From: Squalus acanthias
Taxonomy: Eukaryota
Length of the DNA: 64,000 bases
Reading direction: 5' to 3'
NCBI GenBank assembly: GCA_030390025.1
Contig: CM059432.1
Coordinates: 7,068,001-7,132,000, forward strand
Shown: in pieces, positions 1-64,000 of the stretch
Position numbering within the stretch: the first letter of the stretch is position 1
How the letters are laid out: every line of letters starts with the position of its first letter
Made by a program: the position numbers and the translations under genes
Notes under the pieces: generated by a model
Told to the model about the DNA's origin: nothing
The model's database searches: none
What the model saw: the letters and a program-made list of their open reading frames with translations, nothing else

Positions 1-303
1 CCCTCGTGGTCATTTGGGGAAAGGGCTATAAACTCAAGACGACTTGTTTTCCTTGATCTACAGGGCGATTTCCCTTGTTAAATAACCACCTCTCCCACCG
101 CACCATTATTTAATATTAGGTTTTAAAACTAGATTTCGATGTCTAGCTGGAGAGGGAGGAAGCGGGAGGAACAGTCAGATCTCACCTCGATCGGTAAATT
201 GTTCAAGTGCAGCTGGGTGCATTACAATGTTTATGAATCCAGAAAGTACATAATTACCTGTTTTCGGAAGTGCGTTTGCCTTACTGCGAACATATTTATA
301 AAG

Positions 304-340
304 CGCGCACGCGCACACACACGCACACGCACATACATAT
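304..340. repeat. (CG)/(CA)/(TA) dinucleotide microsatellite
   Basis: cgcgcacgcgcacacacacgcacacgcacatacatatat. Confidence 0.8.
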
Positions 341-364
341 ATTCTGATCTTTTAGTTCTTTTTA

Positions 365-667
365 ATTCATTCACGGAATGTGGGCGTCGCCGGCCTTTAT
401 TGCCCATCCCTAATTGCCCTCGAGAAGGTGGTGGTGAGCCGCCGCCTTGAATACAACTGAGTGACTTGCTCGGCCATTTCAGAGGGCAGTTAAGAGTCAA
501 CCACATTGCTGTGGGTCTGGAGTCACATATCGGCCAGACCAGGTAAGGACGGCAGATTTCCTTCCCTGAAGGACATTAGTGAACCAGATGTTTTTTTTAT
601 AATGACAATCCGATAGTTTCATGGTCATCATTACTGATACTAGCTATTTATTCCAGACTTATTTAAT
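365..667 (-). mobile_element. SINE family B, partial; its tail is shared with LINE family X
   Basis: Reverse complement matches the copies at 23095-23425 and 58450-59000 (gggaaggaaatctgccgtccttac ... ttagggatgggcaataaa). Confidence 0.7.
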
Positions 668-1036
668 TAGCACAAGCCAGGAGGTTATTTTTTTTTTTTA
701 AGTCTGATCTGAATGGCTACTAGACCTTTTGAACTTTTTTTTCCCCATCAAAATCCAAACATTTGGATTAAATTTGCATTAAGCAAAGGGTGGACCTGTT
801 GTCCAGCAGCATTGTCCAATGCCAGTATTGTGTGCACCTTGTCCAGTGTACAAAGTTTTGGAAGTTGGAAGTACAATGATTTTTATAAAGTGCAATAAAC
901 AAAGGAACAAGCTCCGTTTTGCTGTAAAGGTAAGTGGTATGCTGCAGTTCCTGAGTCGTATCAGTTTGCTAAAGGCAGCTGGTACAAATGGATAGCAATT
1001 TCTCACTTCTAACCAGACTCGCAGGTTTCCTTCATT

Positions 1037-1780
1037 GGCCCAGAAATTGATCTCGCTCTGTTCCCGCGGGGGTAAGCCTTCCCCGCGATCTCTCACCTCG
1101 CTTGTGCTTTTTCAGATCCAGCTCGCACGAACTTGATGTTCCAGACATCAGCTGGGCAGTGCTTGCGTATCCCACCGGCGTAGTGAATTCGTGCGAGCTG
1201 TGGGATCACGTGACTCAGTTAGAGCCAATGGCAGCACACCATCTTCCATTCATAAGTTTCACAGACCTGCTGTGAAATCTATGAATCTTACACCCCCCCC
1301 AAAATAACAGCTAAACCTCAATTAAATTTAAAAAAAAACCATCACATTAATAAAATAAGTATAGTTAATTAAATTAACCATTTTAAATAAAAAATTAAAT
1401 TTTTGAAAAAATTTAAAATCTTTTAAAAAGTTATAAAAATAAACTTACCTGTCTTTAAAGTCTCTAAAAAAGATATACCTGTTAAAAAAAATTCAAAAAA
1501 ATACTTAATTCACTACTTACCTTCTTAAAAGTGGGTCTTACTCCTCCTTTTTACATTTCTAAAATCTTCCGTCCTTACCTGCGCGTCCAAAGCATGAAGT
1601 GCACAGCGTGCGCGCAGCCTGTAGCGCGCACGCGATGCACCGAGGACCCGCCCCCTTTTCAGAAGAGCAATTGCCGGTTTTCAGCGCATGCGCAGGGCAT
1701 GCAGAAAACCGGCAATTGGAGAGAGAATACGCGAGAGTACGCAGTGCGTACTCTCGCGTCCCGGGATCAATTTTCGGCCC
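1037..1780. mobile_element. TIR element (MITE) with 3-bp ATT target duplication
   Basis: Left end GGCCCAGAAATTGATC versus reverse-complemented right end GGGCCGAAAATTGATC (13/16). ATT at 1034-1036 and 1781-1783. GC-rich ends with an AT-rich core. Confidence 0.65.
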
Positions 1781-2160
1781 ATTGTGAAATTTTACGTTAA
1801 AAGGAAAAATGCATGCATGTATGTTTTAAATGTACTTGGTATTTTCAAACGGTATTCGTGTTAGTTATTCATACCTGATGACTTACAACACCCGGGAATG
1901 TGCCAGTCCCAGTGGGGCCTTTGTTATTAGCTTAGAAACTGACGCATAATAATATTGTGTAACTTGGCTATTAGATTCCCAATGTCACAGGAGGTTCAGC
2001 AAGATTCACTATCTATCTTCTGTTAAAATGTTGTTTGTTTAAGAAGAAATTCCCATGAAACGAATGCATGAGCAAGCAGAAAAACAGTGCAGGATAAAAC
2101 TGCAACAGTAACTCATTTTTAGTTTTCAACTCTGTAGATTGCATGTACCATTAACTGTAG

Positions 2161-3050
2161 CCCAACCATCTTCAGCTGCTTCATCAATGACCTTCCCTCT
2201 GTCATAAGGTCAGAAGTGGGGATGTTTGCTGATGATTGCACAGTGTTCAGTTCCATTTGCAACTCCTCAGATAATTTTTTTAAATTCGTTTATGGGATTT
2301 GGGCGTCGCTGGCAAGGCCAGCATTTATTGCCGATCCCTAATTGCCCTTGAGAAGGTGGTGGTGAGCCACCTTCTTGAACTGCTGCAGTCCGTGTGGTGA
2401 AGGTGCTCCCACAGTGCTGTTAGGTAGGATGTCAGGATTTTGACCCAGCGATGATGAAGGATCGGCGATATACTTCTTAGTCAGGATGGTGTGTGACTTG
2501 GAGGGGAACTTGGAGGTGGTGGTTTTCCCATGCGCCTGCTGCCCTTGTCCTTCTAGGCGGAAGAGGTCGCGGGTTTGGGAGGTGCTGTCAAAGAAGCCTT
2601 GGCGAGTTGCTGCAGTGCATCTTGTAGATGGTCCACACTACAGCCACGGTACGCCGGTGGTGGAGGGAGTGAATGTTTAAGGTGGTGGATGGGGTGCCAA
2701 TCAAGCGGACTGCTTTGTCCTGGATGGTGTCGAGCTTCTTGTGTGTTGTTGGAGCTGCACTCATCCAGGCAAGTGGAGGGTATTGCATTACATTCCTGAC
2801 TTGTGCCTTGCAGATGGTAGAATGAAGCAGACCTGAACGACATTCAGGCTTGGGCTGATAAGTGGCAGGTAACATTTGCGGCACACAAGTGCCAGGCAAT
2901 GACTATCTCCAACAAGCGAGAGTCTAACCACCGCCTCTTGACATTTAATGGCATTACCATCGCCGAATCCCCCACCATCAACATCCTGGGGGTCACCATT
3001 GATCAGATATTTAACTGGACCAGCCACCAGGAACGAATAATTAAAAAAAA
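2161..3050. mobile_element. Non-LTR retrotransposon family X fragments; + strand pieces interrupted by an inverted 3' piece
   Basis: RT-like GMFADDCTVF on + at about 2220-2250. Segment 2276-2820 is the family 3' end on - (TLNIHSLHHRRTV). The + strand resumes at 2821. Confidence 0.75.
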
Positions 3051-3949
3051 AGCGTCAAATGCAGCATGAAATGGACATTGTTGCCACTTCAGCTTAAAGG
3101 ACATTCTGATGGGCCAATTATTGAGTGGCATAGCCAGCTGAAAAAAAGCTGAAGCCAAAAGCCCACCATGTTGGCTCTGTGCTACAGCAGACATTATAGC
3201 CTAGAAATGACTGCTTGCATTAGTGGCATATAAATGTGTTTAAAGCTCGTGTGCTAGCATTGCAACAAATCTCAGAGCTCATACTTGCTGTAGAATAAAC
3301 TTCTGCAATGCAGATCCACCTTCACCTTTAACAATAAGTGCAAAGAACTCAGACTTCTTAATCAACAAGATAGAAATCATCCATTCAGCTGTCTCTGCTC
3401 ATTCCCCCCTTCTGCCTGCCCACACCAAACCTCCTGCTTCCAGCTCACCTCATCCTAGTCCTGAACTCCCATCTCTCTCTAATTTCTCTTCCATCTGCCC
3501 CCATTTCCTCTCCAACCTCACATTGTCCATGAGGCCCACTCCCTCTCCCTTGACCCCCTTCCCACTAAACTGCCGAGCACCCAATTTCCCTTCCTGGCCT
3601 CCATGCTAGCTGTTATTGTAATCCCAAACCATCTCTACCAATGGCTTCTCCACCCAGCCCCACACAGTCACCTCAGGACTTCCCAAAGGATCCATCCTCC
3701 ACTCTTCTACATCTACAAGCTGCTCCTTGGCAGCATCATCCACAGACTTCTACATGTACACCTAGCTTTAACTCTCCACCATCTCTCAACTCCTCCACTG
3801 CCTCTGTCCTGTTAGACTCTCTGACATCTAGTCTTGAGTGAGCCACAGTTTCATCCAGCTAAGCATTGGAAAGACCATCGATATCTTTGTCATCTCCAGA
3901 CTTGACTATTCCAGTGCTCTGCTGGCCAGCTTCCCAATATCTATAAACT

Positions 3950-4082
3950 TCTGACAAAAGGTCATCGACCTGAAACGTTAACTCTGTTTCTCTCTCCACA
4001 GATGCTGCCTGACCTGCTGAGTGTTTTCCAGCATTTTCTGTTTTTATTTCAGATTTCCAGCATCCGCAGTATTATGCTTTCG
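3950..4082 (+). mobile_element. Short Penelope-terminal-repeat-derived insertion with hammerhead-like motif; 12-bp TSD
   Basis: TATCTATAAACT at 3938-3949 and 4083-4094. The sequence matches the reverse complement of about 61940-62072. Confidence 0.8.
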
Positions 4083-4219
4083 TATCTATAAACTACAGCT
4101 CATTAAAAAACCCTGCTGCCTGTTTCCTACCTCGCGCCAAGTCCCACTTCCCCATTGTCCCTGTTCTGCTGACCTACATTGGTACCTGGTCCGCCGACAC
4201 CTCACATTTAAAATTCTTA

Positions 4220-4881
4220 GGGGGAAAAATTGAGTCACGCCCCCTTTGGGGCGCTAAAAAAGCGCCCCGAAAAAATTAGCACCCCCACGACCGAAATTCA
4301 GCGGTCGTGCCCCAAGAGGGAAGCGGGGCGCTACTGGAAGCGCCCCGCCTCCCTCTTGGGGCGCTGCGAGGGAATATCGTGGTGCTACGTATTGCAGCGC
4401 TGCGGTACTGCAGGCCTTCCTCCCCTTCTTAAAGGGGAGGGGCCTTGCGCAGCACGACCCGGGGCCCAGCTGGGGCACCAGGGATCGGAGTGCCAGCAAA
4501 AGAGCCCGGCACTCGAGAAGTGCCGGGCTCACGGAGCGCAGCCGGCACTCTTCGGGGGGGGCTGAAGAGGAGGCCAGGGACGGCAACGGGGGCAGGTGCT
4601 GGCAGGCGGCCAGCAACAAAAATGGCCGCCCGGCACCTCCCCTTTAATTAGTGCCGCCCCGGCTGCAATGTCATGGGGCGCTACCGAAGATCGCGGCCGG
4701 GGCGCTGCGCACGGCGATGACGTCATCGCCGGCGGCACAGCGCCGCGGGGCGCTAATGGTTGCCACCGCTGCTGAATTTCACGGTAGGCGGTGCTGCGCC
4801 CAGGCGCTAGTTGCTTTGTGCCCCGTTAGCACCCTCTTAGGGCGCTAACGAGAGTCGCAAAGCAACCGAATTTTATCCCCC
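4220..4881. mobile_element. GC-rich MITE with TTA target duplication (PIF/Harbinger-like)
   Basis: Ends GGGGGAAAAATTGAGT and rc GGGGGATAAAATTCGGT. TTA at 4217-4219 and 4882-4884. It splits an L2-like element. Confidence 0.75.
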
Positions 4882-5059
4882 TTATTCTTCTGTTTAAATC
4901 CTTCCATGGCTTTGCCCACTCCCTATCTTTGTAATCTCCTCCAGTTCTACAATCCCTCACCCAAAATGCTCTATTTATCTGACTCCGATCTCCTGTGCAC
5001 CCTCCCCCATTTTCCTCATCATTGGTGGCCATACCGTCTGCCATTTTTTTCCCCATTTT

Positions 5060-5283
5060 CGGTATGTGGGAGTCGCTGGCATGGCGGGTATTTATTGCCC
5101 CTCCTTAGTTTCCCCGCGAAAGTGGTGGTGGGCCTTCTCCTCGAACTACTGCAGCGATTTAATACAACTGAGTGGCTTGCTCGCCCACTTAGGAGTTGAG
5201 AAGTCAACCACATTGGTGTGGGACTGGAGTCGAATATAGGCCATACCGGGTAAGGACAGTATGTTTCCTTCCTAAAAGACATC
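5060..5283 (-). mobile_element. SINE family B fragment
   Basis: Similar to 365-570. Confidence 0.6.
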
Positions 5284-5579
5284 CTTTGGCCTGCTGTCCC
5301 TTTTTTCCACTAACACGTCCATGAGGCACCTTGGGATGGTTTTCTACATAAAGGGCTCTATATAAATGCAAGTTGTTATTTTTGTGGCCAGCTTATAATG
5401 TCACGGCACACTCTAATATTTCAAAATGTGGTAAATTTTCTTCAGTCACCAGAGGGCAATACGAATATATATTAAAATATTCCATCGACAAAAATATTTT
5501 AATTCACTCGCATAAAATTTCACTTAAGGTCAAATATCTGAGATTACATTCCATTTAAGATCATTTTTGGATAATAATT

Positions 5580-5910
5580 GCAGTCCATTGCAGTACTGAG
5601 GGAGTGCAGCACTGTCAGAGGGTGCCACCTTTTGAATGACGCATTAAACCACCCTCTCAGGTGGACATTAAAGATCCCATGGCACTATTTGGAAGAAGAG
5701 CAGGGGAGTTCTTCCCAACAGTTATCCCTCAACCAGCACCTGAAAACAGGTTATCTGGTCATGATCACGTTGCTGTTTGTGGGACCTTGCTGTGCATAAA
5801 TTGGCTACCGCGTTTCCTACATTAGAACGGTGACTACACGTCAAAAGTACTTAATTGGCTGTAAAGCGCTTTGGTATGTTAAAGACGTTCTATAAGTGCA
5901 AGTCTTTCAT
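5580..5910 (+). mobile_element. Deu-domain tRNA-SINE (SacSINE1-like), 5'-truncated
   Basis: Core cagtactgagggagtg...aaagatcccatggcactattt, plus an L2-like tail. Confidence 0.75.
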
Positions 5911-6104
5911 CTTTTCTTTCATTACACTCTTCATGACTTCAAATAGTCTGCAACACTTCTAATCAGTTAACAGTAGCAAAACAATCCAGCTACTACTTTG
6001 CTAATATTTAGTCCAGGCTGGGCATCAACCTTTCATTACTGGAGAGATCCGTTAACATTAAATCTTACTTGGGATATAGCCCACTCTTTTCTTTATTAAA
6101 AAAA

Positions 6105-6525
6105 AAAGACTTGCATTTAAATTATGTGAAGTACTTTTTGAAGTGCAGTCACTGTTGTAATGTAGGAAACGCGGCAGCCAGTTTGCACACAGCAAGCTCC
6201 CACAAACAGCAATGTGATAATGACCAGATAATCTGTTTTAGTGATGTTGATTGAGGGATAAATATTGGCCAGGACACCAAGGAGAACTCCCCTGCTCTTC
6301 TTCGAAATAGTGCCACGGGATCTTTTATCGTCCACCTGAGAGAGCAGACGGGGCCTCGGTTTAACGTCTCATCCGAAAGACGGCACCTCCGACAGTGCCG
6401 CACTCCCTCAGTGCTGCACTGGAGTGTCAGCCTAGATTTTTGAGATCAAGTCTCTGGAGTGAAACTTGACCCTCCAACCTCCTGACTCGGAGGCGAGAGT
6501 GCTACCCACTGAGCCACGGCTGACC
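6105..6525 (-). mobile_element. Deu-domain tRNA-SINE
   Basis: Reverse complement of the 16003-16460 type, with tRNA-like head gtggctcagtgggtagcac. Confidence 0.8.
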
Positions 6526-6854
6526 CTAAATTATTATTTAACACAAGTGTTAAATAAGAAATGATTTCAGGCAGGCTCCAGCATACTGCTAAGCAACTAA
6601 TTTACAGTTTGAATTATTGAAGCGTGGTACGCTACAGTTTAACTCTTTCTCTAGATATGAGCCCCGCTAATTCAGTTTAGGCTGGTCTTCTGATGGTTCA
6701 CGGTCAAATGCACTTGTTCAGACGGTCGGGTTAGTCGATAGAATCTGACATACAGAGCACATAGTCAGTGCATCCTCAGCTGCTGTGGAGTGAATTGTTT
6801 CTGCAACTTCACTTGAATTCTTTTTAAAGAGAACTTTTTTTTTGTATTGTTGAT

Positions 6855-7520
6855 CAATTTTCTCCTTACTCCGCTGAAGGTACTAAATGATGCTTGGGTA
6901 CAGTTCATGGTGCCGATAGCCCTTCAGATCTTTACCCAAGTACCATTGAATCTATGTTTTTCTTCACCTCTTTAAGCTCAAGTATCTACCACAGGTCACA
7001 AATTTAACACCGCTGATCATAGAATCATACAACACAGAAAGAGTCCATTCGGCCCATCATGCCTCTGCCGGCTCTTTGAAAGAGCTGTTCAATTAGTCCC
7101 ACTCCTCCTCCCTTTCCCCATAGCCCTGCAAATTTTTTTCCTTTTCAAGAATTTGTCAAATTATCTTTTGAAATTTATTGTTGAATCTGCTTCCACCACC
7201 CTTTGCATTCCAGAAAATATTCTTATACTAAATGTTGAGCCAAAGGCTGTTCCTCATTTATGAGTCTTGGCAGGCTATTCAGTCGTGGGTGCATCACATT
7301 TCCTCACCTGACCTGCACACTTTCAGCGTGAGCTACTGGTTAGTAATTGCGAACAGGGACCATGGTTGATATTTCCCTACCCTAGCCCAGGATGTTGAAG
7401 CCAATTGTACCATCCTTTCCACTGAGGTCAACTAATTCTACACAGTCCAGTGATGCAATTTGGATCTTCCCCAATCTCTCCAGGTGGTTTATTTATGCAT
7501 CGGGCTGCCAGGGGAGCTAT
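6855..7520 (-). mobile_element. Old SINE family C, interrupted by a CR1 3' fragment (about 7019-7215)
   Basis: Divergent similarity to the reverse complement of 35070-35365 plus 38535-38660. Confidence 0.4.
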
Positions 7521-8128
7521 TTTTGCTCCATTTAATGGTGGCTCGGGTTACTTTCCAAAGTAGCTTATAGACAAATTGATAAATAGGAATATGACTTTAT
7601 ACCTTTTTACTCTTGCCTCTGTGTACCGTATCTATTTGTGAATTACTAGAAGGACAACAACATCCCCAAAAAAATGCCCAGGGGTTCTCAAACCGCTCAT
7701 ACAATACCAACGTTAATGGGCCTGTATTGTTTGGTATTAATTTGCCACGGTACTGAATCATCTACAATAGCCAGAAGCTATATTACATGGAATCAAAAGT
7801 TCCTTACCTCTGGAAAGCAGCTCAAAAATTTACCACCGCGTACACCACAGGAAATAAATTCTTTTGTCAGTGTAAGCCAGAGGACAAATTAAACATTAAA
7901 GAGACCATGGGGATTGAAGCTAAGTGTGGTTTGTAGAGATGAATACAAATCACCATTAAAATTTCCCCTGGCACTGTTGCTAGAATATTGGGTGTAGGTG
8001 CCTTGATTTTGTCACTTTTGACACCTTGTCACATGTAGCTTAAACCCTCTCTCTTCCCAGCACTCAATAAGAGGTTACGACCATATTGGCTAAGTAGCAG
8101 CTGGGATTTCGAATGTCATTACAACATA

Positions 8129-8161
8129 TCCCCCCCCCCCCCCCCCCCCCCCCCCCACCCC
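8129..8161. repeat. poly-C tract
   Basis: About 28 consecutive C residues. Confidence 0.9.
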
Positions 8162-9967
8162 TGCTCACTGAAAAGAAAAAGTAAAAGGGGATTTAGCAGA
8201 CACAAAGCTAAGTTTACTGAATCTGGCGATAATTTTAAAAAAAAAGCAGCGGGATCTTAATTCCTGTCTGCATTTGCCTGATGCTGAGGTGCGTTTTGCA
8301 ATCCACCGCAAGTAAAAATGTAGGAGGAAAGAACAGATGTTGTAATATTCAAGAAACAAGCCTCCACCTAATCCCGGGCTCGAATCCTGCAATAAATTGC
8401 AAACTCACGGCGTCCTGAAGCCTCCAGAAATGTTCTGTTGTAAAACGCTGACACTGATCAGTCCTTTAGAATTTAAATAAATGTTTTTTTTTAAAATGCA
8501 GCGGAGCATGTAAAGGAAGCCTGATATGGATTGTTGGGGGGGGGAGGGGGGGAAAGACACTTATTGAAATATTTAAGTGAAGATTAGTGGAGTTAAAACA
8601 AGGTCAGATATCACTCAGTTCATTTTTTTTCTTTAATCATTTGGGTTTTAAGGAAATGGCAATATTTTTCAAATTTGTAATTTTTAACGGCGGTTCGTTA
8701 GGGCAATTAGTTACTGTCAGAATTCTGACTTACGCTGCTGCCTCTTCGATAGACTGACGGCTGTTTACCTGCCTTCTCCGTGATTTAGCAAGATGAGATC
8801 ATATAAATTGATAACCATCTCTGTGTTTTCTTCTGATTCATCTCTGACCTGAACTCTACTTGAACCTAGTTAGACACAAAACATCCAGGATTCTTGGTTG
8901 AAGCCATAAAATTTAATTAAATCCTACAGAAATGATGTGTAAAAGAACACCGCAGTACCCCAATAAAGTGCAAATAAGCACTGTGATGGATTAAAATAAT
9001 AAATGTGCCTGCTTCTCTTGTGTTTGAAGTGAAGGCAACAAATATGGGCTTCCAGCAGTCAATATAGTAATGATGTTAACAGGAAAGGTTATAAATGACA
9101 TGCACAAGGACCTCATCTGCTTAAGATCACTGCGTAATTTTACTGCTGGTTATATGGTGCTGACTCTGGACTTGCAAAGGAGCACACAGCCGCAGCAGAG
9201 CCCCATTCAGCAGTCATAATCTGTAACCTGAACAGGGTTTTTGCTGCAGCGACCCCGCAGTTTGAAATCATAAGCGATCACTTAACTCAGCGGTGCGACA
9301 ATGCACGTAATTTGTTTTCACACTCGCCCGCTGAAGGAGTGGCGGCGGCAGTTAGACCAAGAGAATATATGTCAGCGTGGAACAAATTGTTTCCATTGTT
9401 TACTCTGGACTAAATAGAACGCCTATTAAATTGTACGTTAGGCATTCGCATGTTCCAGCGTGAGAGGGCCTTAAGTAGCATCCCCGGCGCTCAATTGCTT
9501 GCTGCAGTCAGCATCTTTAAAAGACATGTTCCATGCACAGCGCCCCCCCCCCCCCCTCCTTCCCCAGCAATGTTTGAGGAAGCCATTAAATTATTTCTTC
9601 ATAAACCTGAATTAAAATACAGGTTTGAAAACCTTCAAGTATGCGGAGTATTCGGTCGAGCACAAGAGAACATGTTATATTTCCTTTACAAGGCAGATCA
9701 GTCAGTCAGCAAAATATATTGGGTTCCATAAATTATTGCGGAGAGTTCAGTTGCTTCAACAGTTTTCTCATAATTCCACAATGCTGCTTAGGAGCTGGCA
9801 TCCTGTATTAATTATGTGCAGATGTAAAGATCAGAGAACTGATTCATAAGAACTGCAGAAAGAAAAGAAGGCTAAGACAAATGTTTCTTTTAGCCTTGCA
9901 CTATTTAATTTATTGTGCAGTTGTCCAAGAGAGGATAAATCTGACATCCTTTTCTTCCTCCGTTTAG

Positions 9968-10170
9968 GAATGATCTTAGGTGCCACATTTGCACTCCAAC
10001 TGAAGGATCTGCTCGTAAAGACGTGCCTCAAAGACAGAAACAGGGCGCTAATTGGCCCGTTCTGCTGCACTGTGCAACTGGAAGCCAAGTGGTGCAGGCA
10101 CAGCGGCGACCCTGACCCACATCACTCCGTTCCAAAAACGCTGGTCGACTTGAAAGCTGGACTGATCCAG
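9968..10170 (+). CDS. VPS13B: VPS13B internal coding exon (window exon 1), phase 1 to 0
   Basis: Acceptor ...cctccgtttAG|GA at 9967 and donor CAG|GTttgt at 10171. Translates (G)MILGATFALQLKDLLVKTCLKDRNRALIGPFCCTVQLEAKWCRHSGDPDPHHSVPKTLVDLKAGLIQ, resembling recalled vertebrate VPS13B (...LEAKWCKHSGNP...DLRGGLLQ). Confidence 0.9.
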
Positions 10171-10996
10171 GTTTGTGTGGGTGGCAGCGGTGTCTGGGAG
10201 AGTCTGGCTTTAATGAGTCTGTTCCTTGTTTGACCCAAATGTCTTTTATTTCCAGCGCTCTAAATCATTGCAAAGAGCACCCTTGTAACATGATCAGGTT
10301 ATCTGGTAAAGCTCAACACTGTTGCATTTGAAGTACTTGATTTTTTTTGTATGAGTAATAAACTTTTAAAAAGATCAGAGCAAAACAAACAAAACTTGTA
10401 GGGCAATAAGATGAAACGAGCAATACCATAAATACTGCAAGGCACTTAAAATAATTAGAAATGTACACAAAGCATTTTGATTTCACAGCAATAGAGATAC
10501 GATATAACTTTTATAGAGGAATTGTTGAGACTTGAGCAGTTGGCCATAAGAACGCTTCTATAATGAAGATTGCTCACTGGGCACACAACCCTATTTTATG
10601 TATGACCTTTGACATCTGTTATTGGCAGGTGATCATCGTGACTGGTTTGAGTTGAACTGGTACATAAATCCTTTCCACCTTTTAACCCTTTTATAGACTG
10701 TAGGAGGAATCCTGCATCTGTACTTTACTAATTCACAAAAGGCTGCAAGTTTGTAGATGCTGGGTGGTTCCATAGGCTTCTCTGAGTGCAGTTTTCAATC
10801 TTTAGTATGACACTGCTAAAGTTCTTTTACAACCTTTATATAACAAGTATGTAGATTCTAAAACCTTCTACGGCAGATAAAAAAAGATCAAATTTAAAAC
10901 TCTTTAAAAGCGGAAAATAACCTTAAAAGCTACGTTATCTTTCTCAAAAAATCATGTTAAGTAAGCATTTAAATAATGTGCATATATACATATGTT

Positions 10997-11557
10997 AACA
11001 TAAGAATTAGGAGCAGGAGTAGGCCATACGGCCCCTCGAGCCTGCTCCGCCATTCAATAAGATCATGGCCGACCCTCGACCTCAGCTCCACTTTCCCGCC
11101 CTTTCTCCATATCCCTCGATTCCCCGAGAGTCCAAAAATCTCTCGATCTCAGCTTTGAATATACTCAACCATTCAGCATCCACAGCCCTTTGGGGGCAGA
11201 GAATTCCAAAGATTCACAACCCGCTGAGTGAAGAAATTCCTCTTCATCTCAATCTTAAATAGTCGACCCCTTATCCTGAGACTATGCTCCCTAGTTCTAG
11301 ACTCTCCAGCCAGGAGAAACGACCTCTCAGCACCTACCCTGTCAGTCCCCCTCAGAATCTTGTGTGTTTCAATGAGATCACCTCTCATTCTTCTAAACTC
11401 CAGAGAGTATAGGCCCAATCTACTCAATCTCTCCTCATAGGACAACCCTCTCAACGCAGGAATCAATCTAGTTAACTTTCATTGCACCGCCTCTAAGGCA
11501 AATATATCCTTCCGCAGATAAGGAGACCAAAACTGTGCACAGTACTCCAGGTGTGTT
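10997..11557 (-). mobile_element. CR1 LINE 3' fragment
   Basis: ORF 11173-11466 (LSYEERLSRLGLYSLEFRRMRGDLIE...NLWNSLP) plus a CR1 3' UTR. Confidence 0.9.
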
Positions 11558-12012
11558 CTATTGGGCTCCAGAGCTTGAGTGGTAGTGTTGGTTGATTCTT
11601 GAAGCCACAGTGATGCTGGTCCCTCTACTGTTGATCAGTACCAATGTTATAGGGAACAGCTATGGTTATAACTTATAACACTATATATACTGTGTAGTGT
11701 TTATATCTGTACTACTAGTGTTGGAATACAGACAATTGAACAAAAAATTATTGTTCAAATATATCTTTTATTTATTAAAATATGCAAATATTGGCCTACT
11801 GTCCTACTCTATTTCATCTTCAGAACTATCCCAGACAAGGTTATGTATGCTAATAACTTTCCATTGCTAGTTCTGTAGCGATGATGATGAGGCCTGAGGC
11901 CCACTATCTGGTGCACTTCGGGCCTCACCAATCAGGCGCAAAAATGGATGCGCTCAAATTTCTAGGCCCAAGTCTCTAATGTGACACTTTGGATACCCAG
12001 ACTTAAGAAGTT

Positions 12013-12187
12013 GGTCCTGAAATTCTGTCGTGGTTCAACCAGTCCACTGCTGTAACATCGGAATCTGCAGTAAGATGGGGTAAATGGCCACTTTCGGCCA
12101 TCTACTCCACTTCCCCGAGAGCTCTGCTGGTCTCCTGCCAGAGTTATCGCTGGAGAACCAGAGAGCCCCTACGGAATTTTTCAGGGC
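12013..12187. mobile_element. Small degenerate TIR element
   Basis: Left end ggtcctgaaattc versus reverse-complemented right end gccctgaaaaattcc. Confidence 0.4.
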
Positions 12188-12338
12188 AATGATCGGGTGA
12201 ACGGGCTGTGATTATTGTTAGCTTCACACAAAATCATCATTTGTCGGAGAAATAAATGGCCAGACTGAGATATTTGTAATGTGTTTGTGCTCCTGTATCT
12301 TATCAGTAGCAGTGCTTCTCTTTTTGGTGTCTATTTAG

Positions 12339-12540
12339 ATATTCTGGGGCCAAGAGCATCTGAACTGCCTGGATCTGCTACATGAACTTCTCCAAGGCTA
12401 TCTCGGGCAAGATGCCAAGTCTCAGACATCGGACCACACACAGCAGCCATCATCTGCCATGGGCAGATATCAAGCATCCAAGACCGAGCACAGTTCTGAT
12501 GACTTGAGGACAGGGCAGTTTCAGTACATTCAAGATGCAG
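12339..12540 (+). CDS. VPS13B: VPS13B internal coding exon (window exon 2), phase 0 to 1
   Basis: ctatttAG|ATA ... GCAG|GTgcgt; 202 nt. Translates IFWGQEHLNCLDLLHELLQGYLGQDAKSQTSDHTQQPSSAMGRYQASKTEHSSDDLRTGQFQYIQDA, with the VPS13B motifs FWGQEHLNCL and SSDDLRTG. Not in the ORF track. Confidence 0.93.
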
Positions 12541-12677
12541 GTGCGTGGAATTATTGCTGTAGCATTCATCTCACTTTACCTTCTTACAAAACAAAAAATC
12601 TCTAGTTTGCAGGGTGGAGCAGACAGTTACAAATTTGCAAATAAGTAGCCCGAGTTGCCCTCTCACAGCATTGCTCA

Positions 12678-13130
12678 TGGAATATAGGAACAGGAGTAGA
12701 CCATCCAGCCCCTCGAGCCTGTTCTGTCATTCAATTAGATCATGGCTTATCTATATCTTCACTCCATCTACCCACCTTGGTTCCATAACCCTTGCCTAAT
12801 AAAAACCTAACAATCTCAGTTTTGAAATTTTCAATTGACCCCCAGCTTCAACAGCTTTTTGGGGGAGAGGGTTCCAGATTTCCACTATCCTTTGTGTGAA
12901 GAAGTGCTTCCTGACATCACCCCTGAGCGGCCTAGTTCTAATTTTAAGGTTCTGCCCCTTGTTCTGGACTCCCTCACTATAGGAAATAGTTTCTTTCTAT
13001 CTACCCTATCAACCTCTTTAACCATATTAAACACCTCAATTAGATCACTCCTTAATCTTCTATACTCAAGGGAATACAAGCCTGGTCTATGCAAACTGTC
13101 CTCGTAATTTAACCCTTTCAGCCCAGGAAT
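12678..13130 (-). mobile_element. CR1 LINE 3' fragment
   Basis: ORF 12885-13157 (GLNYEDSLHRPGLYSLEYRRLR). Confidence 0.85.
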
Positions 13131-13249
13131 CCTATTCCGCATGTACAACATAGACATGTTTAAACATTAAATTTAATAAATAAATAATTTCACTCATAAT
13201 TGCAAGTACAAATCTCATTGACCATATTCAATCTGTGTATTTTTAGAAA

Positions 13250-15330
13250 AACACAACAACTTGTTTTTAATGTAGAAAAACATCCGAAGGTGCTTCCCAG
13301 AGCCATAATCAGAAAATAACTATGTCGCCGAGCCAGAGATATTAGGAGAGGCGACCCAAAGCTTGGTCAGAGGTGGATTTGAAGGAGGGCCTTTAATGAG
13401 GAGGTGGAGTTGAAGTGGTGGCGGGATTTGGGAAGAGAATGCTAGAGCGTGTGCTCCAGGTAGCTTCAGGCAAATCTGTCAACGGTATGGCCAAGGAAGG
13501 GAGGTGGAGATGCACAAAAGGCCAGAGTCCGAGGAACAGAAAGTTCAGGGTGGGGTTGTAGAGTTGGAGCAGGTTACAGAGATAGGGAAGTGGCAAGGCC
13601 ATGCAGGGATTTCAACAACAAGAATGAGAATTTTAAATGGAGGTGAGGGGGGTGGGGGGTGGTGGTAGGGGAGGGAGGGCGGGGGGGGGGGCGGTAACCA
13701 GAAGCCAAATGTAGGTCAGTAAGGACAGGGTTTGATGGTGAGTGGGAAATGGTGCATAATAGGATACAGGCAGCAGTGCTTTAGATGATCTGAGGCTTAC
13801 GGAGCTTGGGGGATGAGAGACCGGCTAGAAGAGTATTAGAGTAAGCAAGTCTGGAAGTGACAGAGACGTGGATGAGGGTTTCAGCAGCACATGGACTGAG
13901 GTAGGCAGACAGTTGTGATGGAGAGGATATGGGGTCAGACGCACAGCTCAGCATTGACTAGAACACCAAGGTTGTAAACAGTCTGGTTCAGCCTGTGGAG
14001 GGCTGGAATCAGTGGCAAGGTTACGGAGCTTGTGGCAGGAGCCGAAGACGTTGGCTTTTGTCTTCCCAATTTTTAACTGCAGAAAATTCTAGGTCATCCA
14101 AGACTGGATGTCAGAAAAGCAGTCTGACAATACAGAAGCAGTGATGGGGTGGAGAGAGATGGTGCAGATGTAGAGCTGGGTGTCGCCAGTGTACAGCTGG
14201 AAGCTGACCCACCCCATGACTGCAGATAATGTCACCAAGGAGCAGCATGGAGATGAGGAAGAGGAGGTGGCCAAGAGTAAATCCCAGGAGGACTCCAGAA
14301 GCAACAGTGTTGGTGCAGCAAGAGAAACCTTTGCTAGACATGTTGCGGCTATGATTTGGATAGGCAAGAGTGGAACCAACTGAGAGCAGTCCCATTGAGC
14401 TGGATATCAACAGAGGGGATTTGGAGGAGGATGATGTGGCCAACTGTGTGAAAAGCTTCAAAGAGGACGAGGAAGGTTAATGCACCACGGTCACGGCCAC
14501 AGAAGATGTCATTTACGTCTTTCGTTAGGGTCGATTTTCAGCTGTGGTAGGATCGGAAACATGATTGGAGCAATTTAAGCATGGAATTTTGGAAAAGTTG
14601 GGCATGGATTTGGGACGCAATAACACGTCTTTAGAGAGGAAAGTGAGGTTGGAGATGGGGCGGTAGTTTGCAAGGACAGAAGTGTTGAAGGTGGGTTTTT
14701 TGAGGAGGAGTTGATGGCGGTTTTGAAATGGTGGAGAACAGTACCTGAGGGAGAGGTACAATATCAGGTGGCATGCAGGGCCAGCAGGTGAAGTTGGGTA
14801 GTCAGCAATTGAGTGGGAATAGGGTCAAGGAAGCAGGAGGTGGGTCTCATGGACAAGATGAGCTTGGAGATGGCATGAGGGCAGATAGAAGAGAAACTAA
14901 AGAAAGATGTGGGTTCCGGTCAAGGGAAGGGGGGAGCCCAGGGGTGAAGTTTAGTCAGAGGGGAGGTGGAGAAGCAGAGAATGTGGAATAGATGGTCTCA
15001 ATCTTAGTGAGAAAGGAGACAACACGGAGTGATTGGTGAGTGGAACCTTGTGTGGTATAGGATGCGAACAGCAGAGTCTTGGGTGGGCTTAATATTACAG
15101 AAGATGGAGGATGAAATGTTGGCCAGGAGAGCATTGAAATAGTCAAGTCCGAAAGTGACAAAGTAATATATGGACAGCGACAGGGTGGGCGATGTAACAG
15201 AGGTGGAAGGAGGCGGTCTTTCTGATGGAGACTGTATGGAATTGAAAGGTCAATTTGGACGCAGAGATTGCAAACAGTCTGGTTCAGCCTGAGACAGTGG
15301 CCAGAGAGGGGGATGGAATCGATGGCGATG
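13250..15330 (-). mobile_element. Degraded L2-like LINE (RT remnants)
   Basis: Remnants ANYRPISNLTFLSK and FQLYTGDTQLY...LSDCFSDIQSWM; tail caacaacttg at about 13255. Confidence 0.75.
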
Positions 15331-16002
15331 GGTAGAGAACTTTCACGTATGCAGTGAGAATAGGATCATGAAGGAAAGCCCAGGTGAAACATCCTAGCTC
15401 TGGGAATGGAGCAAGACAAAAATGAATGCCTTTGAGAGAGAGTAGGCTGGTGCAAGAGAGCTGGTTGGTTGTTTTTAAGATGTCTTGGGTAAGTATATTG
15501 GTAAATTTAGAGATTTTTTGTTCAGAATTGTTTAAATCTAAAGATTTGGTGATTTTTTTTTTTTGCAAATGGTGTGGGACGTTTGAACTAATCAGCATGT
15601 GTCACTTAACAGATTGTGATATTTAATTTGTTCGTTTTTAGTGAATTTAAGCTAACACTGGTGTTTTGTGCCCTATGGACATTTGCCAGATGTAAAACCT
15701 TTAATTATACGGGTTATTTCTATTTTTTTTTCAAGCAGACAACATGTATCAAGAATTGCTCATGCTGTCAAGGGTCAAGGAACAATTGCAACTTGGCAAA
15801 AATCACATAGCATAAAATTCAGTATATAATAATATTTTGATTTTAAACCCTATAAATCAGTCCCCTGTATTTAATAGATATAAAAATATGCATACAGTTG
15901 AGACTTGCGCACTAGAACTTGATATACCAGATTGGTGGAATTTGAACATAATATGGTATTTTTTGTTTTTGTTTAAAACTATCAACAATTGTGTACTTTA
16001 TA

Positions 16003-16460
16003 GGTGTCAGTCTTGACTTAGTGGTACCACTCTCGCCTCTGAGTCAGAAGGTCGTGGGTTCAAGCTCCACTTGAGCACATAATCTAGGCTGACACCTCCA
16101 GTGCAGTACTGAGGGAGTGCTGCACCGTCGGAGGTGCCGTTGATCACCTGAGACGATAAACCGAGGCCCCGTCCGCCCTCTCAGGTGGACGTAAAAGATC
16201 CCATGGCACTATTTCGAAGAAGAGCAGGGGAGTTCTCCCCAGTGTCCTGGCCAATATTTATCCCTCAATCAACATAACAAAAACAGATTATCTGGTCATT
16301 ATCACATTGCTGTTTGTGGGAGCTTGCTGTGCGCAAATTGGCTGCCGCGTTTCCTGCATTGCAACAGTGACTACACTTCAAAAGTTCTTCATTGGATGTA
16401 AAGTGCTTTGGGACGTCCTGAGGTCGTGAAAGGCGCTACATAAATGCAAGACTTTCTTTC
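16003..16460 (+). mobile_element. Full-length Deu-domain tRNA-SINE
   Basis: A-box-like tagtggtac, B-box-like ggttcaagctcc, Deu core, and tail aaggcgctacataaatgcaagactttcttt. Confidence 0.85.
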
Positions 16461-16811
16461 ATCTTACAGAGGAATCATTAAGACATAAACTAATGTGTCC
16501 TGTCTTGAGGTCCAACAGAAGAATCACGAATGCCATTTTTCTGCAAATCCCACATAATTTCATTATTTTAATTATATCGAAGGGATCCATCAAATTCCAC
16601 TTTTTAAATCCCAACAATAAATCATATTCATTTTCATTTATTCAGCCGCACATTACAATTCAGCTGTATGCTATGCCGCAGTGAAAATGGCCATTTTTCC
16701 TTTTGCAGAATAAACTTAATAAAATGGCTGTACCTCATTTAGAGTATTGATCCAATTCTCAAAATCAAAAATTAAAACGAAATGTTGACACACACATACC
16801 AATCAGTATAG

Positions 16812-17262
16812 TAGGGAATGCTTTTCAGCCAGCGCAACCTTTATTATGTGCACCAGTCTGGTGCCTGCGCAAAGTTTTTAATGTTTCGCTGGTGCAAGAT
16901 GTCCAAGCCCTCCACTTTGTGAGTGTGTTTGGGGCTGTAATGGCAGTCGCCCAGGTCGCCTTGCAAAACAGAACTGACGACATCTAGCTTGTGCAGCATC
17001 ATTGGCCCTTCCCTTTAAGCGAGGGAAGCAGCCTCTGTGATGAAAGAGTGCTGGTTACAATGCGCTCGAAATTGTTTAGCGATTAGCCGCTAACGCCCCG
17101 CTCTCTGACTTAAGCGCTCTCAGAGAAGTGTTTAGCGCTCCACTTCCCTCTTGGAGCCCTAAAATTCAATTTCACGGGAGGCGAGACTGATTAGCGCCTG
17201 GCGGTAATTTTTCAACTTTCAATGTTTTAGCGCCCCAAATGGGGCTACACCGAATTTCTCCC
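16812..17262. mobile_element. Degenerate GC-rich MITE related to 4220-4881
   Basis: Right end ggggctacaccgaatttctccct resembles 4839-4881; internal tagcgc(c) repeats. The left end is uncertain. Confidence 0.45.
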
Positions 17263-17432
17263 TCTGTCTTCTGAAAGAGTATAATGCATGGTAAAAATTT
17301 ACAGGTGTGCTTTTTAATAGAAAATATATATGAGAGATTGTTATTCGTCAGACTACGGGTTCAATACCGTGCAAATGTCCCCACATTTCTTTTTGTCCAT
17401 GTTATCAGTCATATAACAAGGAAAAAGAAAAA

Positions 17433-17822
17433 AGAAAGACTTGCATTTATATAGCGCCTTTCATGACCACAGGGCGTGCCAAAGCGCTTTACAGCCAAAG
17501 AAGTACTTTTTGAAGTGTAGTCACTGTTGTAATGTGGGAAACGCAGCAGCAAATATGCGCACAGCAAGCTCCCACAAACAGCAATGTGATAATGACCAGA
17601 TAATCTGTTTTTTTTTTTGTTATGTTGATTGAAGGATAAATATTGGCCAATAACTCCCCTGCTCTTCTTCGAAATAGTGCCGCGGGATCTTTTACGTCCA
17701 CCTGAGAGGGCAGACGGGGCCTCGGTTTAACGTCTCATCCGAAAGACGGCACCTGCGACAGTGCAGCACTCCCTCAGCACTGCACTGGAGTGTCTGTCAG
17801 CCTAGCTTTTTGTGCTCAAGTG
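17433..17822 (-). mobile_element. Deu-domain tRNA-SINE, head truncated
   Basis: Reverse complement of the family consensus. Confidence 0.8.
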
Positions 17823-18194
17823 TCAAATGTTGATGTATTGTGACGAGTGAATGCAAGTTTTCAGTCGATTTGACTGGTACAAAGTGGATTTATGTTCCTT
17901 GAGTGCAACCCGGACGAGATCTTACCGCCGCAGGTGGCCTGCATTGTAAAACCATTTGGAGGTGCTGTATATTTTATTCAAATGCTGAACTTTGATTTGC
18001 ACTGCCACATGAACACATAGCTGCTTATTATGGAATGTGCACCGCTTTTCCAGCATCTGCATTGCAGATTGGATCATGACACTGTGAAAAGCCAAATCCA
18101 AGACTAATCTGGAACTCCCAACCAACGGGAGATGTGTTCCCTGATATCATGATTTGCAGCAGGCTGTGGTTACAATCAAAGATCCATAAAGATA

Positions 18195-18552
18195 GGATTA
18201 CATAGGATATGCGGCACAGAAACAGGCCATTCGGCTCAACCAGTCCATGCCGGCGTTTATGCTCCACACGAACCTCCTCCCGTCTTTCCTCATCTAAATC
18301 TATCAGCGTAACCCTCTATTCCCTTCTCCCTCATATGCTTATCTAACCGCCCCTTAAATGCATCTATACTGTTCGCTTCAGCCACTCCCTGTGGTAGCGA
18401 GTTCCACATTCTCACCACTCTTTGGGAAAAGAAGTTTCTTCTGAATTCCCGATTGGATTTCTTGGTGACTATCTTATATTGATGGCCTCTAGCTTTGCTC
18501 TTCCCCACAAGTGGAAACATTCTCTCTCTATCCACTCTATCAAAACCTTTCC
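18195..18552 (-). mobile_element. CR1 LINE 3' fragment
   Basis: FDRVDRERMFPLVG...RVVRMWNSLP; same family as 55025-55295. Confidence 0.85.
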
Positions 18553-19332
18553 TCTTCAATGTTCCGAACGTATTGTCACCACCCAACCGTGAGCCCGGCA
18601 TAATTTGTTTGAATCCTTTCAGTCTGATTTCCAACCTATTCACAGCACTGAGGATTCAACCACATCCTGTAACATAGCAACTGGCAGCTTATCCTTCATC
18701 GTTGTCATTGACCTATCTGCAGCGTTTGGGGTGGTTGATCACTCATTCCTGGTCCCCACCCTCACCTCCAAAGTCTATTTGCATGATACTAACAAAACAT
18801 GGGTCCATTTTCTATCTTCCCAATGTAGTCAGTATATCTCATCCAATGGCTTCATCCCCTGCCGCTGCAGTCACCTCGGCATGCCATCCTTGGACTAATC
18901 TTTTTTGATACATCTACATGCCACCCCTTAGTGACACTTGGTGTCACCTTCCATATGTATGCCGATGACACCACCCGTTGACTCCCCCCCCCACCCCGAC
19001 AACTTTCCACCAGCACCCTTACCTCCATGAAAACTGCTATGATATCTGGCATCAGCTTCATGCAGGCTGAACCCTTTTGTCCTGAGCTGAACTTCAAATC
19101 CCACTTTTCTGGGTGTCGCCAATACCACCTGCTTCTGGAGAAGTGCCTTTCCACGTCTCCAATATTCCCCTACCGCCATTGAGGCCATCATCTACCCATT
19201 CCTCACCTCAAGGTGTGATTGCTCCAATGCTTTTTCGCCTGGCCTCCTGAGCTGCACCTTATATAAAGTTCACCTCATATTCCATATCGTACCAGTCGCA
19301 CAATCTAACGCCCCAACCCTTGCTGACTTCTG

Positions 19333-19418
19333 AAATAAAAACAGAAAATGTTGGAAATACTCAGCAGGACAGGCAGCATCTGTGGAGAGAGAAACAGAGT
19401 TAACGTTTCAGGTCGATG
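19333..19418 (-). mobile_element. Short Penelope-terminal-repeat-derived insertion; 17-bp duplication
   Basis: ACCCTTGCTGACTTCTG at 19316-19332 and 19419-19435. Confidence 0.8.
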
Positions 19419-19462
19419 ACCCTTGCTGACTTCTGTTGGCTCCCCATTCCCCAGTAAATCAA

Positions 19463-21903
19463 CTTCAAAATACTGTGGAGGATGAATTCCTGGAGTGTGT
19501 ACGAGATGGATTTTTAAACCAGTACGTTGAGGAGCCAACTAGGGAACAGGCTATCCTAGATTGGGTATTGTGCAATGAGAAGGTGTTAATTACTAATCTT
19601 GTTGTGCGGGGTCCTTTAGGGAAGAGTGACCATAACATGTAGAATTCATCATTAAGATGGAAAGTGAAGTAGTCCAATCCGAAACTAGGGTCCGAAATCT
19701 AAACAAAGGAAACTACGAAGGTATAAGGAGTGAGTTGGCTATGATAGATTGGGGAGCTTCATTAAAAGGCATGACGGTAGATAGGCAATGGTTAACATTT
19801 AAGGAACGAATGCATGAATTGCAACAGTTATACATTCCTTTCTGGCGCAAAAACACAAAAGGAAAAGCGGCCCAACCATGGCTAACAAAAGAAATTAAAG
19901 ATAGTATTAGATCCAAAGAGGAGTCATATAAAGTTGCCAGAAAAAGTAGCAAGCCTGAGGATTGAGAGCAGTTTAGAATTCAGCAAAAATGGACCAAGAG
20001 ATTGATTAAGAGGGGAAAAATAGAGTATGAGAGTAAACTTGCAAGGAACATAAAAGTGGATTGTAAAAGCTTCTACAAGTATGTAAAAAGAAAAAGATTA
20101 GTGAAGACAAATGTAGGTCCCTTACAGTCAGAAACGGGAGAATTTATAACGGGGAACAAGGAAATGGCAGAGCAATTAAACAAATACTTTGGTTCCGTCT
20201 TCACAGAAGAGGACACAAATAACTTCCCAGAAATGCTAGGGAACCAAGGGTCCAGTGAGAAGGAGGAATTAAAGGAAATTAGTATTAGTAAAAAAAATAG
20301 TGCTGGAGAAATTAATGGGACGGAAAGCTGATAAATCCTCAGGGCCTGATAATCTGCATCCCAGAGTACTAAAAGAGGTAGCCATGGAAATAGTGGATGC
20401 ATTGGTTGTCATCTTCCAAAATTCTATAGATTATGGAACAGTTCCTGCAGATTGGAGGGTGGCAAATGTAACCCCACTATTTAAAAAAGGAGGGAGAGAG
20501 AAAACAGGGAACTACAGGCCGGTTAACCTAACATCAGAAGTAGGGAAAATGCTAGAGTCTATTATAAAGGATGTGATAACAGGACACTTAGAAAATATCA
20601 ATGGGATTAGACAAAGTCAACATAGATTTATGAAAGGGAAATCGTGTTTGACAAACCTACTGGAGTTTTTTGAGGATGTAACTGGTAGAACAGATAATGG
20701 AGAACCAGTGGATGTGGTGTATTTGGATTTTCAGAAGGCCTTTGATAAAGTCCCACAAAAGAGGTTAGTGTGCAAAATTAAAGCACATGGGATTGGGGGT
20801 AATATACTGGCATGGATTGAAAATTGGTTAACAGACAGGAAACAGAGAGTAGGAATAAATGGGTCTTTTTCGGGGTGGCAGGCGGTGACTAGTGGGGTAC
20901 CGCAGGGATCAGTGCTTGAGCCCCAGCTATTCACAATATATATCAATGATTTGGATGAGGGAACCAAATGTAATATTTCCAAGTTTGCTGACGACACAAA
21001 ACTAGGTGGGATTGTGAGTTGTGAGGAGGATGCAAAGAGGCTTCAAGGTGATTTAGACAAGTTGAGTGAGTGGGCAAATACATGGCAGATGCAGTATAAC
21101 GTGGATAAATGTGAAGTTATCCACTTCGGTAGGAAAAGCAGAAAGGTAGAGTATTATTTAAATGGTGATAGATTGGGAAATGTTGATGTACAAAGGGACC
21201 TGGGTGTCCTTGTACACCAGTTACTGAAAGCAAACATGCAGGTGCAGCAAGCAGTTAGGAAGGCAAATGGTATATTGGCCTTCATTGCAAGAGGATTTGA
21301 GTACAGGAGCAAGGATGTCTTACTACAGTTATACAGGGCCTTGGTGAGACCACACCTGGAGTACTGTGTGCAGTTTTGGTCTCCTTACCTAAGAAAGGAT
21401 ATACTTGCCATAGAGGGAGTGCAGCGAAGGTTCACCAGACTGATTCCTGGGATGGCAGGCCTGTCTTATGAGGAGAGATTGAGTCGACTAGGCCTGTATT
21501 CACTAGAGTTTAGAAGAATGAGAGGGGATCTCATTGAAATGTATAAAATTCTGACAGGACTAGACAGACTGGATGCAGGGAGGATGTTTCCCCTGGCTGG
21601 GGGGTCTAGAACAAGGGGTCACAGCCTCAGGATACGGGGTCGGCCATTTAGGACTGAGATGAGGAGAAATGTCTTCACTCAGAGGGTGGTGAACCTGTGG
21701 AATTCTCTACCACAGAAGGCTGTGGAGGCCAAGTCACTGAATATATTTAAGAAGGAGATAGATAGATTTCTAGACACAAAAGGCATCAAGGGGTATGGGG
21801 AGAGAGCGGGAATATGGTATTGAGATAGAGGATCAGCCATGATCATATTGAATGGCGAAGCAGGCTCGAATGGCCTACTCCTGCTCCTATTTTTCTATGT
21901 TTC
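19463..21903 (+). mobile_element. 5'-truncated CR1 LINE ORF2 (end of endonuclease plus reverse transcriptase), disrupted
   Basis: ORFs 19436-19642 (GKSDHN), 19657-19965, 20002-20331 and 20300-21823 (507 aa; YLDFQKAFD, GVPQGS, FADDTKL). Stops at about 19640 and 19963, a frameshift in the A-run near 20290, and a 3' (ttctatgt)-type tail. Confidence 0.95.
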
Positions 21904-21959
21904 TAAAACCTTTGTCATGCTGCTTGTCTGAAATCCAGTTCGGGTGAGAAAAAATATCC

Positions 21960-22440
21960 TCCAATTAAATATTGGGAAGACCATGTCCCACTCATCCATA
22001 ACCCCCTGTGCTCGCTGACATACATACACTACTGTTCCAGCAACGACTCAATTTTAAAATCCTCATCCTTCTGTTCAAATCCCTCCATGGCCTCGCCCCT
22101 CCCTAGCTCTGTAACCTCCTCCAGCACTATAACCTTCCGAGATCTGTGCGCTCTTCCAATTCTGGCCTCTTGCTCATCCCTTATTTCCATCACCCCACCA
22201 TTGGCGGCCGTGCTGCAGCTGCTGTTCTGGAATTCCTTTCCTAAACCTCTCCTCCTCTCTACATCTCTCTCCTCCTTTAAGACTCTCCTTGAATCCTACC
22301 TATTTGAGCAAGCTTTTGGTCTTAATATCTCTTTATGTGGCTCTATGTCAGATTTTGTTTGATAATCGCTCCTGTGAAGCACTTTGGAACATTTTGCTAC
22401 GTTAAAGGCGCTATATAAATACAAGTTGTTGTTGTTGTTC
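21960..22440 (+). mobile_element. L2-like LINE 3' end with (GTT)n tail
   Basis: ...gttaaaggcgctatataaatacaagttgttgttgttgtt. Confidence 0.75.
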
Positions 22441-22789
22441 TCATTCTCAAATCCCTCCATGGATTTGCTTGACTGTAATTCTGCAGTGTTTTTAACTTGA
22501 GACCCAGTGCCCACCCTGGACTATAGTCTACGAAGTTGTTTCCAAAACCCCTCCGCCGCCCAACCCGCCCCTCTCCCCAGCTCCCCTCTGTCATTCAGGG
22601 TAAAGACTTCAGCCACCAATACACTCTTCGTAAATGCCTTTGCCTTGCTGCCTTTCTCTCCACTACCAAAAGCCTCCACAACACCTGCTACTTCAACTGT
22701 GCCTTTGATGGCCACCCATAACTTCTCTCTCATTTCCTACTCTTGTGTAAAGTGATGCCAGTGACCTTGTATTAAAATATCAGTAGAAC

Positions 22790-23092
22790 TTTCAAAAGGA
22801 GATTGGATATACACTTGCAGGACTATGGGGAAAGAGCAAGGGAGTGGGACTGCTTGGGTAACTCTTTCAAAGAGCAGGCACAAAGGCACAGGAGTAGGCC
22901 ATTCAGCTCCTCGAGCCTGTTCCACCATTCAGTTAGATTATGGCTGATCTGTATCTTAACTCCATCTACACGCCTTGGTTCCGTAACCCTTAATACCCTT
23001 GCCTAACAAAAGCCATCGGTCTCAGTTTTTAAATTTTCAATTGACCCCCAGTCTCAACAGCGAATAGCCTCCTTCTGTGATGTATGATTATA
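22790..23092. mobile_element. CR1 3' UTR (+) interrupted by an opposite-strand CR1 3' UTR (about 22886-23062)
   Basis: ctatggggaaagagcaagggagtgggac...gcaggcaca, then inverted ggagtaggccattc..., then resumes at cgaatagcctccttctgtg. Confidence 0.6.
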
Positions 23093-23094
23093 TA

Positions 23095-23425
23095 CGGGAA
23101 TGATAGCATAGTGGTTATGTTACTGGACTAGTAATCCAGAGTCCTGGACTTGATCCGGAGATATGAGTTCAAATCCTACCACGGGGAATTCAGTTAATTA
23201 AATAAAAATCTGGAATAAAAAGCTAGTATCAGTAATGGTGACCATGTCGTAAAAACCCATCTAGTTCACTAATGTCCTTTAGGGAAGGAAATCTGCCGTC
23301 CTTACTTGGTCTACAGACTCTGAAATGGCCTAGCAAGCGGTCAAGAAGGCGGCCATCTTCTCGAGGGCAGTTAGGGATGGGCAACAATTCGGGATGGGCG
23401 CCCACATCCCATGAATAAATTAAAA
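23095..23425 (+). mobile_element. SINE family B (tRNA-like head)
   Basis: Head agcatagtggttatgttactggactagtaatcc...gagttcaaatcc; tail shared with LINE family X. Confidence 0.75.
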
Positions 23426-24274
23426 AAAACTTATCCTTGTTTATCTAACTGGAAGCAGTAATGTCATGTTGATATTTCAATTCGAATGAATGGAGAACGC
23501 ATTTAACTTGTATGTGATCATTTTTGTTTTATTTTAAAGCATTTAATGAAATCTTTTGGGACTAATTCCATAAACAAAGAATGTAATATTAATCATTGAT
23601 AAATGAGGATTTCTAAGAAAATTTCCAAACATAAGAGTGTAGTGATGAGGTTTGGAAGGATATCTGTTTATACACTGGAATATTAGCTTTGCTGAAACTT
23701 GAGGCTTGCTTCTTTTATCCGAGCGAATCTTAAAACACATCTGGTGGGTCTCTTGCGCCAAGGAACAGAAATTTGATAAATTAAAAGTTCTGAGATAATC
23801 TCTTTCTTAGAAAGGACAAACATCTGTAAGATTCCGTAGGACACAGGAAATATTATCTCCAGCAGATAACACAGAAGGACATCTGCAGCACAAACGTCCA
23901 CAGGGTGTTACGAAGCAGACAAATTGTGTCGCCTGTAGCAAATGGTATAGCTCAGAATTATTTTTCATCTGTTGCAAGGCAAGGGAATAATCATTTTTTT
24001 TGTCTGATATACAAGTGGAAACTTGAAACCTAGCAGAAAAATGGCATGAAGAGAAATTAAGCATCAGAGAAACTTCTAATGGGATTATGGTTTGCTGTGA
24101 TTCAGCCCAACATAACAAATCCGGCAGAATAAGAGCACTGTTTTCAGCAGGCTTGTTAAAAACATCCTTTCCTACAAGACACTCCTGATAGGAGCTGCGG
24201 AATTAAAAGGAAAAAAAAGGGCTTGCGTTTTATATAGCACCTTTCGCATCCTCAGGACATCACGTGTCGCTCAT

Positions 24275-25912
24275 TTAAGTATTTTAATGAGGCTACGTGC
24301 CTCAGGTTTTGCCTCCGTTTTAAATTTAACACTGGCCAGCCGGGTTTCCAGGGCCTCGGGAAACCCAGCAGCTTAAAGGGAGGCGAGGACTGCTGGATCC
24401 AGCAGGCAAGCGCCTTTCCAGAACCGGTTGTCGGCCAGAAGGTGCAGGATGGCTTCTCCCTCCGCACCCCAAGCTAACCGCCAACCTGCTTCAGCCCCCT
24501 TCCCCCTGCGATCGGCCATTTGGACCACCCCCAACGATCTGATCTCCATCCCGAGCTGGCCTTTCCGATCTCTCCCCTACCCCCGTCTTTCCGATTCTTC
24601 CCTCCCTCCTCTGCGCTCCTCGGCTGTGGCCTCCGATCTCCCCCCCGTTCTGATCTCCCCCCACCGGCCCTTTCGATATCCCCCGACACAGAACACTGAC
24701 CTCTGACCGCCCCCCCGGCCTCCGATCTCCCCCATCAATGACCCCCCCCCCCGATTTGGCGGCCCCATTTGAGCCAGTAACACTTTCACTGCAGCCTCTG
24801 AAAACCTGAGGGATTCCGTGTCCTGCGGCTGCCCTCTCAGACACACTAATTTTAACTCTGGATGGGTGTCGGGGTGAGTTGGAAACTCACCCGCTGCTGC
24901 AGAAGTCAGTCCGAGGCTATTTCAACTCTTGGGCCTCATTAACAAGCTGCACAGAACAGGTGGGAAGTGGCCAAGAAGTGGCCGTCAGCCTCTGGAAAAT
25001 CTGGCAGCCATGGCACACGGCACTCGGGTAATTGTAGGAAAGAGGGTTTCGGGACGGTCTTGCAAGAAGGAGCGGGTGTGGGAGTGGAGTCCGGGGAAGG
25101 GGAGGCCCGAGGTTTCCTTGTGGACCCCAGAGGAATACTGCTGCTGCTCCTGGCATCACAGAGGAAAGTAAAACACTTACCAGTTGGAGCCTCTTCATCT
25201 TCATCTTGATTCCTGGGATGAGAGGGCTGTCCTATGATGAGAGATTGTGTAGAATGGGCCTATACTCTCTGGCGTTTAGAAGAATGAGAGGTGATCTCAT
25301 TGAAACATACAAGATTCTGAAGGGGATTGACAGGGTACAAGCTGAGAGGTTGTTTCCCCCTGGCTGGAGTGTCTAGAACTGGGGGGCATAGTCTCAGGAT
25401 AAGGGGTCGGCCATTTAAGACTGAGATGAGGAGGAATTTCTTCACTCAGAGGGTTGTGAATCTTTGGAATTCTCCACCCCAGAGGGCTGTGGATGCTGAG
25501 TCTTTGAGTATATTCCAGGCTGAGATAGATGGGTAGAATTTTTAGACTCCAGGGATATGGGGCTCGGGCAGGGAAAGTGGAGTTGAGGTCGAAGAAGAGC
25601 CGTGATCTTATTGAATGGCGGAGCAGGCTTGAGGGGCCGTAATCTTATTCTTACGTTCCCAGCAGGACTCGAGTCTTCAGCCTGGCGGAAAAGCCTCAGC
25701 GACTTCCCCACTGACGTCAGAGTTAAAAACTGCAGTCTGGGTCCGATGACGTCATCGGACCCCGCTGTGCATGTTTAAAGAAGGACCCCGCCAATTTTGG
25801 GCAGGTGGCCTAGCCGCCCGTCCGGAAGCCTGTGTAAAAATCGCAGTCAGCCGTATCTGGGTGACTCGAGGGTGGACTCTGACTGCCCAGGCGGGCATGA
25901 GTTAAAACCCCC
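24275..25912. mobile_element. GC-rich TIR-type element(s) with an inserted CR1 3' fragment (25205-25632, +)
   Basis: taattttaactc at about 24847 is complementary to gagttaaaac at about 25899. CR1 ORF remnant at 25327-25536. C-rich (ccgatctcc) degenerate repeats at 24510-24760. Confidence 0.5.
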
Positions 25913-27089
25913 CACTCCCTCCGTCAAGATTTTGCAACCACGCTTTCAAAAAGAAAAGCTTGTGAATGTTGCTCTGTGTTCCTGAGCTGCGGTTTTCCAC
26001 ACGCCCAAAACGGGTGAGCTCCCAATAAGAGATCTCGTCAACGCGCCAGGATCCCGCGGAGAAAATTGAAGTTAGGCTGGCCGCGGAAACTCCCGACAGT
26101 GTCAGCGCTGGGGCAGGGATTGCTCCCGCCCTGCCACATTTCCATTAGCAATCGTGTTGAAGAGGAAAAAAATAGCCAGGCTTTGCGTGCTGATAAATTG
26201 CCAATGATTGGAGGGCAACTGACCACAAAAAAAAAATACAAAGGGAATGTTGATACCCTCATAAAGAACAAGGGATTTTTCTTGAGCTGGGAAACAGAGG
26301 AGGCGGCTGAGTGTTGACAGACGATGAGTCATGAGCGTTGTTTTTTTCTGCGGGAGAACCAAAACTGATGAGATGGAACAAGCGAGGCGATTTCTCAGAA
26401 GCGACTTCTCAGTTGTAGACTTGACGAAAGACATCTGCAGTCGGCGAAATGGGAATTATTGGAACATGGCGGCCTATACCATGCCACAGAACTAACAAAC
26501 AAGCAGTGATTTAGACTCTAGCTGAGGCGTCAGCCTAAAGCCGTTTCAGCTGTTTATTTTGTCAGCCAGTTTCAGTAAGCCATTATATCTTTTGACCTTA
26601 ATATCGCTGAGTGATTTGTATAGATCAGCCTGCAAATCCCTAAACATGGGCTCACGACAAAGCATATATCACAAACGTTTTGCAGTTTTAAAACACTGAA
26701 CTTGGCAAAGACTTAGGGAAAAGAAAGACTGCTTAAAATCAGTTTGAAAGCCGACAGAGAGACTGTCAGCTGTGATAGGTTGTGGGCAAACTCCAAGGGG
26801 ATCCCCTTGGCTGATGCAAGGAACTGTAATCTGTTTAATTGTTTAAGCAAATGGAAGACTAATAGGGCACCATCAGAAAGCTTTTTACAAACTGATCTGG
26901 AGATAATATTAAGTGGAATGCAACCATGGTAAAATACCTCTGGCCCCCAATATCCACTATTCTGCTCTGGCACCGTAACTATATCAGAGTGGGAACCGTA
27001 CCCCATCGGTGAGGAGAGAAGTCTGCCCCACTCGAGTTTGCCAGGTCAGGTTATATACATAAATTAAGTGACTGTCCATGCAGTGGCTC

Positions 27090-27445
27090 ACCTCGCCAAT
27101 TTGCGCGCAGCAAGCTCCCACAAACAGCAATGTGATAATGACCAGGCAATCTGTTTTTTAATAATGTTGATTGAGGGAGAAATATTGGCCAGGACACCGG
27201 GCATAGCTCCCCTGCTCCTCTTCGAAATAGTACCATGGGATCTTTTACATCCACCTGAGGATGCAGACGGGGCCTCGCTTTATCGTCTCATCTGAAAGAC
27301 GGCTCCTTCGACAGTGCGGCACTCCTTCTGTACTGCACTGGAGCGTCAGCCTAGATTTTTGTGCTCAAGTCTCTGGAGTTGGACTTGAACCCACAACCTT
27401 CTGACTTGGAGGCGAGAGTGCTGCCCACTGAGCTACAGCTGACAA
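27090..27445 (-). mobile_element. Deu-domain tRNA-SINE, tail truncated
   Basis: Reverse complement of the family consensus. Confidence 0.8.
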
Positions 27446-27939
27446 GGTGGCAGGCTTCTATTTTCTGGAGTGTTGCCTGTGGGCCCTACTTGTATCACTT
27501 GGTTGAATTGGACGGCGGCGTCTTGCTGGCGTCCAGTTCGTACACCAGGGCTCCTCGGGAAGTGACAGCCGCACAGGGAAAGCTGGAAATTCCGACTGCC
27601 CCGACAGAAAATCCCGCAGCTGATCCTGGGGGATGGGCACCTGGCATTACCTTGTCTCGTCACATTCCCCACTCCTGCCAGTTGTGGATTGCCAGCAATC
27701 CGCCTCTGGTGCACTGCTGGCCCCAAGGACATTCGGGGCCTTAATATTAACAGTACCGATCCTGGAGTTGGCTTCTCCTGTTACCACGCTGTGCACTTGA
27801 TCAATTTGCAGTGACTTCTTCACAACATATTGACTGCGATGATACAGTTTTGAGAATATAGAAAAGTTAAGGAATCAGTATGTGGCAGGAGGAATTTTTT
27901 GCTGGAGAAATATCTACGTTGCAGCTCTTGTAATGTGAT

Positions 27940-28490
27940 CCACCATCCACAAGGCACAAGTCAGGAGTGTGATGGAATACTCTCCACTTGCCTGGATGAG
28001 TGCAGCTCCAACACTCAAGAAGCTCGACACCATCCAGGACAAAGCAGGCCCGCTTGATTTGGCACCCCATCCACCACCTTAAGCATTCACTCCCTCCACC
28101 ACCGGCATACTGTGGCTGCAGTGTGTACCATCTACAAGACGCACTGCAGCAACTCGCCAAGGCTTTTTCGACAGCACCTCCCAAACCCGCGACCTCTTCC
28201 ACCGAGAAGGACAAGGGCAGCAGGCGCATGGGAACACGATCGCCTCCAAGTTCCCCTCCAAGTCACACACCATCCTGACTTAGAAATATATCGGCCGTTC
28301 CTTCATCGTCGCTGGGTCAGAATCCTGGAACTCCCTCCCTAACAGCACTGTGGGAGCACCTTCACCACACGGACTGCAGCGGTTCAAGAAGGCGGCTCAC
28401 CACCACCTTCTCAAGGGCAATTAGGGATGGGCAATAAATGCTGACCTTGCCATCGACACCCACATCCCATAAAATGAATTTTAAAAAAAA
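27940..28490 (+). mobile_element. Non-LTR retrotransposon family X, 3' end
   Basis: AAVCTIYKTHCSNSPRLFRQHLPNPRPLPPRR; tail gggcaattagggatgggcaataaatgc followed by an A-rich run. Confidence 0.8.
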
Positions 28491-29049
28491 CTATTCCCCA
28501 AATTCTTTTAAGGTTCATCCTTCAATTTTTCTTTGCCTTCACAAAATTACAGCCAATACCACGAGGAGGGTCCTAGCATTGTAATTTTTCACTTATTGAG
28601 ATCATTACACAAAACAACCACTCGCATTTATTTAACGGGTTTATTGTCGAAAGCATCTGAAAGCTCGTCGCAAAAAGGAGTGAAAGAACGAGCACTGAGT
28701 AGAAGGTTAAGACCGGTAAACAAAAATTTGGACAAAGGGATGGGTTCTGAGAAGGCTTTTCAAGAAGACTAGCGAGACAAAAACAGGTAGGGGAGGACTT
28801 TAAGAAAAGAAGGCCAAAGTGCTCAGGGTTTGCCACCAGTGCTGAAGCAGAGGGAGGGACGATGTTACGGGAGGGGATGTAAGGCAGGAGAAGGTTGCAG
28901 AGATAGGGTGGGACAAAGCCATGGAGGGATAAGAGGGTAAGATGAAGCAGAAAAAGGAGCGCGTATGACAGATGTCAGGTCGAGAATACATCTGAGAATC
29001 AGGCTAAATATAGAAAGTTCAGAGGAGAAGGGAAAAAGAAAATAAATGG

Positions 29050-32000
29050 GGCAAAGAGAGGGTATGAGAATAGAATGGCAGCCAACATAAAAGGTAATCC
29101 AAAAGTCTTCTATAGGCATATAAATAGTAAATGGGTAGTAAGAGGAGGGGTGGGGCCGATTAGGGACCAAAAGGGAGACCTACGCATGGAGGCAGAGGGC
29201 ATGGCTGAGGTGCTAAATGAATACTTTGCAGCTGTCTTCACCAAGGAAGAGGATGCTGCCATAGACATAGTGAACGAGGAGGTAGCGGAGATACTGGATG
29301 GAATAAAAATTGATAAAGAGGAGGTACGAGAAAGGCTGGCTGTACTTAAAGTAGATAAGTCACCAGGACCAGATGGGATGCATCCTAGGACGCTGAAGGA
29401 AGAAATCGCGGAGGTACTGGCCATAATACTGCAATCCTCCTTAGAAATGGGGGTGGTACCAGAGGACTGGAGAATTGCAAATGTTACACCCTTGTTCAAA
29501 AAAGGATGTAAAGATAAACCCAGCAACTACAGGCCAGTCAGTTTAACCTCGGTAGTGGGGAAGCTTTTAGAAACAATAATCAGCGACAAAATTAACAGTC
29601 ACTTGGACAAGTGTCGATTAATTAAGGAAGCCCAGCACAGATTTGTTAAAGGCAAATCGTGTTTAACCAACTTGATCGAGTTTTTTGATGAGGTAACAGA
29701 CAGGGTTGATGAGGGCAATGTGGTTGACGTGGTGTACATGGATTTCCAAAAGGCGTTCGACAAAGTGCCACATAATAGGCTTGCCAGCAAAGTTGAAGCC
29801 CATGGAATAAAAGGGACAGTGGCAGCATGGATACAAAATTGGTTAAGTGACAGGAAACAGAGAGCAGTGGTAAACGGTTGTTTTTCGGACTGGAGGAAGG
29901 TGCACAGTGGCGTTCCCCAGGGGTCGGTACTAGGCCCACTGCTTTTCTTGATATATATTAATGACTTGGATGTGGGTGTACAGGGCACAATTTCAAAATT
30001 TGCAGATGAGACAAAACTTGGAAGTATAGTGAACAGTGAGGAGGAGAGTGATAGACTTCAAGAGGACATAGACAGGCTGATGAAATGGGCGGACACGTGG
30101 CAAATGAAATTAAATGCAGAAAAGTGTTAAGTGATACATTTTGGTAGAAAGAATGAAGAGAGGACATATAAACTAAAGGGTACAATCCTAAAGGGGGTGC
30201 GTGAACAGAGAGACATAGATACATAGATACATAGAAGATAGGAGCAGGAGTAGGCCATCCGGCCCTTCGAGCCTGCTCCGCCATTTAATGTGATCATGGC
30301 TGATCCTCCAATTCAGTATCCCGTCCCCGCCTTCTCTCCGTAACCCTTAACCCCTTTTGCCTGTAGAAATATATCTAATTCCCTCTTAAATATATTTAAT
30401 GAGCTGGCGTACACTGCCCTCTGTGGCAATGAGTTCCACAGGTTCACCACTCTCTGAGTGAAGAAATTTCCCCTCATTTCTGTCCTAAATGGTTTAGCCC
30501 TTATCCTTAAATTATGTCCTCTAGTTCTGTTCTCACCCGCCAAGGGAAACATTCCTTCTGCATCTAGTCTGTCTAGACCTGTCAGAATTTTATACACTTC
30601 TATGAGGTCCCCTCTCAATCTTCTAAACTCCAGTGTGTACATCCCTAAACTACATAGTCTCTCCTCATAGGTCAATCCCGCCATTCCTGGTATCAGCCTG
30701 GTGAATCGCCGCTGCACCCCCTCCATGGCAAGAACATCTTTCCTCAGATGAGGCGACCAAAACTGTACACAGTACTCGAGGTGTGGTCTCACCAGTGCCC
30801 TGTACAGCTGCAGCAAGGTATCCCTGTTCCTGTATTCCAACCCTTTTGCTATGAAGGCCAGCATACCGTTTGCCTTCTTGACCGCCTGTTGCACCTGCAT
30901 GCTCGCCTTCAGTGACTGGTGTACAAGAACACCCAGGTCTCTCTGTACTTCCCCCTCTCCCAATTTATTGCCATTTAAATAATAATTTGCCCTCCCGTTC
31001 CTGCACCCAAGGTGGATAACTTCGCACTTGTCCACATTATAGTGCATCTGCCATTTATCCGCCCAATCACCCAGTCTGTCCAAATCGCTCTGGAGCTTCC
31101 TGATCTCCTCCTCTGAGCCCACCCCCCCTCCTAGTTTGGTGTCGTCTGCAAATTTGGAAATGCTGCATCCGACTCCCTGATCCAGGTCATTAATGTAAAT
31201 TGTGAACAGCTGGGGACCCAGGACAGATCCCTGTGGTACCCCGCTGGTTACTGCCTGCCATTCAGAAAATGAGCCGTTTATTCCAACTCTCTGTTTTCTA
31301 TCTGACAGCCAGTTCTCTATCCACGTCAATACTTGCCCCTTTATCCCATGAGCTTCAATTTTCCATGCTAATCTTTTATGTGGGACCTTATCGAAGGCCT
31401 TTTGGAAGTCCAGGTACACCACATCCACTGACTCTCCCTCATCTATTTTACCAGTTACTCCCTCAAAAAATTCCAATAGGTTAGTCAAGCACGATTTACC
31501 CTAGGGGTATATGTGCACAAATTGTTGAAGGTGGCAGGGCAGGTTGAGAAAGCAGTTAAAAAAGCTTACGGGATCCTGGGCTTCACGAGTAGAGGTATAG
31601 AGTACAAAAGCATGGAAGTTATGATGAACCTTTATAAAACACTGGTTCGGCCTCAACTGGAGCATTGTGTCCAATTCTGGGCACCGCACGTTAGGAACTA
31701 TGTGAAGGTCTTACAGAGGTTGCAGAAAAGATTTACGAGAATGATTCCAGGGAATGAGAGACTTCAGTTACGTGGATAGACTGGAGAAGCTGGGGTTGTT
31801 CTCCTTAGAGCAGAGGAGATTTGGTAGAGGTGTTCAAAATCATGAGGTGTCTAGACAACGTAGATAGAGAGAAACTGTTTCCATTGGCGGAAGGGTCGAG
31901 GACCAGAGGACACAGATTTAACGTGATTGGCAGAAGAGCCAAAGGCGACATGAGGAAAAACTTTTTTACTCAGCGAGTGGTTAGAATCTAGAATGTGATG

Positions 32001-32195
32001 CCTGAAAGGGTGGTGGAGGCAGACTCAATCATGGCTTTCAAAAGGGAGTTGGATAAGTACCTGAAGGAAAAACATTTGCAGGGCTGCAGGGAAAGGGCGG
32101 GGGAGTGGGACTAGCTGAAATGCTCTTGCAGAGAGCCGGCACCGGCTCGACAGGCCGAATGGCCTCCTTCCGTGCTGTAACCATTCTAGGATTTA
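29050..32195 (+). mobile_element. CR1 LINE (RT region to 3' end), split by a nested insertion at 30215-31500
   Basis: ORF 29075-30130 (351 aa RT). The host sequence ...gaacagagagac continues as ctaggggtatatgtgcac at 31501. Confidence 0.93.
30215..31500 (-). mobile_element. Young CR1 LINE nested in the opposite orientation
   Basis: Uninterrupted 391-aa ORF 30313-31488 (RT C-terminal half); (TATGTATC)n tail at 30213-30236. Confidence 0.95.
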
Positions 32196-32544
32196 TAGCC
32201 GCGGAGGAAACTTTTATGTTTGATGCATTTGAAGACAGGGATCCAGATTAGGTTAACAACATTGGGGTGCGGTGATGGACACGCAGAGCTTAGTGGTTGA
32301 CAGGATGTGGGCACATTGAATAAAATATTGAGGTTGCATTCAGCTTGAGCAAGCAGCCAGGGAGGCAGATAGAGTCAGTAGTAAGGTAAAATGATGGCTT
32401 TGGTCTTTCCCAAGTTCAATTGGAGGAAATCCTGGTGCATGCACAACTTTAAATCGGACAGGCAGATTGGTGGCACAGAGTTAGTCAGGGGAAGCAATAG
32501 AAAGGTCGAGCCAGATATTATTAGCCTTACATATGTTTGCACAG

Positions 32545-33425
32545 CTCCATTCGCAACTCCTCAGATAATGAAGCAGCCCATGCCCGCATGCAGCAAGACC
32601 TGGACAACATTCAGACTTGGGCTGATAAGTGACAAGTAACATTCGTGCAACACAAGTGACAGGCATTGACTATCTCCAATAAGAGAAAGTCTCACCACCT
32701 CCCCTTGACATTCAGCGGCATTGCCATCGTCGAATCCCCCACCATCAACATCCTGGTGGTCACCATTGGCCAGAAACTTAAATGGACCAGCCACATAAAT
32801 ACTATGGCTACAAGAGCAGGTCAGAAGCTGGGTATTCTGCAGCGAATGACTCACCTCCTGACTCCCCAAGGCCTTTCCACCTTCTACAAGGCAGCAGACA
32901 GGAGTGTGATGGAATACTTTCCACTTGTCTGGATGAGTGCAGCTCCAACAGTACTCAAGAAGCTCAACAGGATCCAGGAAAAAGCAGTTCACTTAATTGG
33001 CACCCCATCCACCACCTTAAACATTCATTCCCTCCACCACCGGCGCACTGTGGCTGCAGTGTGAACCATCTACAAGATGCTCTGCAGCAACTCGCCAAGG
33101 CTTCTTCGACGCACCTCCCAAACCCACGACCTCTACCACCTAGAAGGACAAGGGTAGCAGGCGCATGGGAACGCCACCACCTTCAAGTTCCCCTCCAAGT
33201 CACACACCATCCTGACTTGGAAATATATCGCCGTTCCTTCATCGTCGCTGGGTCAAAATCTTGGGACGCCCTCCCTAACAGCGCTGTGGGAGCACCTTCA
33301 CCACACGGACTGCAGCGGTTCAAGGAGGCGGCTCACCACCACCTTCTCGAGGGCAATTAGGGATAGGCAGTAAATGCTGACCTTACCAGCAACGCCCATA
33401 TCCTGTGAATGTATATAAAAAAAAA
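32545..33425 (+). mobile_element. Non-LTR retrotransposon family X, 3' part, inside a degraded L2-like element
   Basis: ORFs 32666-33064 and 32782-33360; same tail as 27940-28490. L2-like sequence (-) lies on both sides. Confidence 0.8.
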
Positions 33426-33967
33426 TGGAACCTGCCGCATGCTTACAAATGATGTCACTTAGGGACGACGAGTAGGTAAGGAAGAGGATAGGCCAAGAAT
33501 AGTTCCTTGGGGAACTCCAGGGGTGACCATGCCAGAGCAGAAGGAAAAGTCAGTGATGGGGATGAGTTGGCTGCACAGGAACAGTTAGTGGAGAACCATG
33601 AGAGTTGGATTACCGAGGAAAAGGTGGTGGAGATAGAAAGCAAGGTCAACTATGTTGCATATTACATAGTGGTCAAACAGGACAAGGAGGAATAACGCAT
33701 TGTGGACGCAATCTGTTTGTCTTAGCGGGTCTTGGTGTTGTGTGAAGGGCAGTCATGAGAAGGCGATGGTGAAGTTGGGCGGTGACAACCTATTCAGCAC
33801 ATTAGAAGGGAAAGGAGTTGAGGGGACGGATGGGCCAAGTGGGACTTTTACGAAAATACAAAAAATGACGGACAGGAAAAGACCATCTGGTCCTTCAAAC
33901 CTGCCTTTCTTGTGATGTCTGAAGCATCGTGATTAGACACCCTCTCCCCATCACCAGCCATGCCATG

Positions 33968-34530
33968 TGACCACACCTGGCGTACTGTGGACAGTTTTGG
34001 TCTCAGTATCTAAGGAAGGATATACTTGCCTCAGAGGCGGTGCAACAAAGGTTCACTAGATTGATTCCTGGGATGCGAGGGTTGTCCTATGAGGAGAGAT
34101 CGATTGGAATGGGCCTAAACTCGCTGGACTTTAGAAGAATGAGAGGTGATCTCATTGAAACATATAAGATTCTGAGGGGGATTGACAGGGTAGATGCTGA
34201 GAGGCTGTTTCCCCTGGCTGGAGAGTCTAGAATTAGGGGGCATACTCTCAGAATAAGGGGTCGGCCATTTAGGACAAATGAGGAGAAATTTCTTTCTCAG
34301 AGGGTTGTGAATCTTTGGAATTCTCTACCCCAGAGGGCTGTGGATGCTCAGTCATTGAGTATATTCAAGGCTGAGATCGTTAGATTTTTACTCTCGGGGA
34401 ATCAAGGATATGGGGAATCGGGCAGGGAAAATGGAGTTGAGGTCGAAGATCAACCATGATCTTATTGAATGGCGGAGCAGGCTCAAGGGGCTGAATGGCC
34501 GACTCCTGCTCTTACTTCTTATGTTCTTGC
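33968..34530 (+). mobile_element. CR1 LINE 3' fragment
   Basis: ORF 34040-34459 (QRFTRLIPGMRGLSYEE). Confidence 0.9.
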
Positions 34531-35069
34531 GTCATCTTCTGGAAGAAGCAAAAAAAAAAAGATCAAAACCCAAGGCAAATAAGGGGGCAAAAATCTGGAA
34601 AATTCCTCTTCGACTCCTTATGGTGATCAAAACTAGTCCAGAAGGCCACATTGAAAATTCTTATATTACCTGGCATTTCACCTTTTTATAATACGCGATC
34701 TCCACACCAGCCAGGAACTGGTCCTGCTCTCTTGGAGGTATCTAGAGAGTCAGCACTCACTACACAAGCTGGCTGCTTGTCCCGTAAGTGCACTGTCCTC
34801 TGGGTAAAGAAGAACCACTTAAGATCAAACCTAGCCCTCCCCTTGGGTAACTTATACACACGACCCCTCATCTTCCCCAGTCTATCAAATTGAAATAATC
34901 TATCACTAGGGACACGGTCTAGACCTGTAACTATTTTCTTTCAAATCACCCCAAAGTCTACACACCTCCAAAGGAGGAAGTTTTGAAAGGAAGGGCAGAA
35001 AAATCCCTGCAAAGCAAGCCATCAACAATGTCAGAAAGCATTGGGTTGAGGAAATGTAACACATCTTTA

Positions 35070-35365
35070 CAGATACCCAAATGGCTTAGTTGGTAAATGT
35101 GTTGCTTCATATGAAACTGAGTTATACAGGCAAGGAAGATCCAACGTTTGATCCAGGTCTCTGCAGATAGGCTGGTCCGAGCCAAAGAGCTGCATCTGGC
35201 CTCCATGTGTCTGAGCTAAAGAGGCTAAGAATCAGTCAAGGTTTCTGCTGCTATTCTCTATCTTTTCCTCCTGTAGAAAGTACCTGTGTGGATGTTGTAC
35301 GAGGACATGCATAGGCTCCGCTTGATGCCTCATTTCGATAGCTTGCCAGTACTCACTATGTAAGG
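35070..35365 (+). mobile_element. Old SINE family C, 5' part (probable 3' part at about 38535-38660)
   Basis: tRNA-like head tggcttagttggtaaa...gtttgatccagg; divergent counterpart at 6855-7520. Confidence 0.4.
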
Positions 35366-35779
35366 AAAGGAAGAAAGAACTTACGTTTTTGAAGCACCTT
35401 TCACGATTTCAGGATATCCCAAAACACTTTACAGCCAATGAAGTACTTTTGAAGTCTAATCACTGGTGTAATGTAAGGAAATGCGGCAGCCAATTTGCAC
35501 GCGGTGAGGTCCCACAAACAGCAATGAGATAAATGACCAGATAATCTGTTTTTTTAATGATGTTGGTTGAGGCATAAAACCGAGAGAAATTCCTTGCTCC
35601 TCTTTGTCTAGTGCCATGGGATCGTTTACGTGCACATGATAGGGCAGAGGGGGCCTCAATTTAACATCCCATCTGAAAGACGGCACCTCCGACAGTCCAA
35701 TGCTCCCACAGTACCGGACTGAAGTGTCAGCGTAGATTATGTGCTCAAGTTCCTGGAGTGGGGCTTGAACCCATGACCT
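35366..35779 (-). mobile_element. Deu-domain tRNA-SINE split by a CR1 (head remnant at about 38060-38110)
   Basis: The SINE stops at ...cttgaacccatgacctt and resumes as ...gtcagaggtgagtgtgctactgctgagcca after the CR1 tail. Confidence 0.75.
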
Positions 35780-38059
35780 TTGGGCCAGGTCGACCAAGTG
35801 TCTGTGGGAGAACACTTGGGTACGAGTGATCATCGTATCATAAGATTTAGATTAGCAATGGAGAGGAGCAAGGAACAATCTAGAGTGGAACTTCTAAACT
35901 GGAATATGGCTAACTTCAATGGGATGCGAAAGGATCTCGCCAGGGTAAAATGGAACCAAAGACTGACAGGAAAAACTATAACGGAACAATGGGTGAACTT
36001 TAAGGAGGAGATGTTCCAAGTACAGGCTAGGTACATTCCAACAAGAGGGAAGGGTCCTTAGGAACCAAAGCAAGGGCTCCTTGGATGACGAGGGAGATAG
36101 AGAAGATGATGAAACAAAAAAGGAGGGTGTATGATGCACGTCAGGTGAATTCTTCAACGGAGAACCAGACCAAATACAATAAGTTGAGAGGGGAAGTGAA
36201 GATGAAAATAAGATTGGCAAAGAGAGAATATGAGAATAGAATGGCGCTTAACATAAAAGGGAAGCCAAAAACATTCTACCGGCATGTAAACAGTAAGCAG
36301 GTAGTAAGAGGCGGGGTGGGGCCTATTAGCGACAAAAAAGGCGTTACATGTTTAGAGGCGCAGGGTAAGGCTAGAATACTCAATGAGTACTTTGTATCGG
36401 TGTTTACTAAGGAGGTGGATGCTGACAAAATATCGGTAGCAGTGGAAAAGGTAGAAGCAATGGAAGGGGTGAAAATTGATAGACAGGATGTACTAGAAAG
36501 GCTGGGTATGCTTAGAGTGGATAAGTCACCTGGTCCAGATGGCTTGCATCCCAGATTGCTAAGGGAATTGGGGGAGAAGATAGCAGAAGGGCTTGCCATA
36601 ATTTTCCAATCTTCCCCAGATGCGGGGGAGGTGCCTGAGGATTGGAAAGTGGCAAATGTGACACCATTGTACAAGAAGTGTGTAAGGACAATCCTAGTAA
36701 ATACAGGCCGGTCAGTTTAACATCAGTGGTGGGTAAAGTTTTAGAAATAATAATGAAGGAAAAAATTAACGGGCACTTGGAGAGGTTTAAGCTAATTAAG
36801 GAGAGCCAACACAGATTAGTAAAAGGCAGATCATGTTTGACTAATCTAATTGAATTTTTTGATCAAGTAACAGGGAGGATCGATGAAGGGAATGCAATGG
36901 ATGTTATCTGCATGGATTTTAGGAAGGCGTTTGACAAAGTACCACATAGAAGGCTGGTTAACAAAATTGAGGCTCATGGAATAGGTGGGTCAGTGGCAGC
37001 TTGGATAAGGAATTGGCTTAAGGACAAAAAACAGCGAGTTGTGGTAAATGGCTGTTTTTCAGACTGGAGGATGGTAGACAGTGGTGGGGCCACTGCTTTT
37101 TTTGATATATATAAATGACCTGGATATTGGAATACAAAGTAGAATTTCTAAATTTGCCGATGACCCCAAACTTGGGGGTGTGGCAAACAGTGAGGACGAT
37201 GCCAATCGACTGCAACAGGACATAGAAAGGCTAGCAGAATGGGCAGACAGGTGGCAGATAGAATTTAATACTGAGAAGTGTGAGGTGATGCATTTTGGCA
37301 GAAGGAACAGGGAGAGGCAATATACACTTAATGGCACAGTTTTAAAGAGTGTGCAGGGACAGAGGGACCTGGGAGTTAATGTGCATAGGTCCCTGAAGGT
37401 GGCAGGACATATTGAGAGTGGTTAGCAAAGCATATGGGATCTTGGGCTTCATAAATAGAGGTATTGAGTATAAAAGTAGAGAAATTATGCTGAACCTTTA
37501 TAAAGCGCTGGTTAGGCCACAACTGGAGTATTGCATCCAGTTCTGGTCACCACACTTTAGGAAGGATGTGAAGGCCCTTGAGAGGGTGCAGAATGGTTCC
37601 GGGGATGGGGGATCTTGGCTACAAAGACAGGTTGGAGAAGCTGGATTTGTTTTCATTCGAGCAAAGGAGGTTGAGGGGTGATTTGATAGAGGTGTACAAG
37701 ATTATGATGGGTTTGGATAGGCTAGACGGGGAAAGGCTGTTCCCACTAGTTTATGGTACAAGGACTAGGGGACACAGATTTAAGGTTTTGGGCAAGAGAT
37801 ACAGGGGTACAGGGGGGATGTGAGGAAAAACTTTTTTACGCAGCGAGTGGTGAGGACCTGGATCTCGCTGCCGGCGGAAGTGGTGGACGCGGACACACTC
37901 AATGTTTTCAAGGGGAGACTGGATAGGTACTTGATGGAATAAACTTGCAGGGCTATGGGGATAGAGCAGGAGAATGGGACTGACTCGATTGCTCTGCAGA
38001 GAGCCGGCACGGACTCGATGGGCCGAATGGCCTCCTTCTGTGCCAGTATGACTCTATGA
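35780..38059 (+). mobile_element. 5'-truncated CR1 LINE ORF2, frameshifted
   Basis: ORF pieces 35780-36061 (LGTSDH), 36085-36720, 36642-37118, 37081-37425 and 37412-37681; tail tatgactctatgac. Confidence 0.93.
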
Positions 38060-38169
38060 CTTTGGAGGTCAGAGGTGAGTGTGCTACTGCTGAGCCAAGT
38101 CTTGACACCTGTAAGTACTAGATAGTAAAGCAAGACCACAATTCTCTGGACTGCTTCCTGTGTGACGTG

Positions 38170-38375
38170 CAACATAGGTTAGAGAGAGGAAGATTAGGAA
38201 AGTCAACGTGTAGCTGCAGGGCTGAGGCGGGAGGGAAAGGTTCACATTCTTGGGGCATCGGAGGGAGTTTGAGAACACGGAGGCTAAATCAAAGGGATGG
38301 ACTTCACCTGAACTGTAACTGCACCAGCATCCTTATAGAGAGGGCAAATAGAGCAGTGGGAGAGGATGCAAACTA
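38170..38375 (+). mobile_element. Degenerate CR1 ORF1 (SGNH esterase-like) remnant
   Basis: Translated remnants FTFLGH and RDGLHLN. Confidence 0.5.
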
Positions 38376-38784
38376 ATATGGCAAGAGTGGTGGGGAAAGT
38401 CTCAATTTTAGATTAGAGAGGCGGATCAGGATTGATAAAGATGTTGGAATATAAGCAGAAGGTTTAGCCGAACTAAACGGTAAGAAACTGTTATCAGAGG
38501 AGAAGGGGAAAGAAAGAGGCTTTGAGGTAGTGATACATGAAGAACAGCTACCTGGATGAGCTACTGGAGGGCGGCCAGCACTTTTGTATCTGTACCCCTG
38601 TGCTAAAGTGGCTAAGAATCAGTCAAGGCCATCAGAAGGGGAGGGGAGGAAATTATAGGGACAAAACAATCCACATTTCCCAAAATTGTGACTACTACAC
38701 AAAGTGAGGATAGCGGTGCATCAATCATGAACTTGCCTTTGCATAAGGATGGGTGACGCAAATCACAAATGACCTTCAACGGTG

Positions 38785-39185
38785 TGACTCCAGAGACTTG
38801 AGCACAAAAAATCTAGGCTGACACTCCAGTGCAGTACTGAGGGAGCGCTGCACTGTCGGAGGTGATGTCTTTTGGATGAGAAGCTAAACCGAGGCCCCGT
38901 CTGCCCCCTCAGGTGGACGTAAAAGATCCCATGGCACTATTTCGAAGAAGAGCAGGGGAGTTATCCCCGGTGTCCTGGCCAATATTTATCCCTCAATCAA
39001 CATCAGTAAAACAGATTATCGGGTCATTATCACATTGCTGTTTGTGGGAGTTTGCTGTGCGCAAATTGGCTGCTCCGTTTCCTACATTACAACAGTGACT
39101 ACATTTCAATAGTATTTCATTGGCTGTAAAGCGCTTTGGGACATCTGGTGGTCGTGAAAGGCGCTATATAAATGCAAGTCTTTTT
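38785..39185 (+). mobile_element. Deu-domain tRNA-SINE
   Basis: Matches the family consensus from ctccagagacttgagcac to the tail. Confidence 0.85.
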
Positions 39186-39435
39186 TGATTGTGAAAGTCC
39201 AAAATTGTTCCAGATATCTGGGAGGATCGAGCTAAGTGAATCTATTTGCAAGCAAGACTGCAAGCTGTCTCTGAAAGAAAACAGATGGAGAGTTAAAACT
39301 CAGAATTTTATAAACCAAGCCTCATGCGATGCTCAAATAGCAACTCTTTGAGCGCTTGGCTATATCTGCCTTGTGCTGTGGATTTTTTGAGATTCTAACA
39401 TGTTAGAAATCTAAATTGTGTTGTTATATTTGTAG

Positions 39436-39620
39436 ATGCACAAAAGTTGCCAAGTGTTTTTGAAGTGGTGTTTTACAATGAGACTGATGAGCGTCCAGGG
39501 ATGATGATGTGGAGGTACCCAGAGCCCCGTGTCCTGACTCTCGTTAGAATTAATCCAGTGCCTTTCAACACTACAGAAGACCCGGACATCAGCACAGCGG
39601 ACCTTGGAGATGTCCTTCAG
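39436..39620 (+). CDS. VPS13B: VPS13B internal coding exon (window exon 3), phase 1 to 0
   Basis: tttgtAG|AT ... CAG|GTctgt; 185 nt. Translates (D)AQKLPSVFEVVFYNETDERPGMMMWRYPEPRVLTLVRINPVPFNTTEDPDISTADLGDVLQ. Confidence 0.95.
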
Positions 39621-40719
39621 GTCTGTTGGACATGTTTTAATTCATACCGTTTGTTTCTCACTGACAAGTGAATTTCTTTAGCAGATTGCATCTTTAAGTT
39701 ACCGCTGACAAGCGCACATCACAATATGGTCATTGCTAACTTACAAAAGTGTCATAAACTCCGGTGTTGTTTGTGGCACTTGAGAAATCTAACATACAAT
39801 TTTTGCTTGGTAGTCCATCAGTTTGCTTGACATTTGCACAAAAGAACCTATCTAACTATTTGTCGCTTAATTTATTTTACAGATTTTTCCTCAGGGTGAG
39901 AAGGTAAACGAGAGGATAGAGTTCAGTTTGGTTCAGTATTTGTGCTAATCACTCCCACGGAGAGTTTTTTTTTTCTTGTTGATGGGACTGATGAACCAAA
40001 GTCTGGAGTGGGGCTGCTGTAAAACTGAATACTGTTGCAAGTTACTATATATATTTTTTTTTTTGAAAGCAGAATTTTTTTTTACGTTTCCTCAAAAATT
40101 TAGTGCAAATTTCCCAGGGCTCTAAAATTACCATTTCCCAATACCAAAGGGAAAATCAATGTTAAGTTCAGTGCAGTGTTTATACATGCCTGGCTTTCCG
40201 GACAGGAAGACAATTTTGATGCAGTGCAGTATTCCACAATACTTGTGGGGCGACACAGGTGAAAAAGTCGCAGCTGTGTCTTCTTTACAAAAGTCAATAC
40301 TACAACTCTGGGCAAGGTTTTTCCTGTGGAACACTATTTTTTTATCTCCCAAGAGTGGATTGCATTTAAATGTTTGAAATCCTGAGTTCCTGCACCTCAG
40401 CCATGTGGTTTCTCATCCATTGCGAACATTTAAAAAAAAAAAAAATTGGTATTTGGAATCTAGTAAAGTAATTCAGCCAGTCAATTGTATGAGGACGGCG
40501 CAGAGCTTTTCGCAGCACTTTTCCTAGTCGCTGCAAACCGATTCTCATGAACAAAATAATTGCTAGCTCCCCCTAAAGTGACCTCTGCGTAACATCTCCG
40601 CGTCAGTGTGCTAAGAGCTGAGAGGAAAATGAAGTATTTTCGTTACTTCACCTTTTTCTGAGGGAGGGAGGACTGGGGAAGAGACCCCCCTCAATGGGTA
40701 ATTGTTTTACATCGATAGC

Positions 40720-41470
40720 AGCAGCAACAACAACAACTTGCATTTACATAGCGCCTTTAACGTAGTAAAACGTCCCAAGGCACTTCAAAAGAGCATTATC
40801 AAACAAAATTTGACACCGAGCCACATAAACAGATTTTAGGACAGCTCAGCCAAAGAGGTAGGTTTTAAGGAGCGTCTTAAAGGAGCAGATAGAGAGGCGA
40901 GAGGTTTAGGGAGGGAATTCCAGAGCTTAGGGCCTTAAAAGCTGAAGGCACGGCCGCCAATGGTGGATCGATTAATAGCGGAGACGCGCAAGAGGTCAGA
41001 ATTGGACGAGAGCAGTGATCTCGGAGGGTTGTAGGGCTGGAGGAGGTTACAAAGATAGGGAGGGTGGCGAGGCCATGGAGGGATTTGAAAACAAGGATGA
41101 GAATTTTAAAATCGAGGCGTTGCCGAACCGGGAGCCAATGTAGGTCAGCCAGCACAGGGGTGATGGGTGATAAGCGTCTGTAGCTTCAGCCCGGGTCCCA
41201 GCCGGCACAGGGGTGATGGGTGAACGGGACTTGGTGCGAGTTAGGATACGGGCAGCAGAGTTTTGGATGAGCTCAAGTTTATGGAGGGTGGAAGATGGGA
41301 GGCCGGCCAGGAGAGCGTTGGAATAGTCAAGTCCAGAGGTGACAAATGCATGGATGAGGGTTTCAGCAGCAGATGAGCTGAGGCAGGGGCGGAGTCGGGC
41401 GATGTTGCGAGGGTGGAAGTCGACAGTCTTGGTGATGGCGCAGATATGTGGTCGGAAACTCATCTCAGAA
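40720..41470 (-). mobile_element. L2-like LINE 3' region
   Basis: AETLIHAFVTSGLDYSNALLAGLP...LADLHWLPVRQRLDFKIL; (CAA)n tail. Confidence 0.9.
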
Positions 41471-41940
41471 GCACTTACAGTTGAGTCACCTGAGCCATCA
41501 TTTCACAGGGATTTCAGTGCAGTATTTAGGCTGTTTTCTGGATCTATTTTGTTTGTGCAGCATGATTACGTGCAGTGTCTTTGAGGACGGTTTTTACCTG
41601 AATTTAGTACTTCAACTTTGGAAAAATGAGCAACATTATCAAAATACAAGCATTTCTCTCATGTAACTGGAGGGAGCTTTATTTTGTTGCATGCAGCCGG
41701 TGCAACGTTTAAATCAGTCTCTTAGCTCATAGATGGCTGTCAGGTCTGGTGAAATAGCGGTCTCCGTGGGCTGGCTAGTTTTTCGTGTTTACAGATCTAA
41801 CACTGCTGTGCTGAATCAGACACTAATATTGGAGTCATAAATCTACTGCAATGTCAGGACTAGCTTTATTGCTGTAATGTTAAGCCCACAAAACTAAAAT
41901 ATACATTCAAAACACAGTTCTGTATAAATCTTAAACACTT

Positions 41941-42641
41941 GGGAGTCATTTTAACTTTTGGAGATGGTGTAAAACGGGACAATATCAGATCGCCCGCCCG
42001 TTATACACCCTGCGCGATTTGTAATGGACAGGAACATCAGGCGGGGTGCAAAACTGAGGGGGTGCCTAACGGGCAAGGTGTAAAACGGAGGAGGTATATG
42101 ACGGGCAGGGTGTTTAACAGAGGAGGTTTATGATGGGCGGGGTGTATAATGGAGGAGGTATATGATGGGTGGGGTGTATAACAGAGGAGGTATATGATGG
42201 GTGGGGCGTATAATGGAGGAGGTATATGATGGGTGGGGTGTATTACAGAGGAGGTATATGATGGGTGGGGTGTATAATGGAGGAGGTATATGATTGGAGG
42301 AGGTATATGATGGGCGGGGTGTATAACGGGTGGGGTGTATAACGGAGGAGGTATATGATGGGTGGGGTGTATAACGGGCAGGTTGTATAACGGAGGAGGT
42401 ATATGATGGGTGGGGTGTATAATGGAGGAGGTATATGATGGGCGGGGTGTATAAGTGAGGAGGTATATGATGGGTGGGGTGTATAACGGGTGGGGTGTAT
42501 AAGTGAGGAGGTATATGATGGGTGGGGTGTATAACGGGTGGGGTGTATAATGGAGGAGGTATATGATGGGCGGGGTGTATAACGGGCGGCCAATCGGATG
42601 TCGCCTGTTTTACACTATTGACAAAAGTTAAAATGACCCCC
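41941..42641. mobile_element. TIR element with about 70-bp inverted termini and an internal minisatellite
   Basis: GGGAGTCATTTTAACTTTTG versus rc GGGGGTCATTTTAACTTTTG (19/20); similarity continues to gcccgttatacaccc. Confidence 0.8.
42088..42588 (+). repeat. G-rich minisatellite with a 32-bp unit and a 16-bp subunit
   Basis: (ggaggaggtatatgatgggtggggtgtataat)n interspersed with gggtggggtgtataac. Confidence 0.92.
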
Positions 42642-43231
42642 TCTATTTCTGCTTGCCCGCGCATCATTTTACCTTATTTACCTTTGTAATTTTACCTAAT
42701 CCGTCTATTCTAATTACATAGAATTTACAGCACAGAAACATTCGGCCCAACTAGTCTTTGCCGGTGTCTACGCTGCACACGAGCCTCCTCCCACCTTACT
42801 TCATCTAACTCTATCAACATACCATTCTATTTCTTTCTGCCTTATGTACGTACCGAGCTTCCTCTTAAATGCAGCTGTGATCTTAAGTGGTGCTTTCTAT
42901 AAACTAACCTTTATATATAAATTCTTCTTGCCTATTTTCTTCTTCATTTTGGCTTCTGCCACTTCCGAGAAAGAAGAACTCGCTCTAAAGGTTTTTTTTT
43001 CAGCAAATGACATCCAAAGTCTGAATCTTGCAATTTTCATTGATGGGCATGGTCACATCATCGACTGGGCCAGCCAGCCAGCCTTGGTCGAGCAAATGTA
43101 TTACTGCTCAACTCTTCAGCTGTCCTTCGGAGCCCATCACACCCAGATAGCCAGACCTGACCACAGCACGGTAAAGGTTCATTTTGTAAAGGTCAATTCT
43201 TTCATTGTTAATTATTATTCCTTTCAAACAG

Positions 43232-43428
43232 GTACCATGCAGCCTGGAGTATTGGGACGAGCTTCAACAAGTATTTGTGGATTATCGTGAATTTAGCCTG
43301 TCTGAAAGCAAAGCGTGTGAGCTGCAGCTACCTAACATTACCTTGGCTAATGACCAGAAGGAGCTCATAGCTTCTGATCTGTGGAGAATTGTTCTTAATA
43401 GTAATCAAGAGGCTACAGAAGAACAGAG
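43232..43428 (+). CDS. VPS13B: VPS13B internal coding exon (window exon 4), phase 0 to 2
   Basis: ttcaaacAG|GTA ... CAGAG|GTgaga; 197 nt. Translates VPCSLEYWDELQQVFVDYREFSLSESKACELQLPNITLANDQKELIASDLWRIVLNSNQEATEEQ. Confidence 0.95.
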
Positions 43429-43549
43429 GTGAGACTAGAATCTATCACAATTGCATATGGAGTGGGGGGGGGGGGGTTGGTGGAGTGGTGTGGGAGCTTA
43501 GATCGAATGATAGTGTAATTTTTTCAATTGACATTCTGTCCTCTGGTTT

Positions 43550-44010
43550 ACAGTGTCAGTTGGTAGCACCCTCGCCTCTGAGTCAGAAGGTTGTGGGTTC
43601 AAGTCCCACTCCAGAGACTTGAGCACATAAAGCTAGGCCAATATTCCAGTGCAATGCTGAGGGAGCATGCTGCACTGTCGGAGGCGATATCTTTCGGATG
43701 AGACGCTAAACCAAGGCTCCATCTGCTCTCTCAGGTGGACATAAAAGATCCCGCGGCACTATTTCGAAGAAGAGCAGGGGAGTTATCCCCGGTGTTCCGG
43801 ACAATATTTATCCCTCAATCAACATCATTAAAACAGATTATCTGGTCATTATCACACTGCTGTTTGTGGGATCTTGCTGTGTGCAAATTGGCTGCTGCGT
43901 TTCCCACATTACAACAGTGACACCACTTCAAAAAGTACTTCATTGGTTGTAAAGTGCTTTGGGACGTCCGGTGGTCATGAAAGGCGCTATATAAATGCAA
44001 GTCTGTCTGT
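43550..44010 (+). mobile_element. Deu-domain tRNA-SINE
   Basis: Near full-length match to the family consensus. Confidence 0.85.
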
Positions 44011-44124
44011 CTTTCTTTACATAATGCTGCAAAAAAACTTTTAACCATAATCAAGGTTTTAAGCCCTGGGACTTGAGTTGTAATTCAAGGCCAGATTATG
44101 AACGGGATGAAAACCTGGTGTTGG

Positions 44125-44641
44125 ATGGCTGTGATCCGAAACTCTGCTGCCCATATCCTAGCTCGCACCAAGTCCCGTTCACCCATCACCCCTGTGCTCG
44201 CTGACCTACATTGGCTCTCGGTTAAGCAACGCCTCGATTTTAAAATTCTCATCCTTGTGTTCAAATCCCTCCATGCCCTCGCACCTCCCCACATCTGTAA
44301 CGTCCGCCAGCCCTACAACCCTCCGAGAGCTCAGCAGTCCTCCAATTCTGGCCTCTTGCGCATCTCCAATTTCCTTCATCCCTCCATTGACGGCCGTGCC
44401 TTCAGCTGCCTGGGCTCTAAGCTCTAGAATTTCCTCCCTAAACCTCTCTGCCTCTCTACCTCTCTCTCCTCTTTTAATACGCTCCTTAAAACTTACCTCT
44501 TTAACCAAGCTTTTGGTCACCTCTCCTAATATCTCCTTGCGTGGCTCGGTGTCAAATGTTGTCTCATTACGCTCCTGTGAAGCGCCCTGGGACGTTTTAC
44601 TCTGTTAAAGGCGCTATATAAATGCAAGATTTTGTTGTTGT
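44125..44641 (+). mobile_element. L2-like LINE 3' end
   Basis: NSAAHILARTKSRSPITPVLADLHWL; tail aaggcgctatataaatgcaag...ttgttgttg. Confidence 0.88.
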
Positions 44642-45679
44642 AAGGGCCCTCTAATGAAAGCTGTCTCAATCATTTCCGAGTTTGCCTGCATACAAAACAC
44701 AAAGCCATCCTCAATCTGGTACTGATTTGTCAGCCTCATTCAGAGGCCTTAAGAATGGTCCAAATGGAAAGTGGGGATAAAAAACAAGGTGTGCTCTTCT
44801 GAGGTAGAAATTAAACCAAGCAACATTTTCCTGTGGGCTTTTGAGTGGTGTAAATCGTTAATAAGGTCATAAAGAACGTTTTGTTTTACGATTTTGCTGC
44901 GCTTTGCACACTGAGGGAATCCTCCCTCATTGTCTGACCAATGCTGTGCCTAACTCAAAAGTGCTTCCTGCTGTCGCTGAGTGTGAAAAGTACAGAACGG
45001 TTTTATTCCCCAGCACTAATATCTCTTGCCTGGAGGATGAGACAAAACACTAGCTTTGCTACTCATAGAATCATACAGCGCAGAAGGAGGCCATTCGGCC
45101 CATCGTGCCGGTTCTTTGAACGAGTTAATCAATTAGTCCCACTCCCCATGCTCTTTCCCCACAGCCCTGCAAATTGTTATAAAGGTATAAAATGAGATCA
45201 TTAGTATGTGCTTACAAAGTCCTTCAAACTAAGTTGCTATCAGATTAACAAAAACAATGAATTGGCTAATAATTGAAATTCTGTAAGTATTGCAGATATT
45301 TTGCTTTTCCAACAGGAAGTCATGTCTAAAAGTTAAGGAAATGTTTTATGATACTAGGTCTGCATAAAGCTTAATATGGAGCAAGACAAGCCACAGAAGC
45401 TGGGATCATGTGGCAGGTTATGTAAATTCAGCTGGTGCAGTGCTCTTGGCTGGAGGGCATTTTACAAATGTAGTTACGTGAACAGCTCTATTGTGCTGTG
45501 CTCCACTTACTTTTACATAAACATTTCACAAAAAAGGATGGGAGACATCTGTAAATGGATTAAAATCATATTGTCTCGTGCACTTCTTGAACCAGTACAC
45601 AGGAAGATGATGACCCAAATTTTACAGAATGGGTATCAATGGCACTAACACGTGTCAGACATGCAAAAAAAAAAGGCAA

Positions 45680-46190
45680 AAAGAATGTCAAGGCCTTAGT
45701 GAGGGTGCAGAGGAGATTTACTAGAATGGTAACCAGGGATGAGGGACTTCAGTTACACGGAGAGACTGGAGAAGCTGGGGTTGTTCTCCTTCGAGCAGAG
45801 AAGGTTAAGGGGAGATTTAATAAAGCTGTTCAAAATCATGAAGGGTTTTGATAAAATAAATGAGAAGAAACTTTTTCCACTGGCAGGAGGATTGTTAACC
45901 AGAGGACACAGATTTAAGGTAATTGGCAAAAGAACCAGAGGTGCGATGAGGGGATTTTCTTTTAACGCAGCGAGTTGTTGCGATCTGGAATTGAGCTGCC
46001 TGAAAAGGTGCTGGAAGGAGATTCAATAGTGACTTTCAAAAGGAATTGAGTAACTACTTGAAGGGGGAAAATTTGCAGGGCTATGGGGAAATAGCAGGGG
46101 AGTGGGACTAACTGTATAGATCTTCCAAATGAGCCGGCACAGGCACAATGGACCGAATGGCAACCTCCTGTGCTATATGATTGTATGAAA
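45680..46190 (+). mobile_element. CR1 LINE 3' fragment
   Basis: ORF 45739-46029 (FSYTERLEKLGLFSFEQRRLRGDL). Confidence 0.85.
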
Positions 46191-46740
46191 ATGAGACGCT
46201 GGTCAATATCTCACAGGAGTAGGACTGGACTGAACTCTTACACTCGTTCAAAAAATATTGAAAAGCAGCCGCCTTATGCGTGTGATTGGGGTTAATTAAT
46301 CTAGTAAATGTGCCTGGGGCCAGGAAGTTAGTACTGTTAAGATGGCATAGTCAAAATTCCGATGGATAATATAGACTGAAAGGAAAGAAATAATCTTGAA
46401 AATTGCATTCAGCAGAGTTGCATCAGTTACTCAATACAAACTAAAACCATTCAATATCATCTGGAGACTGAGGAAATCTGCAACCCTCACTTTCCCCTTT
46501 CTCCACCTCATCTACAGCCTGTAAAGTACCTTAATTGAACTAACTGATTCTGTTACAGATAAAAATATCATTTCATTTTTGTCAGAAGAGGCCAGATAGA
46601 TAAAATTATAAAGCGTTTGTGTTTTATTGCATGTGATTGTTTAAATTGAATGAATTCTGCCCATTCAGAGAAAATGAGAACACTTTTAACATTTTAACCA
46701 AAAACATAACATTGCATCACAGGACTATTGCTGATACATT

Positions 46741-47466
46741 GGCCCACAATTTGCTGGAGCTGGGCATCTCCCAGCGAAACCCGTTAGTTAGACTTTTTCC
46801 CTCGCCCTTTAGCTCGAAAATATTTTGCACTGCAAGTGCGAGCTGATAACGGCGCAGCGAGGGCCTTGGTGAATGACGGAACCAACAGTGTAGCTCCTGA
46901 ACCAATGAGATTTAAAGATTGAGAAAGAAACAGGAACGATGGAGAAGGAAATAGGGTGAAATAGAGCCAAATCAGGTACAGAAAGAGAAACCAAGATAAG
47001 GAAATAAAGCTTGGATTAAGAGCGAGGAAAAAAAGAGACAAAGGAAAAGTAAGAAAAAAAAATAATTTAAAAAGTCTCTAAGAATAATTTACTACCTGCA
47101 GGAATGAGACTGCACAGTTTAAATTGTTCCCTTTCTGGGCCGGAGAGTTGAGTGGCATTGCAGGAATATAAATCTCATCGTTAAAAAGGTAATTCTGCTG
47201 TTAAGTACCAGCCCTAACTTTCGGTGGCGAGTTTAATTGGTAATTAATGCGCAAATGCAGAACTTTCTTGAAACTCACGGGGAGGTTGAAGGTGAGGTGC
47301 CGTTCTCGCGAGGCTAAAGGCGGAGCCACGCAAATCGTCCAGCAACTTGTGGCGATTCGCAATTCACGGGGTATCTCTTCCTTGCCACAAGTTGCTGGCC
47401 GATTTGCACGTTAATAACGGCGAGCGCCATTAAACTGCCTGTTATTTTGATGGCAAATTCTGGCTA
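46741..47466. mobile_element. TIR element (MITE) with ATT target duplication
   Basis: Left end GGCCCACAATTTGC versus rc right end TAGCCAGAATTTGC. ATT at 46738-46740 and 47467-47469. Confidence 0.55.
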
Positions 47467-47929
47467 ATTGAAAAATGTTCTTTCTTTTGGAGTGACACTG
47501 GATTAATTTCTGCTTTATACATAACAAGTACATTTTCAGAATTAGAAAAAATACTGTGTCTGTTTTAAATTAAGAAAGATGACTTGGCAAAGATAACTTC
47601 TATTTAAGAGATCAGGAATGTGTTTTGAATGTAAAAGAATGTAGTGACTTAGACATATTGAATTTCTCTGTATGTTCAACTGTTGCTAAGTGACCCCTTC
47701 GTTAGATTACAATACTTAGATGTATTGATACAATGGAAACATTTTAACAGCTGTATGGAAGAAGCAAACCTGTGGAAGTATATTGTCCTTGTGGTACAAG
47801 TAGCTAAACTGAGCCGCACTTTGTCATTCTGCCCTACGTTGCCCTTGATTTGATGCTCTTTTGGATGAAGTTCGTCTAAGAATTGAAGCTGGTATTTACC
47901 ATAACTCGTGTTTCTCATTCTTGCTCTAC

Positions 47930-48390
47930 CGTGGCTCAGTGGGCAGCACCCTCACCTCTGAGTCAGAAGGTTGTGGGTTCACAGTCCCACTCCAGAGACT
48001 TGAGCACAAAAATCCAGGCTGGCACTCCAGTGCAGTGCTGAGGGAGCGCTGCACTGTCGGAGGTGCCGTCTTTCAGATGAGACGTTAAACCAAGGCCCCA
48101 TGTATTCTCTCAGGTGGACGTAAAAGATCCCATGGCATCATTTCGAAGAAGAGCAGGGGAGTTCTCCCCGGTGTCCTGGCCAGTATGTATCCCTCAATCA
48201 ACATAATAAAAACAGGTTATCTGGTCATTATCACATTGCTGTTTGTGGGAGCTTGGTGTGCGCAATTGGCGGCCACATTTCCTACATTACAACAATAGTG
48301 ACTACAACTCAAAAGTACTTAATTGGCTGTAAAGTGCTTTGGGACGTCCTGAGGTCGTGAAAGGCGCTATATAAATGCAAGTCTTTTTCC
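47930..48390 (+). mobile_element. Full-length Deu-domain tRNA-SINE
   Basis: Runs from head gtggctcagtgggcagcac to tail gcgctatataaatgcaagtcttttt. Confidence 0.85.
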
Positions 48391-49218
48391 AACCTAACTG
48401 TGACTGGACTCCAATACTGAATATGAGAATGATCAGTATATGTAACAAGGTGCTGCCCTTGAACTTCCAGGTCAAGGTTGGAATTTTATTGGCATGAGTT
48501 TCTCACCAAGTAGCTCATAAGTAACTCTAGCTCGCACACCATTTTCAGCTGTTTGAAACTGTATTTTTGAATGACAACCAAAACCTCAAATCAGTTTTTT
48601 TGAAGGGAAAAGCGAGGCCAACTACTACATTAATGAAGTCCAGAGAATGAACGCAATTACGTTAAGCCATCCACAAATGCTTTTTTAAAAATTTTAATCT
48701 TAAATCCACTACTTTGAAAAGGAAATATTTTCGTGCGAATTGCGCTTGATCCTAAATGCCATAAAGATCACAAGATAGACAGTAATGTGAAATGCTGTTC
48801 AGCCTGCCATACTTCATCTATCTGGAACAAAGCACCAGACTGCCCCATCGCAGCATCCAGCAAACTCTTAACTGGTCCCAGAAGTTCAATCTCCATCGTG
48901 GTCACTTCGTGAAGAACCTCTGTAATCCGTCTTCAATTTGCCTTTCACTCGTTTGTGCCTGTGCTCTTCATTCGGCTGTCCTGGTTTAATGAGATGGAGT
49001 GTTCCAGGTTTACCTTTTCTAAACAGGTCACAGTGTTAACACGTGAAACCATAAATAATGTCTCCCGCCCCCACACCTCCCTTGTCTATTTTCGTAGCTA
49101 AAAATTCCAACTTTTTCCAGCCTGTCCTTCTATCTCACAAACGGGTTTGGCGGCTCTTCTCTGCATTGTCCTCGGGACACGAATGTCTCTGTGGCCAGTA
49201 CTGGACGCAATAATCAAG

Positions 49219-49429
49219 ATAAAAACAGAGAATACTCTGCAGGCCAGGCAGCATCTGTGGAGAGAGAAAAACAGAGTTAACGTTTCAGTTCTGGCGAAAG
49301 GTCACCGACCTGAAACGTTGACTCTGTTTCTCTCTCTTCGCAGATGCAGCCTGACCTGCTGAGCGTTTCCAGCATTTTCTGTTTTTATTTCAGACTTCCA
49401 GCATCCGCAGTATTTTATTTTTGTGTTGT
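49219..49429. mobile_element. Penelope-terminal-repeat-derived insertion with inverted (head-to-head) arrangement
   Basis: A - copy at 49219-49288 abuts a + copy at 49286-49421. Flanks AATAATCAAG (49209-49218) and AACAATCAAG (49430-49439). Confidence 0.8.
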
Positions 49430-49461
49430 AACAATCAAGGTGCTGTGCGACTAGAGCACTG

Positions 49462-49885
49462 CACAACAACAACAACAACAACGTGCATTTATATAGAGCC
49501 TTTAACGGAGTAAAACGGCCCAAGGCACTTCACGAGCATCATCAGATAAAATTTGACACCGAGCCACATAATGAGATATTAGGACAGAGGTAGGTTTTAA
49601 GGAGCGTCTCAAAAGGAGGAGAGAGAGGTAGCGAGGCGGAGAGGTTTAGGGAGGGAATTCCAGAGCTTGGGTCCTAGCCAGCTGAAGCTGGAGCGATGAA
49701 AATCGGGGATGCACCAGAGACCAGAAGTGGAGGAGCTGCCAATATCTCGGAGGGTTGTCGAGCTGGAAGAGGTTACAGAGATGGGGAGGGGCGAGGCCAT
49801 GGAGGGATTTGAAAACAAGGATGATAAATTTTAAATTGAGGTGTTGCTGGACCGGGAGCCAATATAGGTCAACGAGCACAGGAGC
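49462..49885 (-). mobile_element. L2-like LINE 3' end with (CAA)n tail
   Basis: LVDLYWLPVQQHLNLKFIILVFKSLHGLAP. Confidence 0.85.
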
Positions 49886-50461
49886 GAGTAGAGTTTAACC
49901 ATGACTTACACTGACTTGTACATGACTGGTTTGGCGATATAGTTCAGCATTCTAGTTGCTTGCTGATAGCTGCTCTTCAGTGATTGGGCATCCGAATGCT
50001 GTATCTATAATACCCCAGATCTTTTCATTTCACCCATAGCTATATCAAAACCACTCACTGTTACTGGTGTTTTGTCCTCTGCACAGTACACTTGTCCGTG
50101 TCGAGTTTCACCTACCGCTGTTCTACCCATTTAAGGGAAAATATCTATGAATTTTCTTGTACCTTTCAGCCTTGTTGTTCTCTGTGTTGTGCTTTAGTAC
50201 TGTTGGTCAGAGGCAGCCCGCGATCAAACTTTCTGCGTTAAATTATCCCCTCGATGGCATCATGAATAGAAACTGTGGACCGTGCTATCTTTGCAGGGAA
50301 ATTCTGCACAAACCGCCTTTTCCCCAGCATTTCTTCTGTCTGCAATCTCAGCATGTTATTTGACCCCGAGCTGAGCTTCTGGCCCCAGATCCTCTACATC
50401 ACAAAGACTGCCTCCTTCCACCTCTGTAACATTGCCTGTCTCCAATCATGCCTCAGCGCTT

Positions 50462-50970
50462 AAGAACATAAGAAATAGGAGCAGGAATAGGCCACTTGGC
50501 CCCTCAAGCCTGCTCCGCCATTCAATGAGATCACGGCTGATCTTGGGCTCAAAGCCACTTCCCTGCCCGCGCTCCATAACCCTTCACTCCCTTATCTTGC
50601 AAAAAATCTGTCTATCACCACCTTAAATGTCATTAATGACCCAGCCTCCACAGCTCTCTGGGCAGAGAATTCCACAGATTTACAACCCTCTGAGAGAAGA
50701 AATTCCTCCTCATCTCAGTTCTAAAAGGGCGACCCTTTATTCTGAAACTATGCCCCCGAGTTCTAGATTTCCCCACGAGGGGAAACATCCTCACTGCATC
50801 GACCTTGTCGAGCCCCCTCAGTATCTTATATGTTTCAATAAGATCACCTCTCATTCTTCTAAATTCCAATGAGTATCGGCTCAACCTTTCTTCATAAGTC
50901 AACCCCCTCATCTCAGGAATTAACCGCGTGAATCGTCTCTGAACTGCCTCCAAAGCAAGTATATCCTTCT
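50462..50970 (-). mobile_element. CR1 LINE 3' fragment inserted into an L2-like remnant
   Basis: ORF 50633-50953. Confidence 0.88.
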
Positions 50971-51342
50971 GTTGCTGAATCCCTCATTCCTTACGCCAAT
51001 GCTCTCCTGATTGACCTTTCATCCTATGCCCTCTAATTCTAGTTTGTTTTTAACTGTCAATTGTTTCATACTATCATCTTGCAAGATATCCCTGTTGCTT
51101 GCCTGAGTTTTAGCAAATATTTTCACATTCTTTGCCAATGCCTGCAGCCTTAAGAAATGGTCAATTTTTGGATAGTTGTTTGCCCTGATACTGTGAAAAC
51201 CCTTTGGCTTAACTTTGGTTGTAGAGACATATCTTTAATAAAACGACGTCCCTGTAAAGCTTTTCTTTATATTTTTATTTCAGTAATATGTTGGCAGAAA
51301 TGTGATATTGTTGTGATTGTTTTTGTCGTGTATTCTCATCAG

Positions 51343-51524
51343 CAGCGATGGCGAGTCTGGTTCGCAGAGTGTCTGTGACCAGCTTGTGTCTCCAATGGCA
51401 TTGGCAGCCTGCACCAGGGTCGATTCTTGTTTTGCACCGTGGTTTGTGCCTTCTCTTGGTATCTCGTTGCGGTTTGCCCAAATTGAACTTCACCTTTGCC
51501 ATCATCTGGATCAGCTGGGCACAG
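51343..51524 (+). CDS. VPS13B: VPS13B internal coding exon (window exon 5), phase 2 to 1
   Basis: tctcatcAG|CAGC ... ACAG|GTacgt; 182 nt. Translates (S)SDGESGSQSVCDQLVSPMALAACTRVDSCFAPWFVPSLGISLRFAQIELHLCHHLDQLGT. Confidence 0.93.
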
Positions 51525-52609
51525 GTACGTTACTGGAATAACAAATGTGCTTATTGAGTACTTCGAACTTTTCTCTCAGTTCTAAGCTGAAGCTTTGTCA
51601 TTTTATTTAAAGGAAATCTGTCACGATGTATTGAAAGGGTTTTTTTAAAAGCTGGAAGAAGAGCAAAGTGCGTTTTCTTCAAAATATATTTTTGCTTTTA
51701 TTCAAAGAATTATATCAATTAAAAATGTGAATTTTCTATCTGAAAGATCAGTACCTGAAATCATCTGGGACAGATTTTCCTAACACATCATTTATTGAGG
51801 CTATGCTAGTTAATTGCTGCTGTAAATAGGAACTCGTGTTGAGTATTGCTTCTTGGATAACCAAACTAATGTAAGGGATGCACAGCTCCATAATAATTCA
51901 AATCATTGAGTTCAATGCTATAGCATAGATGCATTTAAGGGAAAGCTACATAAGTACATGAGGGAGAAAGGAATAGAAGGATATGTTGATAGGGTGAGAT
52001 GAAGTAGAGTGGGAGAAGGCTCGTGCGGCGCATAAGCACCGGCATAGACCAGTTGGGCCAATTGGCCTGTTTCTATGCTGTAAATTCTATGTAGTTTATA
52101 ATACACCATTTAAAGATCTCACATTTGTTTTGAATAGGGAATGAGTGTGTGAATTTTAATTAAAGGAACTGATATTCTTCATCTGTTGACTTGGGCTTTG
52201 AAATTACACTGTGAATGCTTAACAGGTGTGTCTGTAATTCATCTCTGTGCTGTTTTATTGGGGAATTAACCTGTTTACTCTGAGTGTAATTTCATTGCCT
52301 CGGTTTTGTCGTGGTGAGGCTTTTCAGTGTCTTCTGATTTTGGTAGCTAATATCCCTACCAATCTGATTTTCATTAAATCATTCAGCACAGAAGGAGGCC
52401 GTTCAGCCCATCCTGCCAGTGCCAACTCTCGGAAAGAGCGCTCCAGTTACTCTCTCTCCCCTAAATCCATTTTAAATTTTAACTCCATTCTGTTTTTCTC
52501 TTTGAAAGAACTACGCAGAATGGGATAAATAATGTTGTTGATGATGTCACCAAATTAGTCCCTCCCTATTCTATCGGGGAACATAGTTTTACAATTATTA
52601 ATTTAGAAG

Positions 52610-54965
52610 AGATAGACAAAATGGAAAAGGAGGGGTAGCCCTGATAATAAAGGATGGGATAAAGACAGTAGAGAGAAAGGATCTTAGCTCTGAAAATCAA
52701 GAAGTAGAATCAGTTTGGGTGGAGCTAAGAAACAGCAAGGGGCAGAGAACATTGGTGGGAGTTGTTTATAGGCCCCCAAACAGTAGTTGTAATGTGGGGC
52801 AGAGTATAAATCAGGGATTTAGAGACGCATGTAACAAGGGTAATACAGTAATCATGGGGGACTTTAATCTGCATATAGACTGGGCAAACCAAATTTGCAG
52901 TAATAGTGTGGAGGACGAATTCATGGAATGTATGCAAGATAGTTTTCTAGATCAGTATGTTGAGGAACCAACTAGGGAAAAGGCCATTTTAGATCTAGTA
53001 TTGTGCAACGAGAAAATGTTAATTAATAACCTTGTTGTAAAGGGGCCTTTAGGGAAGAGTGACCATAATATTATAGAATTTTATATTGAGTTTGAAAGTG
53101 ATTTAGTTAAATCCGAAACTAGGGTCTTAAATCTAAACAAAGCAAACTATGTAGGTATGAGGGGCGAGTTGACTAAGGTAGATTGGGAAACTACATTAAA
53201 AGGTATGGCAGTAGAGAAGCAATGGCTAGCATTTAAAGAATTAATACATAATTTACAACAAATATACATTCTTTTAAGGCACAAAAACCCCACGGGAAAA
53301 GTGGTCCAACCGTGGCTAACAAGAGAAGTTAAAGATAGTAGTAGATCAAAGGAAGAGGCTTAAAATGTTTCCAAAATGAGTAGTAAACCTGAGGATTGGG
53401 CGGATTTTAGAATTCAGCAAAGGAGGACCAAGAGATTGATAAAGAAAGGGAAAATAGAATACGAGAGTAAACTAGCGAGAGACATAAAAACAGACTGTAA
53501 AAGCTTCTATAGGTATGTAAAAAGGAAAAGATTAGTGTAACCCCACTATTTAAGAAAGGAGGGAGAGAGAAAACAGGGAACTACAGACCAGTTAGCCTGA
53601 CATCAGTAGTAGGAAAAACGCTAGAATCTATTATTTAAGGACGTGGTAACAGAGCACTTAGAAAATAATAATAGGATTGGGCAGTCAACACGGATTTATG
53701 AAAGGGAAATTGTGTTTGACGAATCTGTTAGAGTTTTTTGCGGTTGTAACTAGCAGAATAGCTAAGGGGGAACCAGTGGATGTGGTGTATTTGGATTTTT
53801 AGAAGGCATTCAATAAGGTACCACACAAGAGGTTATTAAACAAAATTAGGGCTCATGGGATTGGGGGTAATATACTAGCATGGATTGAGGATTGGTTAAC
53901 GGACAGAGAATAGGAATAAACGGATCATTTTCGGGTTGGCAGGCTGTAACTAGTGTGGTACCGCAAGGATCAGTGCTTGGACCTCAGCTATTCACAATCT
54001 ATATCAATGATTTGGATGAGGGGACCAAATGTAATATATCCAAGTTTGCTGATGTTACAAAGCTGGGTGGGAATATAAGTTGTGAGGAGGATGCAAAGAG
54101 GCTTCAAGGGGATATAGACAAGCTAAGTGAGTGGGCAGGAACATGGCAAATGGAATATAATGTGGAGAAATGTGAAGTTATCCACTTTGGTAGAAAAAAT
54201 AGAAAACCAGAGTATTTTTTAAATGGTGAGAGATGGGGAAATGTTGGTGTTCAGAGGGACCTGGGTGTCCTTGTACATGAATCACTGAAAGTTAACATGC
54301 AGGTACAGCAAGCAATTAGGAAAGCAAATGGTATGTTGCCTTCATTACAAGATGATTTGAGTATAAGAGTAAAGACGTCTTACTGCAATTATATAGGGCC
54401 CTGGTGAGACCACACCAGGAGTATTGTGGACAGTTTTGGTCTCCCTACCTAAGGAAGGATATACTTGCCATAGAGGGAGTGCAACGAAGGTTCACCAGAC
54501 TGATTCCTGGGATGCGGGGATTGTCCTATGAGGAGAGATTGAGTAGACTAGGCCTATATTCTCTGGAGTTTAGAAGAATGAGGTGTGATCGCATTGAAAC
54601 ATACAAAATTCTTACAGGGCTTGACAGGGTAGATGCAGGGAGGATGTTTCCCTGGCTGGGGAGTCTAGAACCAGGGGTCACAGTCTCAGAATAAGGGGTC
54701 AGCCATTTAAGACTGAGATGAGGAGAAATTTCTTCACTCAGAGGGTGATGAATCCTTGGAATTCTCTACCCCAGAGGGCTGTGGAGGCTCAGTCGTTGAG
54801 TATATTCAAGACAGAGATCGATAGATCTTTGGATATTAAGGGATATGAGGATAGTGCAGGAAAGTGGAGTTGAGGTAGAAGATCAGCCATGATCTTATTG
54901 AATGGTGGAGCAGGCTCGAGGGGCCGAATGGCCGACTCCTGCTCCTATTTCTTATGTTCTTATTA
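52610..54965 (+). mobile_element. CR1 LINE ORF2 (APE endonuclease plus RT), degraded, with an internal deletion
   Basis: ORF 52719-53363 (VGVVYRPPN, MGDFN, GKSDHN), then 53892-54407 and 54404-54694; same family as 19463-21903. Confidence 0.93.
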
Positions 54966-55024
54966 TGAACATTAAATGCACATAAATAAGATGGTTTTAT
55001 TTCATCTTAGAGTTATAATTAAAA

Positions 55025-55295
55025 GTATCAAGAAATCAAATGGGAAATTCAGAAGAAACTTCTTTACCCAGAGAGTGGTGAGAATGTGGAACTCGCTACC
55101 ACAGGGAGTAGATGAGACAAATAGTACAGATGCATTTAAGGGGAGGCTAGATAAGCATATGAGGAAGAAGGGAATAGCGGGTTACACTGATAGAGTTTGA
55201 TGAGGAAAGACGGGAGGAGGCGCGAGTGGAGCATAAACGCCGGCGTGGACTGGTTGGGCCGAATGGCCTGTTTCTATGCCGTATATCCTGTGTAA
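55025..55295 (+). mobile_element. CR1 LINE 3' fragment
   Basis: FRRNFFTQRVVRMWNSLP. Confidence 0.85.
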
Positions 55296-55432
55296 GTATC
55301 TAACTGGCTAAATGTTGATTATAAATCAGTGAAAGGTTTTAATTTTTATTATTTTATGATACGATCCATCCAAATTTGTTTTTTAAATACATCAAGAACG
55401 TTGTTGCTTGAAATATTTATTTTATACCACAG

Positions 55433-55782
55433 CACACCCCAGCCGCCTCCAGACATTCACCCCTGATAGAAAGTTGCCGACAGAGCAAGAATTCATGGTG
55501 CTTTCTCTGAAAAATCCAAACGTCTACTTGCGCCAGTGGTCTGATGGCCCCGTCTGCCGGGAGCTCCAGTTCTCCGCCATCGCCGACTGCAAACTGCTGG
55601 AATACCGCAATCTAACCATGCTGAGCATTTTGAAGCCCTTCATTCTTCACGGGCAAGTGGCCATTAGCAACAGCTCAGTGGAGCAGCTGATAGATGGAAA
55701 TGTGTTTGTTGATCCTGTTTTTATCAACGTGGGGCAGCATGCAGTTCACTCACTGGACACAGCAGTTCGTGCTTGGAAGCAG
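55433..55782 (+). CDS. VPS13B: VPS13B internal coding exon (window exon 6), phase 1 to 0
   Basis: ataccacAG|CA ... CAG|GTatgt; 350 nt. Translates (A)HPSRLQTFTPDRKLPTEQEFMV...ADCKLLEYRNLTM...NVGQHAVHSLDTAVRAWKQ. Confidence 0.95.
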
Positions 55783-55831
55783 GTATGTTAAAACAGGTGG
55801 AGCTGTGTCAACTCCTCCTAATTGCCAATTA

Positions 55832-56675
55832 GGAACCTAGGAACGGGTCGGCCATTGAGCCCCTCGAGCCTGTCCTGCCATTCAATGAGATCATGGCTGA
55901 TCTGCGACCTAACTCCATATACCTGCCCTTGTCCCCTATCCCTTAATACCTTTGGTTAACAAAAATCTATCAATCACAGATTTAAAATTAACAATTGATC
56001 GAGCATCAACTGCTGTTTGCGGAAGAGAGTTCCAAACTTCTACCACCCTTTGTGTGTAGAAGTGTTTCCTAACTTCACTCCTGAAAGGCCTGGCTCTAAT
56101 TTATAGGCTATTCCCCCCCCTAGTCTTCGACTCTCCAACCAGCGGATATAGTTTCTCTCTATCCACCCTATCAGTTCCCCTCAATATCTTGAAAACTTCG
56201 GTCAGATCACCCCTTAACCTTCCAAATTCCAGGGCACACAGCCCTAGTTTGTGTAATCTGTCCTCATAATTTAACCCCTGGAGTCCGGGTATCATTCTGG
56301 TAAACCTACGCTGCACTCCCTCCAAGGCCAATATATCCTTCCTAAGGTGTGGTGCCCAGAACTGAACACCATACTCCAGGTGTGGTCTAATTAGGGCTTT
56401 GAATAGGAAGGCCATGTTGGCTGGATTTCGGGATTGATGACTTCTCTTGCTATGCTACATATCCAATCTATTGTAAACAGCTTCCACCATAGGAACAGGA
56501 GGAGGCCATTGAGCCCCTCGAGCCTGTTCCGCCATTCAATGAAATCAAGGCTGATCTGCGACCTAATTCCATATACCCGCCTTTGCCCCATATCCCTTAA
56601 TACCTTTGGTTAACAAAAATCTATCGATCTCAGATTTAAAATTAACGATTGACCCAGCATCATCGGCCGTTTGCA
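55832..56675 (-). mobile_element. Two same-orientation CR1 3' fragments (55832-56410 and 56488-56675)
   Basis: ORF 56101-56415; the 3' UTR sequence ggccattgagcccctcgagcctg occurs twice. Confidence 0.85.
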
Positions 56676-57033
56676 GCTTTTTAATCAGGATGACACTGGG
56701 TTGCCCCAGGTGTCATCAATCAAAAGAAAAATAATCCAATAAAAGTACCTCCTTAAACAATAAGCAGCAATAATATATTCCGTGTTGACAGTGCACTCCA
56801 GTCCCTCCGGCGCCCACCAGTAGCGGAAGACCTCAAGTGTACCCACGGTTAAACTGTGTGAAGTGTTGGTTTTGTTTGAAATGTCTTGTTTTTATTTGAA
56901 ATGTCTACCTCAGCTGAAGACTACTTAGAATACATTGATATGAAGCAGGCATCCAACGCATTTGTACTGCAGCACTGCATTGAATTAATTACTGCGCGTT
57001 TCATTTATATCTGCGATACCCGACATTGTGACA

Positions 57034-57600
57034 GTGTCAGCTGTGGGCCCAGTGGGTAGCACCCGAGCCTCTGAGTCAGAAGATCGTGGGTTCTGAAATC
57101 TAGGCTGACACTCCAATGCAATACTGAGGGAGGTGCCGTCTTTCGGGTGAGACGTTAAACCGAGGCCCCATCTGCCCTCTCGTGTGGACGTAAAAGATCC
57201 CAGGGCCACTATTTCGAAGAAGAGCAGGGGAGTTCTCCCCGCTGTCCTGGGGCCAATATTTATCACTCAAACAACACTAAAACTGACTAAAATAACAACA
57301 GAAAACGCTGGAAAAACTCAGCAGGCCAGGCAACATCCATGGAGAGAGAAAGAGAGTTAACGTTTCAGGTCGAAACCCTTCGTCGGAACTGACTATCTGT
57401 TCATTATCACATTGCTGTTTGTTGCTGTGCCCCTCAACCAACATCACTAAATCAGTTCATTATCACGTTGCCGTGCGCATATTGGCTGCCGCATTTCCTA
57501 CATTACAACAGCGACTACACTTGAAAAGTACTTATTTGGTTGTAAAGCGCTTTGGGACGTCCTGTGGTCGTGAAAGACGCTATATAAATGTCTTTCTTTC
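57034..57600 (+). mobile_element. Deu-domain tRNA-SINE interrupted by a Penelope-derived insertion
   Basis: The SINE consensus is broken at 57289/57387. Confidence 0.8.
57290..57391 (-). mobile_element. Short Penelope-terminal-repeat-derived insertion with hammerhead-like motif; 9-bp duplication
   Basis: AACTGACTA at 57281-57289 and 57387-57395. Confidence 0.8.
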
Positions 57601-57671
57601 TGACATAGCTTCCTTGCAAAGCTTAGTATTTTTGTGCCTGTAATAAAATATTCAAACGAATTATGAATCAT

Positions 57672-57930
57672 AAGCATAGAATCATAGAAATTTACGGCAC
57701 AGAAGGAGGCCATTCGGCCCATTGTGTCTGAGCCGGCCAAAAAAGAGCTACCCAGCCTAATCCCACTTTCCAGCTCTTGGTCCGTAGCCTTGTAGGTTAC
57801 AGCTCTTCAAGTACTTTTTAAAAGCGATGAGGGTTTCTACCTCTACCACCCTTTCAGGCAGTGAGTTCCAGACCCCCACCACCCTCTGGGTGAAAAAAAG
57901 TTCTCAACTCCCCTCTAATCCTTCTACCAT
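57672..57930 (-). mobile_element. CR1 LINE 3' fragment
   Basis: (catagaat)n tail; rc reads ttcacccagagggtggtgggggtctggaactcactgcc. Confidence 0.8.
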
Positions 57931-58255
57931 AAGATGTACTCCTTTCACTGATAGTCACTCTTTCAGACCTCAGATTGATATAAAATGAAGAAACCAGTAC
58001 TGTAAGTTCTCCTTAATTCCATCACTTCCAAACATAGATAAAGTCCTGTAAGACATGATGCGCATGGGTTCAGAAGGATTCTTCAAATATGCAGTGACTT
58101 TCCGAATTCCTCTTGCGTGCAGCAGATTTAATCTTCAGTTCAGGAAATTGCCTTTTGGACGGTCCGAGCATTGTGCAGAAATGTCTCGGCATTTCACGTG
58201 AGGAAAAACGTACGGATATCTAGGAATGATAACAGGGCAGTAATCTAATTTCTGA

Positions 58256-58342
58256 AATAAAAACGGAAAATGCTGGAAATACTCAGCAGGTCAGGCAGCA
58301 TCTGTGGAGAGAGAAACAGAGTCAACGTTTCAGGTCGATGGC
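58256..58342 (-). mobile_element. Short Penelope-terminal-repeat-derived insertion; 8-bp duplication
   Basis: ATTTCTGA at 58248-58255 and 58343-58350. Confidence 0.75.
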
Positions 58343-58449
58343 ATTTCTGAGTTCATGTTCGTTAGCAACTGCAAGAGATCTTGTGATTTATTACCCGAAC
58401 ACCCTGGATTAGATTATTTCATAGAAATCGTTCAAAATATGTAATATGC

Positions 58450-59005
58450 GGGGGATACGGTAGTAATCCAGAGGCCTGGATTAATGATCCAGAGACATGA
58501 GTTCGAATCCCACCACGGCAGCTGGGGAATTTAAATTCAATTAATTAAATAAATCGGGAATAAAAACCTAGTATCAGTAATGGTGACCATAAAACTACTG
58601 GATTGTCGTAAAAACCCATCTGGTTCACTAATACCCTTTAGGGAAGGAAATCTGCCGTCCTTACTTGGTCTGGCCTATATGTCAAAATCCTGGAACTCCC
58701 TACCTACAGCACAGTGGGAGTACCATCACCACACGGACCGCAGCGGTTCAAGAAGGCGGCTCACCACCACCTTCTCAATTAGGGATGGGCAATAAATGCC
58801 GGTCTTGCGGCAATGCCCACATCTCATGAACGAATTTAATAAAAAAGTGACTCCGGACCCACAGCAATGTGGTTGACTCTTAACTGCCGCTCTGAAATGG
58901 CCTAGCCTTGTTTTCAAGAAGGCAGCTCACCGTCACCTTAGAGGGCAATTAGGAATGGGCAATAAATGCTGCCCTGACGGCGACTTCCCATGAATGAATA
59001 TTTAA
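58450..59005 (+). mobile_element. SINE family B with an internal LINE-X 3' end (about 58681-58846)
   Basis: The SINE breaks at ggcctatatg and resumes at tgactccggacccacagcaatgtgg; two gggcaataaatgc tails are present. Confidence 0.7.
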
Positions 59006-59464
59006 AAAATAATTTGTGTGCGTCCTAATCTACTGTAACATTGCTCACAGTTTGATATGGATATGGGCTCATAACTTCTCCAATTGGTGATAGGCATCTC
59101 TTGTTTCATGGGGTCAATGAGGGCCCATCTTGGCAACTGTATCTCAGAATCTTTTTTCAGTTTCTTCTTTTCGCTTTTAAAATATACTCTTCTTCCCTCT
59201 TGAGCACCGAGGGCGTGTGGCCAGCCCTGGACTGTGTCAACGAGAGGCCGTGCTCCTGTGAGGATGGTGCACTGGGTCAAGTTATCCTTGTAGGCTGGGC
59301 TGCAAGGGTCTTCCCAAGTGTAGCAGGTAGAATTGAATATCCAGCAGCCAGGGACTGAATTACACAACCATGTCCGGAAAGTTCTGTTTAATCCTCCTGT
59401 GCAACACTGTGGTTCTTTTCTGTCTATATCATGTGAGCAATTAACAATCACCTTGACCATACTT

Positions 59465-59915
59465 GAAAGAAAGACTTGCATTTATATCGCGCCTTTCACA
59501 ACCTCAGGACGTCCCAAAGCGCTTTACAGCCAATGAAGTACTTTTTTGAAGTGTAGTCACTGATGTAATGTAGGAAATGCGGCAGTCAATTTTGCCACAG
59601 CAAGCTCCCACAAACAGCAATGTGATAATGACCAGATAATCTGTTTTAGTGATGTTGGTTGAGGGATAAATATTGGCTGTGACACTGGGGATAACTCCCC
59701 TGCTGTTCTTCCAATGGTGCCTTGGGATCTTTTACGTCCACCTGAGCGAGCAGTCGGGGCCTCGTTTGAACATCTCATCCGAAAGACGGCACCTCCGACA
59801 GTGCAGCACTCCCTCAGCACTGCACTGGAGCGTCAGCCTAGATTTTTGTGCTCAAGTCTCTGCACAGGGACTTGAACCTTCTGACTCAGAGGCGAGAGTG
59901 CTACCCACTGAGCCT
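59465..59915 (-). mobile_element. Deu-domain tRNA-SINE
   Basis: Reverse complement of the family consensus. Confidence 0.85.
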
Positions 59916-60444
59916 TCTTTTTTTTTACTATTTTCTTTCATAATATATATATATTTTTAAAGTTATTTTTCTTTCACCATGCCAAGCCCTGCTCGTTTGT
60001 CGCCAGTGGCGTTTCTCACAGTTCACGGGCAATATTTCAGTGACTTTGCAAATTGTTTTGGTCAAATTGAACGTTCAGCCCTGAAAATCCTGGTTCTCGC
60101 GCTTTTAAAAGTAGAACGCTCAGCTGCACTGCTGGTATTATGTCTAAATATTTTTGCAGTCATCAAAAATTATGCCGTTGCCAACTGTAAGTTCTAAATC
60201 AGTATATAGATGAGACACAAATTCTCCACAAGGATCGTTTTTTTTTTAAAACAACTGTTTTATTAAGTACTGTGGAGAATTTGAAATGCTGGCGTTGACA
60301 GTAACCAGCTTTTGTCAGTCATCTGAAATATTAACCAGTGTTTTCACATCCTCGGGTTTTCAAGCTGCGGTATTTGCCACTAGGCGGACGGCTGCTAAAC
60401 ATCTTTAGGGCTGATCTAATGCACACTGATGTTTTCTGTTCCAG

Positions 60445-60606
60445 AACCAACATCCAGAGGCAGAGGAGTTGGTCTTCAGCCACTTTGTGATATGTAACGA
60501 CACTCAGGAGACGCTGCGGTTTGGCCAGGTGGATACTGATGAAAATGTTCTGTTGGCCAGTCAGCACAGCCATCAGTACAGCTGGCGCTCTCACAAGTCC
60601 CCCCAG
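60445..60606 (+). CDS. VPS13B: VPS13B internal coding exon (window exon 7), phase 0 to 0
   Basis: ctgttccAG|AAC ... CAG|GTatta; 162 nt. Translates NQHPEAEELVFSHFVICNDTQETLRFGQVDTDENVLLASQHSHQYSWRSHKSPQ. Confidence 0.95.
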
Positions 60607-60955
60607 GTATTACAAAACGTAGGCTTGCTGAATTATTGTTTGGCAGCTGCTTCAGGGGACTAAAACCGTAATAATAACAGCAGGTGCCTTGAAGGAGATA
60701 TTAATTATAGTTGTAAGTTTTGAAGCAAGCTTTTTTATTATTAGAGTTCGGAAAATGTCACCAATTGCAGTGATGCACCAATGCACATGTAGTTTAATTA
60801 CTGAATGCTGAGGTAAAGCCCTGTTTATCTTAAACGGAACCCAACAAGTCAAGTCAAGGAACAAGCCTTTGCGGACACCATTAACGTTTCTTCATTCCGC
60901 GGTCAAAATGCAAGATTGCCGTTTTTCTTGTGACGACTGTATTAAAGTGATGAAC

Positions 60956-61327
60956 ATTTGATAGAGGTGTACAAGATTATGACGGGTTTGGATAGGCTAG
61001 ACGGGGAAAGGCTGTTCCCACTAGTTGATGGTACAAGGACTAGGGGACACAGATTTAAGGTTTGGCAAGAGATGCAGGGGGGATGTGAGGAAAAACTTTT
61101 TTACGCCGCGAGTGGTGAGGACCTGGAACTCGCTGCCGACGAAAGTGGTGGACGCGGACACACTCAATGTTTTCAAGGGAAGACTGGATAGGCACTTGAG
61201 GGAAATAAACTTGCAGGGCTACGGGGATAGAGCGGGGGAATGGGACTGACTGGATTGCTCTGCAGAGAGCCGGCACAGACTCGATGGGCTGAATGGCCTC
61301 CTTCTGTACCGTTATAACTCTATGATT
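60956..61327 (+). mobile_element. CR1 LINE 3' fragment, same subfamily as 35780-38059
   Basis: Closely matches 37680-38058. Confidence 0.88.
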
Positions 61328-61934
61328 CTGGGCTTCCTTACGCCTCTTCCCTTTAATTCTGTCATTCTTGTTGAAAGCAAACTGCGAAAGGGAGCATTTA
61401 TTTCTCGTAAGGCAGAGCCTTCAGTTCTGAAAGGTTAAGAGAGCATTAACAAGCATGAGGCAGCGATGTGCAGTTTGTTCCACAAAGGTAGTTGCGTTTC
61501 ATTTTGTTTTTAAATAGTCTGTTCTTGACAGCTGCAGTGAAGTGGAGTACGCTCATACTGGTAGGTGTCCTAATTGAGGCTGATGTGATACTGTAAGGAT
61601 TTTCCGACCTCGGCTCTCAAACTAACTCTTCAAAAGGAACTAGAAAAATAGATGATTGGATTCAGACCAGACGCCAGTACATTTGAGCCGTTCCCTGCCA
61701 TAAAGTTTCATCTGTACATCATTTTTCTCTCTCACTTACCCATCTTGCTGCTACCCACTCACCTTCCTAACTCAGTCGGATGACACTTTGTCTCCAAGTC
61801 CATTTCTATCTTCTCCCGGCCCACCAACACTGCTCTTCCTGCACCTCCTCTACAAAACCACCAGCACATTGCTCGTTTAAAACAAGCCAGCACGATAACT
61901 GTCACCGCTTTTAACACTTTACTTTTGCAACATA

Positions 61935-62645
61935 AAAACAAAAGCAAAATACTGCGGATGCTGGAAATCTAAAATGAAAACAGAAAATGCTGGAAACACT
62001 CAGCAGGTCAGGCTGCATCTGTGGGGAGAGAGAGAAACAGAGTTAACGTTTCAGGTCGATGACCTTTTGTCAGGACTGGAAGGAGTTAGAGATATAACAG
62101 GTTTTAAACAAGTGCAGAGGCAGGGAAGGGGAGGAAAGAACAAAAGGGAAGGTCTGTGATGGGGTGGAGGGCAGGAGTGATTAAATGGCAAAAGGGATGA
62201 TGGTGCGAGGCAAAATGGGGTGGTAATGGGACAAGTAAAGAAAGAAAAGATTAATCTAAAGGAGCTGTAAGTGGTAATAGCACAATCATTACCTGCACCT
62301 GCTGCCAGAGAAAATGGGAGCAGTGGTTATGACCTGAAATTGTTGAACTCGATCTTGAGTCTGGAAGGCTGTGAAGTGCCTGGTCGAAAGATGAGGTGCT
62401 GTTCCTCGAGCTTCCGTTGAGCTTCATTGGAACAGTGTAAGAGGCCGAGGACGGAGTGGGATGGAGAATTAAAGTGGGAAGCAACCGGAAGCTCAGGGTC
62501 ACGCTTACGGCATGAATGGAGGTATTCAGCAAAACAATCACCCAATCTGCATTTGGTCTCCCCAATGTAGAGCAGGCTGCATCGTGAGCAGCGAATACAG
62601 TGTACTGAATTGAAAGAAGTACAAGTAAATCGCTGTTTAAGGGGT
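61935..62645 (-). mobile_element. Penelope-like element 3' fragment: GIY-YIG endonuclease remnant plus terminal repeat
   Basis: ORF 62327-62650 (FTCTSFNSVHCIRCSRCSLLYIGETKCRLGDCFAEYL...PVASHFN), followed downstream by the repeat found as solo insertions. Confidence 0.85.
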
Positions 62646-62694
62646 GTCATTATGTATCGCTGCCCTCCTTTCCAAACGGAATCAGTTTATACAG

Positions 62695-62916
62695 TTGTTC
62701 TTCTTAGGCAGTCCCTCGAGACCGAGGATGGCTTGCTTCCACATTAAAAATGAGTTCTCAGGTGACTGGTGAGTCCAATGCGGGACCTACAGTCTCTGTC
62801 ACAGGTGGGGCAGACGGTGGTTGAAGGGGCGGGTGGGTGGGGTGCTTGGGTGACGTGCGCTGTTTGCACTTGGCTTCCGCTTGCTCCCGGTGAAGAGACT
62901 CGAGGTGTTCTGCGCC
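62695..62916 (-). mobile_element. RTE-like LINE 3' end
   Basis: The reverse strand encodes VCPTCDRDCRSRIGLTSHLRTHF* (CxxC...HxxxH terminus), followed by an aagaagaacaac tail. Confidence 0.75.
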
Positions 62917-63470
62917 TTGTATAAAGCTCTTGTTAGACCCCATTTAGAGTACTGTGTTCAGTTCTGGGCACCACACCTCAGGAAGGATATACTGGCCTTG
63001 GAGGGGGTGCACGTTCATCAGAGTGATACCGCAGCTAAAAGGGTTAAATTATGAGGACAGATTGCATAGACTAGGCTTGTATTCCCTTGTGTATAAAAGA
63101 TTAGGAGATGATGTAATTGATGTGTTTAAAGGAGTTGATAAGGTAGATAGAGAGAAAAAAAATTTCTCTGGAGAGGGGAGTCCAGAACAAGAGGGCATAA
63201 CCTTAAAATTAGAGCTAGTTCAAGGGTGATGTCAGGAAGCACTTCTTGACACAAAGGGTAGTGGAAATCTGGAACTCTCTCCTCCAAAAAGCTGTTGAGG
63301 CTGGGGATCAATTGAAAATTTCAAAACTGAGATTGATGGATTTTTGATAGGCAAAGGTATTAATGGATATGGAGCAAAGGTGGGTGAATGGAGTTAAGAT
63401 ACAGGTCAGCCATGATCTAACTGAACGGCGGAACAGGCTCGAGGGGTTAAATGGCCTACTCATGTTCCTA
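62917..63470 (+). mobile_element. CR1 LINE 3' fragment
   Basis: [18 protein letters not shown] plus a CR1 3' UTR. Confidence 0.85.
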
Positions 63471-63623
63471 TCTTCCCTCTAATTTTATTTTTCGAGCGCG
63501 GTCCCTTTAACTGGCTGCGCGGCCCATTCAAATTTTCGTGCATGCGCGGTTTCTCCCATGTAAAAGCCCGTGAGCGGCCTGCGCGGGACCTCCAGGCGGC
63601 CGCACAGCTTAACAGGAACGTTG
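63461..63623. mobile_element. Small GC-rich TIR-like insert in a CR1 tail
   Basis: Left ...ttccctctaa and right ttaacaggaacgttg are partly complementary; the CR1 tail resumes as ctcctgttcctatgttcc. Confidence 0.4.
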
Positions 63624-64000
63624 CTCCTGTTCCTATGTTCCTAATCAACACGGAGTATTTGAAAAATCAACTGCTGCAGTAGGCTGAGTTTAGTGAGACC
63701 CGTACACCAACAACTATGATGCTTACAAATGTGTTTCCTTGCGATAGTTCTTAAATGATGCATTAATCGCAGAAAAAATGCAAAAAGAAAAGATACAACT
63801 TGATTTTATATACAATCTACTCCTCTTGCTTTGAAGTTGCTTCATTCAAGTTACCTGCTCGTTCAACTTGAAATTGTGCAAAAAAAGTCTCCTGTTGAAA
63901 ATGCATTGGAACTTAAATGCTTAGTTCAGTCCTCTTAATTTGACGTAGAGTCATCCAGACTCGAGTCGTCGTTGGCTTGTTCTCTCTACACAGATGCGGC

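Follow-up and report, generated by a model that had tools for sequence, protein, structure and literature searches.

The short inserts represented by positions 3950–4082 of the window (the whole 64,000-nt stretch of DNA analysed here) are almost certainly separately inserted pieces of a Penelope-like element (PLE). On balance, they appear to be dead-end copies of the leader of a linear RNA, the long copies of the family having come from an endless, likely circular, RNA. Both RNA template species are deduced from genomic DNA only.

Window copies and their target duplications

Searching the window by BLAST with the insert at 3950–4082 (the focal copy) recovered the other five copies. The original prediction had listed five short copies, each with a duplication of its own, and one copy linked to a GIY-YIG open reading frame (ORF); all six were found where it had placed them, and the duplications agreed. 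Three things escaped that reading: the hammerhead, the presence of two 3′ ends, and the inversion within the 49219 copy. Element coordinates were counted from hammerhead core C3 as +1 (3951 in the focal copy), with the predicted cut at +29|+30 and the ATG at +52; A and B are the two 3′ end sites described below. The features of the window are:

3938..3949, plus strand: left target-site duplication of the focal copy, 12 bp, from direct-repeat comparison
3950..4082, plus strand: solo mini of type B, subfamily 1, spanning about −1/0 to +131, within a presumed L2-like repeat
3951..3983, plus strand: motif for a minimal type I hammerhead, of the kind in PMC4209133, the core reading CTGACAA and so altered at one base
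4002..4082, plus strand: first codons of the PLE ORF (ATG at +52), in the same frame as the 998-codon ORF of locus L173
4083..4094, plus strand: right target-site duplication of the focal copy, 12 bp, from direct-repeat comparison
19316..19435, minus strand: solo mini of type A, insert 19333–19418, starting within stem II, with microhomology at both ends
49209..49439, both strands: head-to-head pair, A arm minus, B arm plus
57281..57395, minus strand: solo mini of type A, subfamily 2, insert 57290–57386, splitting a presumed SINE
58248..58350, minus strand: solo mini of type A without hammerhead core, insert 58256–58342
61935..62645, minus strand: long 5′-truncated copy of type B with ORF end, 3′ UTR, hammerhead (C3 at 62073) and tail
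62074..62110, minus strand: candidate core promoter or RNA start, with TTAAAA near −34 and, surrounding the predicted A(−3) start at 62077, CCAGT(T/C)C
62330..62644, minus strand: C-terminal GIY-YIG remnant of 105 aa that shares 78% identity with the end of P0001, the full-length protein

As read from the sequence, the focal hammerhead motif comprises stem II AGGTC/GACCT, GAAACGTT, a predicted cut at 3979|3980, and AACT. The 3950 and 62073 copies have CTGACAA, with one hammerhead core base altered, and the core is missing from the 19333 and 58256 copies; Rfam at the gathering score gave no hammerhead hit within the window. In the focal copy, end site A lies at about 4043–4051 and a tail of roughly 35 nt runs from there to end site B.

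The other duplications were 19316–19332/19419–19435 (17 bp), 49209–49218/49430–49439 (10 bp, 1 mismatch), 57281–57289/57387–57395 (9 bp) and 58248–58255/58343–58350 (8 bp). The stretch 49219–49429, previously taken as a single 210-bp unit, is a head-to-head inverted pair, with an internally deleted A arm on the minus strand (49219 to about 49286) and a B arm on the plus strand (about 49287–49429). The 57290 copy, assigned to the second subfamily, ends at 57386 rather than at 57391 as first given, positions 57387–57391 being microhomology inside the duplication. Flank comparison gave no clear target duplication around the long copy at 61935–62645. Its ORF remnant by itself had no match in Pfam, and the candidate promoter stretch at 62074..62110 can also be read as a 3′ splice site.

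Empty-site paralogs were found for two of the five window sites, 3950 (17 uninterrupted matches) and 57290 (53), and for none of the remaining three flanks among the loci examined. The repeat split by the 3950 copy (window 3758–4217) we take to be L2-like, and the one split by the 57290 copy (57055–57600) to be a SINE. The window holds many CR1-like, L2-like and SINE copies (named in part by presumption), a G-rich tandem array with 16/32-bp units (41944–42669) and, at 63980–64000, the start of a diverged piece that resembles the mini core and is cut off by the window end.

Parent element

A search with the ORF remnant of the window led to L173, a full-length element with one 998-codon ORF for a reverse transcriptase (RT), a Cys-rich linker and, at the C-terminus, a GIY-YIG domain. 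Its repeats are 98% identical and lie 3,195 bp apart. The Pfam matches RVT_1 (E 3.8e-6) and GIY-YIG (E 0.028, or 0.0013 on the C-terminal piece) both fell narrowly below the Pfam cut-offs. The 5′ repeat reads through A and B, and through the whole mini sequence, into the ORF, so that a mini consists of the hammerhead and the first codons. The family shows what is expected of endonuclease-positive PLEs: a single ORF with RT and C-terminal GIY-YIG (in L173), pseudo-LTRs (pLTRs) arranged as direct or inverted partial tandems with an optional tail of 30–40 bp, and in the pLTR a minimal type I hammerhead motif, predicted and read from the alignment. The motif CKRRRCNTC, which precedes GIY-YIG in P0001, agrees with the Neptune linker as defined in PMC8557442, and this linker points to a Neptune-type PLE with a minimal hammerhead as the parent. 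The available text of a recent preprint reports only Neptune and Poseidon among vertebrate PLEs (bioRxiv 10.64898/2026.07.22.740005).

Genome-wide copies and sampling

In the 3.7-Gb genome, the two subfamily patterns had 32,061 and 28,950 exact core matches and reversed controls had 0; the high copy number originally suspected is borne out by these more than 61,000 matches. The density had been put at about one copy per 13 kb in the window. Forty random 10-kb stretches (400 kb) held 13 events, equal to 17 arms, that is about one event per 30 kb and roughly half the density of the window.

Sample 1 comprised 94 of the first 100 listed pattern-1 matches and sample 2 most of the first 84 pattern-2 matches, all within the initial 12 Mb of contig C1; 90 and 81 anchored arms remained once duplicates had been removed. 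The exact 25–26-nt match required in these samples favours young copies. Solo copies numbered 37 A and 32 B in sample 1, and 42 A and 17 B in sample 2. Copies at the same place and segmental duplicates (L001, L075, L077, L084, L097, L117, L118, L161, L202, L209, L211, L261, L268 and L274) were left out of the counts. The insertions at L116–L118, like those at L096–L097, look identical, share their flanks and lie nearby on C1, as segmental duplicates do. The 5′-end statistics exclude the best-hit loci L002–L030 and loci selected by ORF, and arms ending before +80 were dropped, including the A arm of the 49219 copy of the window. At the edge of its locus, L002:14–228 is an older head-to-head pair, 74–75% identical, with ends at +105 and +95 that were not typed as A or B.

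Exact duplications of at least 8 bp flanked 43/56 inverted events, 19/38 short solo A and 17/43 short solo B copies, against 1.3–2.2% of shuffled flank pairs (1.5% in the null for inverted pairs). Duplication frequency is thus above chance, and repeats of this length, far more frequent than in shuffled flanks, uphold the earlier view that the copies are separate retrotransposition events and not decay products.

Two 3′ ends

Strict 3′ ends clustered twice, at A (+93 to +98, 32/35) and at B (+129 to +135, 34/37), about 35 nt apart. The two 3′ ends have counterparts in an anole PLE, namely its 'tail' and a pair of RT start sites seen in vitro (PMC11167929). We are confident that A and B are two internal RT start sites.

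Inverted pairs

Each of the 57 inverted pairs combined one A end with one B end (57/57), and the duplication was 14–15 bp in 29/47. Microhomology at the outer junctions was 1.7 and 1.4 nt, against 0.68 and 0.48 nt in shuffled controls, with 1–4 nt enriched at both. The longer arm was A in 27 pairs and B in 22, with 1 tie (50 pairs), and 15 A arms were longer by more than 30 nt; because the A arm has no tail and is nevertheless often the longer one, fold-back copying cannot explain the inversion. Arm lengths were coupled (35 pairs with two short arms, 10 with two long arms and 5 with one of each; p 1.6e-6), and in L304, L306, L309 and L319 the same rare deletion junction was crossed by both arms. 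Subfamily calls agreed in 52/55 typed pairs, and site +9 agreed in 16/21 against 10.0 after shuffling; since 3/55 and 5/21 pairs differed, some pairs may use two RNAs. In all 5 pairs discordant at +9, the A arm had G and the B arm had A. Taken together, the pairs make it highly probable that both target nicks prime cDNA, mostly on one RNA species.

5′ ends and the stop near −3

Arms starting at −14 or later accounted for 45/90 in subfamily 1 and 34/81 in subfamily 2 (pooled 79/171). At +3 to −5, 5′ ends reached 3.45 per 100 nt in subfamily 1 (90 arms) and 2.99 in subfamily 2 (81 arms), against 0–0.47 at +13 to +46 and −15 to −120, a peak of about tenfold (p 2e-8 to 3e-11 and 7e-7 to 4e-11, respectively). 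It has a downstream shoulder and an upstream cliff; subfamily 2 is without any end from −19 to −100. Ends were mapped to the best of 48 reference sequences, and mapping to a single yardstick agreed; an all-against-all method, confounded by inverted arms and chance extension, gave a blurred peak (p 0.11 against the upstream side), and the random 400-kb sample by itself, too small at 17 arms, showed no peak (2 arms at +3 to −5). The excess of 90–140 bp copies is real and a smooth continuum of 5′ truncation did not appear; the sharp peak with its upstream cliff is at odds with the proposal that the minis are extreme 5′ truncations.

No 5′-end peak was present at the predicted hammerhead cut site (0.29 and 0.32 per 100 nt, equal to background), and RNA cleaved at +30 was rejected on this ground as the main mini template. 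A shared first exon or a cap G at mini 5′ ends was likewise rejected: the 40 listed short solos with duplications have no extra 5′ sequence in common, many retain the acceptor's own AG, and no cap-derived G was seen by eye among the short solos.

The peak position carries CCAGTTC in 38/47 long reference copies. This sequence fits the general initiator consensus, and in many copies TTAAA(A) precedes A(−3) by about 31 nt. It can also be taken for a 3′ splice site, and helix I has its first base here (AGTT, −3 to 0). TTAAA(A) near −34 is missing from some long copies, L173 among them, and three copies with clean duplications (L113, L143 and L083) start upstream of −3, at −10 to −13. When two leader copies were folded, neither structure was significant (z −1.68 and +1.38). 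In Drosophila virilis Penelope, transcription starts further upstream, by 46 nt and a 75-nt intron whose end falls at helix I (PMC2377424, PMC4209133); with a start lying upstream behind an intron in that element, −3 may not be the transcription start here. The stop near −3 is very likely a property of the RNA molecule, either its true 5′ end, which we prefer, or a bound barrier; that it marks the transcription start we rate as evenly balanced. A possible second cluster of 5′ ends at −245 to −261, near a T-rich stretch after the stop codon (L016, L066, L071, L078, L151 and others), may be an alignment edge or a second start.

ORF-traversing copies and the template of long copies

The segment just past B had 1,180 matches in subfamily 2, from which 75 hits at 67 loci (6 chosen for visible double hits) were sampled; 25 run into the ORF and 50 are short. 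Among ORF-running copies that reach +12, 0/21 end within −14 to +12 in subfamily 2 and 1/8 in subfamily 1 (alone p 0.13). Pooled, 1/29 ORF-traversing copies end there against 62/154 at first passage (p 3e-5), with a background expectation of 2. These copies exceed unit length, so their template should have no end at −3. Since a second pass on a circle meets no folded RNA, the first-pass partner arms of long or junction-crossing arms were counted as a control, L275 and L311 (more than 50 nt from the joint) being left out: 3/25 stop within −14 to +12 (p 0.002). As partner arms seldom stop, the stop is set at the level of the molecule, and a chance pause of each enzyme at −3 was ruled out. The second-pass and partner-arm counts bear on the circular template raised tentatively for metazoan PLE hammerheads, in a study that ascribes single motifs to truncated PLEs and whose available text has no end maps (PMC4209133).

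Cut-site scars, such as ligation might produce, were not in excess in long copies (7/200 long, 11/119 short). Two copies, L091:1474–2132 and L101:1426–2176, have deletions of 22 and 16 nt with the 3′ edge exactly at +30; such deletions occur in 2/200 long and 0/119 short copies. Four presumed-RNA contig sets aligned to L173 had their depth mostly at about −6 to +133, and one contig joined +237 to about −4; depth follows copy number, and contigs cannot show starts or circles, so these alignments are given no weight. In the anole study, RNA-seq reads ending at the cut site were not found (PMC11167929). We lean slightly towards a circle, rather than a multimer or a template jump, as the source of the long copies.

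A different reading has a single template type (a circle or a long read-through RNA), a subset of which would bear a barrier just upstream of −3, such as a splicing factor on CTAAC-TTTTT-CAG or a bound, folded hammerhead, with twin priming unchanged. Such a barrier would act as the template boundary does at which telomerase stops. A barrier on the molecule also predicts coupled arms, RNA already paired to cDNA would be barrier-free on a second pass, and the sequence at the peak could pass for a 3′ splice site whose end is at −2. The peak, however, lies on the far 5′ side of the structure, and RT stalls usually fall 3′ of a structure; the branch-like CTAAC is missing in many long copies, yet both subfamilies peak alike; and the form of the barrier in which each enzyme pauses by chance is excluded by the partner arms (3/25). 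Even with the D. virilis intron ending at helix I (PMC4209133) and PLE RTs placed, in abstracts, as sisters of telomerase, we hold this reading to be rather unlikely.

Alternatively, processing might produce the −3 end, through an exonuclease that stalls at helix I or a splice onto a first exon of very small size, the long copies then coming from multimers or from template jumps between cleaved monomers. The peak does coincide with the first base of helix I, the deletions in L091 and L101 end exactly at +30 as an imprecise jump would give, and partial tandems are common among ORF-bearing copies. Against it stand the 5′ ends of the 40 listed short solos, which show neither a common extra sequence nor, in many cases, the loss of the acceptor's AG, and the at least 70 nt of upstream sequence kept in 32/38 of the deleted loci described below, as an upstream promoter needs, although pyrimidine-rich microhomology could also explain this retention. 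We regard processing as improbable, and the linear leader with a true 5′ end near −3 remains the preferred reading.

Deleted retrozyme-like units

Elsewhere in the genome are 38 junction loci in which the ORF start, at +200 to +283, is fused to upstream sequence between −9 and −242, mostly via 1–9 nt of microhomology. The deleted units measure 229–515 nt, and 34 distinct junctions were counted in the 38 loci, 4 of them recurring at two loci each, which points to repeated birth and direct mobilisation by the PLE rather than to local satellite growth. The recurrent units have the junctions +283 to −102, +270 to −100, +235 to −101 and +243 to −103. All (38/38) keep the sequence up to +200 to +283, of which the search anchor forced only +159, and 32/38 keep at least 70 nt upstream. 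Duplications of at least 8 bp were found in 21/37 against a null of 7%, and two junctions occurred in one locus in 6/38. The copies end at A or B, or run on into a further unit. In size and origin (150–500 nt, PLE-derived), in exceeding unit length and in being mobilised with duplications, the deleted units agree with what defines a non-LTR retrozyme. Three more were found among 30 loci of subfamily 1.

The loci L260, L267, L299, L300, L303 and L309 and 32 further ones (for example G000:C1:18719494) carry dispersed, permuted deleted units with the hammerhead. These are up to about 2.5 units long and account for some two thirds of the sampled ORF-start hits. L302:1571–2109 is a tandem deleted unit with junctions from +194 to about +1161 and from +1232 back to the hammerhead region. 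The ORF-start segment that nearly all mobilised deleted units keep, from +135 to +220, is absent from the window, and so is any deleted retrozyme-like unit.

Status of the minis

In a tree of 134 rows (145 columns, weak), mini and long labels changed 32 times against about 36 after shuffling, so the minis form no clade; the set around the subfamily 2 copy of the window comprised 44 rows from long copies and 15 from minis. Within a subfamily, minis and long copies are not told apart by any site, and apparent allele differences were rejected as a sampling artefact. Genome-wide, the subfamily 1 pattern gave 12 head-to-tail pairs at unit spacing (3 + 9) and 1,732 head-to-head pairs. The head-to-tail repeats with a hammerhead in each unit that mark non-LTR retrozymes are lacking in the window minis. 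A SINE would have a master-copy lineage of its own, with an internal Pol III promoter or a head from a structured RNA; the minis form no such lineage, their unit consists of pLTR and ORF-start sequence throughout, and no master-copy flanks are shared among them.

That the minis are an independent self-copying SINE or retrozyme family is therefore very improbable. Fixed length classes, own duplications and high copy number would suit such a family, but variants are shared with long copies subfamily by subfamily, head-to-tail arrays are almost wanting, each mini has one hammerhead, often broken, and the segment from +135 to +220 is missing; the non-autonomous SINE or retrozyme first suggested fails on these points. 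Plain smooth 5′ truncation, its inverted arms arising through fold-back or antisense self-priming (the latter as in PMC3846280), can be dismissed, unless the peak is a product of the exact-match sampling, in spite of the heavy truncation, inverted 5′ copies and one-end tails known from PLEs (PMC8557442) and of the flat random sample, given the tenfold peak and cliff in both subfamilies, the strict A+B rule, the fixed stagger and the longer A arms.

Proposed cycle

The preferred reading may be set out as follows. An RT–GIY-YIG protein would nick both target strands about 14–15 bp apart, the pattern being observed and the mechanism deduced from it. Each nick would prime one cDNA, at A (+93 to +98) or at B (+129 to +135), aided by a primer–template match of 1–4 nt. 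Retention of both cDNAs would let their ends join as a head-to-head A+B pair, and loss of one would leave A or B solo, often with a shortened duplication. The start sites and the downstream segment that is probably needed (+135 to about +220) would be located where the ORF begins. Copying a linear transcript whose start is near −3, the RT would run off the 5′ end after 100–135 nt, so that minis would be complete, dead-end cDNA copies of a leader of roughly 100–135 nt of a linear, uncleaved precursor RNA. Long and more-than-unit copies would need a template without that end, most likely a circle made by double hammerhead cleavage and ligation. Minis, which have no upstream region, second hammerhead or downstream segment, would not propagate; internally deleted units that keep those parts are mobilised and are the real retrozymes of the family.

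A bolder reading, somewhat less likely than not, would take the family as a genomic record of the PLE cycle: a dimeric RT–endonuclease with a 14–15-bp stagger and two start sites on one RNA, each strand using one of them, uncleaved linear RNA giving leader-length inserts only and hammerhead-made circles giving long and more-than-unit copies, with deletion circles that keep the upstream region, the hammerhead and +135 to +220 becoming new retrozymes dozens of times.

Comparison with known systems

In L1 twin priming, two primed cDNAs also give an inversion, from different, non-overlapping parts of the RNA; here, both arms cover the same stretch from two fixed sites. In retroviral strong-stop DNA, a primer near the RNA 5′ end gives a short run-off product, which is transferred and not integrated.

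Canonical endonuclease-positive PLEs share with this family pLTR fragments, head-to-head copies, a tail on one arm and short duplications (8–10 bp in rotifer; PMC8557442; PMC3846280). Here the A+B combination is strict (57/57), the stagger is 14–15 bp, and nearly half of the sampled arms are 100–135 nt long with a common 5′ end. In the rotifer paper, the inversion is put down to antisense self-priming, and the solo pLTRs to recombination or deletion (PMC3846280). Several features are shared with Poseidon PAc of Anolis carolinensis, in which two internal start sites in the ORF start define the tail, both strands are nicked and extended, a dimer is predicted, RNA downstream of the start sites is needed and uncleaved RNA serves as template (PMC11167929); the retention of +135 to about +220 in deleted units parallels this need. 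PAc belongs to another clade and was seen to have no strand bias in site use and no primer–template homology, in contrast to the one site per strand and 1–4 nt match found here; leader-length solo inserts and a two-template cycle are not in the study text examined (PMC11167929).

The minimal hammerheads of metazoan PLEs have the same motif, most of them single and some in opposite-strand pairs 100–700 bp apart (PMC4209133). Animal non-LTR retrozymes are PLE-derived, hammerhead-bearing and non-coding, and the deleted units of 229–515 nt fit this description, including tandems and duplications (PMC7229834; bioRxiv 10.64898/2026.07.22.740005). They differ in being dispersed, permuted and ended at A or B, and the window minis differ in having one hammerhead and no tandem arrangement. 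Neither the 5′-end peak, nor the invariable A+B pairing, nor the contrast at second pass was described in the literature searched, mostly open with few subscription journals. The inserts belong to a known kind of object, and their end statistics go beyond truncation.

Implications

The inverted repeats, tails and partial tandems of PLEs, the purpose of their hammerheads and the origin of animal retrozymes are open questions in the papers cited. This family offers countable predictions on them: each strand should use a single start site, the stagger should be constant, the RNA 5′ end should lie near −3, circles alone should be productive templates, and the minimal cis region should span about −70 to +220. 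For annotation, tens of thousands of SINE-like inserts of 100–135 bp would be by-products, and the true non-autonomous units would be a separate, rarer class.

Follow-up and report, generated by a model that had tools for sequence, protein, structure and literature searches.

The 64-kb window analysed here, i.e. the whole stretch of 64,000 nucleotides of Squalus acanthias DNA, contains several copies of a hammerhead-like motif, and the copy at about 57 kb departs by one base, U4C, from the catalytic core CUGANGA. The locus raises the question of whether this base was lost after the copy had landed or was inherited from an element that kept moving with it. Minimal hammerheads in the pLTRs of Penelope-like elements (PLEs), the extra A and the palindromic helix III are known, whereas a U4C core that is fixed in a young line appears to be new.

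The motif at 57 kb (57355..57390, minus strand) is a minimal type I hammerhead with a U4C core, a 4-bp helix II closed by a UUCG loop and a 4-bp helix I, as judged by its sequence, its coordinates and its rank as top match of an independent model. On the minus strand, the 5' strand of helix I (57390-57387) is followed by the core CCGACGA (57386-57380), the extra A (57379), helix II (57378-57367), GAAA (57366-57363), a CG insert at helix III (57362-57361), U16.1 (57360), H17 (57359) and the 3' strand of helix I (57358-57355). From the hammerhead numbering, the cut is predicted to fall between 57359 and 57358. The core of this copy, like that of its subfamily, is a variant of CUGANGA and not a member of the consensus, and pair 10.1-11.1 is G-U instead of G-C.

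An earlier sequence-only reading had written out four hammerheads, at 57, 49, 3.9 and 62 kb, and all four sequences are present. The motif is beyond chance because a covariance model built exclusively from relatives, i.e. from 15 hammerheads of non-host PLEs, ranks these copies as the top 4 of its 12 window matches (E 0.0004, 0.0044, 0.0048 and 0.027, the E-values being rough). The fifth match (15217-15256, E 0.1) has neither ACGU nor a pLTR context and was treated as chance. A comparison with Rfam Hammerhead_1 (RF00163), which had been proposed as a check, came out negative: type I topology and catalytic boxes are the same, but no hammerhead match at E<=10 was obtained in the window, on the 57 kb copy or on an intact-core copy. 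The helix I pairing AGTT/AACT described for these copies is complete at 57 kb and at 49 kb, where it closes with G-U, but contains one mismatch each at 3.9 kb and 62 kb. Similarly, helix III had been described as the palindrome AACGTT. The palindrome itself is real, but it corresponds to ACGU (15.1-16.1) and extends to six bases only if H17 is U; the sister subfamily includes copies with H17=C. The extra A before helix II is also real, and it has already been described for the hammerheads of metazoan PLEs (PMC4209133).

The motif lies at the start of a 5'-truncated PLE pLTR stub (57290..57392, minus strand), which begins 2 nt ahead of helix I, ends near +99 and is 98-99% identical to full-length U4C pLTRs (99.0% over 104 nt to the U4C locus L241, 92.2% to the canonical sister L247). 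The stub is bounded by a 9-bp target-site duplication (left copy 57387..57395, right copy 57281..57289, both minus strand), whose left copy overlaps the 5' strand of helix I and shares a 6-nt microhomology with the element. It was inserted into an older dispersed repeat (57090..57601, bounds approximate, minus strand; repeat families D12/D18), which resumes on both sides and which we take to be SINE-like. The "mini-element" of the earlier reading does not represent a family of its own and is a truncated PLE pLTR stub of ~100 bp. The assignment of the motif to the minimal hammerheads of PLEs was borne out by the PLE context, by the location in both pLTRs and by its orientation, which is sense to the ORF encoding RT and GIY-YIG. 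Several other PLE ends (flanks of L123, L111, L128, L184 and L170) also adjoin the repeat that hosts the 57 kb stub. Moreover, the target duplications at 57395-57387 and at 19435-19419 overlap the element at its 5' end by several matching bases, which suggests microhomology at the 5' joint of these insertions.

Which element gave rise to the stub? An upstream walk from genomic relatives led to elements with the motif in two repeats ~3.2 kb apart, and 39 genomic relatives of the 62 kb copy share a common 3' end and have variable upstream stops. The unit is 3,193 bp long and carries the motif in both pLTRs, which flank a 916-aa frame (RT, CX4CxxC and GIY-YIG) that begins 140 nt after the cut site. 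Pfam places RT (PF00078) at residues 432-566 and GIY-YIG (PF01541) at 818-853, both below the curated cut-off. The CX4CxxC motif was detected between RT and endonuclease (EN) in four of five intact U4C frames and was not found in the fifth. The Neptune-type linker has been defined as CX2-5CxxC between RT and EN (PMC8557442). Judged by this linker definition, the carrier is an endonuclease-bearing (EN+) PLE of the Neptune type. Among named proteins, the best matches come from Chiloscyllium (71% and 66%); a PDB sequence search with an RT fragment and a Pfam search with a 103-aa fragment from the window gave no match.

The genomic copies of the element include partial tandems such as the tandem trimer L247, inverted truncated copies and copies with an optional tail of 30-40 bp. 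At the 3' side, short copies stop at one of two fixed positions (about +100 or +135); their 5' ends are ragged, with a cluster at helix I, and target duplications are present. Starts within -5..+4 of helix I were observed in 3/7 window copies and in 16/32 rows of a genomic match set (rough binning). Among the short bystander copies that start after -40, 8/27 start at helix I and 1/27 exactly at the cut site; binning and de-duplication are rough for all of these 5'-end counts, and the starts at the cut site are too few for comparing U4 with U4C lines. L247 (G000:C4:15715500-15725400) is a head-to-tail array of at least three canonical-core units, which are 99.94% identical, encode two full 916-aa frames and have H17=C.

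The window also contains the 3' end of an older PLE copy (61935..62641, minus strand), which consists of the end of the GIY-YIG ORF (62641-62330), the 3' UTR, a hammerhead with G8A (62078-62040) and the tail. The GIY-YIG frame end lies upstream of the hammerhead on the same strand and matches residues 808-916 of the intact ORF with 77% identity (E 1e-42). The 3' end of a LINE (62850-62700, minus strand) is located directly upstream of this truncated copy, which starts at 62641. Two pLTR stubs lie on the plus strand, one with an A6G core and a G-U pair closing helix I (49285..49427), to which an inverted partial pLTR copy is joined (49228..49291, minus strand; local search match 49291-49231), and one with a G8A core and a 12-bp duplication (3949..4089; duplication 3938-3949 / 4083-4094). 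On the minus strand, one stub ends at helix II and has no CUGANGA (19329..19424, 17-bp duplication), and another ends inside helix II (58251..58342, 8-bp duplication; local search match 58338-58251). A further pLTR copy fragment was detected at the window edge (63980..64000, plus strand; local search, E 0.008). Besides the 57 kb stub, three stubs in the window are thus flanked by duplications of 8-17 bp, whereas a 7-bp match at the 49 kb stub is doubtful. The sequence-only reading had missed 19424-19329 and 58338-58251, which both stop inside helix II, as well as the inverted copy at 49291-49231 and the edge fragment at 63980-64000.

The family core can be derived from genome-wide counts. In the 3.7-Gb genome, CTGANGA-N12-21-GAAACGT was matched 63,070 times, compared with 1,525 times in the reversed control. 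Like all pattern counts given here, these numbers refer to motif matches and not to elements, an inverted or tandem pair contributes two, and some patterns are stricter than others. Because of this excess, CUGANGA can be regarded as the family core, as had been proposed. In agreement with this, the core is fully intact in 27/39 and 24/30 older 3' copies, the second set consisting of 39 loci, of which 9 were without a 3' motif in range and 30 were scored. Single-base departures are sporadic among the older copies (CTGACAA in 2/39 and 1/30, CTGGCGA in 1/39), and G8A would be the expected product of CpG decay. The earlier view that the named copies each departed by one base from an ancestral CTGACGA therefore holds for the sporadic changes at 3.9, 49 and 62 kb. 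The 57 kb copy did not decay after insertion; its core and its shortened helix II are inherited from a young subfamily.

The evidence for this subfamily comes from several searches. An exact U4C 32-mer has 1,434 genome matches, the control having 0, and the 40 loci that score best against the 57 kb copy share 98-100% identity with it. When loci were chosen by their 3' UTR only, a search designed to avoid selecting for the variant core, 29/29 non-self loci carried CCGACGA. A looser U4C pattern gave 2,827 matches (control 940), and ~70 of 100 listed matches were of the short-helix type by hand count. Furthermore, 30 loci were chosen by the tail and the ORF start; their 5' motif is U4C in 10 and canonical in 17, and 3 stop shorter. 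Nine of the 10 elements with a U4C 5' repeat have a second motif 3.17-3.20 kb on, which has C4 in 8/9 cases, and 5/10 contain an unbroken 916-aa frame. U4C is thus inherited, because it was found in 29/29 loci, in 1,434 exact matches and in both repeats of open-frame elements. On these counts, a young subfamily with no fewer than 1,434 motif copies has U4C as a fixed part of its core, which is not the decay of a lone copy. The rest of the core is intact in this line, whose copies have a median identity of 98.75% (9 copies, 28 pairs). By the same counts, the U4C RNA has been copied over a thousand times recently, likely by its own protein. Among the titles and abstract openings covered by the literature searches, none reports a fixed U4C line of PLEs. 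Lunse et al. 2017 are said to have compiled a catalogue of PLE hammerhead variants, which could already list U4C.

The closest lines differ in helix II and in position 4. The short-helix line with U4 has 1,339 matches. The canonical-core sister with a long helix II is 93.5% identical to the U4C line, has 7,716 matches with U4 in all 100 listed, and is slightly younger (median 99.08%, 23 copies, vs 98.75%). In a tree of 90 endonuclease ends, the short-helix clade is supported with 100/99 and the U4C rows are nested in it with 86/89, having shorter tips than the short-helix U4 rows; these support values are rough and the bootstrap had not settled. Placed on the tree, U4C requires 2 changes, and 28% of the bootstrap trees require 1. 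Moreover, L083 and L100 combine U4C with a long helix II, and U4C may have arisen more than once. As read from the tree, helix II was shortened by one base, then U4C was fixed and the line kept producing copies. Between the ORFs of the canonical and U4C lines, 11 nonsynonymous and 60 synonymous changes are fixed. On the branch that follows U4C, 4 nonsynonymous and 6 synonymous changes were counted, which does not differ clearly from the baseline of private changes (32 and 22; p=0.18) and gives no clear sign of purifying selection on the ORF since U4C arose; the U4C line may therefore be mobilised in trans.

The conservation of the motif was also assessed outside the host. Among 80 metagenome loci encoding related proteins, the motif was found on the ORF strand in 28/80 and on the other strand in 7/80, compared with 0-1 in 10 shuffles. 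In 15 metagenome relatives with a 2-nt helix III insert, 7/9 pairs show changes on both sides, a score that is partly circular because the search descriptor demanded pairing. Taken across PLEs, the motif is thus conserved as an RNA structure. No compensatory change was seen in helix I within the host, where variation is confined to 10.1-11.1 and loop II; the four host lineages that were compared do not differ in helix I or ACGU. The proposed covariation of helices I and II is therefore seen across PLE families, but not for helix I within the host. The unpaired extra A between 9 and 10.1 is present in all four host lineages and in 21/26 family representatives, and G10.1-C11.1 occurs in 19/26, both mostly not demanded by the descriptor. 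The palindrome (15.2-16.2), of which the outer pair was demanded, is found in 25/26, and U4 is kept in 25/26 representatives. When folded as a monomer, the host motif is predicted to form an inactive hairpin in which core positions 4-8 pair with the CG-UH-1.1 (ACGU-cut-site) strand and of which U4C removes the end pair; differences between the lines in these folds depend on the length of tail included.

The host motif closely resembles the minimal hammerheads described for metazoan PLEs (Cervera and De la Pena 2014, PMC4209133). The type I layout, the 4-bp helix I, the unpaired base between 9 and 10.1, the palindromic 15.2-16.2 without loop, the NUH and the U-rich upstream flank are the same, as are the one motif per pLTR ~3 kb apart and the predominance of solo, truncated copies. 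In contrast to these motifs, U4C is fixed in one host subfamily, C4 being present in none of the motifs in supplement Fig. S3, which include no cartilaginous fish (PMC4209133). Moreover, the host helix II has only 4-5 bp, and pair 10.1-11.1 is mostly G-U or A-U and rarely G-C, the usual pair; G-U and A-U cases also occur in the published list (PMC4209133). The host has 63,070 intact-core matches, while 4,000-9,000 were reported for coelacanth and frog with different search methods (PMC4209133). A second relative is the Anolis Poseidon element PAc (Frangieh et al. 2024, PMC11167929), which shares the pLTR location, two 3' ends ~35 nt apart (optional tail) and the whole motif in genomic copies. 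However, the PAc ORF starts inside stem II and the host ORF 140 nt after the cut site, the host protein has the Neptune-type CX4CxxC linker, and cleavage has been demonstrated in vitro for PAc (PMC11167929) and is predicted from sequence for the host. Non-LTR retrozymes, which have been reported in one chondrichthyan, also contain a type I hammerhead originating from a PLE pLTR (bioRxiv 10.64898/2026.07.22.740005). Retrozymes are short tandem non-coding units, each with an intact hammerhead, whereas in the host it is the truncated ends of a coding PLE that are dispersed: at 57 kb there is a solo stub with a target duplication, and the tandem units found are 3.2-kb coding elements. Finally, the same core substitution occurs in a natural viroid hammerhead, and thus in a replicating element (ref. 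30 of PMC3088659). The viroid hammerhead, known with U4C from one isolate, has a full helix III and loop-loop contacts, in contrast to the more than 1,400 copies of the minimal host motif. The effect of U4C is hence known from a hammerhead with tertiary contacts, while predicted tertiary contacts are absent in the host motif. The viroid observation probably goes back to Ambros and Flores 1998.

How could a line with this core keep producing copies? We lean, with somewhat more confidence than doubt, towards a weakened U4C ribozyme in the truncated PLE pLTR, which would cut slowly as a dimer or with the aid of protein and more slowly with U4C, and towards insertion from uncut RNA that would not be limited by cleavage. 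Judging from the literature, helix III would form only between two motifs via ACGU; because helix III has no loop, an active core would need two motifs that are paired in this way, and cleavage would trim a minority of the transcripts. The short copies would then stem from target-primed cDNA synthesis on RNA whose hammerhead was still whole. Full-rate cleavage by the element's own core would not be required for mobility, since U4C was fixed and the line kept producing copies. Published observations agree with these steps. It has been reported that U4C "considerably decreases activity in vitro" yet permits viroid infectivity (PMC3088659, secondary citation). PLE minimal hammerheads have low activity and cut slowly even as dimers (PMC4209133; PMC6765202). 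For the Anolis element, it has been shown that core mutants insert normally in vitro, that cleavage needs protein and that reverse transcription begins at two sites, which define the tail (PMC11167929). On the other hand, the canonical sister is larger and slightly younger, which fits a cost of U4C, and U4 is kept in 25/26 family representatives. The genomic record suggests that elements of this line may keep jumping with a likely weakened ribozyme.

It is also conceivable, although rather unlikely, that U4C kills the minimal ribozyme outright and that the hammerhead is a dispensable passenger, which this line starts to lose. In a deep mutational scan, mutations of the CUGA turn gave low activity (PMC9901934), and the motif has no predicted tertiary contacts that could offset U4C. 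Furthermore, Naiad PLEs thrive without canonical hammerheads, which according to the authors may parasitise PLEs (PMC8557442), and the normal insertion of the Anolis core mutants would also be expected of a passenger (PMC11167929). However, U4 and the remaining core have been kept across distant PLE families, including those in Fig. S3 of PMC4209133, and U4C retains some activity in the viroid (PMC3088659). The U4C line has also kept the rest of its core, albeit over a short time.

An unlikely alternative to the weakened ribozyme is that the U4C RNA is cut in trans by transcripts of canonical copies, processes theirs poorly and has its own core under little selection. Mixed dimers, and with them such a trans model, are possible because all four host lineages compared share helix I and ACGU. 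If the dimer is laid out as published (PMC4209133, Fig. 1A legend), the cut site of either RNA would be enclosed by its partner's core, and canonical cores outnumber U4C ~20-fold before background correction (63,070 vs 2,827). On the other hand, two different RNAs would have to meet through 4+4+4 bp, and the lowest-energy computed homodimer pairs through the helix II strands and not in the active layout. If true, sister retrotransposons of a single genome would offer a case of trans-complementation, and of social cheating, between their ribozymes.

Slightly less probable again is a neutral U4C, for which the element protein or a host chaperone restores full activity while cleavage is still essential. 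Protein-assisted cleavage has been demonstrated for the Anolis element (PMC11167929), and the exact motif copies of the U4C line are about as many as those of its U4 predecessor (1,434 vs 1,339). However, U4 is near-invariant elsewhere, and many genomic copies keep the whole motif, so that uncut RNA would have been the template. It is very improbable that the motif only resembles a hammerhead and serves as start site, splice acceptor or protein-binding hairpin. The clustering of 5' ends at helix I, the pyrimidine tract and CAG preceding the motif in the host lineages examined and the lack of an Rfam match would fit such a role, but the catalytic boxes are kept while the helices covary across distant families, including U3-A8 in 4/26, the AG belongs to helix I and is missing before the motif in most metagenome relatives, and related motifs cleave in vitro (PMC4209133; PMC11167929). 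The original proposal of a lone insertion that landed with CTGACGA and then decayed applies to the 3.9, 49 and 62 kb copies, but for the 57 kb copy it is refuted by the near-identity to dozens of loci, the 1,434 exact matches and U4C in both repeats of open-frame elements.

The U4C line is of interest for whether PLE hammerheads matter in vivo: they are conserved across animals, but cutting is slow and, in one in vitro system, insertion is normal with a mutated core. The genome provides a natural experiment with three young, intact-looking lines, which share helix I and the palindrome: canonical with a long helix II (7,716), short with U4 (1,339) and short with U4C (1,434). Full-length copies with an open frame are known for the canonical and U4C lines. 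Their comparison bears on whether cleavage is needed, dispensable or supplied in trans. Moreover, the case warns against writing off a copy as dead for a single departure from the consensus, which can be the marker of a subfamily, and descriptors that demand CUGANGA miss lines of the U4C type.

Some minor observations can be added. In the host pLTRs examined, a pyrimidine tract and CAG stand just before helix I and end in its 5' strand, with CTAAC upstream in older lines. This arrangement is reminiscent of a splice acceptor such as that of D. virilis, or else of an initiator. A splice acceptor ending in helix I is kept in the host, is absent in most metagenome relatives, has no conserved donor by eye and is regarded as unsupported; for two polypyrimidine-CAG sites after the motif, this role was rejected because the AG is lost in young lines. 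Assembled contigs of runs guessed to be RNA (4/24 aligned), which cannot show transcript ends, revealed no clear splice joint. In a marine metagenome contig, a PLE ORF fragment is followed downstream, on its own strand, by a single copy of a further U4C minimal hammerhead with 5-bp helices (L314:2501-2541, minus strand), which may be fixed or decayed. In the window, a tandem array with a 16/32-bp period was observed at 41944-42669, and a GC-rich repeat at 4230-4700, which has strong inverted symmetry and weak miRNA-like Rfam scores, is likely a foldback mobile element.
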